Assembly (NCBI GenBank): GCA_965213705.1
Contig: OZ243913.1
Span: forward strand, 2,400,001 to 2,464,000
Source: Trueperaceae bacterium
Lineage (GTDB): Bacteria; Deinococcota; Deinococci; Deinococcales; Trueperaceae
Direction: 5' to 3'
DNA length: 64,000 nt
The notes beneath the pieces are model-generated. The model did not search any database. It saw only the letters and a program-made list of their open reading frames with translations, and was not told the DNA's origin. How positions within the stretch are numbered: the stretch's first letter is position 1; each line of letters starts with the position of its first letter. Both the position numbers and the translations under genes were made by a program. This document shows, piece by piece, positions 1-64,000 of this stretch.

Positions 1-61
1 TGGGCATTGGCACTTATTTTTACAACGGAACGGAGTTTGCTTTGGCGCGAGAGGTAGAGGT

Positions 62-901
62 TTAATGAAATCGCGCTGCTAACTCTGCCGCGTTCTGAGA
101 CAGCGCGCGCACTGTCTCGCTCTCGACGAGGCGCGTGTCTGTTTTAGCCTCCAACCACGGCAGCACGAGTTCGGTCGGCAAGTTGCCGACGAGTTCGTCT
201 CCGGCGAACGGGCAACCGCCCACGCCCGCCAGCGCGCCCTCGAACCAGCGCAGCCCGTGGTCCAGGGCGACCTCCAACTGAGTTTTCCAAGCGTCGGGGC
301 GGGCGTGCAAGTGAAGCCCCAAAAGCTCCGGCGCGTCGGTCTCGTCTAAAACCTGCTCGAGCAGTTCAGCCGTCGCCGTGCCGACGGTATCGGCGAGAGC
401 AATGTGGGAAACGCCTAAATCCCGAAGCTTCGCGACCGCCGCCGCGGTGTCTTGGGGCTCCCAAGGTTCGCCGTAAGGGTTGCCGAAACCCATCGACAGG
501 TAAACGACCAGCTCGAGGTGTTCCGCCTCGGCCACCATCGCCTCGACCAGGGGCCAAGACGCCTCCAAACTCCGGTTCGTGTTGCGCTGCTGAAAAGTGT
601 CGTTGACCGACAGGGGATAGCCGATGCTGGTTAAGTTGGGAGCGCTCAGGGCGCGCTCGAGCCCGCGTTCGTTGGCGACGATGGCAAGCAGGTCGGCGTC
701 CACCGGCACGCTCAACCCTGCCAGCACCTGTTCCGTGTCGGCGAGTTGCGGCACCGCCTTGGGCGAGACGAACGAGCCCAGGTCGAGGTGGCGAAAACTG
801 CCGTCGAGGAGAGTCTGGACATGGTGAATCTTTTGCTCGGTGGGGATAAGCAGACTCAGTCCCTGCCAGGAGTCACGCGGACATTCGACGTACTTGAGCA
901 T
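62..901 (-). CDS. Hydroxymethylglutaryl-CoA lyase-like (DRE-TIM metallolyase) protein
   Basis: ECPRD N-terminus, LADTVG, GLHLH and GVGGCPFA...GNLPTE motifs. Start taken at ATG 901, just after a TATACT box. Confidence 0.85.
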   Translation of the reverse strand: MLKYVECPRDSWQGLSLLIPTEQKIHHVQTLLDGSFRHLDLGSFVSPKAVPQLADTEQVLAGLSVPVDADLLAIVANERGLERALSAPNLTSIGYPLSVNDTFQQRNTNRSLEASWPLVEAMVAEAEHLELVVYLSMGFGNPYGEPWEPQDTAAAVAKLRDLGVSHIALADTVGTATAELLEQVLDETDAPELLGLHLHARPDAWKTQLEVALDHGLRWFEGALAGVGGCPFAGDELVGNLPTELVLPWLEAKTDTRLVESETVRALSQNAAELAARFH

Positions 902-1125
902 GGGCGAGTATAGCGCCTCGGGCGGCGGCAGCCGTTGTGGCTCAGCCTCCTCAGCTTTTGAGGCGCTCGAGCTACCAAGGCGGTCGTTTACGGCAGGCGC
1001 GACGTCTCGCTGCTGCACACGGCTCTGCAGGCCCGGTCTCGGCGGCTGGGCGGCTCGAATTGTGTGTTTTCGCCAGGACGACAAGCTCGAGAAGCCCTAC
1101 TCTGAGAACAAATTAAAGGGGGAAC

Positions 1126-1701
1126 ATGAAAAAAGCAGCGGCACTTTTAGTAACTCTTTTGGCTCTGGGGACGTTTTGCGTCAGCCAAGCACAAGGTGAA
1201 CAGGCCACGGCGGAGCTGGTCGACGCCCAAGGCGACAGCGTCGGCACCGCAACGCTCACGCCGGTCGAAAACGGTGTTCGAATCCAAGTCGACATAAGCG
1301 GCTTTACGGCGGCGGCGGCGGGCGAGCACGGGTTTCACATCCACCAGACGGGCCAGTGTACGCCCGACTTTATGGCGGCGGGCGAGCACTTCAACCCGAC
1401 CGACGCTCAGCACGGCCTGCTGAATCCCGAGGGGCCGCACGCGGGCGACCTGCCGAACCTGCGCGTCGACGCCGACGGCAACGCGAGCTACGGCGTGACG
1501 ACCGACCTCGTGACCCTGGAGGAGGGCGAACGCTCGCTCTTCGACGCCGACGGCAGCGCGTTCATCCTGCACACCAACCCCGACGACTACGTGACCGACC
1601 CAGGCGGGACCAGCGGTGACCGCCTCGCCTGCGGCGTCATCGTGATGGGCCAAGGCGGTGCCAGCGGTGAAACTGGAGGAGCCGAGACGGGCGGGAACTG
1701 A
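1126..1701 (+). CDS. sodC: Secreted Cu/Zn superoxide dismutase family protein
   Basis: Signal peptide; HGFHIH, GEHFNP, HG, PHAGDLPN, ILH and RLACG motifs with metal ligands present. Confidence 0.88.
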   Translation: MKKAAALLVTLLALGTFCVSQAQGEQATAELVDAQGDSVGTATLTPVENGVRIQVDISGFTAAAAGEHGFHIHQTGQCTPDFMAAGEHFNPTDAQHGLLNPEGPHAGDLPNLRVDADGNASYGVTTDLVTLEEGERSLFDADGSAFILHTNPDDYVTDPGGTSGDRLACGVIVMGQGGASGETGGAETGGN

Positions 1702-1792
1702 CCCTTCTTCAGCTCGTTTCTTAAAGACTTGGCTCGAGAAAAACCAAGCGCGAATTTCGGCAAGGAACTGAAAAACCTCCAAACTTCCAGCT

Positions 1793-1821
1793 AAAGGGCG
1801 CGTCGACACGCGCCCTTTTTT
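1793..1821 (+). terminator. Intrinsic terminator after sodC
   Basis: Stem AAAGGGCGCGT/ACGCGCCCTTT followed by a T-run. Confidence 0.7.
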
Positions 1822-1939
1822 GCTTTGCGGCCGTGGACCGACATCGCCCGGCGGTGTGGCAGCGGCGCTGTTGCGTCGGACGCCCCGAGTGTTCTCCAAC
1901 CCTCGACCGCTTACCCGGCGCCCTTTTATACTGAACCGC

Positions 1940-3562
1940 GTGTTACAAGCTCTCGAGCTTACCAACTTCGCCATTGTGGACAGTTTGCGCATCGAGCTGT
2001 CGAACGGACTCAACGTGCTGACCGGCGAGACGGGCGCGGGCAAATCCATCCTTATCGACGCGTTGTCGCTGCTGATTGGCGGGCGCGGCGACAGTTCCTG
2101 GGTGCGGAGCGGGCACGACACCGCCCTCATCCAAGGCATCTTCGACCCGCACACGGGGCTGGAGTCGGCGGCGCGGCGGCTCTCGAGCGCGGGCCGCAGC
2201 ACGGCTCGGCTGGACGGCGAACTCGTCACGGTCGGCGAACTGTCCGAACGGCTGGGGCGGCTCGTGACCATCCACGGGCAACACGCCTCGCAGGTGCTGC
2301 TGAACGCGGCCGAGCAGCGGCGGCTCTTGGACCGGCTGTTGGACGACAAGGTGAAGCTGACGCTTGCCAGCTACCGCGAGCGTTACAAAGAGTGGCAGGG
2401 TGTCCAAAAAGACTTGGAGCGCCTGTGCGAAGCGACCCGCGAGCGGGCGCGGCGAATCGACATCTTGCAGTTTCAAATAGACGAAATCGACGCGGCACGC
2501 CTCAAGCCCGACGAGGTGCCGAGCTTGGAAGAAGAGGCCGAAAGCCTGCGCTTTGCCGAGCGCATCGTGTTGAGCGCGGGCGCTGCGCTGGCCGCCCTGA
2601 ACGAGGCCGAGCCGAGCGCGGTCGATTTGCTCGCGGGCGCGGTCAAGGACCTGGAGACCGCCGGACGCTATCACAAGACGCTCGCCTCACTCGCTTCGGA
2701 ACTCGCCGAAGCCTTGTCGAGCGTCGCGGCCATCGGCGACGAGGTGGGCAGCTTTTTGAGCGACTTCGAGGCCGAGCCGGGGCGCTTGGAGCAGGTCGAG
2801 GCGCGGCTCGCCTCGGTCGAAACCTTGCAGCGCAAGTACGGCGAGAGCGTCGCGGCGGTGTTGGAGTACCGCGCGCAGGCCGGAGCCGAATTGGACACCC
2901 TCGCGCACGCCGACGCGAACATCGCGGTGCTCGAGCAGCGCCAAGCCGACCTGCAAACCGACCTTGCCGGCCAGGCCGAAACCTTGAGCAAGGCGCGGCA
3001 AGCCACCGCCCAAAAACTCTCCAAAGCCGTCACCAAAGAAATTAAACCGCTCGGCATGACGAACGCAGTGTTCGAGGTCGAGGTGGCGCGCACGCCGATT
3101 CTCACCGCCTACGGGCAAGACGACGTCACGTTCTTGTTTACCGCGAACCTGGGCGAGCCGCCCGCGCCGCTCTCAGGCGTCGCCTCGGGCGGAGAACTCT
3201 CGCGGGTGATGCTCGGCCTGAACGTGGTGACGGGTTCGGACTTGCCGGTTTTGGCCTTCGACGAGGTCGATGCCGGAATAGGCGGCAAAACGGCTCGAGC
3301 GGTGGGCGCGCTGCTCAAGGAACTCGCCCAACATCACCAAATCCTCGTCGTGACGCACCTGCCGCAGGTCGCCGCCTTCGCCGACGCCCAGTTCTACGTT
3401 GAAAAACAAGAGGTCGGGGGCCGCACCGTCACGCGGGTGGCGCGTCTGGAGCCCCTGGAACGCGAACTGGAACTCGCCCGGATGCTCTCGGGCAGCACCA
3501 CCGACGCGGCTATCGCCAACGCGAGGGAGTTGCTGAGCGAGTCTCAGTCAGCCAGCCCGTAG
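1940..3562 (+). CDS. recN: DNA repair protein RecN
   Basis: LTGETGAGKS Walker A, ASGGELSR signature, FDEVDAGIGG and VTHLPQVAA. GTG start just after TATACT. Confidence 0.95.
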   Translation: MLQALELTNFAIVDSLRIELSNGLNVLTGETGAGKSILIDALSLLIGGRGDSSWVRSGHDTALIQGIFDPHTGLESAARRLSSAGRSTARLDGELVTVGELSERLGRLVTIHGQHASQVLLNAAEQRRLLDRLLDDKVKLTLASYRERYKEWQGVQKDLERLCEATRERARRIDILQFQIDEIDAARLKPDEVPSLEEEAESLRFAERIVLSAGAALAALNEAEPSAVDLLAGAVKDLETAGRYHKTLASLASELAEALSSVAAIGDEVGSFLSDFEAEPGRLEQVEARLASVETLQRKYGESVAAVLEYRAQAGAELDTLAHADANIAVLEQRQADLQTDLAGQAETLSKARQATAQKLSKAVTKEIKPLGMTNAVFEVEVARTPILTAYGQDDVTFLFTANLGEPPAPLSGVASGGELSRVMLGLNVVTGSDLPVLAFDEVDAGIGGKTARAVGALLKELAQHHQILVVTHLPQVAAFADAQFYVEKQEVGGRTVTRVARLEPLERELELARMLSGSTTDAAIANARELLSESQSASP

Positions 3563-3606
3563 CGAGCGGCTTGGTAGAGACCCAATTGCTGCGGGCTACA
3601 AACTTT

Positions 3607-4488
3607 TTACCGGCTTGCCTCCGCGCCGACCTCGCCGCAGGCGACGATAGTGTTCAGCGCTTCGGGCGAGAGGTGAATGTTGATGTAATGATTGCCCTCG
3701 ACGACAGCGTCGAACGAGGCGTCGCTGTAGGTAACGCTCGAGCCGTCGGCACCGGTTACGCTTTCGAGGGGAACCACAATCTCGCCGCCCCCGCCGCAGT
3801 TGCCGGCGTGGAAGTGGGCGGGGTGAACGCCGCTTGCGCGCGTGCCTTCTAAAGAAATTGTGTTACGCGTGCCGCCGCCCTCTTCCGCCGCGCGTTCGGT
3901 GACCTGCACCGTGCCGGTGACGCCGCTGCCGTTCACCGCGTAAATTTGGTAACTCCGCGTGCGGAGCGTGGCGAACTCTTCGGGCAACGTCTCGCTCTCG
4001 TCAACGCCCAAAACGATGCCGGGAAAAGGGGCCGGGTCCGACACGACCGCGTCGCCCGCCAGCGCCGTCGCTCCCGCACCGACCTCGCCGCTGGCGACAA
4101 TCGTAGCCAGGTCGTCCGGGGACGCGTGGAGGTTGATGTAATGGTCCTGTTCGACAATCGTGTCATAAGGCGTGTCGGTCACGGTGATGCTGAGCCCGTT
4201 CGCGCCGTCCACGCTCTCGAGCGGCACCACTACCGGGCCGCCGCTGCCCACGTCGCCCGCGTGAAAGTGCGCCGGATGCACACCGCCGGCTTGCGTGCCT
4301 TTGACCGAAATCACCACAACCGTCTCGCTGCCGTAGTCCAAAACGAGCACCGACCCGCTCACGCCGCTGTTCTCAACGGGCATGATTTCGTAGCGGACGC
4401 TCCTCTCGGCGCTGCTCTGGTACGTTTGCGCTGCAGCGAGCGAACCACAAAAGGTGATGAGCATCGTCAGATAAAAAAGTCGTTTCAT
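3607..4488 (-). CDS. Secreted protein with two tandem CHRD/SOD-like His-rich domains
   Basis: Signal peptide; repeated SGV.G...HPAHFHAG...VVPLESV.G...HYIN(L/I)H...VA(S/C)GEV unit. Confidence 0.7.
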   Translation of the reverse strand: MKRLFYLTMLITFCGSLAAAQTYQSSAERSVRYEIMPVENSGVSGSVLVLDYGSETVVVISVKGTQAGGVHPAHFHAGDVGSGGPVVVPLESVDGANGLSITVTDTPYDTIVEQDHYINLHASPDDLATIVASGEVGAGATALAGDAVVSDPAPFPGIVLGVDESETLPEEFATLRTRSYQIYAVNGSGVTGTVQVTERAAEEGGGTRNTISLEGTRASGVHPAHFHAGNCGGGGEIVVPLESVTGADGSSVTYSDASFDAVVEGNHYINIHLSPEALNTIVACGEVGAEASR

Positions 4489-4539
4489 GTTTGCTCCTCT
4501 CGGGGTCGTCATGTTCGAGCTGCTCAGGGCCAGAACACG

Positions 4540-4764
4540 TCACCGAAGAATACCCGTATCGCCGGAGAAAAGAATGCAGTAATTCACAGCGAAAGAGGTC
4601 GCGCCCTCCTGCAGTCCCCGCCGTAACCTGAAGAGGCGGCTTGGAGGTGCAACCCCGGCAGCTATAAAGTTGCGGGCCTTATGAATCAGGCAGTATTCGC
4701 AAAGCTCTTTCGCTCGTTCACGAATGCGTTGAGGCAGGTCGGCAGAAACGTAGGCTCTACTCAT
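4540..4764 (-). pseudogene. Internally deleted HNH endonuclease gene
   Basis: Typical N-terminus (RERAKELCEYCLIH), but the DH...N...C..CN core is missing. Confidence 0.55.
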
Positions 4765-4992
4765 TCATTAGTCGACGTGCGTGCTTTGGCAACGCGCATC
4801 AGGTGTTCTAACTGCAAATAGTGCCCTAATTCTGAGCGTTCTTCTTTTGAGAGAGCCGAGGTTTGCTCGAGGTCTGTCAACTCGGCGACACGCGCCTTTG
4901 CCTTCGGAAGGGCGCAAGGCTGCGATGCTTTCAGGGTTCATACCCTCGGTGATGAAGTCGGTAATCTTTTGATAAGCGCGTGCGACAGCCAT
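4761..4992 (-). pseudogene. Frameshifted small protein of the type found upstream of HNH genes
   Basis: MAVARAYQKITDFI...RPSE continues in another frame as AKARVAEL...LGHYLQLEHLMRVAKAR. The corrected stop overlaps the HNH ATG (ATGA). Confidence 0.55.
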
Positions 4993-5193
4993 GAGGTTAG
5001 TTTGCTACAGTAATGTAGCGGTGGCTTGCAACGGTTGTCATGTTTTAGGACACATGAGTTTTGATGGGCTCGAGCTTGGCGCAGTCCAGCAGTAAGTACG
5101 CCGAGACTGCCTTGCGAACGTGTTACAGTGAAACCTGGTTGTGGGCGTCCATAAGCGTAAGTCCTACTTTTTAAAGTCCGAACTGGTGAACAA

Positions 5194-5556
5194 ATGCAAC
5201 TGAACCTTTTCGAAGTAAATGGGCACAAAATTGTGGAAGTCGAATCTGAACGTGTGGTTATCAAGGACACGCGAGACGCCCTGGACCTGATGGCGGATGC
5301 ACAGTACAAGGATGCCACAAGCATTCTTCTGTACGAAAAAAATTTGAAGCCGGACTTTTTCGATTTGAAAACTGGAATGGCCGGAGAAATCTTGCAGAAG
5401 TATACAAACTATCGTATGAGGCTTGCTATCGTCGGAGAATTTGAGAAGTTCGAGAGTAGAAGTCTGCAGGCGTTTATCATTGAGAGCAACCGAGGGAAGA
5501 TGATTGCTTTTGTGCCTGATAGAGAAACGGCAATAGCCAAGCTAATAAACTGGTAA
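5194..5556 (+). CDS. DUF4180 domain-containing protein
   Basis: DFFDLKTGMAGEILQKY.NYR...AIVG.F...SL.AFI.ESN.G pattern; lower GC than neighbours. Confidence 0.85.
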   Translation: MQLNLFEVNGHKIVEVESERVVIKDTRDALDLMADAQYKDATSILLYEKNLKPDFFDLKTGMAGEILQKYTNYRMRLAIVGEFEKFESRSLQAFIIESNRGKMIAFVPDRETAIAKLINW

Positions 5557-5625
5557 AAACTGTATTCTAAAAGCTTTAGGACTTGACAGCTTCACCCCCA
5601 TTGGTTTTCACAGCAAAAGCTTCAC

Positions 5626-6708
5626 CTAGCTTGCCCCTACTGCGGTGGGTAATATTTGGATGACCGCCTCCGTAAACGCCGCCGTCCCCCTCGAGCCCCC
5701 CAAATCCTTCGTCGGGTCTTCAAACAGGGCCGCCTGCACCGCCGTTTCGATGGCGCTCGCCGCCTCGTTTTCCTGCAAACCGTAGCGCAGCATCAGCGCC
5801 GCCGAGAGCATCGTGCCGACCGGGTTGGCGATTCCTTTTCCGGCGATGTCCGGGGCCGAGCCGTGAACGGCCTCGAATAAGCCGACCGTGCCGCCCAAAC
5901 TTGCCGAAGGCAGCAAACCCAGCGAGCCGGGAATCACCGCGGCGAGGTCGCTCAGGATGTCGCCGAACAGGTTGCCCGTCACGACCGTGTCGAACTGTTT
6001 GGGGTCCCTTACGATTTGCATGGCGGCGTTGTCCACATAGAGATGGTCCAAGCTCACGTCTTTGAACTCGGATTCGTGAACGCCGACGACCACGTCGCGC
6101 CAGAACTGCGACACGTCGAGCACGTTGGCCTTGTCTACGTTCGTAACCTTGCCGCCGCGCTGTTTGGCTGTTTCGAAAGCGGTACGGGTGATGCGCTCAA
6201 CTTCAAAACGTTCGTAGACCATCGTGCTAAGGCCCTTGTCTTGTTCGACAAACGACGGCTTGCCGAAGTAGATGCCGCCGGTGAGTTCGCGGAGGATGAG
6301 GAGGTCGGTACCTTTGGCAACCTCGCTTTTGAGGGGGGAGAGGTGCTCGAGCCCGCCAAACACCTTCACCGGGCGCAGGTTCGCGTACAGCCCTAAGTGC
6401 TTGCGGATGCCCAAAATTCCCGACTCGACACGCTTTTCGCGCGGTACTTTATTCCAAGGGTGGTCGCCGACGGGTCCGCCCGCCGAGCCCATCAGGACGG
6501 CGTCGCTCCCCGCGCAGACCTCTTTCGTCTCCTCGGGTAACGGGTGGCCGTGGCTCTCGAGCGCGCCCCCGCCGAAGGGGAGACGGCGGTACTCGAGCTT
6601 GAACCCATAATTTTCCGCAACTACGTCCAAGACGTCTATGGACGCGTCGACAACCTCCGGCCCGATGAAGTCGCCGGGCAAAACGGCGATGTTGTAGGTT
6701 TTAGTCAT
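5626..6708 (-). CDS. leuB: 3-isopropylmalate dehydrogenase
   Basis: GD.IGPEV, LYANLRP, RELTGGIYFG, NLFGDILSD and HGSAPDIAG motifs. Confidence 0.96.
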   Translation of the reverse strand: MTKTYNIAVLPGDFIGPEVVDASIDVLDVVAENYGFKLEYRRLPFGGGALESHGHPLPEETKEVCAGSDAVLMGSAGGPVGDHPWNKVPREKRVESGILGIRKHLGLYANLRPVKVFGGLEHLSPLKSEVAKGTDLLILRELTGGIYFGKPSFVEQDKGLSTMVYERFEVERITRTAFETAKQRGGKVTNVDKANVLDVSQFWRDVVVGVHESEFKDVSLDHLYVDNAAMQIVRDPKQFDTVVTGNLFGDILSDLAAVIPGSLGLLPSASLGGTVGLFEAVHGSAPDIAGKGIANPVGTMLSAALMLRYGLQENEAASAIETAVQAALFEDPTKDLGGSRGTAAFTEAVIQILPTAVGAS

Positions 6709-7480
6709 GATTTTCTCCTTCCGGTTTGATAGCTAAGATAAGCGCCATCGGCATGTCGAACGTGACGGCCTCGCCTTGTTCGTAAACGATGTTAAAGGTG
6801 TCTCGAGCCGCGCCGCCGGCCTCACGGAACAGATTGCGAACTTCCTCGGCTTGCTCAGGACTTGGGTTCATGCGCGTTATCCAGCTTTCGACCTCGAGCG
6901 TGTAAACCGTCTCCGCATCGCCCACGATCCACTTCAAGCCTGCTTCTTTTATAAAAGCCCGCCACTCGCTTATGAAGTAAGCGCGTTCGTGGGTGGGGTC
7001 GCGGGTTGTCTCGAGCGCGTGATACCAGGCTTCGACCTCCGCGCTCGGCGTAATTTCGTCGACGATGACGAGCCGGCCGCCCCTTTTGAGAACGCGCTTC
7101 AACTCGGCCAGAGTATTCGGCATACTCGGATGGTGGTGGAGCGTGTGGCGGGCGGTGACGAGGTCGAAGGTGTCGTCGGGAAAGCCCGTCACTTCGCTGG
7201 TGCCGTGGACGAACTCGAGGTTCGCTAAGTCTCCGTAAGTGCCCTGCGCCGCCCGCCGCATTCCCTCGGCGGGGTCGAGGCCGTAGACTTTTTGAGCGTG
7301 ACGAGCGAGTTGTGCGGCGGTGTGGCCGGTTCCGGTGCCGACGTCCAAACAAACGTCGGTTTTGATAGGGCGGGCCAGCTCGAGCAGTTTCGGCAAGGAT
7401 GGGCCGAACTTGTGGGGCGCGCTCGCAGCGTAGTTCGCGCCGAGTTTCGACCAGGCGGCGGCGACCTGTTGAACGCTCAC
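6701..7480 (-). CDS. Class I SAM-dependent methyltransferase
   Basis: LDVGTGTG motif I, FPDDTFDLV and VLKRGG; overlaps the leuB start. Confidence 0.88.
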   Translation of the reverse strand: MSVQQVAAAWSKLGANYAASAPHKFGPSLPKLLELARPIKTDVCLDVGTGTGHTAAQLARHAQKVYGLDPAEGMRRAAQGTYGDLANLEFVHGTSEVTGFPDDTFDLVTARHTLHHHPSMPNTLAELKRVLKRGGRLVIVDEITPSAEVEAWYHALETTRDPTHERAYFISEWRAFIKEAGLKWIVGDAETVYTLEVESWITRMNPSPEQAEEVRNLFREAGGAARDTFNIVYEQGEAVTFDMPMALILAIKPEGENHD

Positions 7481-7501
7481 GCTCTTCTTTCCGGGATTGT
7501 T

Positions 7502-7714
7502 TTACAGAGAGTCATGGGGGTGGGCAAGCTCGAGAAAAGCCTCAGCGTCTTCACGCTTTACGGAGGGGAAGTTCTCTAAAAACACAGCCACGCTGTAGCC
7601 GTCGTTAAGATAGTCGAGCAGGGTTTGGGCGGGTACGCGCGTGCCGTGAAAAACGAGCGTGCCGCCCAGGACGTCCGGGTCGGAGTGAACGGGGCTGCGT
7701 TTCAAGGTAATCAT
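7502..7714 (-). CDS. DUF433 domain protein (antitoxin-like)
   Basis: DPDVLGG..VF.GTRVP...LLDYL..G.S...FLENFPSV pattern. Confidence 0.85.
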   Translation of the reverse strand: MITLKRSPVHSDPDVLGGTLVFHGTRVPAQTLLDYLNDGYSVAVFLENFPSVKREDAEAFLELAHPHDSL

Positions 7715-7751
7715 AGTTGTCAGTCTAGCGCTTTCTCACGAAGAGCCTAAG

Positions 7752-8303
7752 CTAACGTTCCCGCTCGAGAATCTGCGTCGGCTTGCCGTCCAAGCTCGTT
7801 TGATTCTTCTCCTGCCAATAGTCCCGAATACCCGCCTCGCCCTTGCGCTCGGCCCAGTCGGGCATGTTCGGGCGCTCGCCCGCGTAGTCGAAGAACGGCA
7901 CCCCGAAGCCGCACGAGGTTTGCACCAGATTTATGTGGAGTTTGAAGAGTTGTCTCGAGCCCTTCAATGGCGGAAAAAGGCCGATGAACTCGTCCCAAGC
8001 CGCGTCCCTCGGATGATAAACTTCCGCTGTTCCGTAGAGACGCAGAATCATCGGGTTGCCCTCGAACGCGCAGAACATCAGCGTCATGCGGTTGTTCTCT
8101 AAAAGGTGCGCCGCCGTTTCGTTGCCGCTGCCCGTGCCGTTGAGCCAAATCACGGTGTTCTCGCCCAGCACGCGGAGCGAGTCCAGACCTTTGGGCGAGA
8201 CGTTCACTCGCCCGTCGCAGTCTGCGGTGGCGACGAAGAAAAGTTTCTGCGCCTCGATGAAGCTTTGCAAATGTGAACCCAGGGCGGCGTACTGTTTGCC
8301 CAT
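7752..8303 (-). CDS. Pyridoxamine 5'-phosphate oxidase family FMN-binding protein
   Basis: FFVATA, VNVSPKG, TGSGNETAAH, FCAF.G.P.ILRLYG and SCGFGVP motifs. Confidence 0.88.
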   Translation of the reverse strand: MGKQYAALGSHLQSFIEAQKLFFVATADCDGRVNVSPKGLDSLRVLGENTVIWLNGTGSGNETAAHLLENNRMTLMFCAFEGNPMILRLYGTAEVYHPRDAAWDEFIGLFPPLKGSRQLFKLHINLVQTSCGFGVPFFDYAGERPNMPDWAERKGEAGIRDYWQEKNQTSLDGKPTQILERER

Positions 8304-8306
8304 CGC

Positions 8307-8909
8307 CTAGCTCGCCAGGTACGGGAGGCGCTGGGCGGTTTCGGTGATGTTTCGGTCGGCCTCGAGCAACTCCGCAATCGGGTCCCACTGGCCCCTGACG
8401 AGGGCGTCTTTGGCAGTAGCGCGCACGGTGACTTCCAGCGTTTTATCGGCAAAGGTAATGCGTTCGTTTTCCAAGTCGATAACAATTTCGGTGTCGGGTT
8501 TTTGCTCCAGGGTGCCCGCGATGAGTTCGATTTGCTCGGGTGTCGCCTCGATGCAGGGCATCCCCAGCGTGGTGCTGTTGCCGAAGAAAATCTCGGCGAA
8601 ACTCTCGGCGATGACCGCCCGCACGCCGTAGCGGTAAATCGCCTGGGGCGCGTGTTCTCGAGACGAGCCGCAGCCGAAGTTGCTGTCGCTGACGATGATG
8701 GTCGCCTCGGTAAAACGCGGGTCGTTGAGCGGGTGCTGTTTTTCCGAGCCATCTTCAAAAAAACGCGCGTCGTGGAACAGGTACTCGCCGAGTCCGTCGA
8801 AGGTCACGCACTTCATAAAACGCGCGGGAATGATGCGGTCGGTGTCGATGTCGTCGCCGGGGATGTAGACGCCCCGGCCGCTGAGGTGGGTGATTTTGTT
8901 GAGGGCCAT
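8307..8909 (-). CDS. leuD: 3-isopropylmalate dehydratase small subunit
   Basis: DIDTDRIIPARF, NFGCGSSREHA and SFAEIF motifs. Confidence 0.96.
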   Translation of the reverse strand: MALNKITHLSGRGVYIPGDDIDTDRIIPARFMKCVTFDGLGEYLFHDARFFEDGSEKQHPLNDPRFTEATIIVSDSNFGCGSSREHAPQAIYRYGVRAVIAESFAEIFFGNSTTLGMPCIEATPEQIELIAGTLEQKPDTEIVIDLENERITFADKTLEVTVRATAKDALVRGQWDPIAELLEADRNITETAQRLPYLAS

Positions 8910-8921
8910 GTGGACTCCTTA

Positions 8922-8958
8922 GAAGTACCGAGTACCTAGTAGAAAGTACCGAGTTTGA
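8922..8958. repeat. Left heptamer array of the four-helix-bundle cassette
   Basis: AGTACCG AGTACCT AGTAGAA AGTACCG AGTTTGA; 8922-8941 is the exact reverse complement of 9366-9385. Confidence 0.85.
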
Positions 8959-8963
8959 AGGAC

Positions 8964-9341
8964 TTAGGGGTTGTCGGATGGCTGGATGGAAGTTTTGAGG
9001 CCACCGAGAATTCGGGCGACTTCTTCGGTTTGATAGAAAGTGCTCTGGAAAGATGGTTTATCCAGGTAACCTATGTCGTGAGCGATGTACAGTTGAGAGC
9101 GAAGTTCGGCGCACGACGCCTTGGCAATGGTGACGAAGCGCTTGAACTCGGCTTGGCTGCCGCGCTCGAAGCCCTCGGCGATATTCGACATGATGGATAC
9201 GGCGGCGCGTTGCATCTGGTTTGTCAAACCAAAGTCCTTAGCGAACGCCTCCCGACGGGTAAGCGTATAGACAGTTCCAGCCAGCACCCTAGCCTTCTGC
9301 CATGCAATCAAATCTTCAAACCTCGTTATTTTCCTAGACAT
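8964..9341 (-). CDS. Four helix bundle protein (23S rRNA intervening-sequence protein family)
   Basis: FEDL.AWQKA, DFGL..QMQRAAVSI.SNIAEG.ER and AKASCAELRSQL motifs. Confidence 0.92.
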   Translation of the reverse strand: MSRKITRFEDLIAWQKARVLAGTVYTLTRREAFAKDFGLTNQMQRAAVSIMSNIAEGFERGSQAEFKRFVTIAKASCAELRSQLYIAHDIGYLDKPSFQSTFYQTEEVARILGGLKTSIQPSDNP

Positions 9342-9351
9342 TCCGCCTCAA

Positions 9352-9385
9352 CACTTTCAACTCGGTACTAGGTACTCGGTACTTC
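9352..9385. repeat. Right (inverted) heptamer array of the cassette, overlapping the leuC stop
   Basis: CACTTTCAACTCGGTACTAGGTACTCGGTACTTC; encodes the terminal EVPST* of LeuC. Confidence 0.85.
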
Positions 9386-10813
9386 CTCTACTCCCACTCC
9401 ATTCTCGACATTAAACACCTCCCGCGCGTCACTCACTTTCCCCGTCACCGCCGCCGCCATCACCATCACCGGGCTCATCAAGACGGTGCGCCCGGTCGGG
9501 CTGCCCTGGCGGCCTTTGAAGTTGCGGTTGGAGGACGAGGCGCAGAGCTGGTCGCCGACGAGTTTGTCCGGGTTCATGGCGAGACACATGCTGCAGCCCG
9601 CGTCGCGCCACTCGAAACCGGCGTCGCGGAAGATTTGGTCGATGCCCAGTTCTTCGCACTGGTACTTGACGATTTGCGAGCCCGGCACGGCGATGGCTTG
9701 GATGCCCTTGGCGACCTTGTGGCCTTTGAGGTATTTGGCCGCCTCGAGAAAGTCCGAAGTGCGGGCGTTCGTGCAACTGCCGAAGAAAGCCACGTCGATG
9801 GGCGTCCCTTTGATGGGTGCGCCGGGCTCGAGCTGCATGTGCTCCAGAGCCTCCGCGATGGCCGCCTTGTCTTTTTCGGCTGCGCCTTCGACCGTAGGCA
9901 CGTTTTCGTCGATGAAAATGGCCTGCCCCGGATTGATGCCCCAGGTCACCGTCGGCGCGATGTCGGCGGCGTCGATGTTCACCACGTCGTCGTAGTGACA
10001 GCCCTCGTCACTGGTGACCGCTTGCCAACGGGCCACCGCCTCGTCCCAGGTTGATGCGTCCGGCGCGTAAGGTCGACCTTTTAAGTATTCGAATGTCGCC
10101 TCGTCCGGATTCACGTAGCCGCAGCGCGCGCCGCCCTCGATGGACATGTTGCAGACCGTCATGCGCTCTTCCATGCTGAAGCGGTCGAACACCTCGCCGC
10201 CGTACTCATACGCGTAGCCAAGGCCGCCCTTGACGCCCAGAACGCGGATGATGTGCAGAATCACGTCCTTGGCGTAAACGCCGGGGCCGAGCCGACCGTT
10301 CACGTTGATGCGCCGCACCTTGGGCCGGCTCATGGCGATGGTTTGGGTCGCCAGCACGTCGCGCACTTGCGTGGTGCCTATTCCGAAGGCAATCGCGCCG
10401 AACGCGCCGTGGGTGGCGGTGTGCGAGTCGCCGCAGGCGATGGTGGTGCCGGGCTGGGTGATGCCCTGCTCGGGGCCGACCATGTGGACGATGCCCTGTT
10501 TGCCGCTGTCGATGTCGAACAAGGTGACGCCGTACTGCGCGCAGTTTTTGCGAAGTTCTTTAATCATGGCGTCGGCGAGTTCGTCCTCGAACGGCTCTTG
10601 GCGGGTGTCGGTCGGGACGATGTGGTCGACCGTGGCGAAGGTGCGCCCCGGCATCCTGACACTGAGACCCAAGTCCCGCAGCATCCCGAAGGCTTGCGGG
10701 CTCGTGACTTCGTGGATGAGGTGGGTGCCGATGAGGAGTTGGGTTTGCCCGTTGGCGAGCGTGCCGACGGTGTGCGCGTCCCAGACTTTGTCAAAGAGGT
10801 TTTGGGTTTTCAT
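9368..10813 (-). CDS. leuC: 3-isopropylmalate dehydratase large subunit
   Basis: [35 protein letters not shown] and SNRNF.GRQG motifs. Confidence 0.97.
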
Positions 10814-10829
10814 AAAGACCTTTCTGAAA

Positions 10830-10860
10830 CAAAAAAACCCCTCGAGGGCTCGAGGGGTCG
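10830..10860 (-). terminator. Attenuator terminator upstream of leuC
   Basis: Minus strand CGACCCCTCGAG-CC-CTCGAGGGG-TTTTTTT. Confidence 0.85.
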
Positions 10861-10879
10861 AAGTAGACGATAAAAAACG

Positions 10880-10966
10880 CTACGCGACGACCCTTCCTTC
10901 TAGCAGGACGGTCTGAACGAGGTTGATGACGCGCAAGCGGCGGCGTAGGACTGTGGTTGACAGCAT
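10880..10966 (-). CDS. leu operon leader peptide (28 aa, MLSTTVLRRRLRVINLVQTVLLEGRVVA)
   Basis: Translated by hand; 6 Leu (two CTA) and 6 Val. Its 3' end AGGGTCG is complementary to the terminator 5' flank CGACCCCT. Confidence 0.8.
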   Translation of the reverse strand: MLSTTVLRRRLRVINLVQTVLLEGRVVA

Positions 10967-10973
10967 TGGCCTG

Positions 10974-11002
10974 AGTATAAGAGGGGAGAGGGGGGCTGTC
11001 AA
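10974..11002 (-). promoter_or_regulatory. Sigma70-type promoter of the leu operon
   Basis: TTGACA-17 bp-TATACT, 7 nt upstream of the leader ATG. Confidence 0.85.
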
Positions 11003-11006
11003 CAGT

Positions 11007-11070
11007 AAAGTACCGAGGACCGAGTGAAAAGGACCGAGTGAAAACCACTTTCAACTCTGGACCCAGTACT
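11007..11070. repeat. Empty inverted heptamer-array site homologous to the cassette flanks
   Basis: AGTACCG AGGACCG AGTGAAA AGGACCG AGTGAAA, then CACTTTCAACTC (identical to 9352-9363) and TGGACCCAGTACT. Confidence 0.75.
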
Positions 11071-11233
11071 GTCTCAAACGCCCCCCAGGGGTCACGGTTC
11101 GGAGGCGGTGTCCGCACGAGTTTGAGGGCGACGGGCAGCTTGAGCGCGCCCTGTTTGCGTCCCGGCTTTGCTCGGTTGCCGCTACCGAACCGAGGTGACA
11201 CGCCTTTTCGACCGAGGTGTTATACTTTCCAAA

Positions 11234-11333
11234 GCCCCGTCGGCTCTGCGCGGTGGCGACCCTCGAATCAGGTCAGGTCGGAAGAAGCAGCCTTAAGGGG
11301 TGATCGTCAGGTGCCGCAGAATCCCGGCGGGGT
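11234..11333 (+). ncRNA. ffs: Signal recognition particle RNA (4.5S)
   Basis: Long hairpin with GCCCCG/CGGGG ends and TCAGGTCGGAAGAAGCAGC domain IV motif; TATACT at 11221; T-run downstream. Confidence 0.9.
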
Positions 11334-11336
11334 TTT

Positions 11337-11942
11337 TCAGTCGGAAATTGCCGGGAGGGATTCGGACGCCCAAAGTTTGTAGGCGGCTCGAGCCTTTTTC
11401 TCATGACTACCTGCCCACCTCGGCGCGTCTTGGAGCGGCCAGTAGCGCAAGCTGAGGCCTTCGTGTGAGAGCGTCAGTTCGCCGCCGACTCTTTCGCAAA
11501 GATGAACGACGGCGACCGTTGCGTGAAGGCCGGCGAACTGCCCGGACGTGCGCGTAAACACGCCGACCAGACGCTGCACGCGCACGTCTAAACCCGTCTC
11601 TTCCTTGGCCTCGCGGACGGCGGCGTCCGCGGGCCGCTCGTTCGGCTCGACCCAGCCGCAAGGCAGACACCAGCCGCTGCCGTCACTACGCTCCATCAGC
11701 AACACGCGGCCCTGCGCGTCGAAAATAGCGGCGTCCGCACCTACCTTCGGCGTTATGTGCCCGAGTTCGGCGGAGAGCCTAGCCTTGACCTCGTCTGCGG
11801 GTAAGCTCAGCAGTTCGCTGTAATGACGGCTGGCGAGCTCGAGTAAATACTCGTACCGTTCCAGGTCATAAGGATTGTCGGCGTAGGCGAGACCGTTGTG
11901 GGCTACGGTTTGCACTTCGTCAAGTAAAGAAAGTATATCCAC
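11337..11942 (-). CDS. NUDIX hydrolase with N-terminal Nudix_N-type domain
   Basis: GLAY..NPYD.ERY, TPKVG and G.VEPNE....AAVREAKEETG Nudix box. Confidence 0.88.
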   Translation of the reverse strand: MDILSLLDEVQTVAHNGLAYADNPYDLERYEYLLELASRHYSELLSLPADEVKARLSAELGHITPKVGADAAIFDAQGRVLLMERSDGSGWCLPCGWVEPNERPADAAVREAKEETGLDVRVQRLVGVFTRTSGQFAGLHATVAVVHLCERVGGELTLSHEGLSLRYWPLQDAPRWAGSHEKKARAAYKLWASESLPAISD

Positions 11943-12029
11943 AATTCTGCACTCCAAAATCTCAGAAACGAGCGTGCTACATTTTTTGCGTTTGTATTAC
12001 GTTATCATAAGCTTCAGGAGGAACAGGCA

Positions 12030-12257
12030 ATGGCGAGTATACGTTTAGACCCGGAACTCGAGGCGCAGTTACGACAAGTGGCTGCCAAAAAGGGCTTGAG
12101 TATGTCGGAAGTTCATCGGCAAGCGCTGAGAACTTACGTCGACAGTGAGGCCAAAAACAGCGGGCGTTACAGCGACATCATAGGTATAGCCGAGGGCGAA
12201 GCCGACCTTTCAAGCAGGGTCTCGGAGATGTTTGTAGAAATTCTGACACGTGACTGA
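12030..12257 (+). CDS. Ribbon-helix-helix (CopG-like) antitoxin
   Basis: SIRLD.EL...L...A...G.SMSEV.R.AL; overlaps the PIN toxin start. Confidence 0.8.
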   Translation: MASIRLDPELEAQLRQVAAKKGLSMSEVHRQALRTYVDSEAKNSGRYSDIIGIAEGEADLSSRVSEMFVEILTRD

Positions 12258-12669
12258 CGTTCTTATCGACGCAGGCCCGCTTATTGCTATCCTCAACCGT
12301 AACGACCAACACCACCGAGTATGCGTGGACATCATCCAAAGTCTCGATACGGCTTTTTATACGACGTTACCTGTGATAACAGAAGTGATGCACGTTGCCG
12401 GAGCGCGTTTGGGCTGGGCCGCGCAAGAGGCTTTGTGGAAACTTGTTCTAAGAGGCGACTTTATCCTCGAGTACCCCACCCTACAAGACCTCAGTCGGAT
12501 GCAGGCGCTTATGGCGCAGTACCGCGACCAGCCTATGGATTTTGCGGACGCCTCGCTCGTGGCGCTTGCCGAGAGACTATCCCTCATCAAAGTATTTACC
12601 GTAGACCGCAGAGATTTCTCCGTCTACCGTTTGGAAGGTAAAAAAGCTTTTACGGTTATTGGGCCGTGA
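12250..12669 (+). CDS. PIN-domain (VapC-like) toxin
   Basis: LIDAG, VITE, MDFADASLV and FTVD..DF acidic residues. Confidence 0.88.
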   Translation: MTDVLIDAGPLIAILNRNDQHHRVCVDIIQSLDTAFYTTLPVITEVMHVAGARLGWAAQEALWKLVLRGDFILEYPTLQDLSRMQALMAQYRDQPMDFADASLVALAERLSLIKVFTVDRRDFSVYRLEGKKAFTVIGP

Positions 12670-14184
12670 CTACTCTCCCTCGAGCTTTTCCGGTTTGGCC
12701 CGCCTCGTAAAGCGGTTGATGACCAGGGGCAGAAAAAAGCTAACAAGCGTCAACCCCCACAGTGTCAGGGTAATCGGCCCCGTGAAAAACGTCGTCCAGT
12801 CGCCGTTGCTGTAGTTGAGCGCGCGGCGCAGGTTGACTTCCATGAGTTCGCCCAGCACGAGGCCCAGAATGACCGGTGCTAAGGGGAAGCCCGTCCGGCG
12901 CATGACGAAGCCGAGGATGCCGAAACCCGTCATCAGCAAAATATCGAAGGGGCTGTTGTTGACCGAGTAAACTCCGACGAAACTCAGCGTCGCCACAATC
13001 GGCATGAGTACCCAGCGCGGCACGAGCAGAATGCGGGCGAACAGGCCGACCAGCGGCAGGTTGAGGATGATCAAGACGACGTTGCCGATGTACATGGACG
13101 CCGCCAGGCCCCAAAAGATTTCGGGGTTTTGTTGCATCAGCAGCGGCCCCGGCGTGATGCCGTAACTGAGAAGCGTCGCTAAAATCACTGCGGTCGTGCC
13201 GCTGCCCGGCACGCCGAGCGAGAGCATGGGAATGAACGCGCCCACCGCGGCCGAGTTGTTCGCCGCCTCCGGTGCGGCCACGCCGCGGATGTCGCCCTTG
13301 CCGAAGGTGTCGTCGCGGTCGACGATTTGTTTTTCGGTGCTGTAGGCGATAAAACTCGCAATCGTCGCGCCCGCGCCCGGCAACACGCCGATGAGAAAAC
13401 CCGACACGCTGCTGCGGAGCATCACGCCAAGCGACGAGGTGAACTCTTTCATCGTAATCATCACGCGGCCGCTCAACGCGCGTACTTCTTCGCCCACGAC
13501 CGTCTCGCTTAAAATCTGCAGCACTTCGCTTACCGCGAAAAAGCCGATAACGAGGACCACGAAGTCCAGCCCGTCGTAGAGTTTGAGCTGCCCGAAAGTA
13601 AAGCGCACGGTGGTCCCTTGCGGCTCGAGCCCCACGGTCGCCAAAACAAGGCCGAACAGCGCCGCGGCGAGCGCCTTGAGGGTGTTGCCCGCGGTCAGGC
13701 TAGACAGAGCCGTAAACGCAAAAATCATCAGCACGAAATACTCGGCCGGCCCGAAGCGAATCGCCCACTGCGACAGCAGCGGCGCGAAGAAAATCAAAAA
13801 AAAGATGGACAAGGTGCCGCCCACGAACGAGGCGACGGCCGACATCGCCAGGGCGGGCCCGGCGCGGCCTTGACGAGCCATCGGGTAGCCGTCGAAGGTC
13901 GTCACGACCGACGACGCGGTGCCGGGGACGTTTAAGAGGATGCTCGAGATGGAGTTCCCGTACTGCGAGCCGTAGTAAATTCCGGCGAACATGATGATGG
14001 CCGAACTTGCCGGCAGCGCCAGCGCAAACGTTATCGGAATCAAAATAGCGATGGCGTTAATGGGCCCGACGCCCGGCAACATGCCGATGACGGTGCCGAT
14101 GAGCGAGCCGACGAAGACCAGCAGCAGGTTCGTGGGTTGCAACGCGACCGCAAAGCCCTGGCCCAGGAGTTGAAAGACTTCCAC
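12670..14184 (-). CDS. tctA: Tripartite tricarboxylate transporter permease TctA
   Basis: GMLPGVG, ILLNVPG, DGYPMA.QGR, APEAANN and LGVPGS motifs. Confidence 0.92.
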   Translation of the reverse strand: MEVFQLLGQGFAVALQPTNLLLVFVGSLIGTVIGMLPGVGPINAIAILIPITFALALPASSAIIMFAGIYYGSQYGNSISSILLNVPGTASSVVTTFDGYPMARQGRAGPALAMSAVASFVGGTLSIFFLIFFAPLLSQWAIRFGPAEYFVLMIFAFTALSSLTAGNTLKALAAALFGLVLATVGLEPQGTTVRFTFGQLKLYDGLDFVVLVIGFFAVSEVLQILSETVVGEEVRALSGRVMITMKEFTSSLGVMLRSSVSGFLIGVLPGAGATIASFIAYSTEKQIVDRDDTFGKGDIRGVAAPEAANNSAAVGAFIPMLSLGVPGSGTTAVILATLLSYGITPGPLLMQQNPEIFWGLAASMYIGNVVLIILNLPLVGLFARILLVPRWVLMPIVATLSFVGVYSVNNSPFDILLMTGFGILGFVMRRTGFPLAPVILGLVLGELMEVNLRRALNYSNGDWTTFFTGPITLTLWGLTLVSFFLPLVINRFTRRAKPEKLEGE

Positions 14185-14628
14185 TTAAAAGTACGCCTTG
14201 AAAACGCGCCCCGTCGGCAGCGACACCCCGAGGACGTTTACGAACAGGACGTAAAGCGCCAAACTTACCCCGAGCCCCGTCGCCAGCGCTTGCCAGGGGC
14301 GTGCGCCGAAGCGCTGGCTGACCAGGCCGGTCTCGAGGGTCGTCGCCGCGATAAAACCGATGGGCACGATGAGGTAGGCGTAGGCCACAAAACTGACCAC
14401 CACGATGCCGAGGTCGAGCCAGGAGCGGCCCGCGGGCCAACTCACTTTGAACTTGGAACCTGTCAAAATAATGACAATGCCGACGAGCGCCAACAGACCC
14501 GCGAGCATGAGCGGGAAACTTTTGGCACTTATTGCGCCGCTACCGAAACCGGCTTTGAGGCGGGAGGCCTCAAAGCCGTACAGGGCTGCGAACAGCACGA
14601 TGACCACGCCTGCTAAGCGGTCACTCAT
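14185..14628 (-). CDS. tctB: Tripartite tricarboxylate transporter TctB
   Basis: About four TM helices, FP motif and LGVSLP; lies between tctC and tctA. Confidence 0.85.
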   Translation of the reverse strand: MSDRLAGVVIVLFAALYGFEASRLKAGFGSGAISAKSFPLMLAGLLALVGIVIILTGSKFKVSWPAGRSWLDLGIVVVSFVAYAYLIVPIGFIAATTLETGLVSQRFGARPWQALATGLGVSLALYVLFVNVLGVSLPTGRVFKAYF

Positions 14629-15593
14629 TGCATCAAACCAAGCTCCTCCGAAATGCCGCGAATCTCGGCGACCTGCTCACGCACGAATTGTTCGAACTCG
14701 TCGCCGAACAGGGCGAACTCGGCCAAACCGTTTTGGTCGCGCAGGGTCGCCCACTCGTCGGACGCCGCAACTTGCTGGACTGCGTCTACCCAGTAGTTGT
14801 AAGCCTCGTCCGAGATGCCGGGCGGTGCGTAAAACGCCCGCCAGTTCGCGCCGATGACGTCGTAACCGGCTTCTTGCGCGGTCGGCACGTCGGGCAGGAC
14901 GTCCAGGCGTTCGGGGGCCAGCACGCCCAACACCCGCACCTCACCCGCCTCGACTTGGCTCAGGACCTCGGACGCGTCCCCGGTAAACGCTGAGGCCCGC
15001 CCGCCCAAAACCTCTATCATCGCCGCGCCGCCGCCGTCAAAGGCGATGTAGCGGACGTTTTCCAAGTCGTCCATGCCCGCTTCGTCCACGAGCAATAAAA
15101 CTTTGAGGTGGTCCCAACCGCCTAAAGCGCTGCCGCCCACAAAGGTCGTGTCGCCGGAATTGGCGCGCACGTCTTCGACGAGTTCTTCCAGCGTTTGGTA
15201 CTCCGAGTCCGCCCCGACCGCAATCACGCCGTAGTCCGCGCCGACCGCGCCGAGCCAACGCACGTCGTCCGCGGTGAAGCCCGCATAGACGTTCTGGGCG
15301 AGCCGCGTCGCGGTGGCGATGCTCCCGGCGACGATAAGGTCCGCGTCGTCGGCGCGCTGCGTGACCACGTTGGCGAAGGCGACGCCGCCCCCACCGCCGG
15401 GCATGTTCGTCACACGCATGGCGCCGGGGAAGAGCGACAATTCACGCATCACTTGGGCCGCCGGCACGCGGCAGGTAAAGTCCCAACCGCCGCCGGGGTC
15501 GGCCGGGGCGATACATTCGGTGTTGCCGGGTTGAAACTGGGCATGGGCGAGGCTCGAGACGAGCACCGCCAAAACGAGGACGAATCGTCGCAT
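14625..15593 (-). CDS. tctC: Tripartite tricarboxylate transporter substrate-binding protein TctC
   Basis: Signal peptide, PGGGWD, NMPGGGG and PDVPT..EAG; RBS GGAGG. Confidence 0.9.
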   Translation of the reverse strand: MRRFVLVLAVLVSSLAHAQFQPGNTECIAPADPGGGWDFTCRVPAAQVMRELSLFPGAMRVTNMPGGGGGVAFANVVTQRADDADLIVAGSIATATRLAQNVYAGFTADDVRWLGAVGADYGVIAVGADSEYQTLEELVEDVRANSGDTTFVGGSALGGWDHLKVLLLVDEAGMDDLENVRYIAFDGGGAAMIEVLGGRASAFTGDASEVLSQVEAGEVRVLGVLAPERLDVLPDVPTAQEAGYDVIGANWRAFYAPPGISDEAYNYWVDAVQQVAASDEWATLRDQNGLAEFALFGDEFEQFVREQVAEIRGISEELGLMQ

Positions 15594-15654
15594 CAAAATT
15601 ACCTCCTGGTGAGTTGCGCTGCCCAGTGTATGTTTTTACAAGTGAGGTGTCAAC

Positions 15655-15720
15655 AAAAGCGCCAGTGGCTCGTAGCTTGTGGTTTTCCTACAAGCCACTG
15701 GCTACTCGCTACCAGCTTTT
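15655..15720. repeat. Hairpin built from GT(A/G)GC heptamers at the recR 3' end
   Basis: GCCAGTGGCTCGTAG (15661-75) pairs with CTACAAGCCACTGGC (15688-702); further units TGGCTAC and TCGCTAC. Confidence 0.7.
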
Positions 15721-16309
15721 ACAGAGCGCGCCGGTGCGTGATGGCCCGGCCCAAGGTAACCTCGTCGGCGTATTCCAGGTCGCCGCCGACCGGCAAACCG
15801 TAAGCGATGCGCGAGGTTTTGACCGTCTCTTCGTCCAACACTTTGTTCAGGTACATCGCGGTCGCCTCGCCCTCGACGGTCGTGGCGGTTGCCAGGATGA
15901 TTTCTTCGACCCCGTCTAAGCGGCCGAGCAGCGCTTTGATGGTGAGCTGGTCCGGCCCGACGCCGTTCATCGGGCTGAGCGCGCCGTGCAGGACGTGGTA
16001 CAACCCGTCGTACTCGCCGCTGCGTTCAATCGCCAGCAGGTCGGCGGCTTCCTCGACCACGCAGACTATTCTGTGGTTGCGCGACGCGTCGCTGCACACC
16101 GAGCACACGTCCTGGTCGGTGATGTTGAAGCAGATGCGGCACTGTTTTAAGGACGTTTTGGCCTCGAGCAGCGCCTCGGCTAGGGACCGAATATCCTCTT
16201 CGGGTTGGTTGAACAGGTGAAACGCGAGCCGCTGCGCACTTTTCGGCCCGATGCCGGGCAGCCGCCCGAGTTCGCGAATCAGTTGGATGAGGGCTTGGGG
16301 GTATTTCAT
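15719..16309 (-). CDS. recR: Recombination mediator RecR
   Basis: LPGIGPKSAQR, C4 zinc finger, YHVLHG and GGDLEYAD motifs. Confidence 0.97.
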   Translation of the reverse strand: MKYPQALIQLIRELGRLPGIGPKSAQRLAFHLFNQPEEDIRSLAEALLEAKTSLKQCRICFNITDQDVCSVCSDASRNHRIVCVVEEAADLLAIERSGEYDGLYHVLHGALSPMNGVGPDQLTIKALLGRLDGVEEIILATATTVEGEATAMYLNKVLDEETVKTSRIAYGLPVGGDLEYADEVTLGRAITHRRAL

Positions 16310-16320
16310 AAGGACAGTGG

Positions 16321-16391
16321 AAAGGACAAAGGAGAAAGGAAAAAGGGGGCTCGGCTTATCACTTTCTCCTTTTCACTTTTCCCTTTCTCCT
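16321..16391. repeat. Inverted AAAGGNN heptamer arrays between ybaB and recR
   Basis: AAAGGAC AAAGGAG AAAGGAA AAAGGGG ... CTTTCTC CTTTTCA CTTTTCC CTTTCTC. Confidence 0.75.
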
Positions 16392-16710
16392 AAAAAAGCC
16401 CCCCCATGCCGCCCATGTCGCCTAGGCCGCCCATCGCCGAGCCGAGTTCGCTCTCTTGGAGTTCTTTGGCCTTGCGCTGCGCCTCGCCGACGGCGGCGGT
16501 GACAAGGTCTTCTAAGAGTTCCAAGTCGTCGGGGTCGACGGCGCTTTTGTCGATTTTCACGCCGGTGACGGTGCCGTCGCCGGTCGCGGTGACCGTGACA
16601 AGCCCGCCGCCCGCGCTGCCCTCGACGTTCAAAGCGGCCAGTTTTTCCTGCGCCTCAGCCATTTTGCGCTGCGCTTTTTGAGCTTCTTTCATCAGTTTTT
16701 GAATGTTCAT
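16390..16710 (-). CDS. ybaB: YbaB/EbfC nucleoid-associated protein
   Basis: MK.AQK.Q, G.AGGGLV.V and DLELLEDL..AA; dnaX-ybaB-recR synteny. Confidence 0.95.
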   Translation of the reverse strand: MNIQKLMKEAQKAQRKMAEAQEKLAALNVEGSAGGGLVTVTATGDGTVTGVKIDKSAVDPDDLELLEDLVTAAVGEAQRKAKELQESELGSAMGGLGDMGGMGGLF

Positions 16711-16803
16711 GGGTCTCCTTTGACTCTTCTATCTTAGCCCGAATCGCCTCCTGAAAACGTCGGCCGCTTCGTGAGGTTCGGCGCCGCGGTTTGCGTGTGC
16801 AGC

Positions 16804-18899
16804 TCAGTCGAACAGGCTGTCCTGGACGACGTCCTCACCGGCTCCATCTTCGCCGGTCTCGCCGGTGAGCGTTTCGCCGTCCTGCGCCGCAAGCGGGTCA
16901 ACCCGGACCACGCGGCCGGGAAACAGTTGTTTGAGTTGGTCGAACAGCGGCCTTTCTTTGTCGACGCTGTTGTCGAGTGGCGGGGGGGGCGCCGGACGTG
17001 CGGGTCGCGACGGCGGTTCGTCGTGGGGCGTGGGTTCGTCCCAAAAGTCGGGCGGCAATTCTTCGCTCACAAAGTCGCTGGGAACCGGGCCGGCGAAGTC
17101 TTCGCTCGGCAAGTCGGGCGGTGCGACGCCGACTTCTCGAACGGGCGGGGGAGACTCGAGGACGATTTTGGCACCGGCTTCAAGCTCGAGGCCCTCTTCG
17201 CCTTCGGGGTCAACCTCGCGGACGACGTTGACGGACTTTGGCGCGGTCTCGAGAACCACCTGGACGGGCTCGGGCTCTGGGCCTGGCTCAGGCTGGGCTC
17301 GTGGCGCTGCTCGGGCGGGCGTGTCCAGCGGAGTGGGCGCGTCGCCCCACTCCGCTAAAACTTTTTTCTGGCGGTGTCCCCCGGACCTTCCAAAACGAGT
17401 TCGAAGCCGCCGCCGAACAAGCTGACGATGAGCTTGGCGAGTTCGTCCTGGCGTTTTTTGAGTTCAACGAAGTGAAACTTGTAGCGGTCCCCGAACCTCA
17501 AGGTGATGGTCGAGCCTTCGATAAAATCTTCTGCGGGGTTCAAAAACGCCTTGAGCTGCGCGCTCGCTTCGGTCTTGACCTTGTGCCAACTGATAGCGGG
17601 GCGGTTGGCTTCGGGCGTTGTCGCAGCCGCGGGGGGAGATTGTCCACCACTCGCCAGGACCGGCTTGGGTGCGTCGCTAGGTTTGGCTAAACTGCTCGGT
17701 TTAGCTGCGCCGTTCGGTTTGGAGGCGTGCGGGTCGAAGTCGGGGAGGACGTCTTTGGCTTGGACGGGCGCGCTTTGCGCCGGTGCTTGACGAGTTGCGG
17801 GGCTCGAGGCCGCCGTGACGCCTGCAACCGACAGTGCGACCGCCTCGCTCGGCACGTTGTGGCTGAGCGCGTTCAGGGTTTTGATGAGAGCGACTTCCAA
17901 CGCGAACAGGTCGTCGCGCCGCGCGAAGCGTTCCGCCTCGTCGTCGAGCGCGTGAATCATGCGCAGCAAGTCGTTTTGAGGCAAGGAAAGCTGGAACGCG
18001 CCCTTTTGACCCATCACCGCGGCGTAGAGCGCGTCGCGGAGCGTCGTCGTGAGGTGCGTCGCCAGGCTGCTCGGCGCGAAACCGTCCTGATAGAGCGCGT
18101 CGGCCAGGGCGAACACCTCGCTCAGCTCGCCCGCCGCGAGGGCGCTCGCCAGCGCTTCCATCCGGTCTTGGGGCGGCAGCCCGAGCGCGTCCTCGACGCC
18201 TTGCCGAGTGATGGCCTCGCCCGAGGTCAACAAGCGCTCCAACAGCGACTCCGCGTCGCGCATCGCGCCGTCGGCGGTGCGCGCGACGAGCGCCAGCGCG
18301 GCACTTTCGGCCTCGACCCCGCGCTCTCGGCACAACCGGGCCATTTTGCTCGCAATTTCGTCCTCGGACAAGCGGCGAAACCGGAAGTGCTGACAGCGCG
18401 ACAATACCGTGGGCGGCAGCTTTTCGGGCTCGGTCGTGGCGAGGATGAAAACGAGGTTCTCGGGTGGCTCCTCCAAAGTTTTCAGCAGGGCGTTCGACGC
18501 CGCGCGCGAAAGCATGTGCGCTTCGTCCAGCACCCACACCCGCTTGCCGCCGCGCATGGCGGCGAGCCGCACTTTTTCGCGCAAGTCGCGTACGTCCTCG
18601 ACCGAGTTGTTGCTCGCCGCGTCGAGTTCGATGACGTCCGGGTGGTGGTTGCGCCGGACCAGTTGGCAAGACTCGCAGACGCCGCAGGGCCGCAGCGCGG
18701 GGTCGGGCGCTTCACAGTTCACCGCCATCGCCAGCAGGCGCGCGGTCGTCGTCTTGCCGACCCCCCTCGGCCCCGAAAACAAGTAAGCGTGCCCGATGCG
18801 CTCCCGGCGCAGGGCGGCCGTCAACACGTCCTTGACGTGTCCTTGCCCCACGACCTGCTCGAACGTGAACGGTCGCGCTTGTTGGTAGATAGCTGCCAT
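16804..18899 (-). CDS. dnaX: DNA polymerase III subunit gamma/tau (514-aa zero-frame product; about 698-aa product via -1 frameshift at 17361-17367)
   Basis: GPRGVGKTT, DAASN, DEAHML and SRC motifs. Zero frame stops at 17355; the -1 frame stays open to 16804. Confidence 0.92.
17327..17382 (-). promoter_or_regulatory. Programmed -1 ribosomal frameshift signal in dnaX
   Basis: GGGGG, 10 nt, A_AAA_AAG, short spacer, then 11-bp stem AGCGGAGTGGG/CCCACTCCGCT. Confidence 0.85.
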
Positions 18900-19071
18900 C
18901 GCCCTTTATGGTAGCACCCCGGACGCGTGGTTTCGGCACGCGTGAGTCGAGCACCCCTCCTCGCGTTTTGCGAAACGAGCCGGGGAGGCTGTGACGTTTT
19001 CAGGTCTGGATTTCTCTGGTTGAGACTACCCAAACCCTTCTCGCATCTGCTAAACTGTTATCGGTTGGCGC

Positions 19072-19149
19072 GGTGGCTGTAGCTCAGTAGGTTAGAGCAT
19101 CTGATTGTGGTTCAGAGGGTCGTGGGTTCAAATCCCATCAGCCACCCCA
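19072..19149 (+). tRNA. tRNA-His (GUG)
   Basis: Cloverleaf, encoded G-1, anticodon loop TTGTGGT, GGTTCAAAT and CCA end. Confidence 0.95.
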
Positions 19150-19265
19150 ACTTTTTAGAACGGCATTTGCAAGATTCTTTAGAGGTCGCATCTGTAACTG
19201 GCAATTACTGATTTCAACGCTACGTAGATTTCAAAAGCTGAGTCAGAGATGATACCTCTAAGTTT

Positions 19266-19350
19266 GCGAGGGTGGCGGAATTGGTAGACGCGCTAGACTT
19301 AGGATCTAGTACCGCAAGGTGTGTGGGTTCAAGTCCCATCTCTCGCACCA
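19266..19350 (+). tRNA. tRNA-Leu (UAG)
   Basis: Anticodon arm CTAGA-CTTAGGA-TCTAG, long variable arm and CCA end. Confidence 0.95.
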
Positions 19351-19351
19351 G

Positions 19352-19398
19352 AACAGCACGAGGCCGGGTCGCTAGCGACCCGGCCTCGTGCTGTTTTT
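19352..19398 (+). terminator. Long palindromic terminator between tRNA-Leu and gap (probably bidirectional)
   Basis: AACAGCACGAGGCCGGGTCGC-TA-GCGACCCGGCCTCGTGCTGTT followed by TTT. Confidence 0.8.
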
Positions 19399-19444
19399 GT
19401 TAGAACAGCGGTTGTCTACGCGTTAGAACCGTTTTTGAAGTGCG

Positions 19445-20518
<1,074 letters not shown>

Positions 20519-20676
20519 TTACGTCCCGACAATCGCATCAACCGAGGGTGCGACGGGGCTCGAGCTTTCCGGTTTTGAAACGGTGCAGGCAGCTTCGGGC
20601 ACGATTGACACGGTTGCGTTTGTGAGTAAACTGACTCAGGGACTAAAGTTGAGAGCCCTTCCCGTGAGGAGCACCT

Positions 20677-21372
20677 ATGTTTAAGATGCTTGTTGTAGCA
20701 GGGTTGGCGCTTAGCGCGCTCGGCACGGCGCAAAGCGAAACGCGCACCCTCTCCGGTATACTTCAGAACTGGAACCTCGGTGCGGCGACGATTGAGACTG
20801 TTGCGGCTTACAACCTAACTGGCGATGCACCCTTTACCCTCGCCACGGGAGAGGTAGCCGAAGACGGCAGTTTCACGCTCGAGCTGCCCGCCGAAGTGCC
20901 TCAGGACTTTCTTTATGAGGGAAGTTTCGACTGTCCGTCAGGGGGCCTGACTGTCACCCCTGCAACCGTTCAGATGTTTAGTATCGACACCTTGAACCTT
21001 TTACAAAGCGGTGAGAAAGTCGGCACGGCCAGCCTCGCTTCGTCACAGTCTGTTGCGGACCTTTACACTTCGGAAAAGACCGGTTCCGAACCTACCGGCA
21101 GCGTTGCCGAGGGTGATTCCTTGCTTATCCCTTCCTACTTCTCTGCCGCTCTTTCCGCCCAGGGGAGTTGTCTTGATGAGTCTGCGACGCCTTCGAGAAC
21201 TGACACGGATATAGAGGCGCAGCCTGGTTGGACCTACGTGATTGCTACCGTCACCACCGTATCTCCCGAGGGCGTAGCCACGGGAGTCAAGCATAGGACG
21301 GTCGTTGAAGTGCCTGACAGTTTGAACTGGTACTTCGTGCGGGCTTCCGACGAGCCCGGAGGGTCGAACTAG
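20677..21372 (+). CDS. Hypothetical secreted protein
   Basis: GAGGAG RBS, signal peptide, beta-rich with two Cys; no family recognised. Confidence 0.7.
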   Translation: MFKMLVVAGLALSALGTAQSETRTLSGILQNWNLGAATIETVAAYNLTGDAPFTLATGEVAEDGSFTLELPAEVPQDFLYEGSFDCPSGGLTVTPATVQMFSIDTLNLLQSGEKVGTASLASSQSVADLYTSEKTGSEPTGSVAEGDSLLIPSYFSAALSAQGSCLDESATPSRTDTDIEAQPGWTYVIATVTTVSPEGVATGVKHRTVVEVPDSLNWYFVRASDEPGGSN

Positions 21373-21474
21373 CCTTTGCCGGTCTCGCCCAAAGCGTCGA
21401 AGGAGCTAAAGTTTATGACAGTGGGGGTTTCGCGCCGCGGCTGCACGTTTTGGCACTGTGTCGGCTCGAGCCCG

Positions 21475-22656
21475 TCACGTCTCCTCGTCCAGAAACAGCA
21501 CGCCCCGCACCAGGTCGCGGCTGTCCGCCCGGCCGCCGAGCGAGCCCGCCAGGGTGCCGAGCGCGGCCACGAACAAGCTCAGCTTGACGTGGTCGAGCGT
21601 GCGCACCGCCGGGTCCACGGTCGGCCAGGTTTCCATCAGTTTGCGCGGAAAAATCGTGACGATTCCCAGGTAGGCGAGCGCCACAAAGGCGCTGAACACG
21701 AACAGCATCGTCAAAAAAAGGCTGAGGAGCGTCGCGGCCCCCGTGACCACGCTCGACTCGGCCACGAGCCGGTCCCGGCGCAGCACCGCGCCGAGCGCAA
21801 AGGCGCGGTACAGGACGAACGTCGCCACGGCGACAGAGGCGAGCGAAAACAAGGCGAGTTGGTACAGCTCGACGGTGCTCGCCACGTCCCACATTTCCGG
21901 GCTGAAAAAGACCACGATGATGACCGACAGCGCGGCCGTGATAAGCGTCGGCAGGCGCGTCGCCAAACGCAGCGGGTTGGCCCTGAGCACGGCGCGGCCG
22001 ATGCTGCGCCAGTCCCTGAAAAGCATTTTTAGGGCGAAGCCCCAGCGGTTGCCCCGGCTGGTGCGCTCGTGCGCCTCACGCGGCAGGGCGCGGCGCATGT
22101 GCTCGTGTTGCGCGGGCGTCAGCGTCGCCATTGCGCCCAAGTCCTCGACGTTTTTAAAGGCGTACATCGTGTTGTCCGGGTCGTTCGAGTGCGGCAGGTT
22201 GAGCAGGTGGCCGAAGGTGTGCAGCATCAGGTGACTCAAGCGCCGCACGCTGAGCGTCTCGTCCGTTTCTTCGCCCCAAAAAGCGGCCTCGAGCCGCTTC
22301 GTCGACACCACGCCGATGTTGGTGAGTTGGCTCGGCAGGGCGAGGGTATAAGAAAGCGTGGTGGCGGCCAAGTCCACTTCGGTGACGATGAGGAGGAAGT
22401 CGACGTCGCGCTCCAACTTCTCGGTCATGCCGACGTGCAAAAAGTCGAGCGGCGCGTAAGCCCCGGCCGCCGGGACGAGGTGCGGCCCGTCAAACCTCAG
22501 CAAGTCCACGCGCAGACCCGTCTCGCTCGCCAGCGCCTCGTCGAAGGCCTGAACCGCCGCGTTCGCCTGGCGCTCGAACCGTTCGGAATGTTTGCCCTCG
22601 ACGTCCATCGTCATCACCCCGACGGTGTACTCGCGGCTCGAGCCGGGTTCAGACAC
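21475..22656 (-). CDS. Membrane protein with N-terminal degenerate zincin-like domain
   Basis: HTFGHLLNLPH...NTMY (metzincin-like, catalytic Glu absent) followed by about four TM helices; GAGGAG RBS. Confidence 0.65.
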   Translation of the reverse strand: MSEPGSSREYTVGVMTMDVEGKHSERFERQANAAVQAFDEALASETGLRVDLLRFDGPHLVPAAGAYAPLDFLHVGMTEKLERDVDFLLIVTEVDLAATTLSYTLALPSQLTNIGVVSTKRLEAAFWGEETDETLSVRRLSHLMLHTFGHLLNLPHSNDPDNTMYAFKNVEDLGAMATLTPAQHEHMRRALPREAHERTSRGNRWGFALKMLFRDWRSIGRAVLRANPLRLATRLPTLITAALSVIIVVFFSPEMWDVASTVELYQLALFSLASVAVATFVLYRAFALGAVLRRDRLVAESSVVTGAATLLSLFLTMLFVFSAFVALAYLGIVTIFPRKLMETWPTVDPAVRTLDHVKLSLFVAALGTLAGSLGGRADSRDLVRGVLFLDEET

Positions 22657-22731
22657 GGCGCTCCTCAGACACGGCAGTTCTCAAACGCGGTAGCTCTCGA
22701 ACACGGTAGCTCTTGAACGCGGTAACTCTCA
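22652..22731. repeat. Five imperfect 16-bp tandem repeats
   Basis: GACACGGCGCTCCTCA GACACGGCAGTTCTCA AACGCGGTAGCTCTCG AACACGGTAGCTCTTG AACGCGGTAACTCTCA. Confidence 0.8.
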
Positions 22732-22999
22732 AAGTATGTTGGCTCACCGGCTCGAGTATACGCCGGTCGACGTGTCGGTGCCGGACAAAGCTCGACGCTC
22801 GAGGTCGCATCGCTATTGCTCGCAACGACAACTCGTAAAGACAAACCGTCATGCACAGCTCGATGACCTCAGTTTTGTGACGCGCAAAAGGTGGCCGGAA
22901 AGGGGAGACGCCGCCCGTTCGCCTCGCCTCAGTCAGGCAAAGAAATCGTAAGCCGCCGCGGCGCTACACGCTGGACGACCGACCCCGGTAGGATGGGGT

Positions 23000-25951
23000 A
23001 TGGCCGTGCGTCTTCACTTGTTCGGGCCGCCTCACGCCGACCTGGACGGGGTGCGGCTCGAGCTTAGCCCGCACAAGCCCGCTTACTTGTTGCTGCACCT
23101 GGCCTGTCGCCGCGAGTGGGTGGGGCGCGAGCAGTTGGCCGGGCTGTTCCGGCCCGAAGCCCCTGACGCGACCGCCCGCCACACGGTGCGCCTGCTGCTG
23201 TCCCGCGCCCGCAAGTTGCCGTGGGCGCAGGGGCTCGAGGCCGAAGCGCAGCGGCTGCGCTGGCGGGTCGACAGCGACCTGCACGATTTCCGCGCGGCGG
23301 TGGGCCGGGGCGACTGGGCGGCGGCGACTGCGGTTTACGCGGGGCCGCTGCTGAACGGCTTGCCGAGTTTGAACCTGCCGGCCTACGACGCGTGGCTGGA
23401 CGTGGAGCGCGAACACCTGCACACGGCCTGGCGTCACGCCGCGCTCCGGCACAGCGAGGTTTTGGCGGGTGAAAAAGCGTTTGCGGAGGCCGCCGCGCTG
23501 CTGCGCCGGCTGCTCCACGACGACCCGCTGGCTGAAGACGTGCTGCAGCGCTACCTGCGGGCCGCTTACTTAGCGGGTCAGCGCCGCGACGCGCTGGCCG
23601 CCTACCGCAGTTTTGCCGAGGCGCTCGAGCTTGAGTTGGGCCTCGCGCCCCTCGAAACGACCCGGCAGCTTGTCGACGCCGTCCGCGCGTCGGCCCCGCT
23701 CGCCCCGGTCGACGTGGCCCCGGCCAAGCCGAGCCTGCCCTTGAACGTCCAGCGTCCGCCCCGACTCGTCGGGCGCAGCGCCGAGCGGGCGGCCCTCGCG
23801 CGCAGCGCCGCAGCCGCCGTGCTGGTCGCGGGTGAACCCGGCGTCGGCAAGACGCGGCTTTTGAGCGAGCACCACCCGCAGGCGCTCCGGCTCGCCTGCC
23901 GCGAGGGGGTGCAGCACGTGCCCTACTTCCCCATCGTCCAAACCGTCCGCGAGCTGTGGCCCGACTTGCCCGACTTGGGCGCGTACCGCCGGGACCTGGC
24001 GCGGCTCCTCCCCGAACTCGGTGAGCCCGCGCCGCCCGGCGACCCGCAGACCGCCAGGGCGAGGCTGTTGGAAGCCCTCGCCGCGGCGCTCGAGGCTCCC
24101 CAAAAAGCCCTCCTGTTCGACGACCTGCAGTGGGCCGACGCGGGCACGCTCGACGTTTTCGCGCTGCTGGCGGCGCGGCGCAAGGTGCCTTTGACGGGGG
24201 CGTACCGCAGCGGCGAGGTGACGCCGCAGTTGGAGCGCACCGTGGCGGCCCTGCGCTCGAGCGGTTGGCTCGAGGTCGTCGATGTAAAGCCCCTGGCGCG
24301 CGCCGAGGTGCGGGCGCTGCTCGCCGACCTGACCGGTAGCGAGGCCGGCCCGCCGCAGTTCAGCGGTTGGCTTTTCGACCGCAGCGGCGGCAACCCCTTT
24401 TTCGCGCTGGAAACGCTTAAAGCGCTGTTCGAAGCGGGCCGCTTGCGCGCGGATGAGGCGGGCTGGCACAGCGACCTGGACGCGCTGACCGAGGCCTACG
24501 CCGAACTTACGGTGCCCCCGTTGGTTCTCGACGTGGTGCGCCGCCGGGTTCGGGGGCTCTCGGGCGGGGCGCGGCGCGTGCTCGAGGCCGCCAGCGTGCT
24601 GCGCAGCGACTTTACGCCGCAGCGCCTGGGTCCCCTGACCGGCCTGTCCGAGTGGGCTTTACTCGACGCGCTCGCCGAAGCGGAAGTGGGCGGGCTCGTG
24701 GCCGGCGCGACTTTCCAGCACGACCTGTTGCGCCAGGCGGTCTACAGCGGGTTGCCCGCGGTGCGTCGCCGCTTCTTGCACGGCAAGGTCGCCGCGCTGC
24801 TCGCCGCCGACGGGGCGGCCGAGCCGCTCGTGGTCGCCGAACACTGGGCGGAGGCCGGTGACTCGGCACGCGCCGCCGCCCTCTGGTTCGAAACCGCCAG
24901 CAACCGCTTCGACCGGCAGCCCGGCTTCGCCGGGGAAGCGCTTCTCCTGTACGAGCGCGTTGTCGCGCTCGGCACAAGCACGGTGTACCACGACCGGGCG
25001 CAGGCCTACCTGGCCGGGCAGTACCGCTCCGCGGACCGCGGCGACGAAGCGAGAACGCTGCTGCAAGAGGTGCTGCAACGCTCCCGCGACCCGCTGGCCC
25101 TGGCCTTCGCGCTCGTGCAGCAGGCCATGTTTTTGTACCTGGACGGCGACTTGACCCGAGCCGGCGAAGCTGCCGAGGCGGCCGCCGCGTACGCCGAGCA
25201 AACCGGCGAACGCTCGCTCGTGCGCGACGCGTTGCAGGCGCGGTCGTTTTTGGCGCACATGCGCGGCGAGTACCTCGTCTCCCTGGCGCTGGTCGAGCCG
25301 GTCGTCGCCGAGATGCGCCGCGCCCCGCCGACCTTCGGCTTTGCCAACTGGCTGAGCCGCTTGGCCGCCGACTACTGCGCCCTGGGGCGCTTCGAAGAGG
25401 CGCTGGCGTGCTACACCGAGCAGCTTGTGGTGGCGCGACGCTTGAAGCTGCCGTCGCAGCAGGTGATGGCGAGCAGCGACATCATCGCCACGCTTTACGA
25501 CCTGGGACGTGTCGAGGAGGGCGTCGCCTTAGCCGAAGAAGCGCTCACGCTGGGCCACTACGAGTCGACCTACCCGTTGTGCTACCACCTGGCGCTGGCC
25601 TACTTCGGGCAGGGCCGCCGCGAAGACGCGCTCGAGCAAGCGCACTTCGTCGCCCGCGAGGCGTCGTCGGTCAACCTGCGCGCCCACGCCTACGCGCTCC
25701 TCGCCGAACTGCACCACCCCACCGAGCTTGAACAAAGCCGCCGCGCCCTCGCCGACGGGCTCGCCCTGACCGCCGACAGCGACGTGTCGACCGCCCACGC
25801 AATCATCGTCGTCGCGGCGCTCAAGTTCGGCAGCGAGGCGCAGCTCGAGCTGGTCAAACCGCGCCTCGAGACCCTGTCGGCGGACGCGCTACCGGCCTAC
25901 CTGCAAGCCGACTTTCGCGCCGCCCTGGCCCTGGGCCGCCACCTGGACTGA
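23000..25951 (+). CDS. SARP/BTAD-STAND (AAA ATPase, TPR-like) transcriptional regulator
   Basis: N-terminal wHTH plus BTAD (Y.GPLL, DPLAE), GEPGVGKT Walker A, DDLQWAD, GGNPFF and helical C-terminus. Confidence 0.88.
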   Translation: MAVRLHLFGPPHADLDGVRLELSPHKPAYLLLHLACRREWVGREQLAGLFRPEAPDATARHTVRLLLSRARKLPWAQGLEAEAQRLRWRVDSDLHDFRAAVGRGDWAAATAVYAGPLLNGLPSLNLPAYDAWLDVEREHLHTAWRHAALRHSEVLAGEKAFAEAAALLRRLLHDDPLAEDVLQRYLRAAYLAGQRRDALAAYRSFAEALELELGLAPLETTRQLVDAVRASAPLAPVDVAPAKPSLPLNVQRPPRLVGRSAERAALARSAAAAVLVAGEPGVGKTRLLSEHHPQALRLACREGVQHVPYFPIVQTVRELWPDLPDLGAYRRDLARLLPELGEPAPPGDPQTARARLLEALAAALEAPQKALLFDDLQWADAGTLDVFALLAARRKVPLTGAYRSGEVTPQLERTVAALRSSGWLEVVDVKPLARAEVRALLADLTGSEAGPPQFSGWLFDRSGGNPFFALETLKALFEAGRLRADEAGWHSDLDALTEAYAELTVPPLVLDVVRRRVRGLSGGARRVLEAASVLRSDFTPQRLGPLTGLSEWALLDALAEAEVGGLVAGATFQHDLLRQAVYSGLPAVRRRFLHGKVAALLAADGAAEPLVVAEHWAEAGDSARAAALWFETASNRFDRQPGFAGEALLLYERVVALGTSTVYHDRAQAYLAGQYRSADRGDEARTLLQEVLQRSRDPLALAFALVQQAMFLYLDGDLTRAGEAAEAAAAYAEQTGERSLVRDALQARSFLAHMRGEYLVSLALVEPVVAEMRRAPPTFGFANWLSRLAADYCALGRFEEALACYTEQLVVARRLKLPSQQVMASSDIIATLYDLGRVEEGVALAEEALTLGHYESTYPLCYHLALAYFGQGRREDALEQAHFVAREASSVNLRAHAYALLAELHHPTELEQSRRALADGLALTADSDVSTAHAIIVVAALKFGSEAQLELVKPRLETLSADALPAYLQADFRAALALGRHLD

Positions 25952-26127
25952 CACCTAACCCGGAACTGCTCTTGACCGTGCCCCTTTGTATGAGGGGCAG
26001 CCCCTCGGACCGGGGATGTTGAACAAAGACTCATCGAGAACATGTCAATGAGTTGCGAGACCTCTACAACCAGCCAAACCCTTTTCACTTCGTAACAACC
26101 GCCGTAAGCCGCGCCCGCACAACCTGC

Positions 26128-26160
26128 TGATACGCCGGTGATACGCCTCTTTGTCATGCT
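26128..26160 (+). promoter_or_regulatory. Candidate SARP-type operator with -10 box
   Basis: TGATACGCC at 26128 and 26139 (11-bp period), then TGtCATGCT 6 nt before GTG 26167. Confidence 0.5.
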
Positions 26161-26166
26161 TGGCGA

Positions 26167-26343
26167 GTGAAGCGTTTCGTCAAGGCTGCTTTCGTGCTCA
26201 AGGTCGAACGGTGTGAGCCGCGCTACGAGCAAGCTTGGCACCTCGTCGTCCAGGACTTGAAAACGGGGCAGAAGCTCGAGTTCTCCTCCTGGGAGGGGCT
26301 CGAGCGCTTTGTCGAAACAACTTTAAAGGGAGGTCTGCGCTAG
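26167..26343 (+). CDS. Small 58-aa protein, below the ORF-track cutoff
   Basis: Hand translation MKRFVKAAFVLKVERCEPRYEQAWHLVVQDLKTGQKLEFSSWEGLERFVETTLKGGLR; stop overlaps the next start (TAGTG). Confidence 0.7.
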   Translation: MKRFVKAAFVLKVERCEPRYEQAWHLVVQDLKTGQKLEFSSWEGLERFVETTLKGGLR

Positions 26344-27926
26344 TGAAAAACAAGGGGAAACGAACAATTCACCTACGGTACGGCTGGGGTGTCGCCGCCT
26401 GCGCCCTCGTTCTGCTGGCGGGCTGCGGGGGCTCCACCGTCACCCCTCCGCCCGGCAACGGCGGTGACGCCCCAAGCGTCAGCGGCACCGTGACCGCGCC
26501 CCAGGGCGGCAGCGTGCAGGGCACCGTTGTAGAAGCGTGTTACGTCGTGAACGACCAGTGCGCCGAAGGTTCACCCAACACGGTGCGGCTGACCATCGCC
26601 CAAACGGGCGGCAGCGCTCCCTACCGTTTTTCGGGTTTGGCAGCGGGGCGGTACGCCGTCTTCGCCGGCAAAGACGTGGACGGCAACGGCAGCTTCGGTG
26701 ACGAAGGCGACTACGCAGGCTGCTACGGAGACGAGGGTGGGTGTTTGGCCGTGACCCCGCCGCAAACCGGGCTGAACGTGCAGCTCGAGGTCGTCGGCAA
26801 TGATGGTGGAGGCGGGGACACCGGGCGGTGCGCCGTCGAACTGAGCGGCGACCTGACCGTCTCGAGCCGCTTCGTCAACTCCCCGTCCGAGTGTGACTAT
26901 CTAGTAACGGGTTTCGTCTCCGTCGAAAACGGGCAATTCACTATCGAGCCGGGCACCGTCTTCAGGTTCGCGCAAGACGCCATTTTACGCGTCGGCGACA
27001 ACGCCGGCTTGGACGCGGTCGGCACCGCCGCCGCGCCGATTCGCTTTGAGGCGGCGGCTCCGGTCAAGGGCTACGGCAAAGGCCTCAACATCAGCCCGGA
27101 AAGCTTGGTGACGAGGCTCGAGCACGTCCAGTTTCTCAACCTCGGCAAAGACGACACCGGACCTTTCGGAGGGCTGCAAGACGGCGCGATTGACGGCCTC
27201 GGCGGCGGCGGCCTCGTCATGAAAAACGTGACCGTCAGCGGCAGCGTCTACGACGGCGCAACCTTGAGGAACCTGCCCCTGTTGGAGTTCGAGAACAACA
27301 CCTTCACCGACAACGCCCGCTATCCGGTGCTGGTGGTTGCCGACCAGGTGAAGCTGCTCGACGCGGGCAGCGATTACCTGGGCGTGGGTGCGCCCAACGG
27401 CAGGCCGTACGTCGATGTGGACGGGGTCGTGACCGACGGCGTGAGCGAGAGTGCTACCTGGCAGAAGCTCAACGCGCCCTACTACGTCGCCATCGCCCTC
27501 TACATCAACAACGGTACCTTAACGCTCGAGCCCGGCGTGGTGTTCGTTTTCGGGGACGACGCGGGCGTCCTTGTGGAGGATACAGGCGCGCTCAAAGCGG
27601 TCGGCACCCCTCAGGCCCCCATCCTTTTTACCGGCGAGCAAAACGCGCAGGGTTACTGGGAAGGCATCAGCTATTTTGAGAGCGGTTCACGCGACAACGT
27701 GCTCGAGTATGTGGAGGTGCGCGACGGCGGCTCGGGCAGCTACAAAGACGGCGCGGTAAGTCTTGTCAGCGCGTTCGAGCAGAGTTACGCTCGGGTCGGC
27801 AACAGCGTGATTACGGGCAGCGGCACCTGGGGCATCTGCGCGGACGACGGGTCGGCGCTCGACCTTGGTCCCGGCAACACCTTCCGCGACAACGCGTACG
27901 GCGACGTAAACGAGACCTGCGACTGA
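26343..27926 (+). CDS. Lipoprotein with beta-sandwich N-domain and beta-helix-like repeats
   Basis: Lipobox LAGC; two T(I/L)EPG.VF.F...L.AVGT..API.F units; RBS GGAGG. Confidence 0.75.
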   Translation: MKNKGKRTIHLRYGWGVAACALVLLAGCGGSTVTPPPGNGGDAPSVSGTVTAPQGGSVQGTVVEACYVVNDQCAEGSPNTVRLTIAQTGGSAPYRFSGLAAGRYAVFAGKDVDGNGSFGDEGDYAGCYGDEGGCLAVTPPQTGLNVQLEVVGNDGGGGDTGRCAVELSGDLTVSSRFVNSPSECDYLVTGFVSVENGQFTIEPGTVFRFAQDAILRVGDNAGLDAVGTAAAPIRFEAAAPVKGYGKGLNISPESLVTRLEHVQFLNLGKDDTGPFGGLQDGAIDGLGGGGLVMKNVTVSGSVYDGATLRNLPLLEFENNTFTDNARYPVLVVADQVKLLDAGSDYLGVGAPNGRPYVDVDGVVTDGVSESATWQKLNAPYYVAIALYINNGTLTLEPGVVFVFGDDAGVLVEDTGALKAVGTPQAPILFTGEQNAQGYWEGISYFESGSRDNVLEYVEVRDGGSGSYKDGAVSLVSAFEQSYARVGNSVITGSGTWGICADDGSALDLGPGNTFRDNAYGDVNETCD

Positions 27927-28093
27927 CGGACGCGGAACGCCGCTTTTGAGCTTGTACCTTGAAAGCACTTCTAAAATGGGTGTGAAAAATGCTACACTCG
28001 GGCAGCTACCGGAGCGGACGCAAACGAGAGGGTTGGGACGTCGTCCCGCTTCGGCGCAACTCGAGCAAAGTCCTTGACGGAAAGGAAGTTTTC

Positions 28094-30325
28094 ATGAAGC
28101 GTGTGGGTTCACGGCTGCTTGGTTTTGCCTGCATTCTTGCCCTGGCGGCGTGCGGCGGGGGGGGGACGGGGGGTGGTGGAGGTGACAGCATCTCAGGCAC
28201 CGTCACCGCGCCCGACGGTGTGACAATTACCGACACCGTCGTGTTTGCCTGTTATCAAGGAAGTTGTAACAACTTACAAAGTAAGCAGTTCACGATCAGC
28301 GCGAGCGGTCAAAGCGCCCCGTACGTGTTTAGCGGCCTTGAAGTCGGCCAAAGGTACGCGGTCGTCGCCATTAAAGACGCCAACAATAATGGTCAGATCG
28401 ACGGGAGCGACCACACTGGCGAAGCAGAAGCGCTCGTCGTCGTGCCGGCCAGGAACGTAAATGTAGTGTTGGAACAGGGTAGCAGCTCGATCTCGGGGGC
28501 GGTTGTTTACCCCGGCTCCGTCAGCCCCTTCGCGGTCGCCGGGCAGGGTTCGGGCTTGGAGCGTTTGCGCCTCCCCGAGAATCCGATAGTCAGGTTTCAG
28601 AAGCGTAACGACCTCAACGCTGACCGTCCGTTGGAGCTTGTTCCCGGCGAGGTGCTGGTCAAGTTTGAGGAGGGTATCAGCGTGCAGGGGCTCCGCAGCC
28701 TGCGCGTCGGCGGTACCGAACTCAGCGCGGTGCGCGCCCTCAAGCTCGGCCCCGCCGAGTTGCAGCTCTACCGCGCGAACGGCCTCGGCAAGGCCGCGAC
28801 CCTGGCCTTGGTCGACAGCCTGCGCGCGCGCCCCGACGTGGAGGCGGTCTCGCCCAACTGGGTTTTTCACGCCCTCAAAACACCTGACGACGCGCTTTAT
28901 CCCCTACAGTGGCACTACGAAGCGATGAACCTACCCGCGGCGTGGGACCTGGAGGACGGCGCGGGCTCGGGTGTCACCGTGGCGGTGGTCGACACAGGCG
29001 CGGTCGGTCACCCGGACCTGATTGACAACCTCGTTGGGGGCTACGATTTCATCAGTGATCCCGACAGCGCCGTTGATGGCGATGGCCGCGATCCCAACGC
29101 CTTTGATTCGGAGGGCGACAGCTACCACGGCTCGCACGTGGCGGGTACCATCGCCGCCCAGACGAACAACGGTAATGGCGTTGCGGGCGTTTCCTGGGGT
29201 GCCAAAATAGTGCCCATACGGGTGTTGGGCGTCGGCGGCGGCACCACCGTCGACATCCTCGAGGGGACGGCGTGGGCGGCCGGCCTGTCGGTCGAAGGGG
29301 TCCCGAACAACCGGAACCCGGCCAGAGTCATCAACTTGAGCTTGGGGGGCACCATCAGGGCGCCGTGTAACGCCAACCCGGACTTCGAGATTGCCAACGA
29401 CCTGTTCCAACTGCTCGCCGACAACGGTGTCATCGTGGTCGCGGCGGCAGGCAACGAGAACGAAGACGCGTCCCTAAAGTTCCCGGCGAGCTGTGACGGC
29501 GTCATCACGGTGGGCGCGACCGGGCCGCAGAACACCCGCGCGCCCTACTCGAACTACGGCAGCTTTATCGACGTGATGGCGGCGGGCGGCGACGTCAACC
29601 AGAGCTTCTCGGTGGGCGGCGAGGAGTTCCCGGCGGGCGTGCTGAGCACAATTGCCCAGCAAGACGGAGACGAGTTGGTAGCCGCCTACATCTTTTACCA
29701 AGGTACCTCAATGGCGAGCCCGCATATCGCCGGAATTGTGGCGCTCATGCTCGCTCAAAACCCCAACCTGGGCTTTAACGAGGTGCTGGCGCGCCTGCAG
29801 GGCGCGGCGACGCCCATAAGCTCGTGCAGCGAGGGCTGCGGCGCGGGCCTGGTGAACGCGGCCGCGGCGCTCGGCGGCGGGGGCGGCGGGCCGACCCCGA
29901 CCCCGCCAGCGCCCCCGCCGCCCCCGCCCACGGAGCAGCTCGTCACATACGTCGCGTCGTTCTACTGCAAACTGGGGTGTAACGACTTCGACCTCGAGCG
30001 CTCGCAACTGATCGAGGTGGAAATCACCTCCGACACGGTGCCTTTCACCATATCCGACCTCGAGCCCGGCACCTACCTCGCGGCGGCTTGGCAAGACCTC
30101 AACAGCAACAACCTCGTCGATGCGGGCGAGCCGTTCGGGGTTTACACCGGTGCCAATGGGAACTCGCAGCTGCTCGTGGCCGCCGGCGAATCCATCACCA
30201 ACGTAATCATCGTGATGCAACCCGCCACACCCACGAACCAAGCCGCATCCGCGTCGGGTTCGGCACCCGACCTTTCTGCCGCGCTCGCTAAACTGGCGGC
30301 GAAGCCAACACGGCTCACGCCCTGA
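28094..30325 (+). CDS. S8 family serine peptidase lipoprotein
   Basis: Lipobox LAAC; VAVVDTG, HGSHVAGTI, AAAGN and GTSMASPH catalytic motifs. Confidence 0.93.
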   Translation: MKRVGSRLLGFACILALAACGGGGTGGGGGDSISGTVTAPDGVTITDTVVFACYQGSCNNLQSKQFTISASGQSAPYVFSGLEVGQRYAVVAIKDANNNGQIDGSDHTGEAEALVVVPARNVNVVLEQGSSSISGAVVYPGSVSPFAVAGQGSGLERLRLPENPIVRFQKRNDLNADRPLELVPGEVLVKFEEGISVQGLRSLRVGGTELSAVRALKLGPAELQLYRANGLGKAATLALVDSLRARPDVEAVSPNWVFHALKTPDDALYPLQWHYEAMNLPAAWDLEDGAGSGVTVAVVDTGAVGHPDLIDNLVGGYDFISDPDSAVDGDGRDPNAFDSEGDSYHGSHVAGTIAAQTNNGNGVAGVSWGAKIVPIRVLGVGGGTTVDILEGTAWAAGLSVEGVPNNRNPARVINLSLGGTIRAPCNANPDFEIANDLFQLLADNGVIVVAAAGNENEDASLKFPASCDGVITVGATGPQNTRAPYSNYGSFIDVMAAGGDVNQSFSVGGEEFPAGVLSTIAQQDGDELVAAYIFYQGTSMASPHIAGIVALMLAQNPNLGFNEVLARLQGAATPISSCSEGCGAGLVNAAAALGGGGGGPTPTPPAPPPPPPTEQLVTYVASFYCKLGCNDFDLERSQLIEVEITSDTVPFTISDLEPGTYLAAAWQDLNSNNLVDAGEPFGVYTGANGNSQLLVAAGESITNVIIVMQPATPTNQAASASGSAPDLSAALAKLAAKPTRLTP

Positions 30326-30339
30326 CGCCCTGATTCATC

Positions 30340-30377
30340 AAAAGAGTGCGGTCGGAACCTCGGCGGCACTCTTTTTG
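30340..30377 (+). terminator. Terminator after the S8 peptidase gene
   Basis: AAAAGAGTGC...GCACTCTTTT followed by T-rich sequence. Confidence 0.65.
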
Positions 30378-30439
30378 TTTTCTGACACCCTTGTTTACGC
30401 CTTTGTTGGCACGTCTGTTGAAGACGGCATCGCGCCCGA

Positions 30440-30617
30440 GTCCTCAACAGACGTCGTGGTTTTCAAGCGTCCGTCACTTCGTCCCCGAGAGGCTTCACGC
30501 CGAGAACGACGGGGTCTGCGCTCATCAGGATGAGGAGAATGTGTCTCTTTGCCTGCGCAGTTCGACCGTCTTGACACCCTTGAGCCAAGCCTTCGAGATG
30601 ACGCCGTCTTTGGTGAC
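30440..30617 (-). pseudogene. Possible decayed small antitoxin-like gene
   Basis: Fragments across frames: VTKDGVISKAWLKGVKTVELRR / ILLI...DPVVLGVKPLGDEVTDA / ENHD. Confidence 0.35.
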
Positions 30618-30889
30618 TTACCGCTGTTGTATTGCGCGTAAATGAACGTTCACAAAGCGAACCCGCTGTGCAACACCCTGCGTAACGGCTGAAAATACTA
30701 GGTCGAGTGGGCAGAACGTTCGTTTCTGGGTGGGACAGACCTGCTGAAGACTGTGGAAGTTTTGAGTTTATACCGCTTCCTAAGAAGTTACAGGGGAGAA
30801 CGAACACCAGAAAGTGAGGTGTGGTATTTTTTTGCGCTCCCCGGCAGAAACGTTTTGAAAACGGCTGGGGCGCTTTTGTTGGGTTGACC

Positions 30890-30919
30890 TTGACAGTCGT
30901 ACCGCCCGCCCGCTAAACT
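30890..30919 (+). promoter_or_regulatory. Promoter of tRNA-Gln
   Basis: TTGACA-18 bp-TAAACT. Confidence 0.7.
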
Positions 30920-30931
30920 CATGAACGGTGT

Positions 30932-31005
30932 TGGCCCATCGTCTAATGGCAGGACAACTGTTTTTGGCACAGTCGGTCGGGGTTCGAGTCCCTGTGGGCC
31001 AGCCA
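30932..31005 (+). tRNA. tRNA-Gln (UUG)
   Basis: Acceptor stem TGGCCCA/TGGGCCA, anticodon arm ACTGT-TTTTGGC-ACAGT, GGTTCGAGT and CCA end. Confidence 0.93.
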
Positions 31006-31036
31006 AGCTAAAAAGAGCGTGCCAAACGCTCGGACG

Positions 31037-31064
31037 AAGAGGCTCACGCTCGAGCCTCTTTTTT
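31037..31064 (+). terminator. Terminator after tRNA-Gln
   Basis: AAGAGGCTC/GAGCCTCTT stem followed by a T-run. Confidence 0.7.
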
Positions 31065-31261
31065 CTGTGCCGTCCCGCCCCTTCCCCGTCAAGTTTGTAA
31101 ACCTACAGAGCAGCGTCTGCTGCTTGGTCTGCGACCTTTTAGGGTAGGCTCGCAAGGCTGAAAGCAGCCAGGTCGTGAATTCGAACCCCGGCGGTTCGCG
31201 AAGCCTAAAAATTTTACGCCGCTGCGTTTTCAGCGGTGCTAAGCTGAAGTAAGGAGTCGGC

Positions 31262-32164
31262 TTGAACCTCAACCAAACGCTTCAACAAGTCGTAAACAAG
31301 TTTGCCAGCTGGCTCGAGACCGCCATTTTGCTCTTGCCCAACTTGGTCGGGGCGTTCATCGTCTTGTTTGTCTTTTGGTGGCTCGCACGCCTGACGCGGG
31401 GTTTGGTGCGCAACCTCCTCAAGCGGGTCTCGGACAACCGGCAAATAGTCGGCCTGCTCGCCACGCTCTCCTACGTCGGCGTGATGGCGGTCGGCGCGTT
31501 TGTGGCGCTGGGTATCTTGAACCTGGACAAGACCGTGACGGCGCTGCTCGCGGGCGTCGGGGTTATCGGCTTGGCCCTGGGTTTCGCTTTTCAAGACTTG
31601 GCGGCCAACTTTATGTCGGGCGTGCTCATGGCGATTCGGCGACCCTTTGAAATAGACCACGTTATCGAGACCAACGGCTTTATGGGCATGGTCGAGGACA
31701 TCTCTTTGCGTTCGACGCTGCTCAGGACGTTTCAGGGTCAAATCGTCATGCTGCCCAACAAAGAGGTGTTCGGCAACCCCCTTATCAACTACAGCTTGCG
31801 GCGCAAGCGGCGCGTCGACCTGAGTTGCGGCGTCGCTTACGGGGACGACCTAGAAATGGTGCGCCGGGTCGCCCTGGCAGCCGTCAGCAGTCTCAAAATG
31901 CGCGACCCCAACCGTGAGGTAGAGCTTTTTTTCAACGAGTTCGGCGACAGCTCCATCAACTTCTCGGTGCGGTTCTGGATTGACTTTTTCAAACAGACGG
32001 ACTTTTTGAACGCGCAGAGCGAAGCTATCATCGCGCTCAAAAAAGCGTTCGACGAGGCTGGTATTACGATTCCTTTTCCCATTCGCACCCTCGACTTCGG
32101 CGTTGTGGGCGGCGAAAAGCTGGCCGAAGCTCTGCCAAGAGAGTGGTTTGTCGGCGAAAAATAA
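31262..32164 (+). CDS. mscS: Small-conductance mechanosensitive channel family protein
   Basis: GLALGFAFQD..ANF.SG, GVAY.DD, FGDSSINF and GI.IPFP motifs. Confidence 0.9.
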   Translation: MNLNQTLQQVVNKFASWLETAILLLPNLVGAFIVLFVFWWLARLTRGLVRNLLKRVSDNRQIVGLLATLSYVGVMAVGAFVALGILNLDKTVTALLAGVGVIGLALGFAFQDLAANFMSGVLMAIRRPFEIDHVIETNGFMGMVEDISLRSTLLRTFQGQIVMLPNKEVFGNPLINYSLRRKRRVDLSCGVAYGDDLEMVRRVALAAVSSLKMRDPNREVELFFNEFGDSSINFSVRFWIDFFKQTDFLNAQSEAIIALKKAFDEAGITIPFPIRTLDFGVVGGEKLAEALPREWFVGEK

Positions 32165-32218
32165 ACCAGGGGCGGGCCCCAAAGCCCACCCCTGGTCGAG
32201 GTACGAACGGGTACCGGC

Positions 32219-32554
32219 TCAGTTGACCGCCGTGGCGACGTGCTTCTCGAGCTTGCTCTCGTAGGCACCCTTGGACATCGCGCCGACCATTGTCTCGACG
32301 GGCTCGCCGTCTTTGAACAAGATGACGGTGGGAATGCTCATCACGCGGTAGCTCATCGCGGTTTGTTGGTTGTCGTCGACGTTCAACTTGCCGACCTTGA
32401 CTTTGCCGTTGTAGTCGTCTGCCAACTGCTCGATAACCGGGCCGACCATGCGGCAAGGGCCACACCAAGGTGCCCAAAAGTCGACGAGGACGAGGCCCTC
32501 TTTGGTTTCGTCGGTGAAGTTGCTGTCGGTGAATTCGTGCGTCGTTTCAGCCAT
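32219..32554 (-). CDS. trxA: Thioredoxin
   Basis: VDFWAPWCGPC and SIPT; RBS GGAG. Confidence 0.96.
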   Translation of the reverse strand: MAETTHEFTDSNFTDETKEGLVLVDFWAPWCGPCRMVGPVIEQLADDYNGKVKVGKLNVDDNQQTAMSYRVMSIPTVILFKDGEPVETMVGAMSKGAYESKLEKHVATAVN

Positions 32555-32735
32555 GTCTCCTCCAGAAACCCACTCTAGGGCAGTAAACCGAGACGGGTAT
32601 GTCAGGTACTGTACATAACATAGTCTTTGGCCGGCGTCCCAGAACACCCGCCGTTTGCGCAACGCGCCGGTGACAACCGGTGACAATCCGTCACACGCTG
32701 CACTCTCTTTTTGAAGTATCTGTTAGGTTGAAGAG

Positions 32736-33380
32736 GTGCCTAATGTACCTCTGTTTCCTTTGCCGGGAACAGTTATCTTTCCAGGAATGACCGTTCCACT
32801 CTATGTTTTTGAAGAGCGCTACAAGCGTTTGGTCAAAGTTTGTCTCGAGCAGGAGAAGCCCCGTTTCGCGATGGTTTTGTCCAAAGAGGAGGACGTCATC
32901 CGCGACGGGCAACCCCCTTTTTTCGAGGTGGGTACGTTCGTTTATATTTTGCAGATTGCCGAAAACCCCGACGGAACTTACAACGTGTTGGGTCACGGTC
33001 AAGAGCGCTGCCGGGTCGAGATTGTCGACGAAGAGGCGGTCACCGACGTGGACGGAACCAGTCGGCCGCTCTTTTACTCCGAGGCGCAAGCGTTCGCCCT
33101 CGAGCGGGGTGACCCGAACTTAGAACGTATCGCGGCCTGGGACGCGCTCGACACCTTCCGCGACTACGCCAAGACGTTTTTCGCCTTTGACGCCCTCAAA
33201 CAAATAGAGCAAGTGCTGCCCGACGACGTGCTTTACCAAGCCTCTTTTATCTGCGCCAACATCCGGGTGCCGCCGGACTCGCGCCAGGTCTTGCTCGAGT
33301 CCCCTTCACTGACCGCTCGCTTTCAACTGTCGCGCAAACTGATGGAAGAGCGCTTGGCGGCCCACAAACCCGCCGGCTGA
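32736..33380 (+). CDS. Stand-alone LON peptidase substrate-binding domain protein
   Basis: PLFPL...FPG..PL.VFE.RY; no AAA or protease domain. Confidence 0.85.
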   Translation: MPNVPLFPLPGTVIFPGMTVPLYVFEERYKRLVKVCLEQEKPRFAMVLSKEEDVIRDGQPPFFEVGTFVYILQIAENPDGTYNVLGHGQERCRVEIVDEEAVTDVDGTSRPLFYSEAQAFALERGDPNLERIAAWDALDTFRDYAKTFFAFDALKQIEQVLPDDVLYQASFICANIRVPPDSRQVLLESPSLTARFQLSRKLMEERLAAHKPAG

Positions 33381-33438
33381 CGCCGAACCTGACTATTTTT
33401 CGTCCCCGAGGTTCCAAAGTACTGTTAGACTCGGCACT

Positions 33439-34491
33439 ATGGACACACCGACCGAACGGCTGACGTTCCGCTGGGCCGACTTTCCGCCACTGACCATTTC
33501 ACCCGGCAGCGGCGGAACCCTGCGGTCCACGCCCGAAGACTTCAAAGTCGAAGAAATACCGCTCTACACACCTCAAGGAAGCGGCTCGCACTTTTACGCT
33601 CGAGTTCAAAAGCGGGGTCTCACCACCCGCGACCTAGTGGTGGCGCTGCTAGGGCAAGGTCTAAAAGAGCAAGAAATCGGTGTGGCCGGGCTCAAAGACA
33701 AACACGCCCTCACGACGCAGTGGCTCAGCGTGCCGCACCGACACGCAGGCGCCGTCACCGCCCTCGCTAACTTAGACGGCGTGACGGTGCTGGAAACTTC
33801 GCGTCACAAAAACAAGCTCGGTATCGGACACCTAAAAGGCAACCGCTTCAGCGTACAGGTGCGAGACGTCGGCCCGGGCGGCTTCGCGGCGGCGCAGGCA
33901 ACGCTTGCAGCGCTCGCGACCCACGGGGTTCCCAACTACTTCGGGCCGCAGCGTTTCGGTCGCTTCGGTACCAACGCCGTCGACGGCTACAAACTCGTCA
34001 AGGGTGAACAAGTACCCGGTGGACACCGCTTGAAACGCTTTTTTGTGTCGGCGTTGCAGTCGCTTTTGTTCAACCACCTGCTGGCACGGCGGCTCGAGGC
34101 GGGCCTGTTCGACCGGGTTGTCCCCGGCGATTGGGCCAAAAAACACGACACCGGTGGCGTGTTCGAAGTCGAGAACCAGGCCGAACAAGAGCGCGCACGA
34201 CGTTTCGAAATCAGCGCGACGTTGCCGCTCTACGGCAAAAAGGTTCGCCTCTCCGGGGCTCGAGCAGGCGAGTGGGAAACGGCGACCCTCGACTACTACG
34301 GTTTGCGGTGGGAGGACTTTCGGAGCCGTCACGGTGACCGGCGGCTGTCGAGGTTGCCTTTCGAGGGCGTCCTCACCGAGAACGAGGCCGGTTACCACTT
34401 GACCTTCGCTTTACCCAAAGGTGCTTTTGCAACGAGCGTCCTGCGCGAGGTCATGAAAAGCGAAATAGATGTGGTCGAGGATGACGATTAA
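33439..34491 (+). CDS. truD: tRNA pseudouridine(13) synthase TruD
   Basis: PEDFKVEE, AGLKDKHA.T.Q, PNYFG.QRFG and LPKG.FAT..LRE motifs. Confidence 0.95.
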   Translation: MDTPTERLTFRWADFPPLTISPGSGGTLRSTPEDFKVEEIPLYTPQGSGSHFYARVQKRGLTTRDLVVALLGQGLKEQEIGVAGLKDKHALTTQWLSVPHRHAGAVTALANLDGVTVLETSRHKNKLGIGHLKGNRFSVQVRDVGPGGFAAAQATLAALATHGVPNYFGPQRFGRFGTNAVDGYKLVKGEQVPGGHRLKRFFVSALQSLLFNHLLARRLEAGLFDRVVPGDWAKKHDTGGVFEVENQAEQERARRFEISATLPLYGKKVRLSGARAGEWETATLDYYGLRWEDFRSRHGDRRLSRLPFEGVLTENEAGYHLTFALPKGAFATSVLREVMKSEIDVVEDDD

Positions 34492-34697
34492 ACAAGCGGG
34501 TTTACTTTTACCTTTGACTAGAAAGACAGCTCCCCATGCTTTAGAAATGTGGATTTAACTTCGGTAATTAAATTACACGCAGACCTATCGTGAAACAAAT
34601 CACTTATTTTATCATGTGTATGGTTGCGGTCAGGACAGCTGGTTCTTCGCCCAAACAACTGTTTTTTTATATGACTTTATTTGTTAAGGTTTGGAAA

Positions 34698-34719
34698 ACC
34701 CGTGGCGTACGCCACGGGT
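34698..34719. repeat. Perfect palindrome or terminator downstream of the TRAP operon
   Basis: ACCCGTGGCGTACGCCACGGGT. Confidence 0.6.
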
Positions 34720-34729
34720 AAGGTCTCGT

Positions 34730-36712
34730 TTATTCTAAAGGATTCAGGACCACCCGGCCCCGCTCCTCCGTCTGCTCGCGGCGCAGCTTGGCGTAGTTGA
34801 TGCTCAACACGCCCAAAATCAGCACGAAACCCGCTATTTCCGCCCAATGGTGCGGCCAAAAAATGCCGACCGTCCCGACGGCGGCGAGGATGCGTGAAAA
34901 CCAATACATCTTCGTAAACATAAAGCCTTCCAACGCCGCTGCGAACGCGCCGAGCGCGGCAACCGCGGTGAGGACGTTCCAGGCGACCAACACGACCGGC
35001 CCGCCGACGATGATTTCCGGGTTGTAGACCATGAACAGCGGGATGAGGTACAGCCCCTTGGCGAACTTCCAGGCTTGCACGCCGGTCCGCATCGGGTCGG
35101 CCCCGGCGATGCCCGCCCCAGCGAACGCGGCCAGCGCGACCGGCGGCGTCACGTTCGAGTCTTGCGAGTACCAGAAGATGACGAGGTGCGCGATGATGAG
35201 CGGGATGCCGAACGTGTCGTGCAGCGCGGGCGCAGCCAACACCGCCAGGACGATGTAACTTGCCGTGACCGGCAAACCCATCCCCAGAATAAGGCTCGCA
35301 AAAATTAGAAAAACGAGCGCCAACAGCAAGTTGCCGCCCGACAGGCTTATCATCAGCGACGAGAACTTCAGCCCCAAGCCGGTCAAGCCCACCACCCCGA
35401 CCACCACGCCCGCGACCGCACAGGCGACGCTGACGGGAATGGCGTTTTTCGCGCCGGTCTCGAGCGCCACGACCAGGTTCTTCAGGCCCAGCCACAGGTA
35501 CGCGCCCCAGCTCAAACCGTCGTCGTCTTTCAAAAACACCCGCTGTACCAGCACCCGAGCCACCGACACCGCCAGCACCGCCAGGATGGCGATAAAGCCG
35601 ACTCGAGCCGGCGAAATGTTCAGCACCAGGAAGTAGATCAAAATCCCCAGCGGAATCAGAAAGTGCCAACCCGCGCGAAACACCTCGCCGACCTTGGGCA
35701 GCTCGGAGCGCGGCACGCCCTTCATGCCGCGTTTCGCCGCGATGATGTCGACGAACAAATAAACGGTCGCAAAGTACAAAATGGCGGGCAGCACGCTCAG
35801 TCTGACGATGTCCAAGTAGGGCAGCCCGGTGTACTCCGCAATTAAAAACGCGCCCGCGCCCATAATCGGCGGCATGATTTGCCCGCCCGTGCTCGCCGCC
35901 GCCTCGACGCCGCCGGCTTCTTCGGGCGTGTAGCCGAGCTTTTTCATCAGCGGAATCGTGAACGCGCCGCTCGTCACCACGTTGGCAATCGCGCTCCCTG
36001 AAATCGAGCCCAGCCCCGCCGAGGCCAGCACCGCCGCCTTGGCCGGGCCGCCCCGCTGCCGTCCGGCGGCGGCGTAAGCCATGTCGATAAAAAACTTGCC
36101 GCCGCCGGTCATCTCCAAAAACGCGCCGAACAGCACGAAAATAAACACAAACGTCGCCGCCACCCCGAGCGCGATGCCGTAAATCCCCTCTTGCCCCAAA
36201 TAGAGTTGCGCGACGATGCGGTCGACTTTGTAGCCCTTGTGCGCCAGGATGCCGGGCAGCACCCCGTTCAAAAAGGGCAGCGCCCCGCGGCTGCCGATCA
36301 TCGCGTAGGCGATAAAAGTGCCTGCGATAATCGTAATCGCGACGCCCACGACGCGGCGGCTGGCTTCCAGCAGCGTCACCACCGTAATCACCCCGGCGAC
36401 GATGTCCGTCTGCGTCCAAAACCCCGCCCGGTTGATAATCGCGTCCAGGTTGTAAATAAGGTAAAACCCCGAATACGCCGCGCCTGCGATAAACGCGCCG
36501 TCGATAAGCCAACCCAACACGCCGCGCCGCTTTTTAAACACCGGAAACAGCAAAAACGCCAGCACTAAAATAAACGCCAGGTGCGTCCCACGCTGGTAAA
36601 ACAGGTTCGGTTTGTAGATGCCCGCGGTGTAGAGCTGAAACAGCGACAGCGCCACGCCGATTATAGTTACTGCAACGACGACGGGCCGCGCGTAGTTCGG
36701 GGTTTGGGTCAT
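34730..36712 (-). CDS. TRAP transporter fused (4TM/12TM) permease
   Basis: GGPAK.AV, SGSA.ANV, EAAASTGGQIMPPIMGAGAF and TPPVALA motifs. Confidence 0.92.
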   Translation of the reverse strand: MTQTPNYARPVVVAVTIIGVALSLFQLYTAGIYKPNLFYQRGTHLAFILVLAFLLFPVFKKRRGVLGWLIDGAFIAGAAYSGFYLIYNLDAIINRAGFWTQTDIVAGVITVVTLLEASRRVVGVAITIIAGTFIAYAMIGSRGALPFLNGVLPGILAHKGYKVDRIVAQLYLGQEGIYGIALGVAATFVFIFVLFGAFLEMTGGGKFFIDMAYAAAGRQRGGPAKAAVLASAGLGSISGSAIANVVTSGAFTIPLMKKLGYTPEEAGGVEAAASTGGQIMPPIMGAGAFLIAEYTGLPYLDIVRLSVLPAILYFATVYLFVDIIAAKRGMKGVPRSELPKVGEVFRAGWHFLIPLGILIYFLVLNISPARVGFIAILAVLAVSVARVLVQRVFLKDDDGLSWGAYLWLGLKNLVVALETGAKNAIPVSVACAVAGVVVGVVGLTGLGLKFSSLMISLSGGNLLLALVFLIFASLILGMGLPVTASYIVLAVLAAPALHDTFGIPLIIAHLVIFWYSQDSNVTPPVALAAFAGAGIAGADPMRTGVQAWKFAKGLYLIPLFMVYNPEIIVGGPVVLVAWNVLTAVAALGAFAAALEGFMFTKMYWFSRILAAVGTVGIFWPHHWAEIAGFVLILGVLSINYAKLRREQTEERGRVVLNPLE

Positions 36713-36819
36713 GTCACCACCTTGTGGGGGAAGTAGGGGAGTGGGGGAGAGAGGGAGTAGGGAAGGATATATTGGTGAGCGGAGGAGCCCGGAAAAAGCT
36801 TTTGACGTTTACTTTCTAC

Positions 36820-36843
36820 TTTTCACTCGGTCCTCGGTACTTT
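36820..36843. repeat. Dispersed copy of the heptamer-array arm
   Basis: TTTTCACTCGGTCCTCGGTACTTT is the exact reverse complement of 11007-11030 and overlaps the DUF1850 stop. Confidence 0.8.
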
Positions 36844-37329
36844 TTCGCTCACCACCTCGAGCCGCACCCGTTGGTGTTCGGCCACGGCGCTCAGCGAGTA
36901 CAGTTTGCCCCCGACGATTAACCGGTGGTTTACCGCCTTGGAGCCGACCCGCAGAAAGTAAGCGTTGCCGGGAACGGGTTCGTCGATGCCCCGAATCCAG
37001 TAGCCATGCGCGCCGTCACTCGTGACGACGCCCCGCCCTGGAATGTGGCCGAGCCCGGCGTCGAACGCTTGAGTGTGCGAGGCGGTCAGGACCATGCGTT
37101 CACCGTCGTAAAAATAATAGTCGTCGACCAAAATACCGGTGACCGAGTGGTTCCACTCGACGACCCAGGCGTAAGGAGGTGTGAGCGCGATGTCGTAGAG
37201 AACCGCGCCGTCGTCGGCCCTCACGCGCAAGTGCGGCGTGGCAACAGCGCCGGCGGTCGTCAGCATAAAAACCGTCAGCAGCAAAAGGAGCAAGCCGCTA
37301 AGCTTGCTCCCTTGAAACGGCATTTTCAT
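36823..37329 (-). CDS. DUF1850 domain protein
   Basis: W.HSV and F.AGLG motifs; lies between TAXI and the fused permease. Confidence 0.8.
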   Translation of the reverse strand: MKMPFQGSKLSGLLLLLLTVFMLTTAGAVATPHLRVRADDGAVLYDIALTPPYAWVVEWNHSVTGILVDDYYFYDGERMVLTASHTQAFDAGLGHIPGRGVVTSDGAHGYWIRGIDEPVPGNAYFLRVGSKAVNHRLIVGGKLYSLSAVAEHQRVRLEVVSEKVPRTE

Positions 37330-37336
37330 TCTAAGT

Positions 37337-38320
37337 CTAGTTTCCCGTCATCAGGCGGTCGGGAATGGTCATGCCCTGCTCCTCGTAGTAGCGCAGCGCG
37401 CCGGGGTGCAAGGGAATGGGGGTGGACTCCAAGCTGAACTCGGGCGTGGTGTCTTTCGCCGACGGGTGAACCGCGATGACCTCGTCGATGTGGTCGTAGA
37501 TTGTCTTGATGAGGGTGTAGGCGAGTTCTTCGTCCATCTCGGCCCCCACTACGATGACGTTGGGCGTGCCCACGGTCGTGACGTCCGCGTCCTGGCCGGG
37601 ATAAAGGCCACTCGCGATGGTATAGCTTGCAAAAGTCGGGTCGGCGTCGATGCTCGCTTGCACCTCTTCCTCAGTCAGGGAGATGAGCACGACGTCGCGG
37701 GTGGTGGCGAGGTCGAGAAGCGAACTCGTCGGCGGCCCGACGCTCAAGAAGCCGGCGTCGAGCTGGCCGTCGCGCAGGGCGTCGGCGGTCTCGTTGAAGT
37801 TTAAGCGTTGCGCATTGATGTCGTCGTAGGTGATGCCGTTGGCGTTCAGGATGGTCTGCGCCGAAACTTCGGTGCCGCTGCCCGGCGCACCCACCGAGAT
37901 GCGCTTGCCCTGCAAGTCCTGCAGTGTGGTGATGCCCGAGCCTGCAAGCGCGACGATGTGAACGGCGTTCGGATAAGCCGAGCCGAGCGCGCGCAGGTTT
38001 TCAAGCGCGCCGGGCCGACCGTCCTGCCCGTCGAACGCGCCGGTGCCCGTGTAGGCCTGGTACACGGTGTCGGCCAGCGCGAGCGCGATGTCCGAGTCCC
38101 CTCGAGAAATTAAGCCCACGTTCTCGACCGACGCGCCGGTCACCTCGGCGACCGCCGTGTAGCCGTCCATGTACTTGTTGACGAGTTCGGCGTAAGCGCC
38201 GCCGGTCGGGTAGTACACCCCGCCGGTGCCGCCCGTGGCGATGGACAACTCGCCCTGGGCGAGAGCGCCCCCCAAAAGCAACGTGACGACGGAAACCAGT
38301 ACTGTGCGTGTAAAACGCAT
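37337..38320 (-). CDS. TAXI family TRAP solute-binding protein
   Basis: IATGGTGGVYYP, TGASVEN, GAPGSGT and PLHPGA.RYY motifs. Confidence 0.93.
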   Translation of the reverse strand: MRFTRTVLVSVVTLLLGGALAQGELSIATGGTGGVYYPTGGAYAELVNKYMDGYTAVAEVTGASVENVGLISRGDSDIALALADTVYQAYTGTGAFDGQDGRPGALENLRALGSAYPNAVHIVALAGSGITTLQDLQGKRISVGAPGSGTEVSAQTILNANGITYDDINAQRLNFNETADALRDGQLDAGFLSVGPPTSSLLDLATTRDVVLISLTEEEVQASIDADPTFASYTIASGLYPGQDADVTTVGTPNVIVVGAEMDEELAYTLIKTIYDHIDEVIAVHPSAKDTTPEFSLESTPIPLHPGALRYYEEQGMTIPDRLMTGN

Positions 38321-38508
38321 TGTTACCTCCTTTGCTTGGTTTGCTCGACTATACCAGACCCACGTGACGAGTGGGGGATGCCGTTTTAACCTTTTGCACA
38401 GACTCGGCCCCGCGTTGGCCCGGCAAAGGTGACAGTTTCCCCACGGACTCGCTGTTTTTCGTGCTACTTTGCTCGAGACTGTTCGCACCGCCGACCGAGG
38501 TAACGCCT

Positions 38509-38844
38509 ATGTCCCCAAAAACCGAGTTTCGACAAACCGAGCCCCGACAAACCGAGCCCCGACAAACCAAACAAACCCCGATTTCGCGCAAGTACGACAC
38601 GCCTGCGATAAACGAACTGTTGCTGCGGATTTTCGGCGAAGAACACCGGCGCCTCATCCACGCTACCTTGGCCGATTTGGACGCAGAATACCCACAGGGA
38701 GCCGGTTCGGGCGTTGCCAAACAAACGCAGACGCCGGCGCCGACGGTAGCGGAGACCCGCACCCGCCCCGACCCTTTCGAAACCATCGGCGCGGAACTGT
38801 TGCGCGAAGAGCGGTTGGACTTTCTCGAGGCGTTCAAACGCTAG
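38509..38844 (+). CDS. Hypothetical protein with RQTEP repeats
   Basis: GAGG RBS and ATG; 15-bp tandem repeats at the 5' end; no family recognised. Confidence 0.5.
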   Translation: MSPKTEFRQTEPRQTEPRQTKQTPISRKYDTPAINELLLRIFGEEHRRLIHATLADLDAEYPQGAGSGVAKQTQTPAPTVAETRTRPDPFETIGAELLREERLDFLEAFKR

Positions 38845-39241
38845 AATCTAAGGCAAAAGAAGGGTAGGTTTTTCGAGCGTGTTTCGACGTCTGGCTAGCC
38901 CCTTTCGTTCGCGAAAGGTACCGACTCGTTCCAGCTTCGCCGGACTTCGGCGTTGAGCCACGACCAAAAAGTCTAAAGCTTGTACGGATTCCGATAAGAC
39001 AGCTAACAAACCTAGCAAGAGTTGTTCGCTTCCTTCGGAACCCGTGTCTTCTTGCTACGCTCTTTTTAACCAAGGTCATGAACCGGATAGGGTACAAGGC
39101 TTGGCACGCCGCGAGCCTTGCCGCTCTCAAACTCCCGCTCCGCAAACGATTCGAGATACACTGTTCAGCACAGCCGACCGAACGCGTGACCCCAAACACC
39201 GTGTTCGGCAGGAATAGTGTGCAGTCGGTAGGGAGGACGTT

Positions 39242-39709
39242 TTGATCGAGCCTGCAACGTTTCGGGCGGCCTTGGGCCGTTTTGCCAGCGGCGTCACCGT
39301 CGTGACGACAACTATGGACGACGAGGTTTACGGCATGACGGCGAGTGCCTTCTTGTCGGTTTCCCTGAAACCGCCGCTCGTGCTCGTGTCGGTCGACCGG
39401 CACGCGCACATGCACGCGTATCTCAAACAAACCAGGCGCTACGGCGTCAGCGTGTTGGGCGCTGAGCAGACCGTCCACTCCAACCACTTCGCGGGTTGGG
39501 AACAGCCGGGCTTCGCGCCGGAATTTCGCCGGCTGGACGGCGTGCCGGTGCTGGCCGGAGCCATCAGCACGCTCGCCGTAAGTGTCGTCGCCGTCCACGA
39601 GGCGGGCGACCACAGCCTGTTCGTCGGTGAGGTCACCGAGCTGAATTACACCGACGACGCACCGCTGCTTTACTTCGTCGGCAAGTACGGCGGGCTGCAG
39701 CCCGGGTAG
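39242..39709 (+). CDS. Flavin reductase family protein
   Basis: FR.ALGRFASGVTVVT, SVSL.PPLV, AGDH and PLLYF motifs. Confidence 0.92.
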   Translation: MIEPATFRAALGRFASGVTVVTTTMDDEVYGMTASAFLSVSLKPPLVLVSVDRHAHMHAYLKQTRRYGVSVLGAEQTVHSNHFAGWEQPGFAPEFRRLDGVPVLAGAISTLAVSVVAVHEAGDHSLFVGEVTELNYTDDAPLLYFVGKYGGLQPG

Positions 39710-39715
39710 GGCGTG

Positions 39716-41182
39716 CTAGCCGAGGTTCACGCCCGCCAGCCTTGCGAACAACGGTTGCAGCGCCGGATAAGCTGCGCGAAAAAGTTTGTATTTTTCCCCG
39801 TAACGGGCGGTGTCGCCGGGCTGCCAAACGTTTTTGACGGCGGGCTCGACGGTGTAGGGCTCGACGGTGTAGTCTGCCGCATCCCCGCGCGCCACCTGCG
39901 CGGCGCGCACGGCCCCCTTAGCAGGCGTTGTGGCCGCCTCGGCCAGCACCTCGACCGGCACGCCCGTCACGTCGGCGAACAGTTGACAGAACGGGTTCGA
40001 CCCCGTGCCGCCACCCGTGAGGGTCAGCGCGGTGACGGCGTCCGGCACGAGCGCGTCGAGCGCGTGTTTGTAGGCGAACGCGACGCCCTCGAGCACCGCT
40101 CGAGCCAAGTCGTCCTGGGTGTGCTCGGGCGCTAAACCGACGAACGCGGCGCGCGCGAACGGGTCGCTGAAGGGGGAACGCTCCCCGTTTAAGTAAGGCA
40201 GGTAAAGAAGCTTGCTCGGCGGCCGGGCCAGGGCTCGAGCCACCATCTCGCCTGTATCCGCCGCGCCGAACAGCCCCTGCAGCCACGCCCAGTTGCCGCC
40301 CGCCGTCAGCAGCGGGGCGACGCAGACGAACAAACCTGAATTGGGGTGCGCCAACGTAATCACGCCCCGCCCGGGCGCGCCGCGGGCGGCCGAACTGTAG
40401 GCGACCCAGCCGCTCGTGCCGACGTAGGCGTAGGTTTTGCCCGGCACGCCGCAGCCCGCGCCCAAGGTCGTCGCGCCCGCGTCGCCCGGCCCTAAATGGA
40501 CGGGAATACCCGCCCTCACGCCCAGCGCCGCCGCACCGTCTTCGCTCAGCCACCCGACCTCCGCACCGCCTTTCACCAGCTTCGGCAACAGCCGGGCGAC
40601 GTTGAGTGCGTACACTTTTTCGAGGTCGAGCCAGTCACGTTGTTCCAGGTCGAGGAGGCCCGTGCTCGAGGCGTTCGTCGTGTCGCACACGGCTTGCCCG
40701 GTCAGTTTGAACGCTAAGTAGTCCGCCGCGCCGAGGAGGATTTGGCGGGCGCTTGCCAGGGTGGCGGCTTCATGCTGCTCGAGCCAGTGCAACTTCGCCG
40801 CCAGGCTTCCGGCTTCTTGGTCGTTGCCGGTCAGCTTCCGCAGCCGGTCGCGGCCGACGTGGTCGTTCAGCTCGGTTGCCTCGGCGTGGGCGCGGGTATC
40901 GCTGTAGAGGAGGACGGGGCGTAAAGGTTCACCGTCCGCAGACAACAAAATGAGGTTTTGCATCTGGCCGGTCAGGGCCACGGCGTCGGCGCTGTGAGCG
41001 CGGAGTTCACGGGCGGCCTCGCACGCCGCGCGCCACCAGTCGTCCGCGTCTTGTTCGACCCGGCCGTTGTCAAACGTACGTGTGGGGTAGGACCGGTAGG
41101 CCGCCTGCAAAACGGCGCCGCCCTCGTCCGTCAGCACCGCCTTGGTGCCGGTGGTGCCCACGTCGAAAACGAGGTAAGTCAC
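39716..41182 (-). CDS. FGGY family carbohydrate kinase (xylulokinase-like)
   Basis: DVGTTGTK, TGQMQ, PYLNGERSP, AVLEGVAF and GGG motifs. Confidence 0.9.
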   Translation of the reverse strand: MTYLVFDVGTTGTKAVLTDEGGAVLQAAYRSYPTRTFDNGRVEQDADDWWRAACEAARELRAHSADAVALTGQMQNLILLSADGEPLRPVLLYSDTRAHAEATELNDHVGRDRLRKLTGNDQEAGSLAAKLHWLEQHEAATLASARQILLGAADYLAFKLTGQAVCDTTNASSTGLLDLEQRDWLDLEKVYALNVARLLPKLVKGGAEVGWLSEDGAAALGVRAGIPVHLGPGDAGATTLGAGCGVPGKTYAYVGTSGWVAYSSAARGAPGRGVITLAHPNSGLFVCVAPLLTAGGNWAWLQGLFGAADTGEMVARALARPPSKLLYLPYLNGERSPFSDPFARAAFVGLAPEHTQDDLARAVLEGVAFAYKHALDALVPDAVTALTLTGGGTGSNPFCQLFADVTGVPVEVLAEAATTPAKGAVRAAQVARGDAADYTVEPYTVEPAVKNVWQPGDTARYGEKYKLFRAAYPALQPLFARLAGVNLG

Positions 41183-41183
41183 G

Positions 41184-42176
41184 TTACCGCCGCTGCCCCA
41201 AACTGCTCCACGCCACCGCCGCGATGATGATGGCGCCGACCAACATCTCGCGCACGTAGCTGTCGACGCGCAGTTGGGTCAGGCCGTTGTCGAGGACGCC
41301 CAAAATCAGCACGCCCAGCAAGGTGCCGAGCACGTGCGGCTCACCTTCTTCGCTCATCGTCATGCCCAAAAACACGGCGGCGATGGCGTCGAGCATCAAA
41401 CCGGCACCCTGCGTGGGGTTGGCCGAGGCGACCCGGCTCGCGTACATCACCCCGCCGACGGCCGCGCCCAAACCGGTCAGCGCGAAAGCGGCCAAGCGCA
41501 GCGGCCGCACCCGCACGCCCGCCAAGCGCGCCGCCTCGGGGTTGCCGCCGATGGCGTAGAGCCGCCGCCCGAAAACGGTGTGCCCCAACAGCAGCCATAC
41601 CACCAGGAGCACCCCCAGGGCGACCAGCGTGAGGTTCGGCAGCAGCAGCGCCCGCCCACCGACTTCGCCCAGGGGCAAACCGCCCCGCGCGAAGTCGCCG
41701 AACGTGGCCGGGATGTCGCGGCCGAACAGGGTTTTGCCGCCGCTGACAAAAAAAGCCACCCCGCTGAACATCGTCAGTGTGCCGAGCGTGGCGACGAACG
41801 GCAAAATTCCCACGTAGCTCACCAGCAGCCCGTTGAACAGCCCCGCCAGCAGCCCGACGGCCAGGGCGCAACTCACGCCCAGGGCCACACTGTGACCGTC
41901 CCGAAACAGCAGCGCCGCAGTGACGCCCGCCAAACTCGCCACCGAGCCGACGCTGAGGTCGAAGTCGCCCATCACCATCACCACGGTCATGGTAAAGGCG
42001 ACGACCGCCAACATACTGACCTGTTGCGAAATGTTGAGCCAGTTGCGCAGGTTCATAAAGGTGCCCGGCGTGTTGACCCAAAAAAAGACGACGACGGCGA
42101 GAAAGCCCAGCAGCGTGCTAGAACGGCGCAACGCGCCGAACCAAGGCGGTCGGTGTTTGAGGGTGGAACGGGCCAT
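41184..42176 (-). CDS. Sugar ABC transporter permease (RbsC-like)
   Basis: DLSVGS, PFVATLG and YAIGGN.EAARL.G motifs. Confidence 0.9.
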   Translation of the reverse strand: MARSTLKHRPPWFGALRRSSTLLGFLAVVVFFWVNTPGTFMNLRNWLNISQQVSMLAVVAFTMTVVMVMGDFDLSVGSVASLAGVTAALLFRDGHSVALGVSCALAVGLLAGLFNGLLVSYVGILPFVATLGTLTMFSGVAFFVSGGKTLFGRDIPATFGDFARGGLPLGEVGGRALLLPNLTLVALGVLLVVWLLLGHTVFGRRLYAIGGNPEAARLAGVRVRPLRLAAFALTGLGAAVGGVMYASRVASANPTQGAGLMLDAIAAVFLGMTMSEEGEPHVLGTLLGVLILGVLDNGLTQLRVDSYVREMLVGAIIIAAVAWSSLGQRR

Positions 42177-42188
42177 GTCTACTCCGGT

Positions 42189-43709
42189 TTAAGCTGGGGT
42201 GCTCGAGTCCCGCTCACCGTAACACAAGCTCAGCAGCGCGTCCTGCGTCAGTCCGGCCGCACTGATGAGGGCGGCTTGGCGGCCCCCCACCAACACCAAC
42301 ACCCGGTCGCAGAGACTCACCACCTCGCCTAAGTCGGACGAAACCAAGACGATGCCCACGCCGTCCGCGCTCAACCCGCGCACGAGAGTGTAGATGTCGT
42401 ACTTTGCGCCCACGTCCACGCCGCGGGTGGGCTCGTCCAGCAGCAGCGCGCGCGGCGCGCCCGCCATCGCGCGGGCGAACAGCACCTTTTGCTGGTTGCC
42501 GCCACTGAGTTGCCGTACGGTTTGCTGCGGCCCCGTGGCCTTGAGGCGCACGCTTTCTCCCAAGCTGCGGGTCAGACGTTTTTCTTTAGAGCGATTTAAA
42601 AACACACCGCCACGACTTACAGCTCCCAAGTATGGCAGCGTGACGTTGTCGCGCACGCTCCGCGACAGCACCAACCCCTGGGCGCGCCGCTCCTCGGGCA
42701 CGAGCGCGACGCCCCTGGCCCAGCTTCGCGCCACGTCGGGTTTGAGGCGCTGGCCCGCTAAGATGACCTCGCCCGTCACGGTGGCCGCGCCCACCAGCGC
42801 GTGCAACAGCTCGCTGCGGCCCGACCCCGCCAAGCCCGCCACGCCCAGGATTTCGCCCGCGCGCAGGCTGAAGTTTACGCCCTGCACCAGGCCGCTCTCG
42901 AGCCCGCGCACCGCCAAGACGGTCTCGGTACCCACTTTGTTCACACGCGGCGGGTAGGTCTGCGTAACTTCGCGCCCGGTCATAAGTCGGATGACGTCGC
43001 CCGGCGTCGTGTCGGGAACTTTGAGCGTCGCCAGCGTGCGCCCGTCGCGCATCACCGTCACGCGGTCACAAATTTCGAACACCTCGTCCAGCCGGTGAGA
43101 CACGTACAAAACCGCGCAGCCCGTTCGGGCGAGCCGCCGCAACACCCGAAACAGCCGTTCGGCTTCCGCACCGGTCAGGGCGGCGGTGGGTTCGTCCAGC
43201 ACGTACACGCTTCCAGGTGCGCCGGTGGACGGCAGCAGCGCGCTCGCCAACTTGACGAGCATCCGGTCGCCGGTGCCGAGCCTCGCCATGCGGGTGCTCG
43301 GGGCGATGTGCGTGACCTCAAGTTCGGCCAACGCCGACCGCGCCGCCGCGTTGAGCTTGCGCCAGTCGACGAACATCCCGGCGCGGCGCGGGTAGGGCTC
43401 GGCGATAAAGACGTTCTCGGCGACCGAGAGCTGCGGCACCACGTCGAGTTCTTGGTGAATAAAGCGAAACCCGTGTCGAAACGCTTCCCCTGCGTGCAAA
43501 CTCAGCGGCTCGCCGCGCAGCGACGCCTGGGCGCTGTCCGGCTCGGTCACGCCCGCCAAAATCTTGATGAGCGTGCTTTTGCCCGCCCCGTTCTCGCCCA
43601 TGAGCGCGTGGATTTCGCCCGCGCGCAGCTCGAGGGCCGCGCCGTTCAGCACGAGGCTGGGACCGTAGCGCTTGGTCACGCCCTTCAAGCTCAGGAGCGG
43701 GTCAGGCAC
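42189..43709 (-). CDS. Sugar ABC transporter ATP-binding protein (RbsA-like)
   Basis: GENGAGKST, LSGGNQQK and DEPTRGVDVGAK motifs. Confidence 0.92.
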   Translation of the reverse strand: MPDPLLSLKGVTKRYGPSLVLNGAALELRAGEIHALMGENGAGKSTLIKILAGVTEPDSAQASLRGEPLSLHAGEAFRHGFRFIHQELDVVPQLSVAENVFIAEPYPRRAGMFVDWRKLNAAARSALAELEVTHIAPSTRMARLGTGDRMLVKLASALLPSTGAPGSVYVLDEPTAALTGAEAERLFRVLRRLARTGCAVLYVSHRLDEVFEICDRVTVMRDGRTLATLKVPDTTPGDVIRLMTGREVTQTYPPRVNKVGTETVLAVRGLESGLVQGVNFSLRAGEILGVAGLAGSGRSELLHALVGAATVTGEVILAGQRLKPDVARSWARGVALVPEERRAQGLVLSRSVRDNVTLPYLGAVSRGGVFLNRSKEKRLTRSLGESVRLKATGPQQTVRQLSGGNQQKVLFARAMAGAPRALLLDEPTRGVDVGAKYDIYTLVRGLSADGVGIVLVSSDLGEVVSLCDRVLVLVGGRQAALISAAGLTQDALLSLCYGERDSSTPA

Positions 43710-43893
43710 GGCAGAGCCCAGGCGTCAGCATTCAGAAGTCGGTAGGGTGTCGCTCAGACGAATCAGACAAAAACGTCTCCGAGGTCGGTGAGAGCTGGGC
43801 TCGAGCGGGTCAACGTTCAAAGTTCTGAGGCCGCCTCTACAAACTTTCCCAAGGTCCAAGAAACGTTTTCGAGGAGAGTTTGGATGTCGAGGA

Positions 43894-44808
43894 CTACTGA
43901 CCGCCGAACTCGGCCACGTTGGCCGCGGTGACCAGTTGCGTCGGCACGTAAACAACCCGCTGCGTTACCTCTTCGCCCGCCAGGTGACGCGCCACCAGGT
44001 CGGCCGTAGCGTTGCCGATGCCGGTAAAGTCCTGCGCGACCGACGCTTTGAAGTTGCCGCCCGCGGCAATCGCGTCGACGGCTTGCGGGTTGGCGTCGAT
44101 GCCGACGACGACGATGCCCTCGCCGTCACGACCCGCCGCTTCGATGGCCTGGAGCGCGCCGAGTGCGGGCTGGTCCCAGGCGGCCCACACCGCCGAGAGG
44201 CTGCCCGGCTCGGGGTTGGCGGCCAAGACGGCCTCCATCTGCGCCCTCGAGTCGGCAATCCCGCCGTCGTCCACGTTCGGGGTGATGCGCTCAACGACCT
44301 CGATGTCCGGGTTGTTGCCGAACACCGCCTCGGCGACCACGCCGCGCTTTTGCACGGGCGGGTAGGGGTCGAACACGAACATCACCACGCGGCCCGCGCC
44401 GTGAATGCGGTCGACCACGTAAGTCGCCGTCTCGGTCGCCATCGCGTAGCCGTTGCTGGTGACGTTGGCGACGAGTCCTGGGTCGGTGCCCGCGTCCATT
44501 CCGAACACCGGCACGCCCGCGGCGGCGGCCGCTTGCAAACCGGCCCCGATTTGCGCCGGGTCGACGTTGACGACGACGGCGTCCACGCCTTGGTTGACCA
44601 CGTCCTCGATGCGGCTGATAACCGCCGCCACGTCGCCCGAGGTGTCGATGACGTTGACCGTCCAGCCCTGTGCCTGCCCTGCCGCCTCAAAGGCCTCGAC
44701 CATAAACTGCGTGCCGGGTTGCGCCAGGTACGGCGTGACGACCGCGACGTTGGTTTGGGCGAGACTCGCACTCAGGGAAAAAATGACGAAGAAAAAAAGG
44801 CGCTTCAT
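43894..44808 (-). CDS. Sugar ABC transporter substrate-binding protein
   Basis: Signal peptide; periplasmic binding protein type I pattern (WD..ALGA, VVGID, ASVAQ). Confidence 0.88.
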   Translation of the reverse strand: MKRLFFFVIFSLSASLAQTNVAVVTPYLAQPGTQFMVEAFEAAGQAQGWTVNVIDTSGDVAAVISRIEDVVNQGVDAVVVNVDPAQIGAGLQAAAAAGVPVFGMDAGTDPGLVANVTSNGYAMATETATYVVDRIHGAGRVVMFVFDPYPPVQKRGVVAEAVFGNNPDIEVVERITPNVDDGGIADSRAQMEAVLAANPEPGSLSAVWAAWDQPALGALQAIEAAGRDGEGIVVVGIDANPQAVDAIAAGGNFKASVAQDFTGIGNATADLVARHLAGEEVTQRVVYVPTQLVTAANVAEFGGQ

Positions 44809-44888
44809 AAAAAACTCCTGTTCTGAATGGGGTTTGAGTAAGGGAGTAGAGTCAGCGGCTTTTATTTACCCCAACACTCTCTACCTCG

Positions 44889-45599
44889 TTACTCGACGAC
44901 CTCGAATACGAAGTCGGGGCGGGTGAAGGCGTCCAGGCCGACGTCCGCGTAGACGGCTTGCGGAATACCGACGTCGCCGACGAAGACGCGGCCCGCCTGC
45001 GAGCCCGGTTTGACGCCTTGTTTGGGCAGGGCGAGGGCCAAAGTCATGGTCGCCGCCACCACGTCGCCGGGCACGGTGCCGTCGTCGGCCATCATGCCGG
45101 TCGGCGCGTCGAGCGAGATGACGCAACAGCCCTCGCCCATCGAGTTCAAGACCGTAATCACGTCGAGGGTGCGGCCCCGCGGCGGCCCCTCCAGTTGCGT
45201 GCCGATGGCCGCGTCGACGACGCAGGCGAACTTCATTTTGGGTAGACCGCTGCGCACCCGAATGTTGGGAAAGTGTTTGAGGAACTCGAGCTGTTCTTTC
45301 GGCGTGCCCGAATAGTTTTCGGCTTCGTGGGTCGGCACCACCCAGACTTGGCGGCCGATGCCGGCCAAAAGCCGCGCCGCCGCCAAACCGCCGCTGCCGT
45401 TGTTGCCGCGCCCGGCGACGACCAGCACGGGGCCGTCGGGCGCGTACTTACTCGCCATTTCGGCCAAGTTGCGGCCCGCGTGTTCGACGACCAAACGGCT
45501 GTCGAGCCCGTACTTGCCGGTCGCCAACATGACAAGTTGCTGCATCTGCGAGCTGCTGATTTTGGGAACGTCGGCCCACGAAACGGTGGGAAGGGTCAT
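44889..45599 (-). CDS. NAD(P)H-hydrate epimerase-like protein (YjeF N-terminal domain)
   Basis: E.AG, G.GNNG.GL.AAR.L, VDA..G and SLD.PTG motifs. Confidence 0.8.
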   Translation of the reverse strand: MTLPTVSWADVPKISSSQMQQLVMLATGKYGLDSRLVVEHAGRNLAEMASKYAPDGPVLVVAGRGNNGSGGLAAARLLAGIGRQVWVVPTHEAENYSGTPKEQLEFLKHFPNIRVRSGLPKMKFACVVDAAIGTQLEGPPRGRTLDVITVLNSMGEGCCVISLDAPTGMMADDGTVPGDVVAATMTLALALPKQGVKPGSQAGRVFVGDVGIPQAVYADVGLDAFTRPDFVFEVVE

Positions 45600-45613
45600 A
45601 GCTTGCCTTTCAC

Positions 45614-46357
45614 TTAGCGAACAGCTTCCGTCGCCTGCGCGCCTGCGGCGTCCAGGGCGGCGGTCGAGTAAACGTTTTGCACGTCGTCTAGGTCTTCCAA
45701 AGCTTCAACAAAACGCACGACTTTGTCCTCTTCGGCCGTCGACAAACTCGTTTCGGTTTGAGCTACTTTGGTGAGTTGGCTCAGTTCGGGTTCCAGGCCT
45801 CGAGCCTGCAGCGCGTCGATGACCGAATAGAGTTGCGTTGCTTCGGTATATACCGTCAGCGCGTCGTCTTCCAGAACGAGGTCTTCGGCCCCGACTTCGA
45901 TAGCCGCTTCTTGCGCCGCATAACTCGTGTCGGCGAGCACGACGACGCCTTTGGTCTCGAACTGCCAAGCGGTGCTGCCCGACATGTTGCCCCCGTGTTT
46001 GCTGAACACGTAGCGCACCTCGGCAGCGGTGCGGTTGCGGTTGTCGGTCAGAGCTTCTACCAAGACCGCCACGCCCGCCGGGCCGTAGCCTTCATACACC
46101 ACGCTTTCAAAGTTGCTGCCTTCGGCTCCCCCGAGCGCACGCTCGATTGCCCGGTCGATGTTGTCGACCGGCACGTTGTCGCTTTTGGCTGCTAACAGCG
46201 CGTTTTTTAGGGGCAGGTTGTGCGCGGGGTCGCCGCCGCCCCCTTCGCGCACGGCGCTCTGGACGGCGCGCACGTGTTTGCTGATGGCTTTGCCGCGTTG
46301 GTTGTCGTTGACAGCTTTTTTGCGTTTGATTTGTGACCACTTGTTGTGCCCGGCCAA
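45614..46357 (-). CDS. YebC/PmpR family protein
   Basis: AGHNKW..IK..K, YEGYGP.G, TDN.NRT and DDVQNVY motifs; TTG start. Confidence 0.95.
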   Translation of the reverse strand: MAGHNKWSQIKRKKAVNDNQRGKAISKHVRAVQSAVREGGGGDPAHNLPLKNALLAAKSDNVPVDNIDRAIERALGGAEGSNFESVVYEGYGPAGVAVLVEALTDNRNRTAAEVRYVFSKHGGNMSGSTAWQFETKGVVVLADTSYAAQEAAIEVGAEDLVLEDDALTVYTEATQLYSVIDALQARGLEPELSQLTKVAQTETSLSTAEEDKVVRFVEALEDLDDVQNVYSTAALDAAGAQATEAVR

Positions 46358-46498
46358 GACTGAAACCCTCCCTCTAGCTACCCAAAAACCTACTGTGAGC
46401 CATTTTACCGTATATGTGCGCGGGCTGTCGCACGAGTAAGGACAGGCACGTGTGCCTGTCCCGGTGTTTGTATGTTTGAAACGAGTTCTGAGCGGGCG

Positions 46499-47008
46499 TT
46501 ACTGGATGTAGAACTGCGTCTCGGCGATGTCCCTGACGTCGTAGTCGCTCACCTCGGTGACGATGCTCTGGGTCCAACGACCCTCGCCCAAGGCACCCCG
46601 GTAAGTGACGCGCCCGCTCGTGGGGCGGGGCGTGAACGAGGCGCGCACGCGCTGCAACCCGCGCGGCGGCAACAGTGAAAAAACACTGCCGTCGTCCGGC
46701 CCGGAGACAAGGTTGGTTCGTCCACCCCGCACGTAGACGTTGCGTGCGAAGGTGTAGACGGCGCCGTCGGGGTCGAGGGCGGTCAGGGTCAAGTAGCCGT
46801 CTTGGGTCGTGAACACCCGAAACGAAATGTTTTCACCCACGAAGTAGCCGGCGCCCGCGCCGCGCGCAGGTTCAAACACCCGAATGACGTCGCTGACTTC
46901 GATGCCGAAGCGCACCGTGCCCCGAGTCCCGACCGAACCCGGCGACACATAAACGGCGCAGCTCGTCAACAGCAGTCCTAAACTTAGCGCGAGAAAAAGT
47001 TTTTTCAC
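46499..47008 (-). CDS. Lipoprotein, DUF4384-like
   Basis: Lipobox LTSC; Y.VGE.I.F...DGYL.L..DPDG...PP.G pattern. Confidence 0.65.
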   Translation of the reverse strand: MKKLFLALSLGLLLTSCAVYVSPGSVGTRGTVRFGIEVSDVIRVFEPARGAGAGYFVGENISFRVFTTQDGYLTLTALDPDGAVYTFARNVYVRGGRTNLVSGPDDGSVFSLLPPRGLQRVRASFTPRPTSGRVTYRGALGEGRWTQSIVTEVSDYDVRDIAETQFYIQ

Positions 47009-47257
47009 GGCTTTCCCCTTTCGTCCACTTTCACCAGAGTAGCAGGCGGCCGCGCCATAAGCTCTTCTTTGGGTTCACACGACCTTAAGCAAAGCCACAA
47101 AGTTTTCACGAGCGTGCCTGTTGTGAAAATAATAACTTGAGAGTTTGCTTGTGTTGCCGATAGGTCTTTACCGGTCGGGTCACCCGACCTAACGTACCGC
47201 CTCTTTCATGTCCGGTCCACCCAAAGCTTCAAACCCAAAGGGTATACTGCGCCCCTG

Positions 47258-47692
47258 ATGATGCTGAACAACCGACGAGCCAGGTTCGACTACGAAATTT
47301 TGGAGACGTTCGAGGCGGGCGTCGTCCTGACCGGCAGCGAGGTCAAGTCGTTGCGGCAGGGCGGCGCGTCCCTGGTGGGCGCGTACGCGCGCGTGAGTGG
47401 GGGAGAAGTGTGGCTCGAGGGTTTTACGATTCCGCCCTATTTCGAGGCGAGCTACAACAACCACGAGCCGCTCCGCCGCCGCAAACTCCTGTTGAGCAAA
47501 CGCGAAATCGCCGAAATCAAGCGCGGGCTCGAGCGGCGCGGCCTGACCCTCGTCCCGCTCAAGCTGTACTTCAAGGCGGGCTGGGTCAAGGTGAGCGTGG
47601 GCTTGGCGCGCGGCAAAAAGGTGCACGACAAACGCGAAACCCAGGCCAAACGCGACGCGCAACGGCAAATGGACCGCGCCGCCAAACGGTAA
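47258..47692 (+). CDS. smpB: SsrA-binding protein
   Basis: NRRARFDY, EAG.VL.GSEVKSLR, RKLLL and GKK.HDKR motifs. Confidence 0.97.
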   Translation: MMLNNRRARFDYEILETFEAGVVLTGSEVKSLRQGGASLVGAYARVSGGEVWLEGFTIPPYFEASYNNHEPLRRRKLLLSKREIAEIKRGLERRGLTLVPLKLYFKAGWVKVSVGLARGKKVHDKRETQAKRDAQRQMDRAAKR

Positions 47693-47702
47693 GCCGGGAA
47701 CC

Positions 47703-49130
47703 GTGACGACGTTCTGGAAACGGTGCGCCTATGCGTTCGTCCACGCCCTGGTCACTTCTGCCCTGGTCGCTTCTGCACAAAACCTCGTCGTCAACGGTCA
47801 ACCCGTCGCGGGTTTGAGCATCGTTCGCGGCAGTTCCTACGCGCCGGCCGACGCCCTCGGCGCGGCTTTGGGCGCGACCCCCTTTTACGACGCCACCGAA
47901 CAAGCCGTGACGTTCGACCTGGCCGGGCGACTGCTCAGCGTAACGCTCGGCGACGGTAGGAGCGCAGTCACACTGGACGGAGCGGCGCCCCCAAACGAGC
48001 GTGAAACCGCCCCGGACGAGGGAGGCGTGCTCGAGGGGGGGCGTTTTTACGTTCCGGTCAAGCGGGTCGTCGCCGCACTGGGCGGTACCGTTACTTGGTT
48101 GCCGAGTCAGCAAACCGTGATGGTGGTGTTGCCCCGCGCCGAGCTGCGCGGCTTCAAGGTGGACCGGCAAGCGGGTTACGAGCGTCTCGTTTTGGAGTTT
48201 GACGGTCTTACCGCTTTCGAAACCTATTTCAACCGTACGCTGGGAACTTTGCAACTGCGCTTCGAACGTGCCGACCTGCCCCCGGGGAGCCGTTTTCCGG
48301 CCCTGTCGGGCGACTTTTTTACGACGGCTGTCGTCACGGAGACCGCCGGCTACCTCGACCTCCGCGTCGAGGTGAGACCCGAGCACCGGTTTGAGAGTTA
48401 CGCCAGTCCGCGGCCGGGTGGTTTTGCAGTGGTCGTCGACCTGTTGCCCGACGCCGTCCCGGCCGCCGACACGGCGGCCGGGACGCGGCCCCTCGTCGTC
48501 ATCGACCCGGGTCACGGCGGCGCCGACGAGGGCTTGACGTTCGGGAGCACGACCGAAAAAGAGTTGCTGCTGCGCTTCGCGCTGGCGCTGCAAGACGCCC
48601 TCGCGAGCGCCGACGTAGACGTTTCCCTGACGCGCAGTGACGACGTTTCGGTGCCGGTCGGTCTTCGGTCGCAGGCGGGCGTCGGGGCGCGCTTGTTTTT
48701 GTCGTTGCACGCTGCGGACTTATCGGCGGGCCAGTTCAACCTTTACTACCTGGGCGACGGCGACCTCAGCTCGGTGTCGGCCTTGCGCGACAACGCCGCG
48801 GCAGCCGTCACCGCCCCCGATACCGACGCGCTGCGCCGGCGGATTCTGCTCGACCTCGTACCCGACTTGGCCCTGGGTGAAAGTTACGCGCGCGACCTCG
48901 GCCGTGACCTCAGCAACAACCTCGGCGGCAATGACTTCGGCGGCAATATCGGCGGTCAGCTTGACGGCTCGGTGCGAGCGGCGACCCCGGCACCGCTCGC
49001 GGTGTTGTCCGGCGCGGCGGGCCGCGGCGTGTTGTTAGAGCTGAGCCCCGACGACCTCGCCGACGACACGCTGGTCGCGCCGCTCGCCGCCGCCCTTTTG
49101 AAGGTGCTGGCACCGGGCGATGCCGACTAA
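47703..49130 (+). CDS. N-acetylmuramoyl-L-alanine amidase family protein
   Basis: Signal peptide; VIDPGHGG.D.G, EK, FLSLHA and LLEL motifs. Confidence 0.8.
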   Translation: MTTFWKRCAYAFVHALVTSALVASAQNLVVNGQPVAGLSIVRGSSYAPADALGAALGATPFYDATEQAVTFDLAGRLLSVTLGDGRSAVTLDGAAPPNERETAPDEGGVLEGGRFYVPVKRVVAALGGTVTWLPSQQTVMVVLPRAELRGFKVDRQAGYERLVLEFDGLTAFETYFNRTLGTLQLRFERADLPPGSRFPALSGDFFTTAVVTETAGYLDLRVEVRPEHRFESYASPRPGGFAVVVDLLPDAVPAADTAAGTRPLVVIDPGHGGADEGLTFGSTTEKELLLRFALALQDALASADVDVSLTRSDDVSVPVGLRSQAGVGARLFLSLHAADLSAGQFNLYYLGDGDLSSVSALRDNAAAAVTAPDTDALRRRILLDLVPDLALGESYARDLGRDLSNNLGGNDFGGNIGGQLDGSVRAATPAPLAVLSGAAGRGVLLELSPDDLADDTLVAPLAAALLKVLAPGDAD

Positions 49131-49677
49131 ACGCTTCTGGGCCGTACTCCTGAGCGCGCCCGCGCTGTTGGGCGGCCTCGTTTTGTTGGCCGGAGGCGTT
49201 GCGGTTGTACGCGTCCTACCCGCCCCTCGCCCTCCGCTGGTTCAGCTCGAGCCCAGCCCGGACGCCCCCTTAGTCCCGACCGAGGTAGAACTCACGCTCT
49301 TTTCGCCGGGACAAGGGGGGCGCCCGGTAGAGCAGCCCGTTTTCGTCCAGCTCACGCTGCCCGAAGACGCTACGGGCCGTTTTGAACGTATCGCCGCCGA
49401 ACTGCGCGCTCAACTGCTCGCTACCTTGTGGCCCGCAGCCTTGCCCGCACCGACCGTGTTCGAAGTCGACGCCGCCAACGGCGCGCAGACAATAGTCGTC
49501 CTCGACTTTAGCGTCGACGCTGTTGCCGTGGACGTCGAGACCGAACTGTTGCTGCTCCGGTCCATACACGCGACCCTGCTCAGAAACGGTGCCGACCGCG
49601 TGCAGATTCTGGTCAACCACGCGGAGAGCGCAAGCTTTCTGGGCCACGTCGCGCTCGCCGCGGTGCTCGAGAACTGA
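49120..49677 (+). CDS. GerMN-like domain protein
   Basis: N-terminal TM; E.LLL.SI..TL...V.ILVN....FLGHV.L; coupled to the amidase gene. Confidence 0.65.
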   Translation: MPTKRFWAVLLSAPALLGGLVLLAGGVAVVRVLPAPRPPLVQLEPSPDAPLVPTEVELTLFSPGQGGRPVEQPVFVQLTLPEDATGRFERIAAELRAQLLATLWPAALPAPTVFEVDAANGAQTIVVLDFSVDAVAVDVETELLLLRSIHATLLRNGADRVQILVNHAESASFLGHVALAAVLEN

Positions 49678-49680
49678 GGT

Positions 49681-50121
49681 TTGAACTTGCCTGAACTAGA
49701 GATTATGAAAGCCCTTATCGACTACACTCGGGAGCGGGCTCTGGAGAACAAGACCTTCACCGGGGCGTTCATCGTCAAAAACGGTGAAATTATCTACAAA
49801 ACCGTCACCACTATAGAACCCGACAAAAACCCCTTGGCTCACGCCGAGCTTAAGGCGGTTCAGGCCTCTGTCCTAGCTTACGGTCCCGACTTGAACGGGT
49901 GTCATCTTTACACCACCCAACAACCCTGTCCCATGTGCGCTTCGGCAATGGTCTGGAGCGGTATAGAGAAAGTGGTTTACGGGGTGCCGTCTGACCGGCA
50001 GTGGAAAACCTTCGACCACATCCACAAATTTTTCGCCGACCTTGGGGTTGAGTGCGTGGGGCCTTTTTTAGAGGACGAATGCCGGGACATAGACGCTTAC
50101 CTTGTCGCTCACGGTATTTAA
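49681..50121 (+). CDS. Nucleoside deaminase (cytidine/guanine deaminase-like)
   Basis: AHAE and PCPMC zinc-binding motifs. Confidence 0.88.
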   Translation: MNLPELEIMKALIDYTRERALENKTFTGAFIVKNGEIIYKTVTTIEPDKNPLAHAELKAVQASVLAYGPDLNGCHLYTTQQPCPMCASAMVWSGIEKVVYGVPSDRQWKTFDHIHKFFADLGVECVGPFLEDECRDIDAYLVAHGI

Positions 50122-50236
50122 GCTTACAGTGAACTTGCAACCACAAGTTCACCTGAGAGGTGCTGAAAACTTTCAAAGCTTGAAGGCGCTGCACCATCTC
50201 AACCCCGACACCTCTTCATGCTCGTGAGAGGGCGAA

Positions 50237-51535
50237 TCAGGGATACATCCGCGTCAACATCCGCGGAAATGGAATCACCTCGCGCAGGTGCTGGACGCCG
50301 GTAATCCAGGCGAGCGTGCGTTCCAAGCCCAGCCCGAAGCCCGAGTGCGGCACGCTGCCGTGTTTGCGCAGGTCGAGGTACCAGCCGAACGCCGCCTCGG
50401 GCAACCCGTGCTCGGCAATCCGCCGCTTGAGCAACTCGTAGTCGTGGATGCGCTGCGAACCGCCGATAAGTTCGCCGTACCCTTCCGGCCCGATGAGGTC
50501 GTCGCACTTCACCCGGGTCGGGTCGTCTTCAAAGGGCTGCATGTAAAACGCCTTGGTCTGCGTCGGCCAGGCTTCGACGAACACGGGCCGGTCGTAAGCG
50601 TCGCCGAGCGCGGTTTCGTGCGGCGCGCCGAAGTCGTCGCCCCAAGCGAGCGGCAGACCCTTTTCCGCCAAAAAGGCCAGCGCCGCGTCGTAGGTCAGCC
50701 GCGGGAAGTTACCCTGCGCGGTGGGAAAGAGTTTGCTCGTGTCGCGCTCTAAGATGTCCAGCTCGAGCTTTTTCTCCTCCAACACCCGGCCGACGAGGTA
50801 CGCCAAGAAGTCTTCTTGCAGTTTGAGGTTGCCCTCGTGCTCCAAGTAGGCGACCTCGGGCTCTATCATCCAAAACTCGAGCAAATGCCGGCGCGTTTTG
50901 GACTTTTCGGCGCGAAAGGTCGGCCCGAAGGTGTAGACCTTGCCGAAAGCGAGCGCGCCCGCCTCGGCGTAGAGTTGTCCGGACTGTGACAGGTAAGCTT
51001 TCTCCTCGCCGAACAGGTCTATTTCGAACAGGTTGGTCGTGCCCTCGACCGCCGTGGGCATAAAAAAGGGCGCGTCGAAGCGCAAAAAGCCGCGCTCGTG
51101 GAAAAAGTCGTGGACGCCCCTAACAAGTTCGTCGCGCACCCGCAAAATCGCCCAGGGCGCGCGGTGGCGCAAGTAGAGGTGGCGGTTCTCCATCAAAAAG
51201 TCGACACCGTGCTCTTTGGGCGTCAGGGGGTAGTCTCGGGACGAGCCGACAGCTTCCAAACCCGTCACGCCGAGTTCGACGCCGCTCGGGGCGCGCGTGT
51301 CCGCGCGGACCTCACCCGTCACCACCACGCTGGTCTCCTGGGACAAGGTTTTGGCCGTTTCGAACACGGTCTCGTCGACTTCGTTTTTCACGACCACGCC
51401 CTGCACGAAGCCGGTGCCGTCCCGAAGCTGTAAAAACGCGATTTTGCCGCTGCTGCGCGAGTTCGTCAGCCAAGCCCGCAGCGTGACCGTGTCGCCTTTG
51501 TGTCGGGGTAAGTCTTCGATGTAAACCTGAGCCAT
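50237..51535 (-). CDS. asnS: Asparagine--tRNA ligase
   Basis: OB fold, [33 protein letters not shown] and GFGLG.ER motifs. Confidence 0.96.
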
Positions 51536-51642
51536 AAAGAAAGTCTAACAAACCGGCGGGCGGGCAAAGGTACAGAAGTCGAGCAGGGGAGACCAAGAGG
51601 CTGCAACCCCTTGTTCACTCCTAAGGTCCTCGGTATTTTTTC

Positions 51643-52455
51643 CTAGTCCTCGAGGGCTTGCGTCAAAGCGCTCTCGATGATGCCGACGACGCCGCACGCG
51701 TCGACCTTGCCCGCGACGGTGCCGTAGCGGCTTTTGAGGTCGTCGGGCGCGTCCCCCATCACGACCGGAAAACCGACCTCGTCCAGCATCGGCACGTCGC
51801 CCGAGCTGTCACCGATGCCGACGACGTCGCGCAGTGAAATCTTCAAGGTATCAGCCAAGATATGCGTCGCCGTGCCTTTGGACACGCCCGTCTGAGTAAC
51901 GCTGATAAACAGCACGTTCGGAAGCGCGGGCGCGGTCGCCCGGCTCGCCTGCACGCCGGCGAGGTCGCCGACGTCGACGCGCGCCTCTTGGTCTTTTTTG
52001 ACTACCCACTGCGCCCGGACGACGGGTTCGTTCGACGCGACTTCGGCCAAGTCGCGGACGATGGGCGTGACGCCTATCATCTTGGCGTGCGCCTCGCTCA
52101 GCGGCGTTTTGCGTTCGACGAACAAGGTGGTCGGGCTGTACAACTCCAGGGTAAGACCCAAGTTGCGGGCGCGTTCGACCAAAACCAGGGTGTTGGCCTC
52201 CGGCAGGGCGAAGACTTTGAGCGCCTCGCCCGAGGCGTAGGCGATTTGCGCCCCGCTTTGAAACACGTGCGGCGTGTTCGGCCCCAGCCGCTTGGCGACC
52301 TTTTGCGCCACGCCCGCACACGGTCGGCCGGTACAAACCGCAAACTTCATGCCTGCCTCACGCGCCTTGTCGACCACTTTCCACACGCAGTCGTCGACGT
52401 GACCTTTGGAGCCGATGATGGTACCGTCCAGGTCGAGGACGACCAGCGGTATCAC
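51643..52455 (-). CDS. Cof-type HAD-IIB hydrolase
   Basis: DLDGT, CTGR, SKG and GDS.GD..M motifs. Confidence 0.9.
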
Positions 52456-54296
52456 GCGGTGACCTCGGGACTGGTAGCCCCGGTCTCGGCCACGTCGGTC
52501 TCGGCCACGTCGGTCCCAATCACGTCGGTCTCGGCGCGCCCGGTGACGGTTTCCAACCCGAGTTCACCGAGTTGCGCGGTTTCCAAGGGGCTGGGCGCGT
52601 GGGTCAGCGGGTCCACGCCGCGCTGGTTTTTCGGAAACGCGATGACGTCGCGAATGCTCTTCGCGCCCGCCAAAAGCATGACCAACCGGTCCAAACCCCA
52701 GGCGACGCCGCCGTGGGGCGGCGCGCCGTAACGAAGGGCGTCCAGGAAAAAGCCGAAACGCCGCTGCGCTTCGGCCTCGGAAAACCCGAGCGCTTTGAAC
52801 ATGCGGCGCTGCACGTCCAGGCGATGAATCCGCAAGCTGCCGCCGCCGATTTCGTGGCCGTTCAGAACAAGGTCGTAGGCGTAAGCCTTGACGCTGCCGG
52901 GGTCGCTCTCGAGCCGTTCCAAGTCCGCTTCGACCGGTTGCGTAAAGGGGTGGTGCATGTAGGTAAAACCGCCGGAGGCGTCGGCTTCCAGCAGCGGAAA
53001 GTCCAGCACCCACAAAAATGCCAAAATCGTTTCGTCGGCGAGGTCCAAGTCGCGTCCGAGTTTGAGGCGCACCGCGCCCAAGGCTTCGCACGCCGCTCGC
53101 CAAGCGTCGGTCACTATCAACAGCAAGTCCCCGTCGGCCAGGCTCGCCAGCAGGTCGGCCCGTTCGGCGTCGCTCAAAAACTTGGCAATCGGCCCGCTCA
53201 GCTCGCCGCCCGCGCGGCGCAGCCAGGCCAACGCCTTCGCGCCGTGCGTTTTGGCGTGAGCCTCGAGGGCGTCTACACCCTTGCGGGACAGGTTGCCCGC
53301 CAGTTCCGCAGGCACCCGCAACGCCTTGACCGCGCCGCCCGCGGCCAGCGCTCCGGCAAAGCCGCGAAACTCGGTGTTTTGAAACGTGTTCGACAAGTCG
53401 CTCAGCTCGAGTCCGAAGCGCACGTCGGGTTTGTCCGAACCGTAGCGGTTCATCGCGTCCTCAAAGGACAAGCGCGCAAAGGGCGTGGCGACACTGCGCC
53501 CCAACGCCTCTTGCACCACGTACTGCATCAAACCCTCGTTGAGCGTCAACACGTCGTCCTGGTCGACGAACGACATTTCCAGGTCGAGCTGGGTAAAGTC
53601 GGGCTGGCGGTCGGCGCGCAGGTCTTCGTCGCGAAAACAGCGCGCGATTTGAAAGTAGCGGTCGAAACCCGCCATCATCAGCATTTGTTTGAACAGCTGC
53701 GGGGACTGCGGCAGCGCGTAAAAGCTTCCCGGGCTGAGCCGCGACGGCACCACGAAGTCGCGCGCGCCTTCGGGTGTGGACAGGGTCAAGAGCGGCGTTT
53801 CGACCTGGACGAAACCCGCCTCGTCCAAATAGTCCCAAACGGCTTTGGAAACGACGTGGCGCAGTAGCAGCGGTGCGGCCGCCTCGGGTCGGCGCAGGTC
53901 CAGGTACCGGTGCTTGAGCCGCAACTCTTCGCTGACCTCGCCGGCGTCCACGCTGCCGTCGACCAAAAAGGGCGGCGTCTCGGCTTCGGACAGCACGGTG
54001 AGGCGGTTGACGAGAACCTCAACTTCACCGGTTTCACGTTTGCCGCTGCGCTGGCCTTCGGGCCGCAAACGAACTGTCCCGGCCAGCTCTACGACGTACT
54101 CGCTCCGCACCTGTTCGGCCGTGGCAAAAGCGTCGCTCTCAGGCTCGACGACCACCTGAACCAGTCCGCCGCGGTCGCGCAGGTCGATAAAGACGAGACC
54201 GCCTAAGTCGCGGCGGCGGTTGACCCAGCCTTGCAGGACAACGGGCTCGCCCACGTGTTCGGCGCGCAAGTCGCCCGCGTAGTGTGTGCGTTTCAT
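52452..54296 (-). CDS. aspS: Aspartate--tRNA ligase
   Basis: RRDLGG, PEGARDF, LPQSPQ.FKQ, FRDED.RADRQP and GAPPHGG motifs. Confidence 0.96.
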
Positions 54297-54406
54297 GGTT
54301 CACCTGGTCTTTCACTAATGTTCGGGGCAAGTTTGACCTACTCGGGCAACCACAAGGAGACGACTGCACCGAAAAAGAGTCTAGCCGGATTCACGACCTC
54401 AGAGTG

Positions 54407-55518
54407 TAATACGAATTCCGAGTATTTCCGCATCACACTCTGGGCCACCAGTGGTAGAGGGTTTCGCTGGAGAGTAGCTGGGGCTGGGTCAGTAGAAAAG
54501 CGCAGCGTTCACTAAGCTGCTGTTGGAGTTGGTCAAGGGTGTCGAAGGTTTTGTTGACAAGCGGCTCGTCGGTTAGCCGCCATAACCTTTCGGCGGGTTG
54601 CAACTCGGGTGAGTAGGGCGGCAGGTCGATGAGTTCGATGCCTGAGGGAGGCTCGAGGCGCTTAGAGGTATGCCAACCGGCTTGGTCTTGCAACAGTAAG
54701 ATGTGTTTATGCTCAGAAGCGCCGACACTTTGAGCGAAGTTTTTTAGAACGCAGCTGTAAGCCTCTACACTTACCGTCGGCAAGATGTACCAAACGCTTT
54801 GACCGCTTTGCGGATTCACAAACGCCCACAAGTACAGCCACTGGTAACGGTGCTGCACACGGATGATAGGACGTTGGCCTCTTGATTCCCAAACTTTACG
54901 CAAAATAGGTTTGAGGCCGAGCCGGTGCTCGTCCATCGTCCAAACTTCAACCTGTTCGTGTTGTTGACGAGCTTGGGCTACAAGAGTCGGGAGGGTGTTT
55001 TTTTGAACTCGTCTTGCAAGGCCAGGTCAGCTTTGGCGTGCTGGGGACGTGGGCTCTGCAGGCTGAAGCCGAGCGTGTCGAGCAGTTCATAGGCTCTTTG
55101 CAGGTAAACCTCTTTGTCCAAGTTCTCTTTAATCCAACGTTGAATCCTGATAGCGCTCCACACACCCTCTTCCTCGCGGTTCGCTTGTATTGCCCTTAAA
55201 AGTTGAGCGCGTTCGCTTTCATCAAGAAGCGGTGGACAACCGGGATTTTCATGGCGGCGGTCACGCAAGCCTACTAGCCCTTCAGTGTTGTAACGCTTGA
55301 CGACTTCGCAGATGCTGATACGGTTGTAGGCCGTGAGCTTGACTACTTCGCCGCGGCTTTTGCCCTCGGCTAAAAACCAAACCACCTGAAGTCTGCGCCG
55401 TTCGACCGCGTCGCCGCTGGCCCGGTAGTAAGCTCGTAGTTCTTCGACGCTGTGTTGCAGTTTGAGCGGGATGAGCTTAGCCATGAGCAATGATAGCGGA
55501 TTTTTAGGAAACCGTATA
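54407..55518 (-). mobile_element. IS630-family insertion sequence
   Basis: Imperfect terminal inverted repeats (ATACGAATTCC...TCCGC versus ATACGGTTTCC...TCCGC) with TA at both ends; lower GC; split transposase. Confidence 0.85.
54433..55484 (-). CDS. IS630 transposase: HTH ORF (54978-55484) and DDE ORF joined by a -1 shift at the A7 run (54998-55004)
   Basis: PRP.H...Q.EFKK junction; DE, D.AGWH and LPPYSPELQPAE.LW motifs. Confidence 0.85.
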
Positions 55519-55614
55519 ACACCGTTCAGTTCGTCGCCGGCGTGCCCTAAAAAAGGCGGTTGCCTTGGGGCAGCCGCCTCGAGTCTCTCAAAATACTCAG
55601 GACAGGTCAAAGGG

Positions 55615-55974
55615 TCACGGCAGGTTCGCGGGCAACCCGTTGCTGCGCACGCCGTCGACCATGACAAAAATGAAGCCCGAGCCCGCCCCGTCGGGAATGC
55701 CGACCTCGATGCGCGACGGGCTCCAGCTGAGGGCGTTGACCCGCACGCCGCCCCGGCCGGCCACGTCGGCGCCCAAAAGGACGTAGCTGTCGGCAGCTTG
55801 TCCCAACAAACCGTCGCCGAAATAGCGCCCCTGCAGCACGACCGGAGCGTCGCGCGTTTGGGGAGCGGTCACCGAATACAGCGTCGGCAAGACCTGGTTC
55901 TCGATGCTGACCGTGGGCGCGCAGGCCGCCAACAGCAGCAGCAGACCTCCCAGCCCTAGCTTCAAAACCTTCAC
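55615..55974 (-). CDS. IPT/TIG-like domain lipoprotein
   Basis: Lipobox LAAC; L.G.YFG...SWS...I...IP.GA.SG...V...G..SN; RBS GGAGG. Confidence 0.75.
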   Translation of the reverse strand: MKVLKLGLGGLLLLLAACAPTVSIENQVLPTLYSVTAPQTRDAPVVLQGRYFGDGLLGQAADSYVLLGADVAGRGGVRVNALSWSPSRIEVGIPDGAGSGFIFVMVDGVRSNGLPANLP

Positions 55975-56125
55975 ATGAGCCTCCTGCGAGCATGGTAAGC
56001 CCACCGTGCGAGCACCGTCGGTGCAAAGTTTCATAGTCATGGTTTCATAATCACGGTTTTAGAGTCACGCGTGTGGCGTCACGACCGACTCGGGGCCGCG
56101 CTCTTTTCGCGGACCTGCGGCCGCC

Positions 56126-57070
56126 CTACGCCGCACCCGACACGGGCCGGGCCTCGGTCAGCTCTTTGGCCTCGGCGTACTTCCGCGGTACCACCAAGAG
56201 CGCGCCGCCCGGCACCACGCGGGCGCTAAAGGGCGTTTCGCCGACCGCCTCGCCGTCCAGCTCGAGCTTTAAAGGCGGGTCCGCCTCGACGCGCACCTCG
56301 GAACCCGAAAAATACTGCAGGTCGCGGTAGTTTTCAAACCGCTTGGTGGCGAGCCGGAACACGAGTTTGAGAATTCCGCCGAAACTGTTCGGCGAGGCGA
56401 CGGCTAAGTTCAGCTTGCCGTCGTGCGGGTTCATGTCTTTGCCGAGCGCGAAGCCGGTCCCCAAAATTTCGCCGACGTTGACGAGCATCACCGTGTGCGC
56501 TCGGAACCTATGGGTCTCGCCGTCCAGCTCGAGCGTGATGCTCGAGCGCTTTAAGTTGTAGAGGTTTTTGACGCCGGTCACCACGTACGCAAAAAAGCCC
56601 AAACGGTTTTTGATTTCTCGCGAGGCGTCTTCTATGAGCGAGGCGTCCCAACCCGCCCCGGCCACGAGCGAGAAGTAGAGGTCTTTTTCGGGCAAATAGC
56701 CCACGTCGAGCGGGACGACGACGCCGTTTAGGGCGACCTCCAGGGCCTCTTCCACGTTCACCGGAATGCCGAGGGCTCTAGCCAGCAAGTTGGCCGTACC
56801 GCCGGGCAACTGCGCCAAAGGGATGTCGCGCTCGTTGTTGATGAGGCCGGTCATCGTTTCCATCACCGTGCCGTCGCCCCCGTAGACGAGGACGAGGTCG
56901 GTGTCGGCCTCTTCGGCCCACGTCCTGGCGTCGCCTTCGCCCTTGGTTTCACGCACCTCGAACGTGACTCCGGCAGCTTCTAGGTACGTTTCGACTTGAC
57001 CTCGTAACGCGTCATGGTCTTTCTGCCCCGAAACCGGGTTCATGATAATGAGCGCGCGCGTGTTCGACAT
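56126..57070 (-). CDS. Diacylglycerol kinase family lipid kinase (YegS/DgkB-like)
   Basis: NP.SG, GGDGT, P.GTANL.AR and DGE motifs. Confidence 0.9.
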   Translation of the reverse strand: MSNTRALIIMNPVSGQKDHDALRGQVETYLEAAGVTFEVRETKGEGDARTWAEEADTDLVLVYGGDGTVMETMTGLINNERDIPLAQLPGGTANLLARALGIPVNVEEALEVALNGVVVPLDVGYLPEKDLYFSLVAGAGWDASLIEDASREIKNRLGFFAYVVTGVKNLYNLKRSSITLELDGETHRFRAHTVMLVNVGEILGTGFALGKDMNPHDGKLNLAVASPNSFGGILKLVFRLATKRFENYRDLQYFSGSEVRVEADPPLKLELDGEAVGETPFSARVVPGGALLVVPRKYAEAKELTEARPVSGAA

Positions 57071-57200
57071 GGCAATCCCCTTTGCTGCTCAAGCGTTGGT
57101 GAGCCCCGGGTCGTATTGTATTGTGTCTTCAAGGGTTACCTGTGTCTTCAACGGGCTGTGTCTGCAACGGCCGCCGGGGAACCGTAAACGGGTTCGCGCC

Positions 57201-58166
57201 TCACCCGCGCTTTTCGGGCGCAGGCAACCACAGCTCGAGCGCTCTAGGCAACACTTCGACCCTCAAGGTCGCGGCTGTCAGCCGGTCCGTTGCCAGCCGG
57301 TCCGTTGCCAGCCGGTCCGTCGGCAGGGCTTCGGCGCGCGCCGCCCCAAGGTGCCCGCGCACCTCCGCGTCCGCGTGCAGCGGCTCACCGTGCCAAGTCA
57401 GGGTTACTTCTTTCGCCAACATGCGCCGAACGTTGGGTAAATTTTCGAACTTGCCCTGCAACAGGCTCGTGGCGTAGTCGAACAGGGTCACGTTTTCGGG
57501 CTCGAGGACCAGCACCACGTCAAAACGGCCGTCGGTCGGGTCGGCCTGGGGGGCCAGGGCCAAACGCGGCCCGGTTTCTTGGGTGTTGAGCACTTCTAAG
57601 GCGACGTAACGGCCCGACACGTCCCGGCCGTCGACCGCGACTTGCCAGTGGCGCGCCTCGTACGCGATGAGGATATCGCGTACGGACCTCGACGCGCGCA
57701 CCACGCTCTTGCCCAGTTCCGGGTCGTAGTCCTCCAGCAGGTCGGCAAAAAGCCCGACCCCCAGCGCTTCCAAAAAGTACGTCTCGCCCCAGGGACCCGT
57801 CACCTTGCCCACGTCATAGCGGCAGCGCCGCGCGCGCTCGAGGCCGCGGACAATGTCCAAAGGTTTTCCCGCAACGCCCAGCGTGCGCGCAACGTTGTTG
57901 GATGTTCCGGCCGGGATGATTGCCAGGGCGGTTTCGCTGTCGAGAAGCCGCGTCGCCACCGCGCGCACCGTGCCGTCGCCGCCGACCGCGACCACCAGTT
58001 CGCCGGGGTCTCTCAAGGCAAGGTCCAGGTCGGCCTCGCCTTCGGTGTAAGGGTAAACGGCGTGAAAGCCCTCGTCGTAAAGTGCTTTCAAAAGGTCGTG
58101 GGGGGACACCCCGCCGGCCCCGCCTGAGTTCGGGTTATAAATGAGGGTCGCTTTTCGTTTCGTCAT
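57201..58166 (-). CDS. Diacylglycerol kinase family protein
   Basis: NPNSG, GGDGT, P.GT.NN.AR and DG.FDV motifs. Confidence 0.88.
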   Translation of the reverse strand: MTKRKATLIYNPNSGGAGGVSPHDLLKALYDEGFHAVYPYTEGEADLDLALRDPGELVVAVGGDGTVRAVATRLLDSETALAIIPAGTSNNVARTLGVAGKPLDIVRGLERARRCRYDVGKVTGPWGETYFLEALGVGLFADLLEDYDPELGKSVVRASRSVRDILIAYEARHWQVAVDGRDVSGRYVALEVLNTQETGPRLALAPQADPTDGRFDVVLVLEPENVTLFDYATSLLQGKFENLPNVRRMLAKEVTLTWHGEPLHADAEVRGHLGAARAEALPTDRLATDRLATDRLTAATLRVEVLPRALELWLPAPEKRG

Positions 58167-58420
58167 CGGTTCTCGGTCAAGCCTCGGTTGTCAAACTTTA
58201 GTCTTCGCGTGTTTTTCAGTCGCCGGGTCGCGGCCGGCAAAGCCGGGGCGTTCGGGCTACACGGGTTTCTCTTCAACTATAAGACACCGCAAAGCTACAA
58301 GCGAGCACAGGTTACCGTGCCGCGGTGTAGCTCGGGATACCCGTGTAGCACTTTAGCCTACGCGGGCCTTCTAAGGTGAGCGCACCGCGCGGTGCTGTGC
58401 AGTGCTGTAAACTGGCCTGA

Positions 58421-58921
58421 ATGACGGGTTTGCGACGCCACCTCGCCTCGTTTTCGCGGTTGCATTTTTCACGGCTGCGTTTTTCGCTGCGCCCTTTTTT
58501 GGGGGAGTCGTGGCGAGGGTGGCGCTGGGCCGTTGCGGGCGTCTTTGCGCTCCTCGGCCTGCTCGTAACGGTCGTCTACCTTAGCCGACCCGCGCCGGCG
58601 ACCGACCCGGCTAGGGCCTTGACCGCCGAAGCCCAGGTGTACTTGCAAGACGCCGAAGTCGCGGCGCGTTTAGCCGTTCTTAAAACCTACCTGACAAACC
58701 GGCGCGACGCAGCCGAGCTTCAACCGCTCTACACGTCGGCCGCCGACTTGCTGAGGACGAGTCACGCGGCGCTGCCTGTGGACAGCCCGTTACCGAGCTG
58801 GGCGGACCTGGAGCCCACGGTCACCCGCCTCGGCGTGCAGCTTGCCGACGGCGACGCTGAGGCCGTGACCACGTTGGACACGCTGCTGACCATCCTCGCC
58901 GGGGCCTCACCCAAACGGTAA
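58421..58921 (+). CDS. Hypothetical membrane-anchored protein
   Basis: Single TM segment followed by a helical region; TAAACT just upstream of ATG. Confidence 0.55.
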   Translation: MTGLRRHLASFSRLHFSRLRFSLRPFLGESWRGWRWAVAGVFALLGLLVTVVYLSRPAPATDPARALTAEAQVYLQDAEVAARLAVLKTYLTNRRDAAELQPLYTSAADLLRTSHAALPVDSPLPSWADLEPTVTRLGVQLADGDAEAVTTLDTLLTILAGASPKR

Positions 58922-58974
58922 ACGACTCCAAAGCTCGCGCGCCGTGGCGGCCCGTCTGTGGCGCCGGTTCGCTC

Positions 58975-60051
58975 CTACGGCCCCGACGGGCGCTTGTACC
59001 AAGGACTGTCGACGTAGTAACTCGTGTAGAGCACCTTCAAAAAAGCCGCCACGGGCACGGCCAGCAACGCACCGAGAAACCCGAACAACGCCGCACCCAG
59101 CAAAATCGCGAAGATGACCGTCACCGGGTCGAGCGCGATGAGTTTGGAAAACACCAGCGGCGTCAGCAGGTGACCGTCTACCTGGTTGACCGCCACGAGA
59201 ACGACCAGGGCGGCGACCACGACCGTGCTCCCTTGCGTCGACGCCAACAGCACGGTCGGCACGGCCGTCAGGATGGGACCTAAAAAAGGTATCAGGTTGA
59301 ACAGCCCGGCCAAAACGCCGAGGGCCAAGGCCAACGGGACGCCCACCACGCTCAAACCCAGAAAGGTCAGGACGCCGACGCACAGGGCGATAAGGACCTG
59401 TCCCCGCACGTAACTGCCCACCGAAGTCCCGGCCGTCGTGACCAGGTTTTCGACCAAAGGCCGGTGCCGGTGCGGAAAAGCGCGCAAAAAACTGCGCGTG
59501 TAAACGGGAAAGTTGTAGAGCAAGTACAGCGTGAGGACGAACACGACGCCCACCTGCGCGCCGCTGCCCGCGACCCTCAGCAAGGTCTCGGTCGGTCCTG
59601 CGTCACCGCCCGCTGCCGTGAGTTGGGGCAGCAACTGGGTGGTGAGGTAAAGGCTGAACTTTTGCAAGTTGATGTAAACCTGTTGAAAGACCGCGCCGAA
59701 GCGGGGGTCGAACTGCCGCGCCAGCAAGTAGGGCAGGTCTTGAACGGTGGCGACGATGCCCGGTAGCTTCAGCACAAAGGTGGAAAGCTGGGCCGACACC
59801 TGAATGCCGAGCAGCCACAGTAGCGCCCCGACGCCGAGCAGCGCGGCAACGACAGCCGCGACGCCGACGGCCCGGTGAAACCTTTTGGATACCGAGGTGA
59901 CGAACGGGTTGAGAAGGTAAGCGAGCAGGTAGGCTACTAAAAAGCTCACCCACACCTCGCGCGTTTTGTCAAAAAGAAAGTAAAGCGCAACGCCGGCCGC
60001 GGCGATAAACAGAAATCGTAAATAAGCGTTGTCCCACAGCTTGCCGAACAT
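58975..60051 (-). CDS. AI-2E family transporter
   Basis: LAYLLNP, YVRGQ, IPFLGP and G.LGALLAVP motifs. Confidence 0.9.
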   Translation of the reverse strand: MFGKLWDNAYLRFLFIAAAGVALYFLFDKTREVWVSFLVAYLLAYLLNPFVTSVSKRFHRAVGVAAVVAALLGVGALLWLLGIQVSAQLSTFVLKLPGIVATVQDLPYLLARQFDPRFGAVFQQVYINLQKFSLYLTTQLLPQLTAAGGDAGPTETLLRVAGSGAQVGVVFVLTLYLLYNFPVYTRSFLRAFPHRHRPLVENLVTTAGTSVGSYVRGQVLIALCVGVLTFLGLSVVGVPLALALGVLAGLFNLIPFLGPILTAVPTVLLASTQGSTVVVAALVVLVAVNQVDGHLLTPLVFSKLIALDPVTVIFAILLGAALFGFLGALLAVPVAAFLKVLYTSYYVDSPWYKRPSGP

Positions 60052-60064
60052 GCTCAACCGGCCC

Positions 60065-61252
60065 TCACGGCCCGAAGGGGCCGCGCACAACGGCGTCGAC
60101 GGTCGGGAGCGGCGTCAAAAACTGGTCGTTGAGCGTGCCGACAAGGTAGAGCGTGTATAGGGCGCCGGGGACCAGCTGCGTGTCTTGCACCGCCGCCAAC
60201 ACGAAGTCCGTACCTGCAAGCCGCACCTCGAGCGTCTGTCGTCCGGCCGCCAAGTCAAAGTAAGGCGAAGCGTCGGGAAAGCTCAAATCGCTCAGTACGG
60301 GCGCTCGCACGTCGTCGGTACCCGCGTCGTCGGCCCCCGCGTCTTTGCGGCTGACGACGTCTACGGCGTTGACGCCGGGCGCGGCGTGGACCACGCGCAA
60401 GAAGACTCGGCCCGCGGGGGGAATCGTCAAAACGTCCTCGTAGAGTTGCAGCTGCGTGCGGTGCCACACCGGCGCTCCGGCCGCTTGCGCCACAGGAGCG
60501 ACGGTGGCCGGGTTGTTCGCGGTCGGGGTGCCCGTGGCCGGGACGCCTGCGGTCGGTGCGCCGCCGTCACTGCGTTGCAGGTCGATGGGCAGCGTCGTCG
60601 TTTCGCCGGGGTTGACGCGCAGCTGCAGGGTTGCCGTCTGAAAGCCGTCCCGCGCGGCGGTCACGGTGTAGCGGCCGGGCTCGAGCCGTTCCAAGGTTTG
60701 CGACCGCTCGACCTCGACGGCAAACGAGCGCGGCCCGGTGATGCGCACCGCGGTACCTGGCTCGACCTCGACGTTGAGGCTGCCGCCGCGGTTTTGCGCG
60801 ACGGGGGGGTTGAAAAAGCCGGGCATCCCGAGCGTGTAGTAGCCGCCCGCCGCCAGGTCGACCGAGACGGTGAAGGGCTCGAGCGGCGCGACGCGGATTG
60901 CCGTGTCGCTGGCGTTTGGCGCTGCTGAGTCTGCTGACGAGTCTCCTTGCGCCGGTACCTGCTCGGCGCTTGCCGGAGCTGCCGACCCGTCTGTGGGTGC
61001 GGGCGAAGCTGCGGCGCGGTGGGGAAAAACCTTGACCTCGTGGCGACCGGCGGCGACGAACAAGTAGCCGCTGACGCCGCCGAAGGCCACGTCTTTGAGC
61101 AACAATCGTCCGTCGACGAGCACGTCGACGAGCGGAGCGTCGGGGGAGAGGTGCGCCAAGCGCAACGCGGCCACGCCGTCTTGGGCCAGGGCGAAACCGC
61201 CCAGCAAAAAGCCCACGACCGCCGTCAGCACCCGGTGTAGCGTCGTTGTCAC
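60065..61252 (-). CDS. Secreted DUF4397 domain protein with inserted beta-sandwich (PEGA-like) domain
   Basis: LRLAHLSPDAP.VDV and LRVVHAAP...VDV repeats; LEPGRYTVTA.RDGF. Confidence 0.75.
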   Translation of the reverse strand: MTTTLHRVLTAVVGFLLGGFALAQDGVAALRLAHLSPDAPLVDVLVDGRLLLKDVAFGGVSGYLFVAAGRHEVKVFPHRAAASPAPTDGSAAPASAEQVPAQGDSSADSAAPNASDTAIRVAPLEPFTVSVDLAAGGYYTLGMPGFFNPPVAQNRGGSLNVEVEPGTAVRITGPRSFAVEVERSQTLERLEPGRYTVTAARDGFQTATLQLRVNPGETTTLPIDLQRSDGGAPTAGVPATGTPTANNPATVAPVAQAAGAPVWHRTQLQLYEDVLTIPPAGRVFLRVVHAAPGVNAVDVVSRKDAGADDAGTDDVRAPVLSDLSFPDASPYFDLAAGRQTLEVRLAGTDFVLAAVQDTQLVPGALYTLYLVGTLNDQFLTPLPTVDAVVRGPFGP

Positions 61253-61287
61253 GGTGTCTTTGTCACAGTGCCCTTGTCACGGTGTGT
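61246..61287. repeat. Three 14-bp tandem repeats overlapping the DUF4397 start
   Basis: TTGTCACGGTGTCT TTGTCACAGTGCCC TTGTCACGGTGTGT. Confidence 0.75.
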
Positions 61288-61332
61288 CTACTATGGTGTG
61301 CGTCTACCAAGGTGTCAACAACCCTCGTCAAC

Positions 61333-61620
61333 TCAGTCGGCCTTGAAGGTGATGACGCCCTCTTCGCCCGGCTTGGGCGCCGTCTCGACGAAGCGCAACA
61401 GCAGCGTTTTGGTGTCGCCGTCGCCGCGCCACTTCAGCACACTGCGCTCGAGCTTGTGCAGCAGGTCGTCGACCCGGCTGCCCCACTCGCTTAGGGCGCC
61501 GTCGACAATAACGGTCAGCCCCCCGGCCGCCATTTGCAGGGCCAACTCGTCGGCGGACAAAGCTGCGCACGCTTCTAAAGAGAGCGTCGGTGAGTCTTGT
61601 GGAACCGGTTTAGGTAGCAT
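61333..61620 (-). CDS. Hypothetical protein (95 aa)
   Basis: Strong GAGGAGG RBS before ATG 61620; no family recognised. Confidence 0.55.
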   Translation of the reverse strand: MLPKPVPQDSPTLSLEACAALSADELALQMAAGGLTVIVDGALSEWGSRVDDLLHKLERSVLKWRGDGDTKTLLLRFVETAPKPGEEGVITFKAD

Positions 61621-61813
61621 CGCAACCTCCTCAGCAAAAACCGCACGAGCAGTTCCCAAAGTATAGAGAATTTGCAACTTCGACCAGGTGTAAATGTACT
61701 CTTCCGGAAGTGATTCGGTCAAAAACCAATAAAGGAACAAAAATTGCACAAACAAGTTCATCGTGAAAGTTCTCACTTAAGCACGCCTTCAACCTCTTGA
61801 GGTAGACTTTATC

Positions 61814-64000
61814 GTGCAGCTGACCTCGTTGACGTTACAGGGTTTCAAAAGTTTCGGTGACCGGACGGTGCTGACGTTTGCGCCCGGCGTGACAGCCGTC
61901 GTCGGGCCGAACGGGTCGGGCAAGTCCAACCTGATAGAGGCCCTGCGCTGGGCGACGGGTGGCGGCCGAGCGAGCAGCTACCGGGCGGACGAGAAGACCG
62001 ACCTGATTTTTCACGGGGCGAGCGGCAAGCGGAGCGTCAGCTACGCCGAAGTGGGTCTCAGTTTGCGCGACGGCGCGCGCAGCCACCACGTGGTGCGCAA
62101 CTTGTTCCGGGACGGCTCGTCCAAGCTCAAACTGAACGGTCGCGCGGCCAGGTTTGTCGACGTCGAGGAGGTTTTGGGGGGCAGCGGGCTCGGGCGCGGC
62201 AGCTTGGCCGTCATCGGCCAGGGCGAGGTCGGCGGGGTCTTGATGGCGGGTCCGGAAAAGTTGCTCGAGTACGTGGCCGAAGCCGCCGGGGTCGCCAAAC
62301 TCAGCGGCCGCCGCGACCTCAGCCTGGCCCGGCTGGACACCGCGCACGCTCACCTGTTGCGCTTGGCCGACCGTGAAGAGGTGTTGGCCCTCGAGGTGAG
62401 TGCCCTCGCCGAAGAGGCCGAGCAAGCCGCGTGCTATGTGGCGCTGAACGCCGAAGCGTTGCGTTTGCGCTACACCTACGCGGCCGTCCGAGTGGGGAGT
62501 TTGCAGGCGGAGGTCGCGCAGCTGACAGCGCAGCAAGACGACCTGACGGCGACCCTGACGGCAGGTCGGCGGGCCTTGAAAGACCTGCAGGGCGCGTGGG
62601 GCGAGGCGAGAAGTCGCGCTGCCCGGCTCGAGACCCACTACCGCGACTTAGCGACCGAAGCCGAAGCGCGCCGCGGCGACTTGCGCGTGGCCGAGGAGCG
62701 CCTGCAGGGACTGCGGGCGCGCGCCACCGCGGCGACGCGCGAACGGGACGCAGTGACCGAAGAAATGACCCGGCTCGCCACGCTGAGCGCTCCCGTCGCG
62801 CCCGACCTAAACTTGGCCGACGTGAAGACGGCCGCCCGGCACGCCGAAGAAGCGCACGAGGCGTTGGCGCGCGACCTTGCCACAGCCGAGGCCGACGAGC
62901 AAAACGCGCTGCGCCGCTTGGAGGCGCAGCGCTTGGAGCAACGGCGCGAGGAGCAGGCTTCAGCGAGCCACCGCGCACGCGAGGTCCAACTGCTGGCACA
63001 ACGCGCCGACCTGCAAGCGCGCGCGGCGGCTGTTCGGCTGCCTGTCGACGACGTGGGCGCGCTGCGCGAGGACTTAGAAATTGCCAGCCGACTCTACGAC
63101 CTCGCCAAACGCCGCCAGGCCGAAGCTATCGCGGCCGTCACGGCCCAGCAGGGCGTCCACGCTCGAGCCGCGGCGGAAGCGGCGGCGCTGGCGCGTTCAG
63201 TTGAACGCGCCAGCGCCGCGCTCAAGGCCCGCCGCGGGTTCGCACAGGGCCCCAAACACGCGCTCACCGCCAACCTGCCAGGCGTCTTCGGGGCCGTCGC
63301 CGACCTCGTTCGGGTGCCCGAGCCGTACCGCGTCGCCCTCGCCAGCGCGCTGGGTCGGCGGGTCGAGTACGTCGTCGTCGACACTGCCGACACGGCGCAA
63401 ACGGTTCTCTCTTACGTCAAACAGCGCGGCGGCTGGGTGACCGTGTTGCCGCTCGACCTGGTCGCGGGCAAACCCGGTACGTTGCCGCCGGGCGTCAAGA
63501 ACGCACCCGGCGTCGTCGGGCTCGCCACCGACCTCGTCGAGGTCGGTGAGGCGTTTCGGGGTGTTTTCTATCAACTTTTGGGTACGACGACGCTCGTTGA
63601 AACCTTACAAGTGGGTGTCACTTTGGCGAAAACGCAGCGCACCCGGCCGCGCTTAGTCAGTTTGGCGGGCGACGTCGTCGAGAGTTACGGTGCCTTGTCG
63701 GGCGGTCAAAGCCGCGTCGCGGACTCGGTGCTGGGTCTCGCCGCCGAGGTGGAGGAGGCCGAGGCGAGTGCCGAAAAAGCGCAAAGGGGTGCCGCCGAGC
63801 AAGAGGTCAGGCTGCGCGCTTTTCAAGACGCCGCCAAAACCGCCCAAACCGAAACGGCGTCGGCCGCAACCGTCCTGAAAAGCTTGCAAGCTAGGCTCGC
63901 CGCCGTTGAAGAAGCCGTCAACCTGGCTCGCTCGTTGCGTGGGCAGGTGGGTGAGCAGTTGCAAGACGTTGCGGCGCAACTGGAAGCGCTCGAGCCCCCG
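61814..64000 (+). CDS. smc: Chromosome segregation protein SMC (5' part, runs off the window)
   Basis: Hand translation [15 protein letters not shown]...[24 protein letters not shown] and hinge GV.GAVADL..V...Y..AL..ALG; absent from the ORF track because no stop lies in the window. Confidence 0.93.

Follow-up and report, generated by a model that had tools for sequence, protein, structure and literature searches.

A four-helix-bundle gene between inverted heptamer arrays at the leuC-leuD junction of a Trueperaceae bacterium: a candidate self-recognising cassette without a transposase

Introduction

Among the described systems closest to the locus analysed here is the S23p intervening sequence in helix 45 of Coxiella burnetii 23S rRNA, which is 428-444 nt long, encodes a protein of the same family and carries terminal inverted repeats as well as heptamers upstream of its ORF, the ORF itself being reported as decaying and probably not expressed (PMC4990558). 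The solved family relative Xcc0516 is a homopentamer (PMC4990558). Avd of diversity-generating retroelements (DGRs; 4DWL) has the same fold and forms a pentameric ring that reads RNA by inserting flipped-out bases into crevices between its five subunits (10.1101/2023.10.23.563531). Genes of the family have also been noted beside DGRs and in cas loci (PMC10053308, PMC3936711). The cassette described here, 464 nt long, lies in a window of 64,000 nt from a Trueperaceae bacterium, and differs from the Coxiella insert in residing in the protein-coding operon leuC-leuD and not in an rRNA gene, in having a host without a detected RNase III nuclease, and in carrying an ORF whose family is under purifying selection. 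As compared to DGRs, the window protein scored below the bAvd cut-off (23 vs 40 bits), the cassette showed no template/variable repeat, and a search of the genome found no reverse transcriptase.

REPINs with RAYT, and MITEs, combine a rare gene flanked by inverted repeats with many short gene-less inverted pairs at gene junctions. The window cassette is similar to them in having a rare gene and gene-less pairs, but has no HUH (Y1) transposase between its repeats, as a REPIN/RAYT or IS200/IS605 element would. Its arms are tandem arrays of degenerate 7-9-base units rather than short palindromes, its gene has no nuclease or transposase domain, and no target duplication was seen by eye. TRAP and Hfq are symmetric rings that bind counted arrays of short RNA words with loose spacers. 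The window protein differs from them in fold, and its putative sites lie on either side of its own gene and vary from one paralogue to another.

Dispersed heptamers have been described as GGGAATC in Xanthomonas and GGGGA(C/T)T in Nostoc (PMC4692102), and as TAACTGA in Beggiatoaceae (PMC4679880). Like the arms described here, they form intergenic arrays close to the stops and starts of genes, and those of Xanthomonas are often paired in convergent, inverted orientation; term searches of the two papers returned no mention of four-helix-bundle or intervening-sequence genes. No published description of the cassette class was found in the literature covered, which lay mostly outside subscription journals.

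Results

The first-pass annotation of the window had described a 125-aa gene between leuC and leuD, bracketed by a perfect 20-nt inverted repeat, one arm of which supplies the end of leuC while the other ends beside the leuD ribosome-binding site, with no transposase in the cassette. All these features were recovered. The four-helix-bundle gene (8964-9341, minus strand) lies between leuC (9368-10813, minus strand) and leuD (8307-8909, minus strand), which score above the TIGR00170 and TIGR00171 equivalog cut-offs, respectively, and the enclosed ORF carries no transposase domain. The family assignment was equally sound, the protein scoring 125.5 bits against PF05635 (cut-off 33.8) and 118 against TIGR02436 (cut-off 24). 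An inverted-repeat search returned the perfect 20-nt pair at 8922-8941 and 9366-9385, along with an offset second inverted pair of 30 nt at 80% which extends it. The repeat is therefore real, but it is just a part of two longer arms made of 7-mers, and the 20-mer occurs a third time in the genome. The upstream (5') arm (9342-9385, minus strand), whose outer 20 nt form one copy of the repeat, holds six in-register AG-anchored 7-mers at 9342-9383; four gene-less genome copies match 31 nt of it with 1-2 mismatches. The downstream (3') arm is inverted (8922-8972, plus strand) and holds seven such 7-mers at 8924-8972. The innermost 7-mer of the upstream arm is the Shine-Dalgarno-like site of the four-helix gene and abuts its ATG, and the downstream arm overlaps the stop of that gene. 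Residue 63 of the protein is Gln and base 3 of the unit is T.

The last five codons of leuC and its TAG (9368-9370) lie within the upstream arm, and the leuD ribosome-binding site (8915-8920) adjoins the end of the downstream arm. This site overlaps a TAA at 8919-8921 (together 8915-8921, minus strand), and the same stop/RBS overlap is present in two empty alleles of the junction (L031, L037). When 8922-9385 is left out, leuC continues in frame to this TAA with a tail about as long as in relatives. Hence the cassette probably entered just before the leuC stop and supplied a new one, which one frame in three would do by chance; TAA 8919-8921 is probably the original stop of leuC. GC3 of the four-helix gene was 0.63, as compared to 0.79-0.83 for leuB, leuC and leuD. 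Contigs assembled from two read sets (runs X1/X2) cover 8870-9381 with zero differences, although these reads perhaps come from the source sample and so check the assembly only.

Several further elements were seen in the window. Upstream of the leu operon lies a gene-less sister element of the AGTACCG family (11009-11070, no strand assigned), with five units followed by a degenerate inverted arm. Upstream of leuC, at 10830-10970 on the minus strand, a short reading frame rich in Leu and Val has the look of a leader and precedes a GC hairpin and a T run, the whole resembling a leucine attenuator. Gene-less inverted heptamer pairs with AGCTTGT-like and AGGAGAA-like units (15662-15715 and 16306-16395) flank an ORF at 15719-16309, and no subfamily gene matching these units was found in the genome. 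A lone inverted arm of the AGTACCG family is present at about 36810-36841.

Filled and empty alleles of such junctions, which the first-pass annotation had proposed to look for, do exist. Among 29 relatives with a leuD locus, leuC and leuD were directly adjacent in 19, separated by a 133-nt spacer in one and by other inserts of 296-1166 nt in eight, and one had no leuC in the locus; none of the 29 had a PF05635 match at this junction. The eight inserts (L021-L024, L028, L030, L032, L034) are unrelated and, by eye, seem to include a Uma2-type and a methyltransferase gene; a REP-like hairpin was seen at the junction of one relative (L026). One of the eight is a YxiG-like gene in the same-genus genome G001, and the junction is therefore a general insertion spot. 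In read assemblies, a relative (run X3) showed an empty leuC-leuD junction of 37 nt, and contigs of run X6 passed from leuD into a related four-helix gene. The second paralogue of the genome lies at trpE-trpG, with arms of another unit. That junction is filled in this genome and in G023 and empty in G001, G004 and G018; it carries the subfamily of the second paralogue in G019, G025, G026, G033 and G034, and that of the window protein, with different arms, in G024. Overall, 13 of 41 sampled relatives and 17 of 121 family genomes were found to carry the family gene. By eye, neither junction showed a target duplication, the divergence of the empty alleles being too great to place the ends to the base. 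Some arms are translated in frame: at the trpG start (L002:1839-1880) the 3' arm belonging to the second paralogue forms the N-terminus of TrpG, and in G001 an arm apparently lies in the C-terminal codons of a riboflavin-pathway gene (L189).

Inverted heptamer flanks, suggested earlier as a possible family trait, proved to be one. An inverted-repeat score of at least 12 was obtained at 80 of 97 homologous loci (one further locus being dropped for want of a stop), as compared to 4 of 249 neighbouring ORFs, and the period was 7. After de-duplication at 85%, an enlarged set comprised 262 loci, of which 238 had clear arrays, with period 7 (175 loci), 8 (49), 9 (9) or other (5). Ten loci (L055, L079, L085, L228 and six more) were scored as having a same-direction array just 3' of the gene; those inspected then showed a true inverted arm or a nested pair. 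Arms of L322 contain 5 copies of the Nostoc unit, and arms of L276 contain 2 copies of the Beggiatoaceae unit; exact matches to the Xanthomonas and Coxiella units were absent from all 262 loci. L226, a locus picked by eye, has a unit matching 6/7 to a rotation of the Xanthomonas heptamer, and its protein scored 110.9 bits against the Xcc0516 structure (2GSC), as compared to 62.5 for the window protein; this may tie Xcc0516 to the Xanthomonas heptamer, as a lead only, with a hand-picked locus and a comparison made outside Xanthomonas DNA.

Unit profiles of the training loci had A (0.84) or G (0.13) at position 1 and G (0.92) at position 2, and 44 of 47 new loci had an AG/GG anchor. Across phyla, positions 1-2 hardly vary, and positions 4-5 are the loosest within an array. 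Unit similarity tracked protein identity (Mantel rho 0.41, null maximum 0.12). The protein is under purifying selection, with dN/dS of 0.04-0.24 in 15 of 17 close pairs, the other two being saturated. Neighbouring genes were mostly co-directional (85 vs 19 upstream and 87 vs 22 downstream, by crude ORF calls), and the 5' arm covered the start site of the gene itself (within 12 nt) at 68 of 164 loci. Fifty IMG/VR contigs (L333-L382), found with alignment A2, carry family genes, many with inverted arms; no viral contig matched the window protein itself as query. If these contigs are truly viral, phages may be a vehicle for family genes.

Arms without a gene are abundant. The genome contains 156 AGTACCG-type arms (81 and 75 per strand, as compared to 0-2 per strand in shuffles), nearly all gene-less, in addition to other unit families. 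Many short gene-less copies thus share the same inverted ends, as in MITEs. They hug the stops and starts of genes and have a fixed polarity: the AG-reading arm came first in all 13 close opposite-strand array pairs and, among pairs closer than 750 nt, in 27 vs none in the other order. The AGTACCG family persists in G001 (70 matches) and G004 (33 matches), and no family gene was found in either. At 16 G001 arm sites compared with the present genome (G000), most arrays were common to both and differed by whole units, one being present in one genome and absent from the other. The arms therefore outlive the gene and mostly predate the split of G000 and G001, which limits recent spread and any claim of current activity. 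A tblastn search for gene relics between gene-less arms gave no convincing match beyond the two genes of the genome (best E 0.008), and a screen for other cargo genes between inverted heptamer arrays of this genome, insensitive enough to miss the known cassette too, gave none that was convincing. At L187 and L193, hairpins of a second heptamer family are nested in arms of the first in only one of G001 and G000. Three of eight copies of an IS200-type element in G001 sit inside AGTACCG-family arms (L415, L416, L417), apparently at a TT-N-AC target contained in these arms, and were read as a target match.

The first-pass annotation had missed two marks of protein-binding sites in the arms, namely a preferred number of anchors and a residue-base covariation. 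Among arms pre-selected for periodicity, exactly five in-register AG/GG anchors were counted in 54 and 51 of 132 7-mer arms, 15 and 19 of 39 8-mer arms, and 15 and 22 of 47 new arms. The share of five-anchor arms was thus 32-49%, as compared to 13-14% expected under a fitted two-sided geometric-extension null. In this genome 72 of 156 arms had five anchors, the cassette itself having 6 and 7. The number depends on definition, since strict whole-unit scoring moved the mode to four units, as expected for five cores and four spacers. The number five recurs in the relative Xcc0516, whose structure 2GSC has 5 chains; the window protein matched it with E 4e-16. A model of the homolog L129, taken in place of the window protein and heading the alignment (A1) that contains both, had four helices with pLDDT 97, and TM scores of 0.93 to 2GSC and 0.81 to Avd, the latter in keeping with the Avd-like fold proposed earlier. 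By analogy with Xcc0516 and Avd, the window protein is likely to form a pentamer.

Covariation between protein and unit was evaluated in 171 loci whose two arms, built of 7- or 8-base units, agreed, leaving aside 10 same-direction arrays, 2 disagreeing ones and weak or other-period ones, by within-cluster permutation. In the 132 7-mer loci, residue 63, a column picked from the data, and unit position 3 exceeded the family-wise threshold at cluster cut-offs of 0.55 and 0.45 (z 8.5 and 6.8) and fell just under it at 0.40 (7.4 vs 7.55). In clade A, to which the window protein belongs (54 loci, including L120 from the unpublished genome G216), Arg63 was accompanied by G at position 3 in 17 of 19 loci, as compared to 1 of 35 for other residues. 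An AU test rejected monophyly of the Arg group (p=0.016), the loop holding residue 63 having been left out of the tree; of 10 independent pairs, about 9.1 agreed and 0.01 were opposite over 300 bootstrap trees (median p 0.004). Thus, the Arg63/G3 switch recurs on separate branches, although on well-supported branches alone the pairs are too few (p 0.25-1). Among 23 held-out clade A loci, 20 of them scorable, Arg went with G in 6 of 7 vs 1 of 13, and in those below 85% identity to the training set in 3 of 4 vs 0 of 8. The relation was weaker outside clade A, in 47 new and mostly distant loci (kept out of 61, with 14 weak or discordant ones dropped), where it held in 5 of 9 vs 8 of 38 (p=0.09). 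When 174 loci were pooled, residue 63 and base 3 gave the top signal at the two stricter cluster cut-offs. In the L129 model, position 63 is the first residue of helix 3. Two extensions of the rule were discarded. An Asp63-to-C rule agreed with 11 of 14 loci in the first set and 1 of 5 new ones. In a proposed reading stripe along helix 3 (63, 67, 71, 74, 78) only 63 was robust; for residue 78 the first set gave a pass at two cluster cut-offs, and the pooled set a value below threshold at the two stricter ones.

The transcript had earlier been suggested to loop the ORF out on a stem that RNase III might cut. The first part stands in so far as the RNA of the locus can fold the stem (z -2.4), but the arms bear no signs of selection for an RNA stem. 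In filled cassettes, arm pairs showed no excess of G-U over A-C (42 vs 48; 20 vs 22), and 25 arm pairs of this genome (24 gene-less and the present cassette) matched their own partner no better than other partners (14.8 vs 16.0, p=0.95). The perfect 20-bp stem was accordingly rejected as a special feature, its word recurring in the genome and paired arms matching no better than random ones. A small excess of arm-to-arm unit-order match was found in filled cassettes (18.0 vs 16.9; 94 loci above and 47 below, n=144); it could arise from outer-to-inner gradients, and some pairing or copying between their arms is not excluded.

The RNase III nuclease domain PF00636 was not found in five genomes, namely this one, which is 98% complete, and four relatives, while 8 of 14 control genomes were detected; PF14622 was likewise not found in this genome. 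TIGR02191 matched just a stand-alone dsRNA-binding domain. At L384:1522-1998 this genome encodes a protein of 158 aa that has a dsRNA-binding domain but lacks the nuclease domain of RNase III, and similar partial matches were seen in the four relatives and a D. radiodurans control. Deinococcus radiodurans and related organisms have been described as lacking RNase III (PMC11404451).

Discussion

We propose that the gene and its arms constitute a selfish cassette that recognises its own ends and moves between gene junctions without a transposase of its own, the ORF-bearing 23S rRNA intervening sequences being one case of such an element. We give this whole account, including the role in mobility, a probability of roughly one half; the narrower prediction that the protein binds the arms we consider probable. 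A promoterless-looking four-helix gene sits between two inverted arms, each with about five 7-base units anchored on AG, and would draw its expression from the host operon. A five-subunit ring would grip one arm, probably as single-stranded nucleic acid, with one ring per arm and one subunit per unit core, unit positions 4-5 acting as loosely read spacers. Wrapping of a single strand on the ring is suggested because arms of both 7- and 8-base units have five sites, and single-stranded binding because the same fold is found with units of period 7, 8 and 9, a range that is hard to reconcile with the fixed helical phase of DNA. Where the 5' arm covers the start site of the gene, as at leuC-leuD, the protein may repress its own translation. 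The arms would serve as cis ends, with host enzymes borrowed for cutting and joining, and the gene-less pairs would be non-autonomous copies or scars.

No mobilising enzyme for the cassette was found. A reverse transcriptase was dropped as a candidate partner, PF00078 being found in none of G000, G004 and G024. An IS200 transposase was dropped too: this genome has no intact Y1 transposase, partial PF01797 matches being mere fragments outside the cassette, and the G001 copies in arms fit a target match.

The protein could instead serve the host, as an RNA-binding regulator that sits like a TRAP ring on the 5' arm of the mRNA, the dispersed arms being a regulon in which translation coupling or mRNA stability is tuned and mobility is incidental. 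The mostly co-directional neighbours (by crude ORF calls), the position of arms at stops and starts, the sites largely common to G000 and G001, and the purifying selection all agree with such a role, and the five-anchor peak and the residue-base covariation fit it too. However, G001 and G004 keep arms without a detectable gene, the gene itself is patchy (17 of 121 family genomes), foreign in GC3 and replaced by another subfamily at one site, and a regulator would have no need of an inverted second arm at its own 3' end. We regard this explanation as unlikely.

The arms might also be bound as double-stranded DNA, in the manner of subterminal repeats of a terminal-inverted-repeat element, while a transposase encoded elsewhere moves the cassette and its gene-less copies. 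Inverted symmetry and fixed polarity (13 of 13; 27 vs none closer than 750 nt) would be natural for such ends, as would the lack of G-U bias, and an Arg-G pair is a standard base contact in the major groove. Against this, periods of 7, 8 and 9 on one fold, and five sites in 7-mers and 8-mers alike, suit a wrapped single strand better than B-DNA phasing; moreover, no cognate transposase was seen, nor, by eye, a target duplication, and 5 of the 8 IS200 copies of G001 lack arms at their boundaries. We thus hold double-stranded binding to be improbable.

Another explanation is that the arms are simple repeats made by slippage without any protein partner, the gene being passive and the covariation due to shared descent alone. 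Many genomes have heptamer repeats, for which slippage has been proposed as a source (summarised in PMC4679880), orthologous arrays here differ by whole units, and arms persist without the gene. Against it stand an Arg63/G3 switch that recurs on separate branches and holds in held-out loci, a sharply peaked anchor count, and positions 1-2 that stay near-invariant across phyla while positions 4-5 drift within arrays; we consider this explanation quite improbable.

Excision of an mRNA-level intervening sequence by RNase III, despite the foldable stem, the small concordance of arm order and a Coxiella insert of similar design, with heptamers upstream of its ORF, that is cut by RNase III in vitro (PMC4990558), is rejected for this host and held to be very improbable for the cassette, as no nuclease domain was detected in this genome or four relatives, the arms show neither G-U bias nor better than random pairing, and a cut at the outer stem would probably remove the leuC stop; it may occur in hosts that possess the enzyme.

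The account of a self-recognising cassette predicts one ring per five-site arm, and that, on exchange of Gln for Arg at residue 63, the preferred base at unit position 3 should change from T to G. The function of the four-helix family has been open since its discovery in 23S rRNA inserts, and so has the excess of intergenic heptamers in many bacteria; our data tie the two together. Annotators should be aware that four-helix genes turn up inside operons of which they are no part, cas operons among them (PMC3936711). In its widest form, which we offer tentatively and hold rather less likely than the account of the cassette itself, PF05635 genes would be transposase-free selfish cassettes found across phyla, in which a pentameric ring with an evolvable residue-to-base code binds five-site single-stranded arms and so spreads both the cassette and its gene-less copies. 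Much of the unexplained heptamer and octamer repeats of bacteria would then derive from them, the ORF-bearing rRNA intervening sequences would be insertions of this element, and Avd would be a domesticated relative. If true, this would represent a mobile-element design without a cutting enzyme of its own, a possible origin for Avd, and a natural library of small ring proteins with different preferences for nucleic-acid words.
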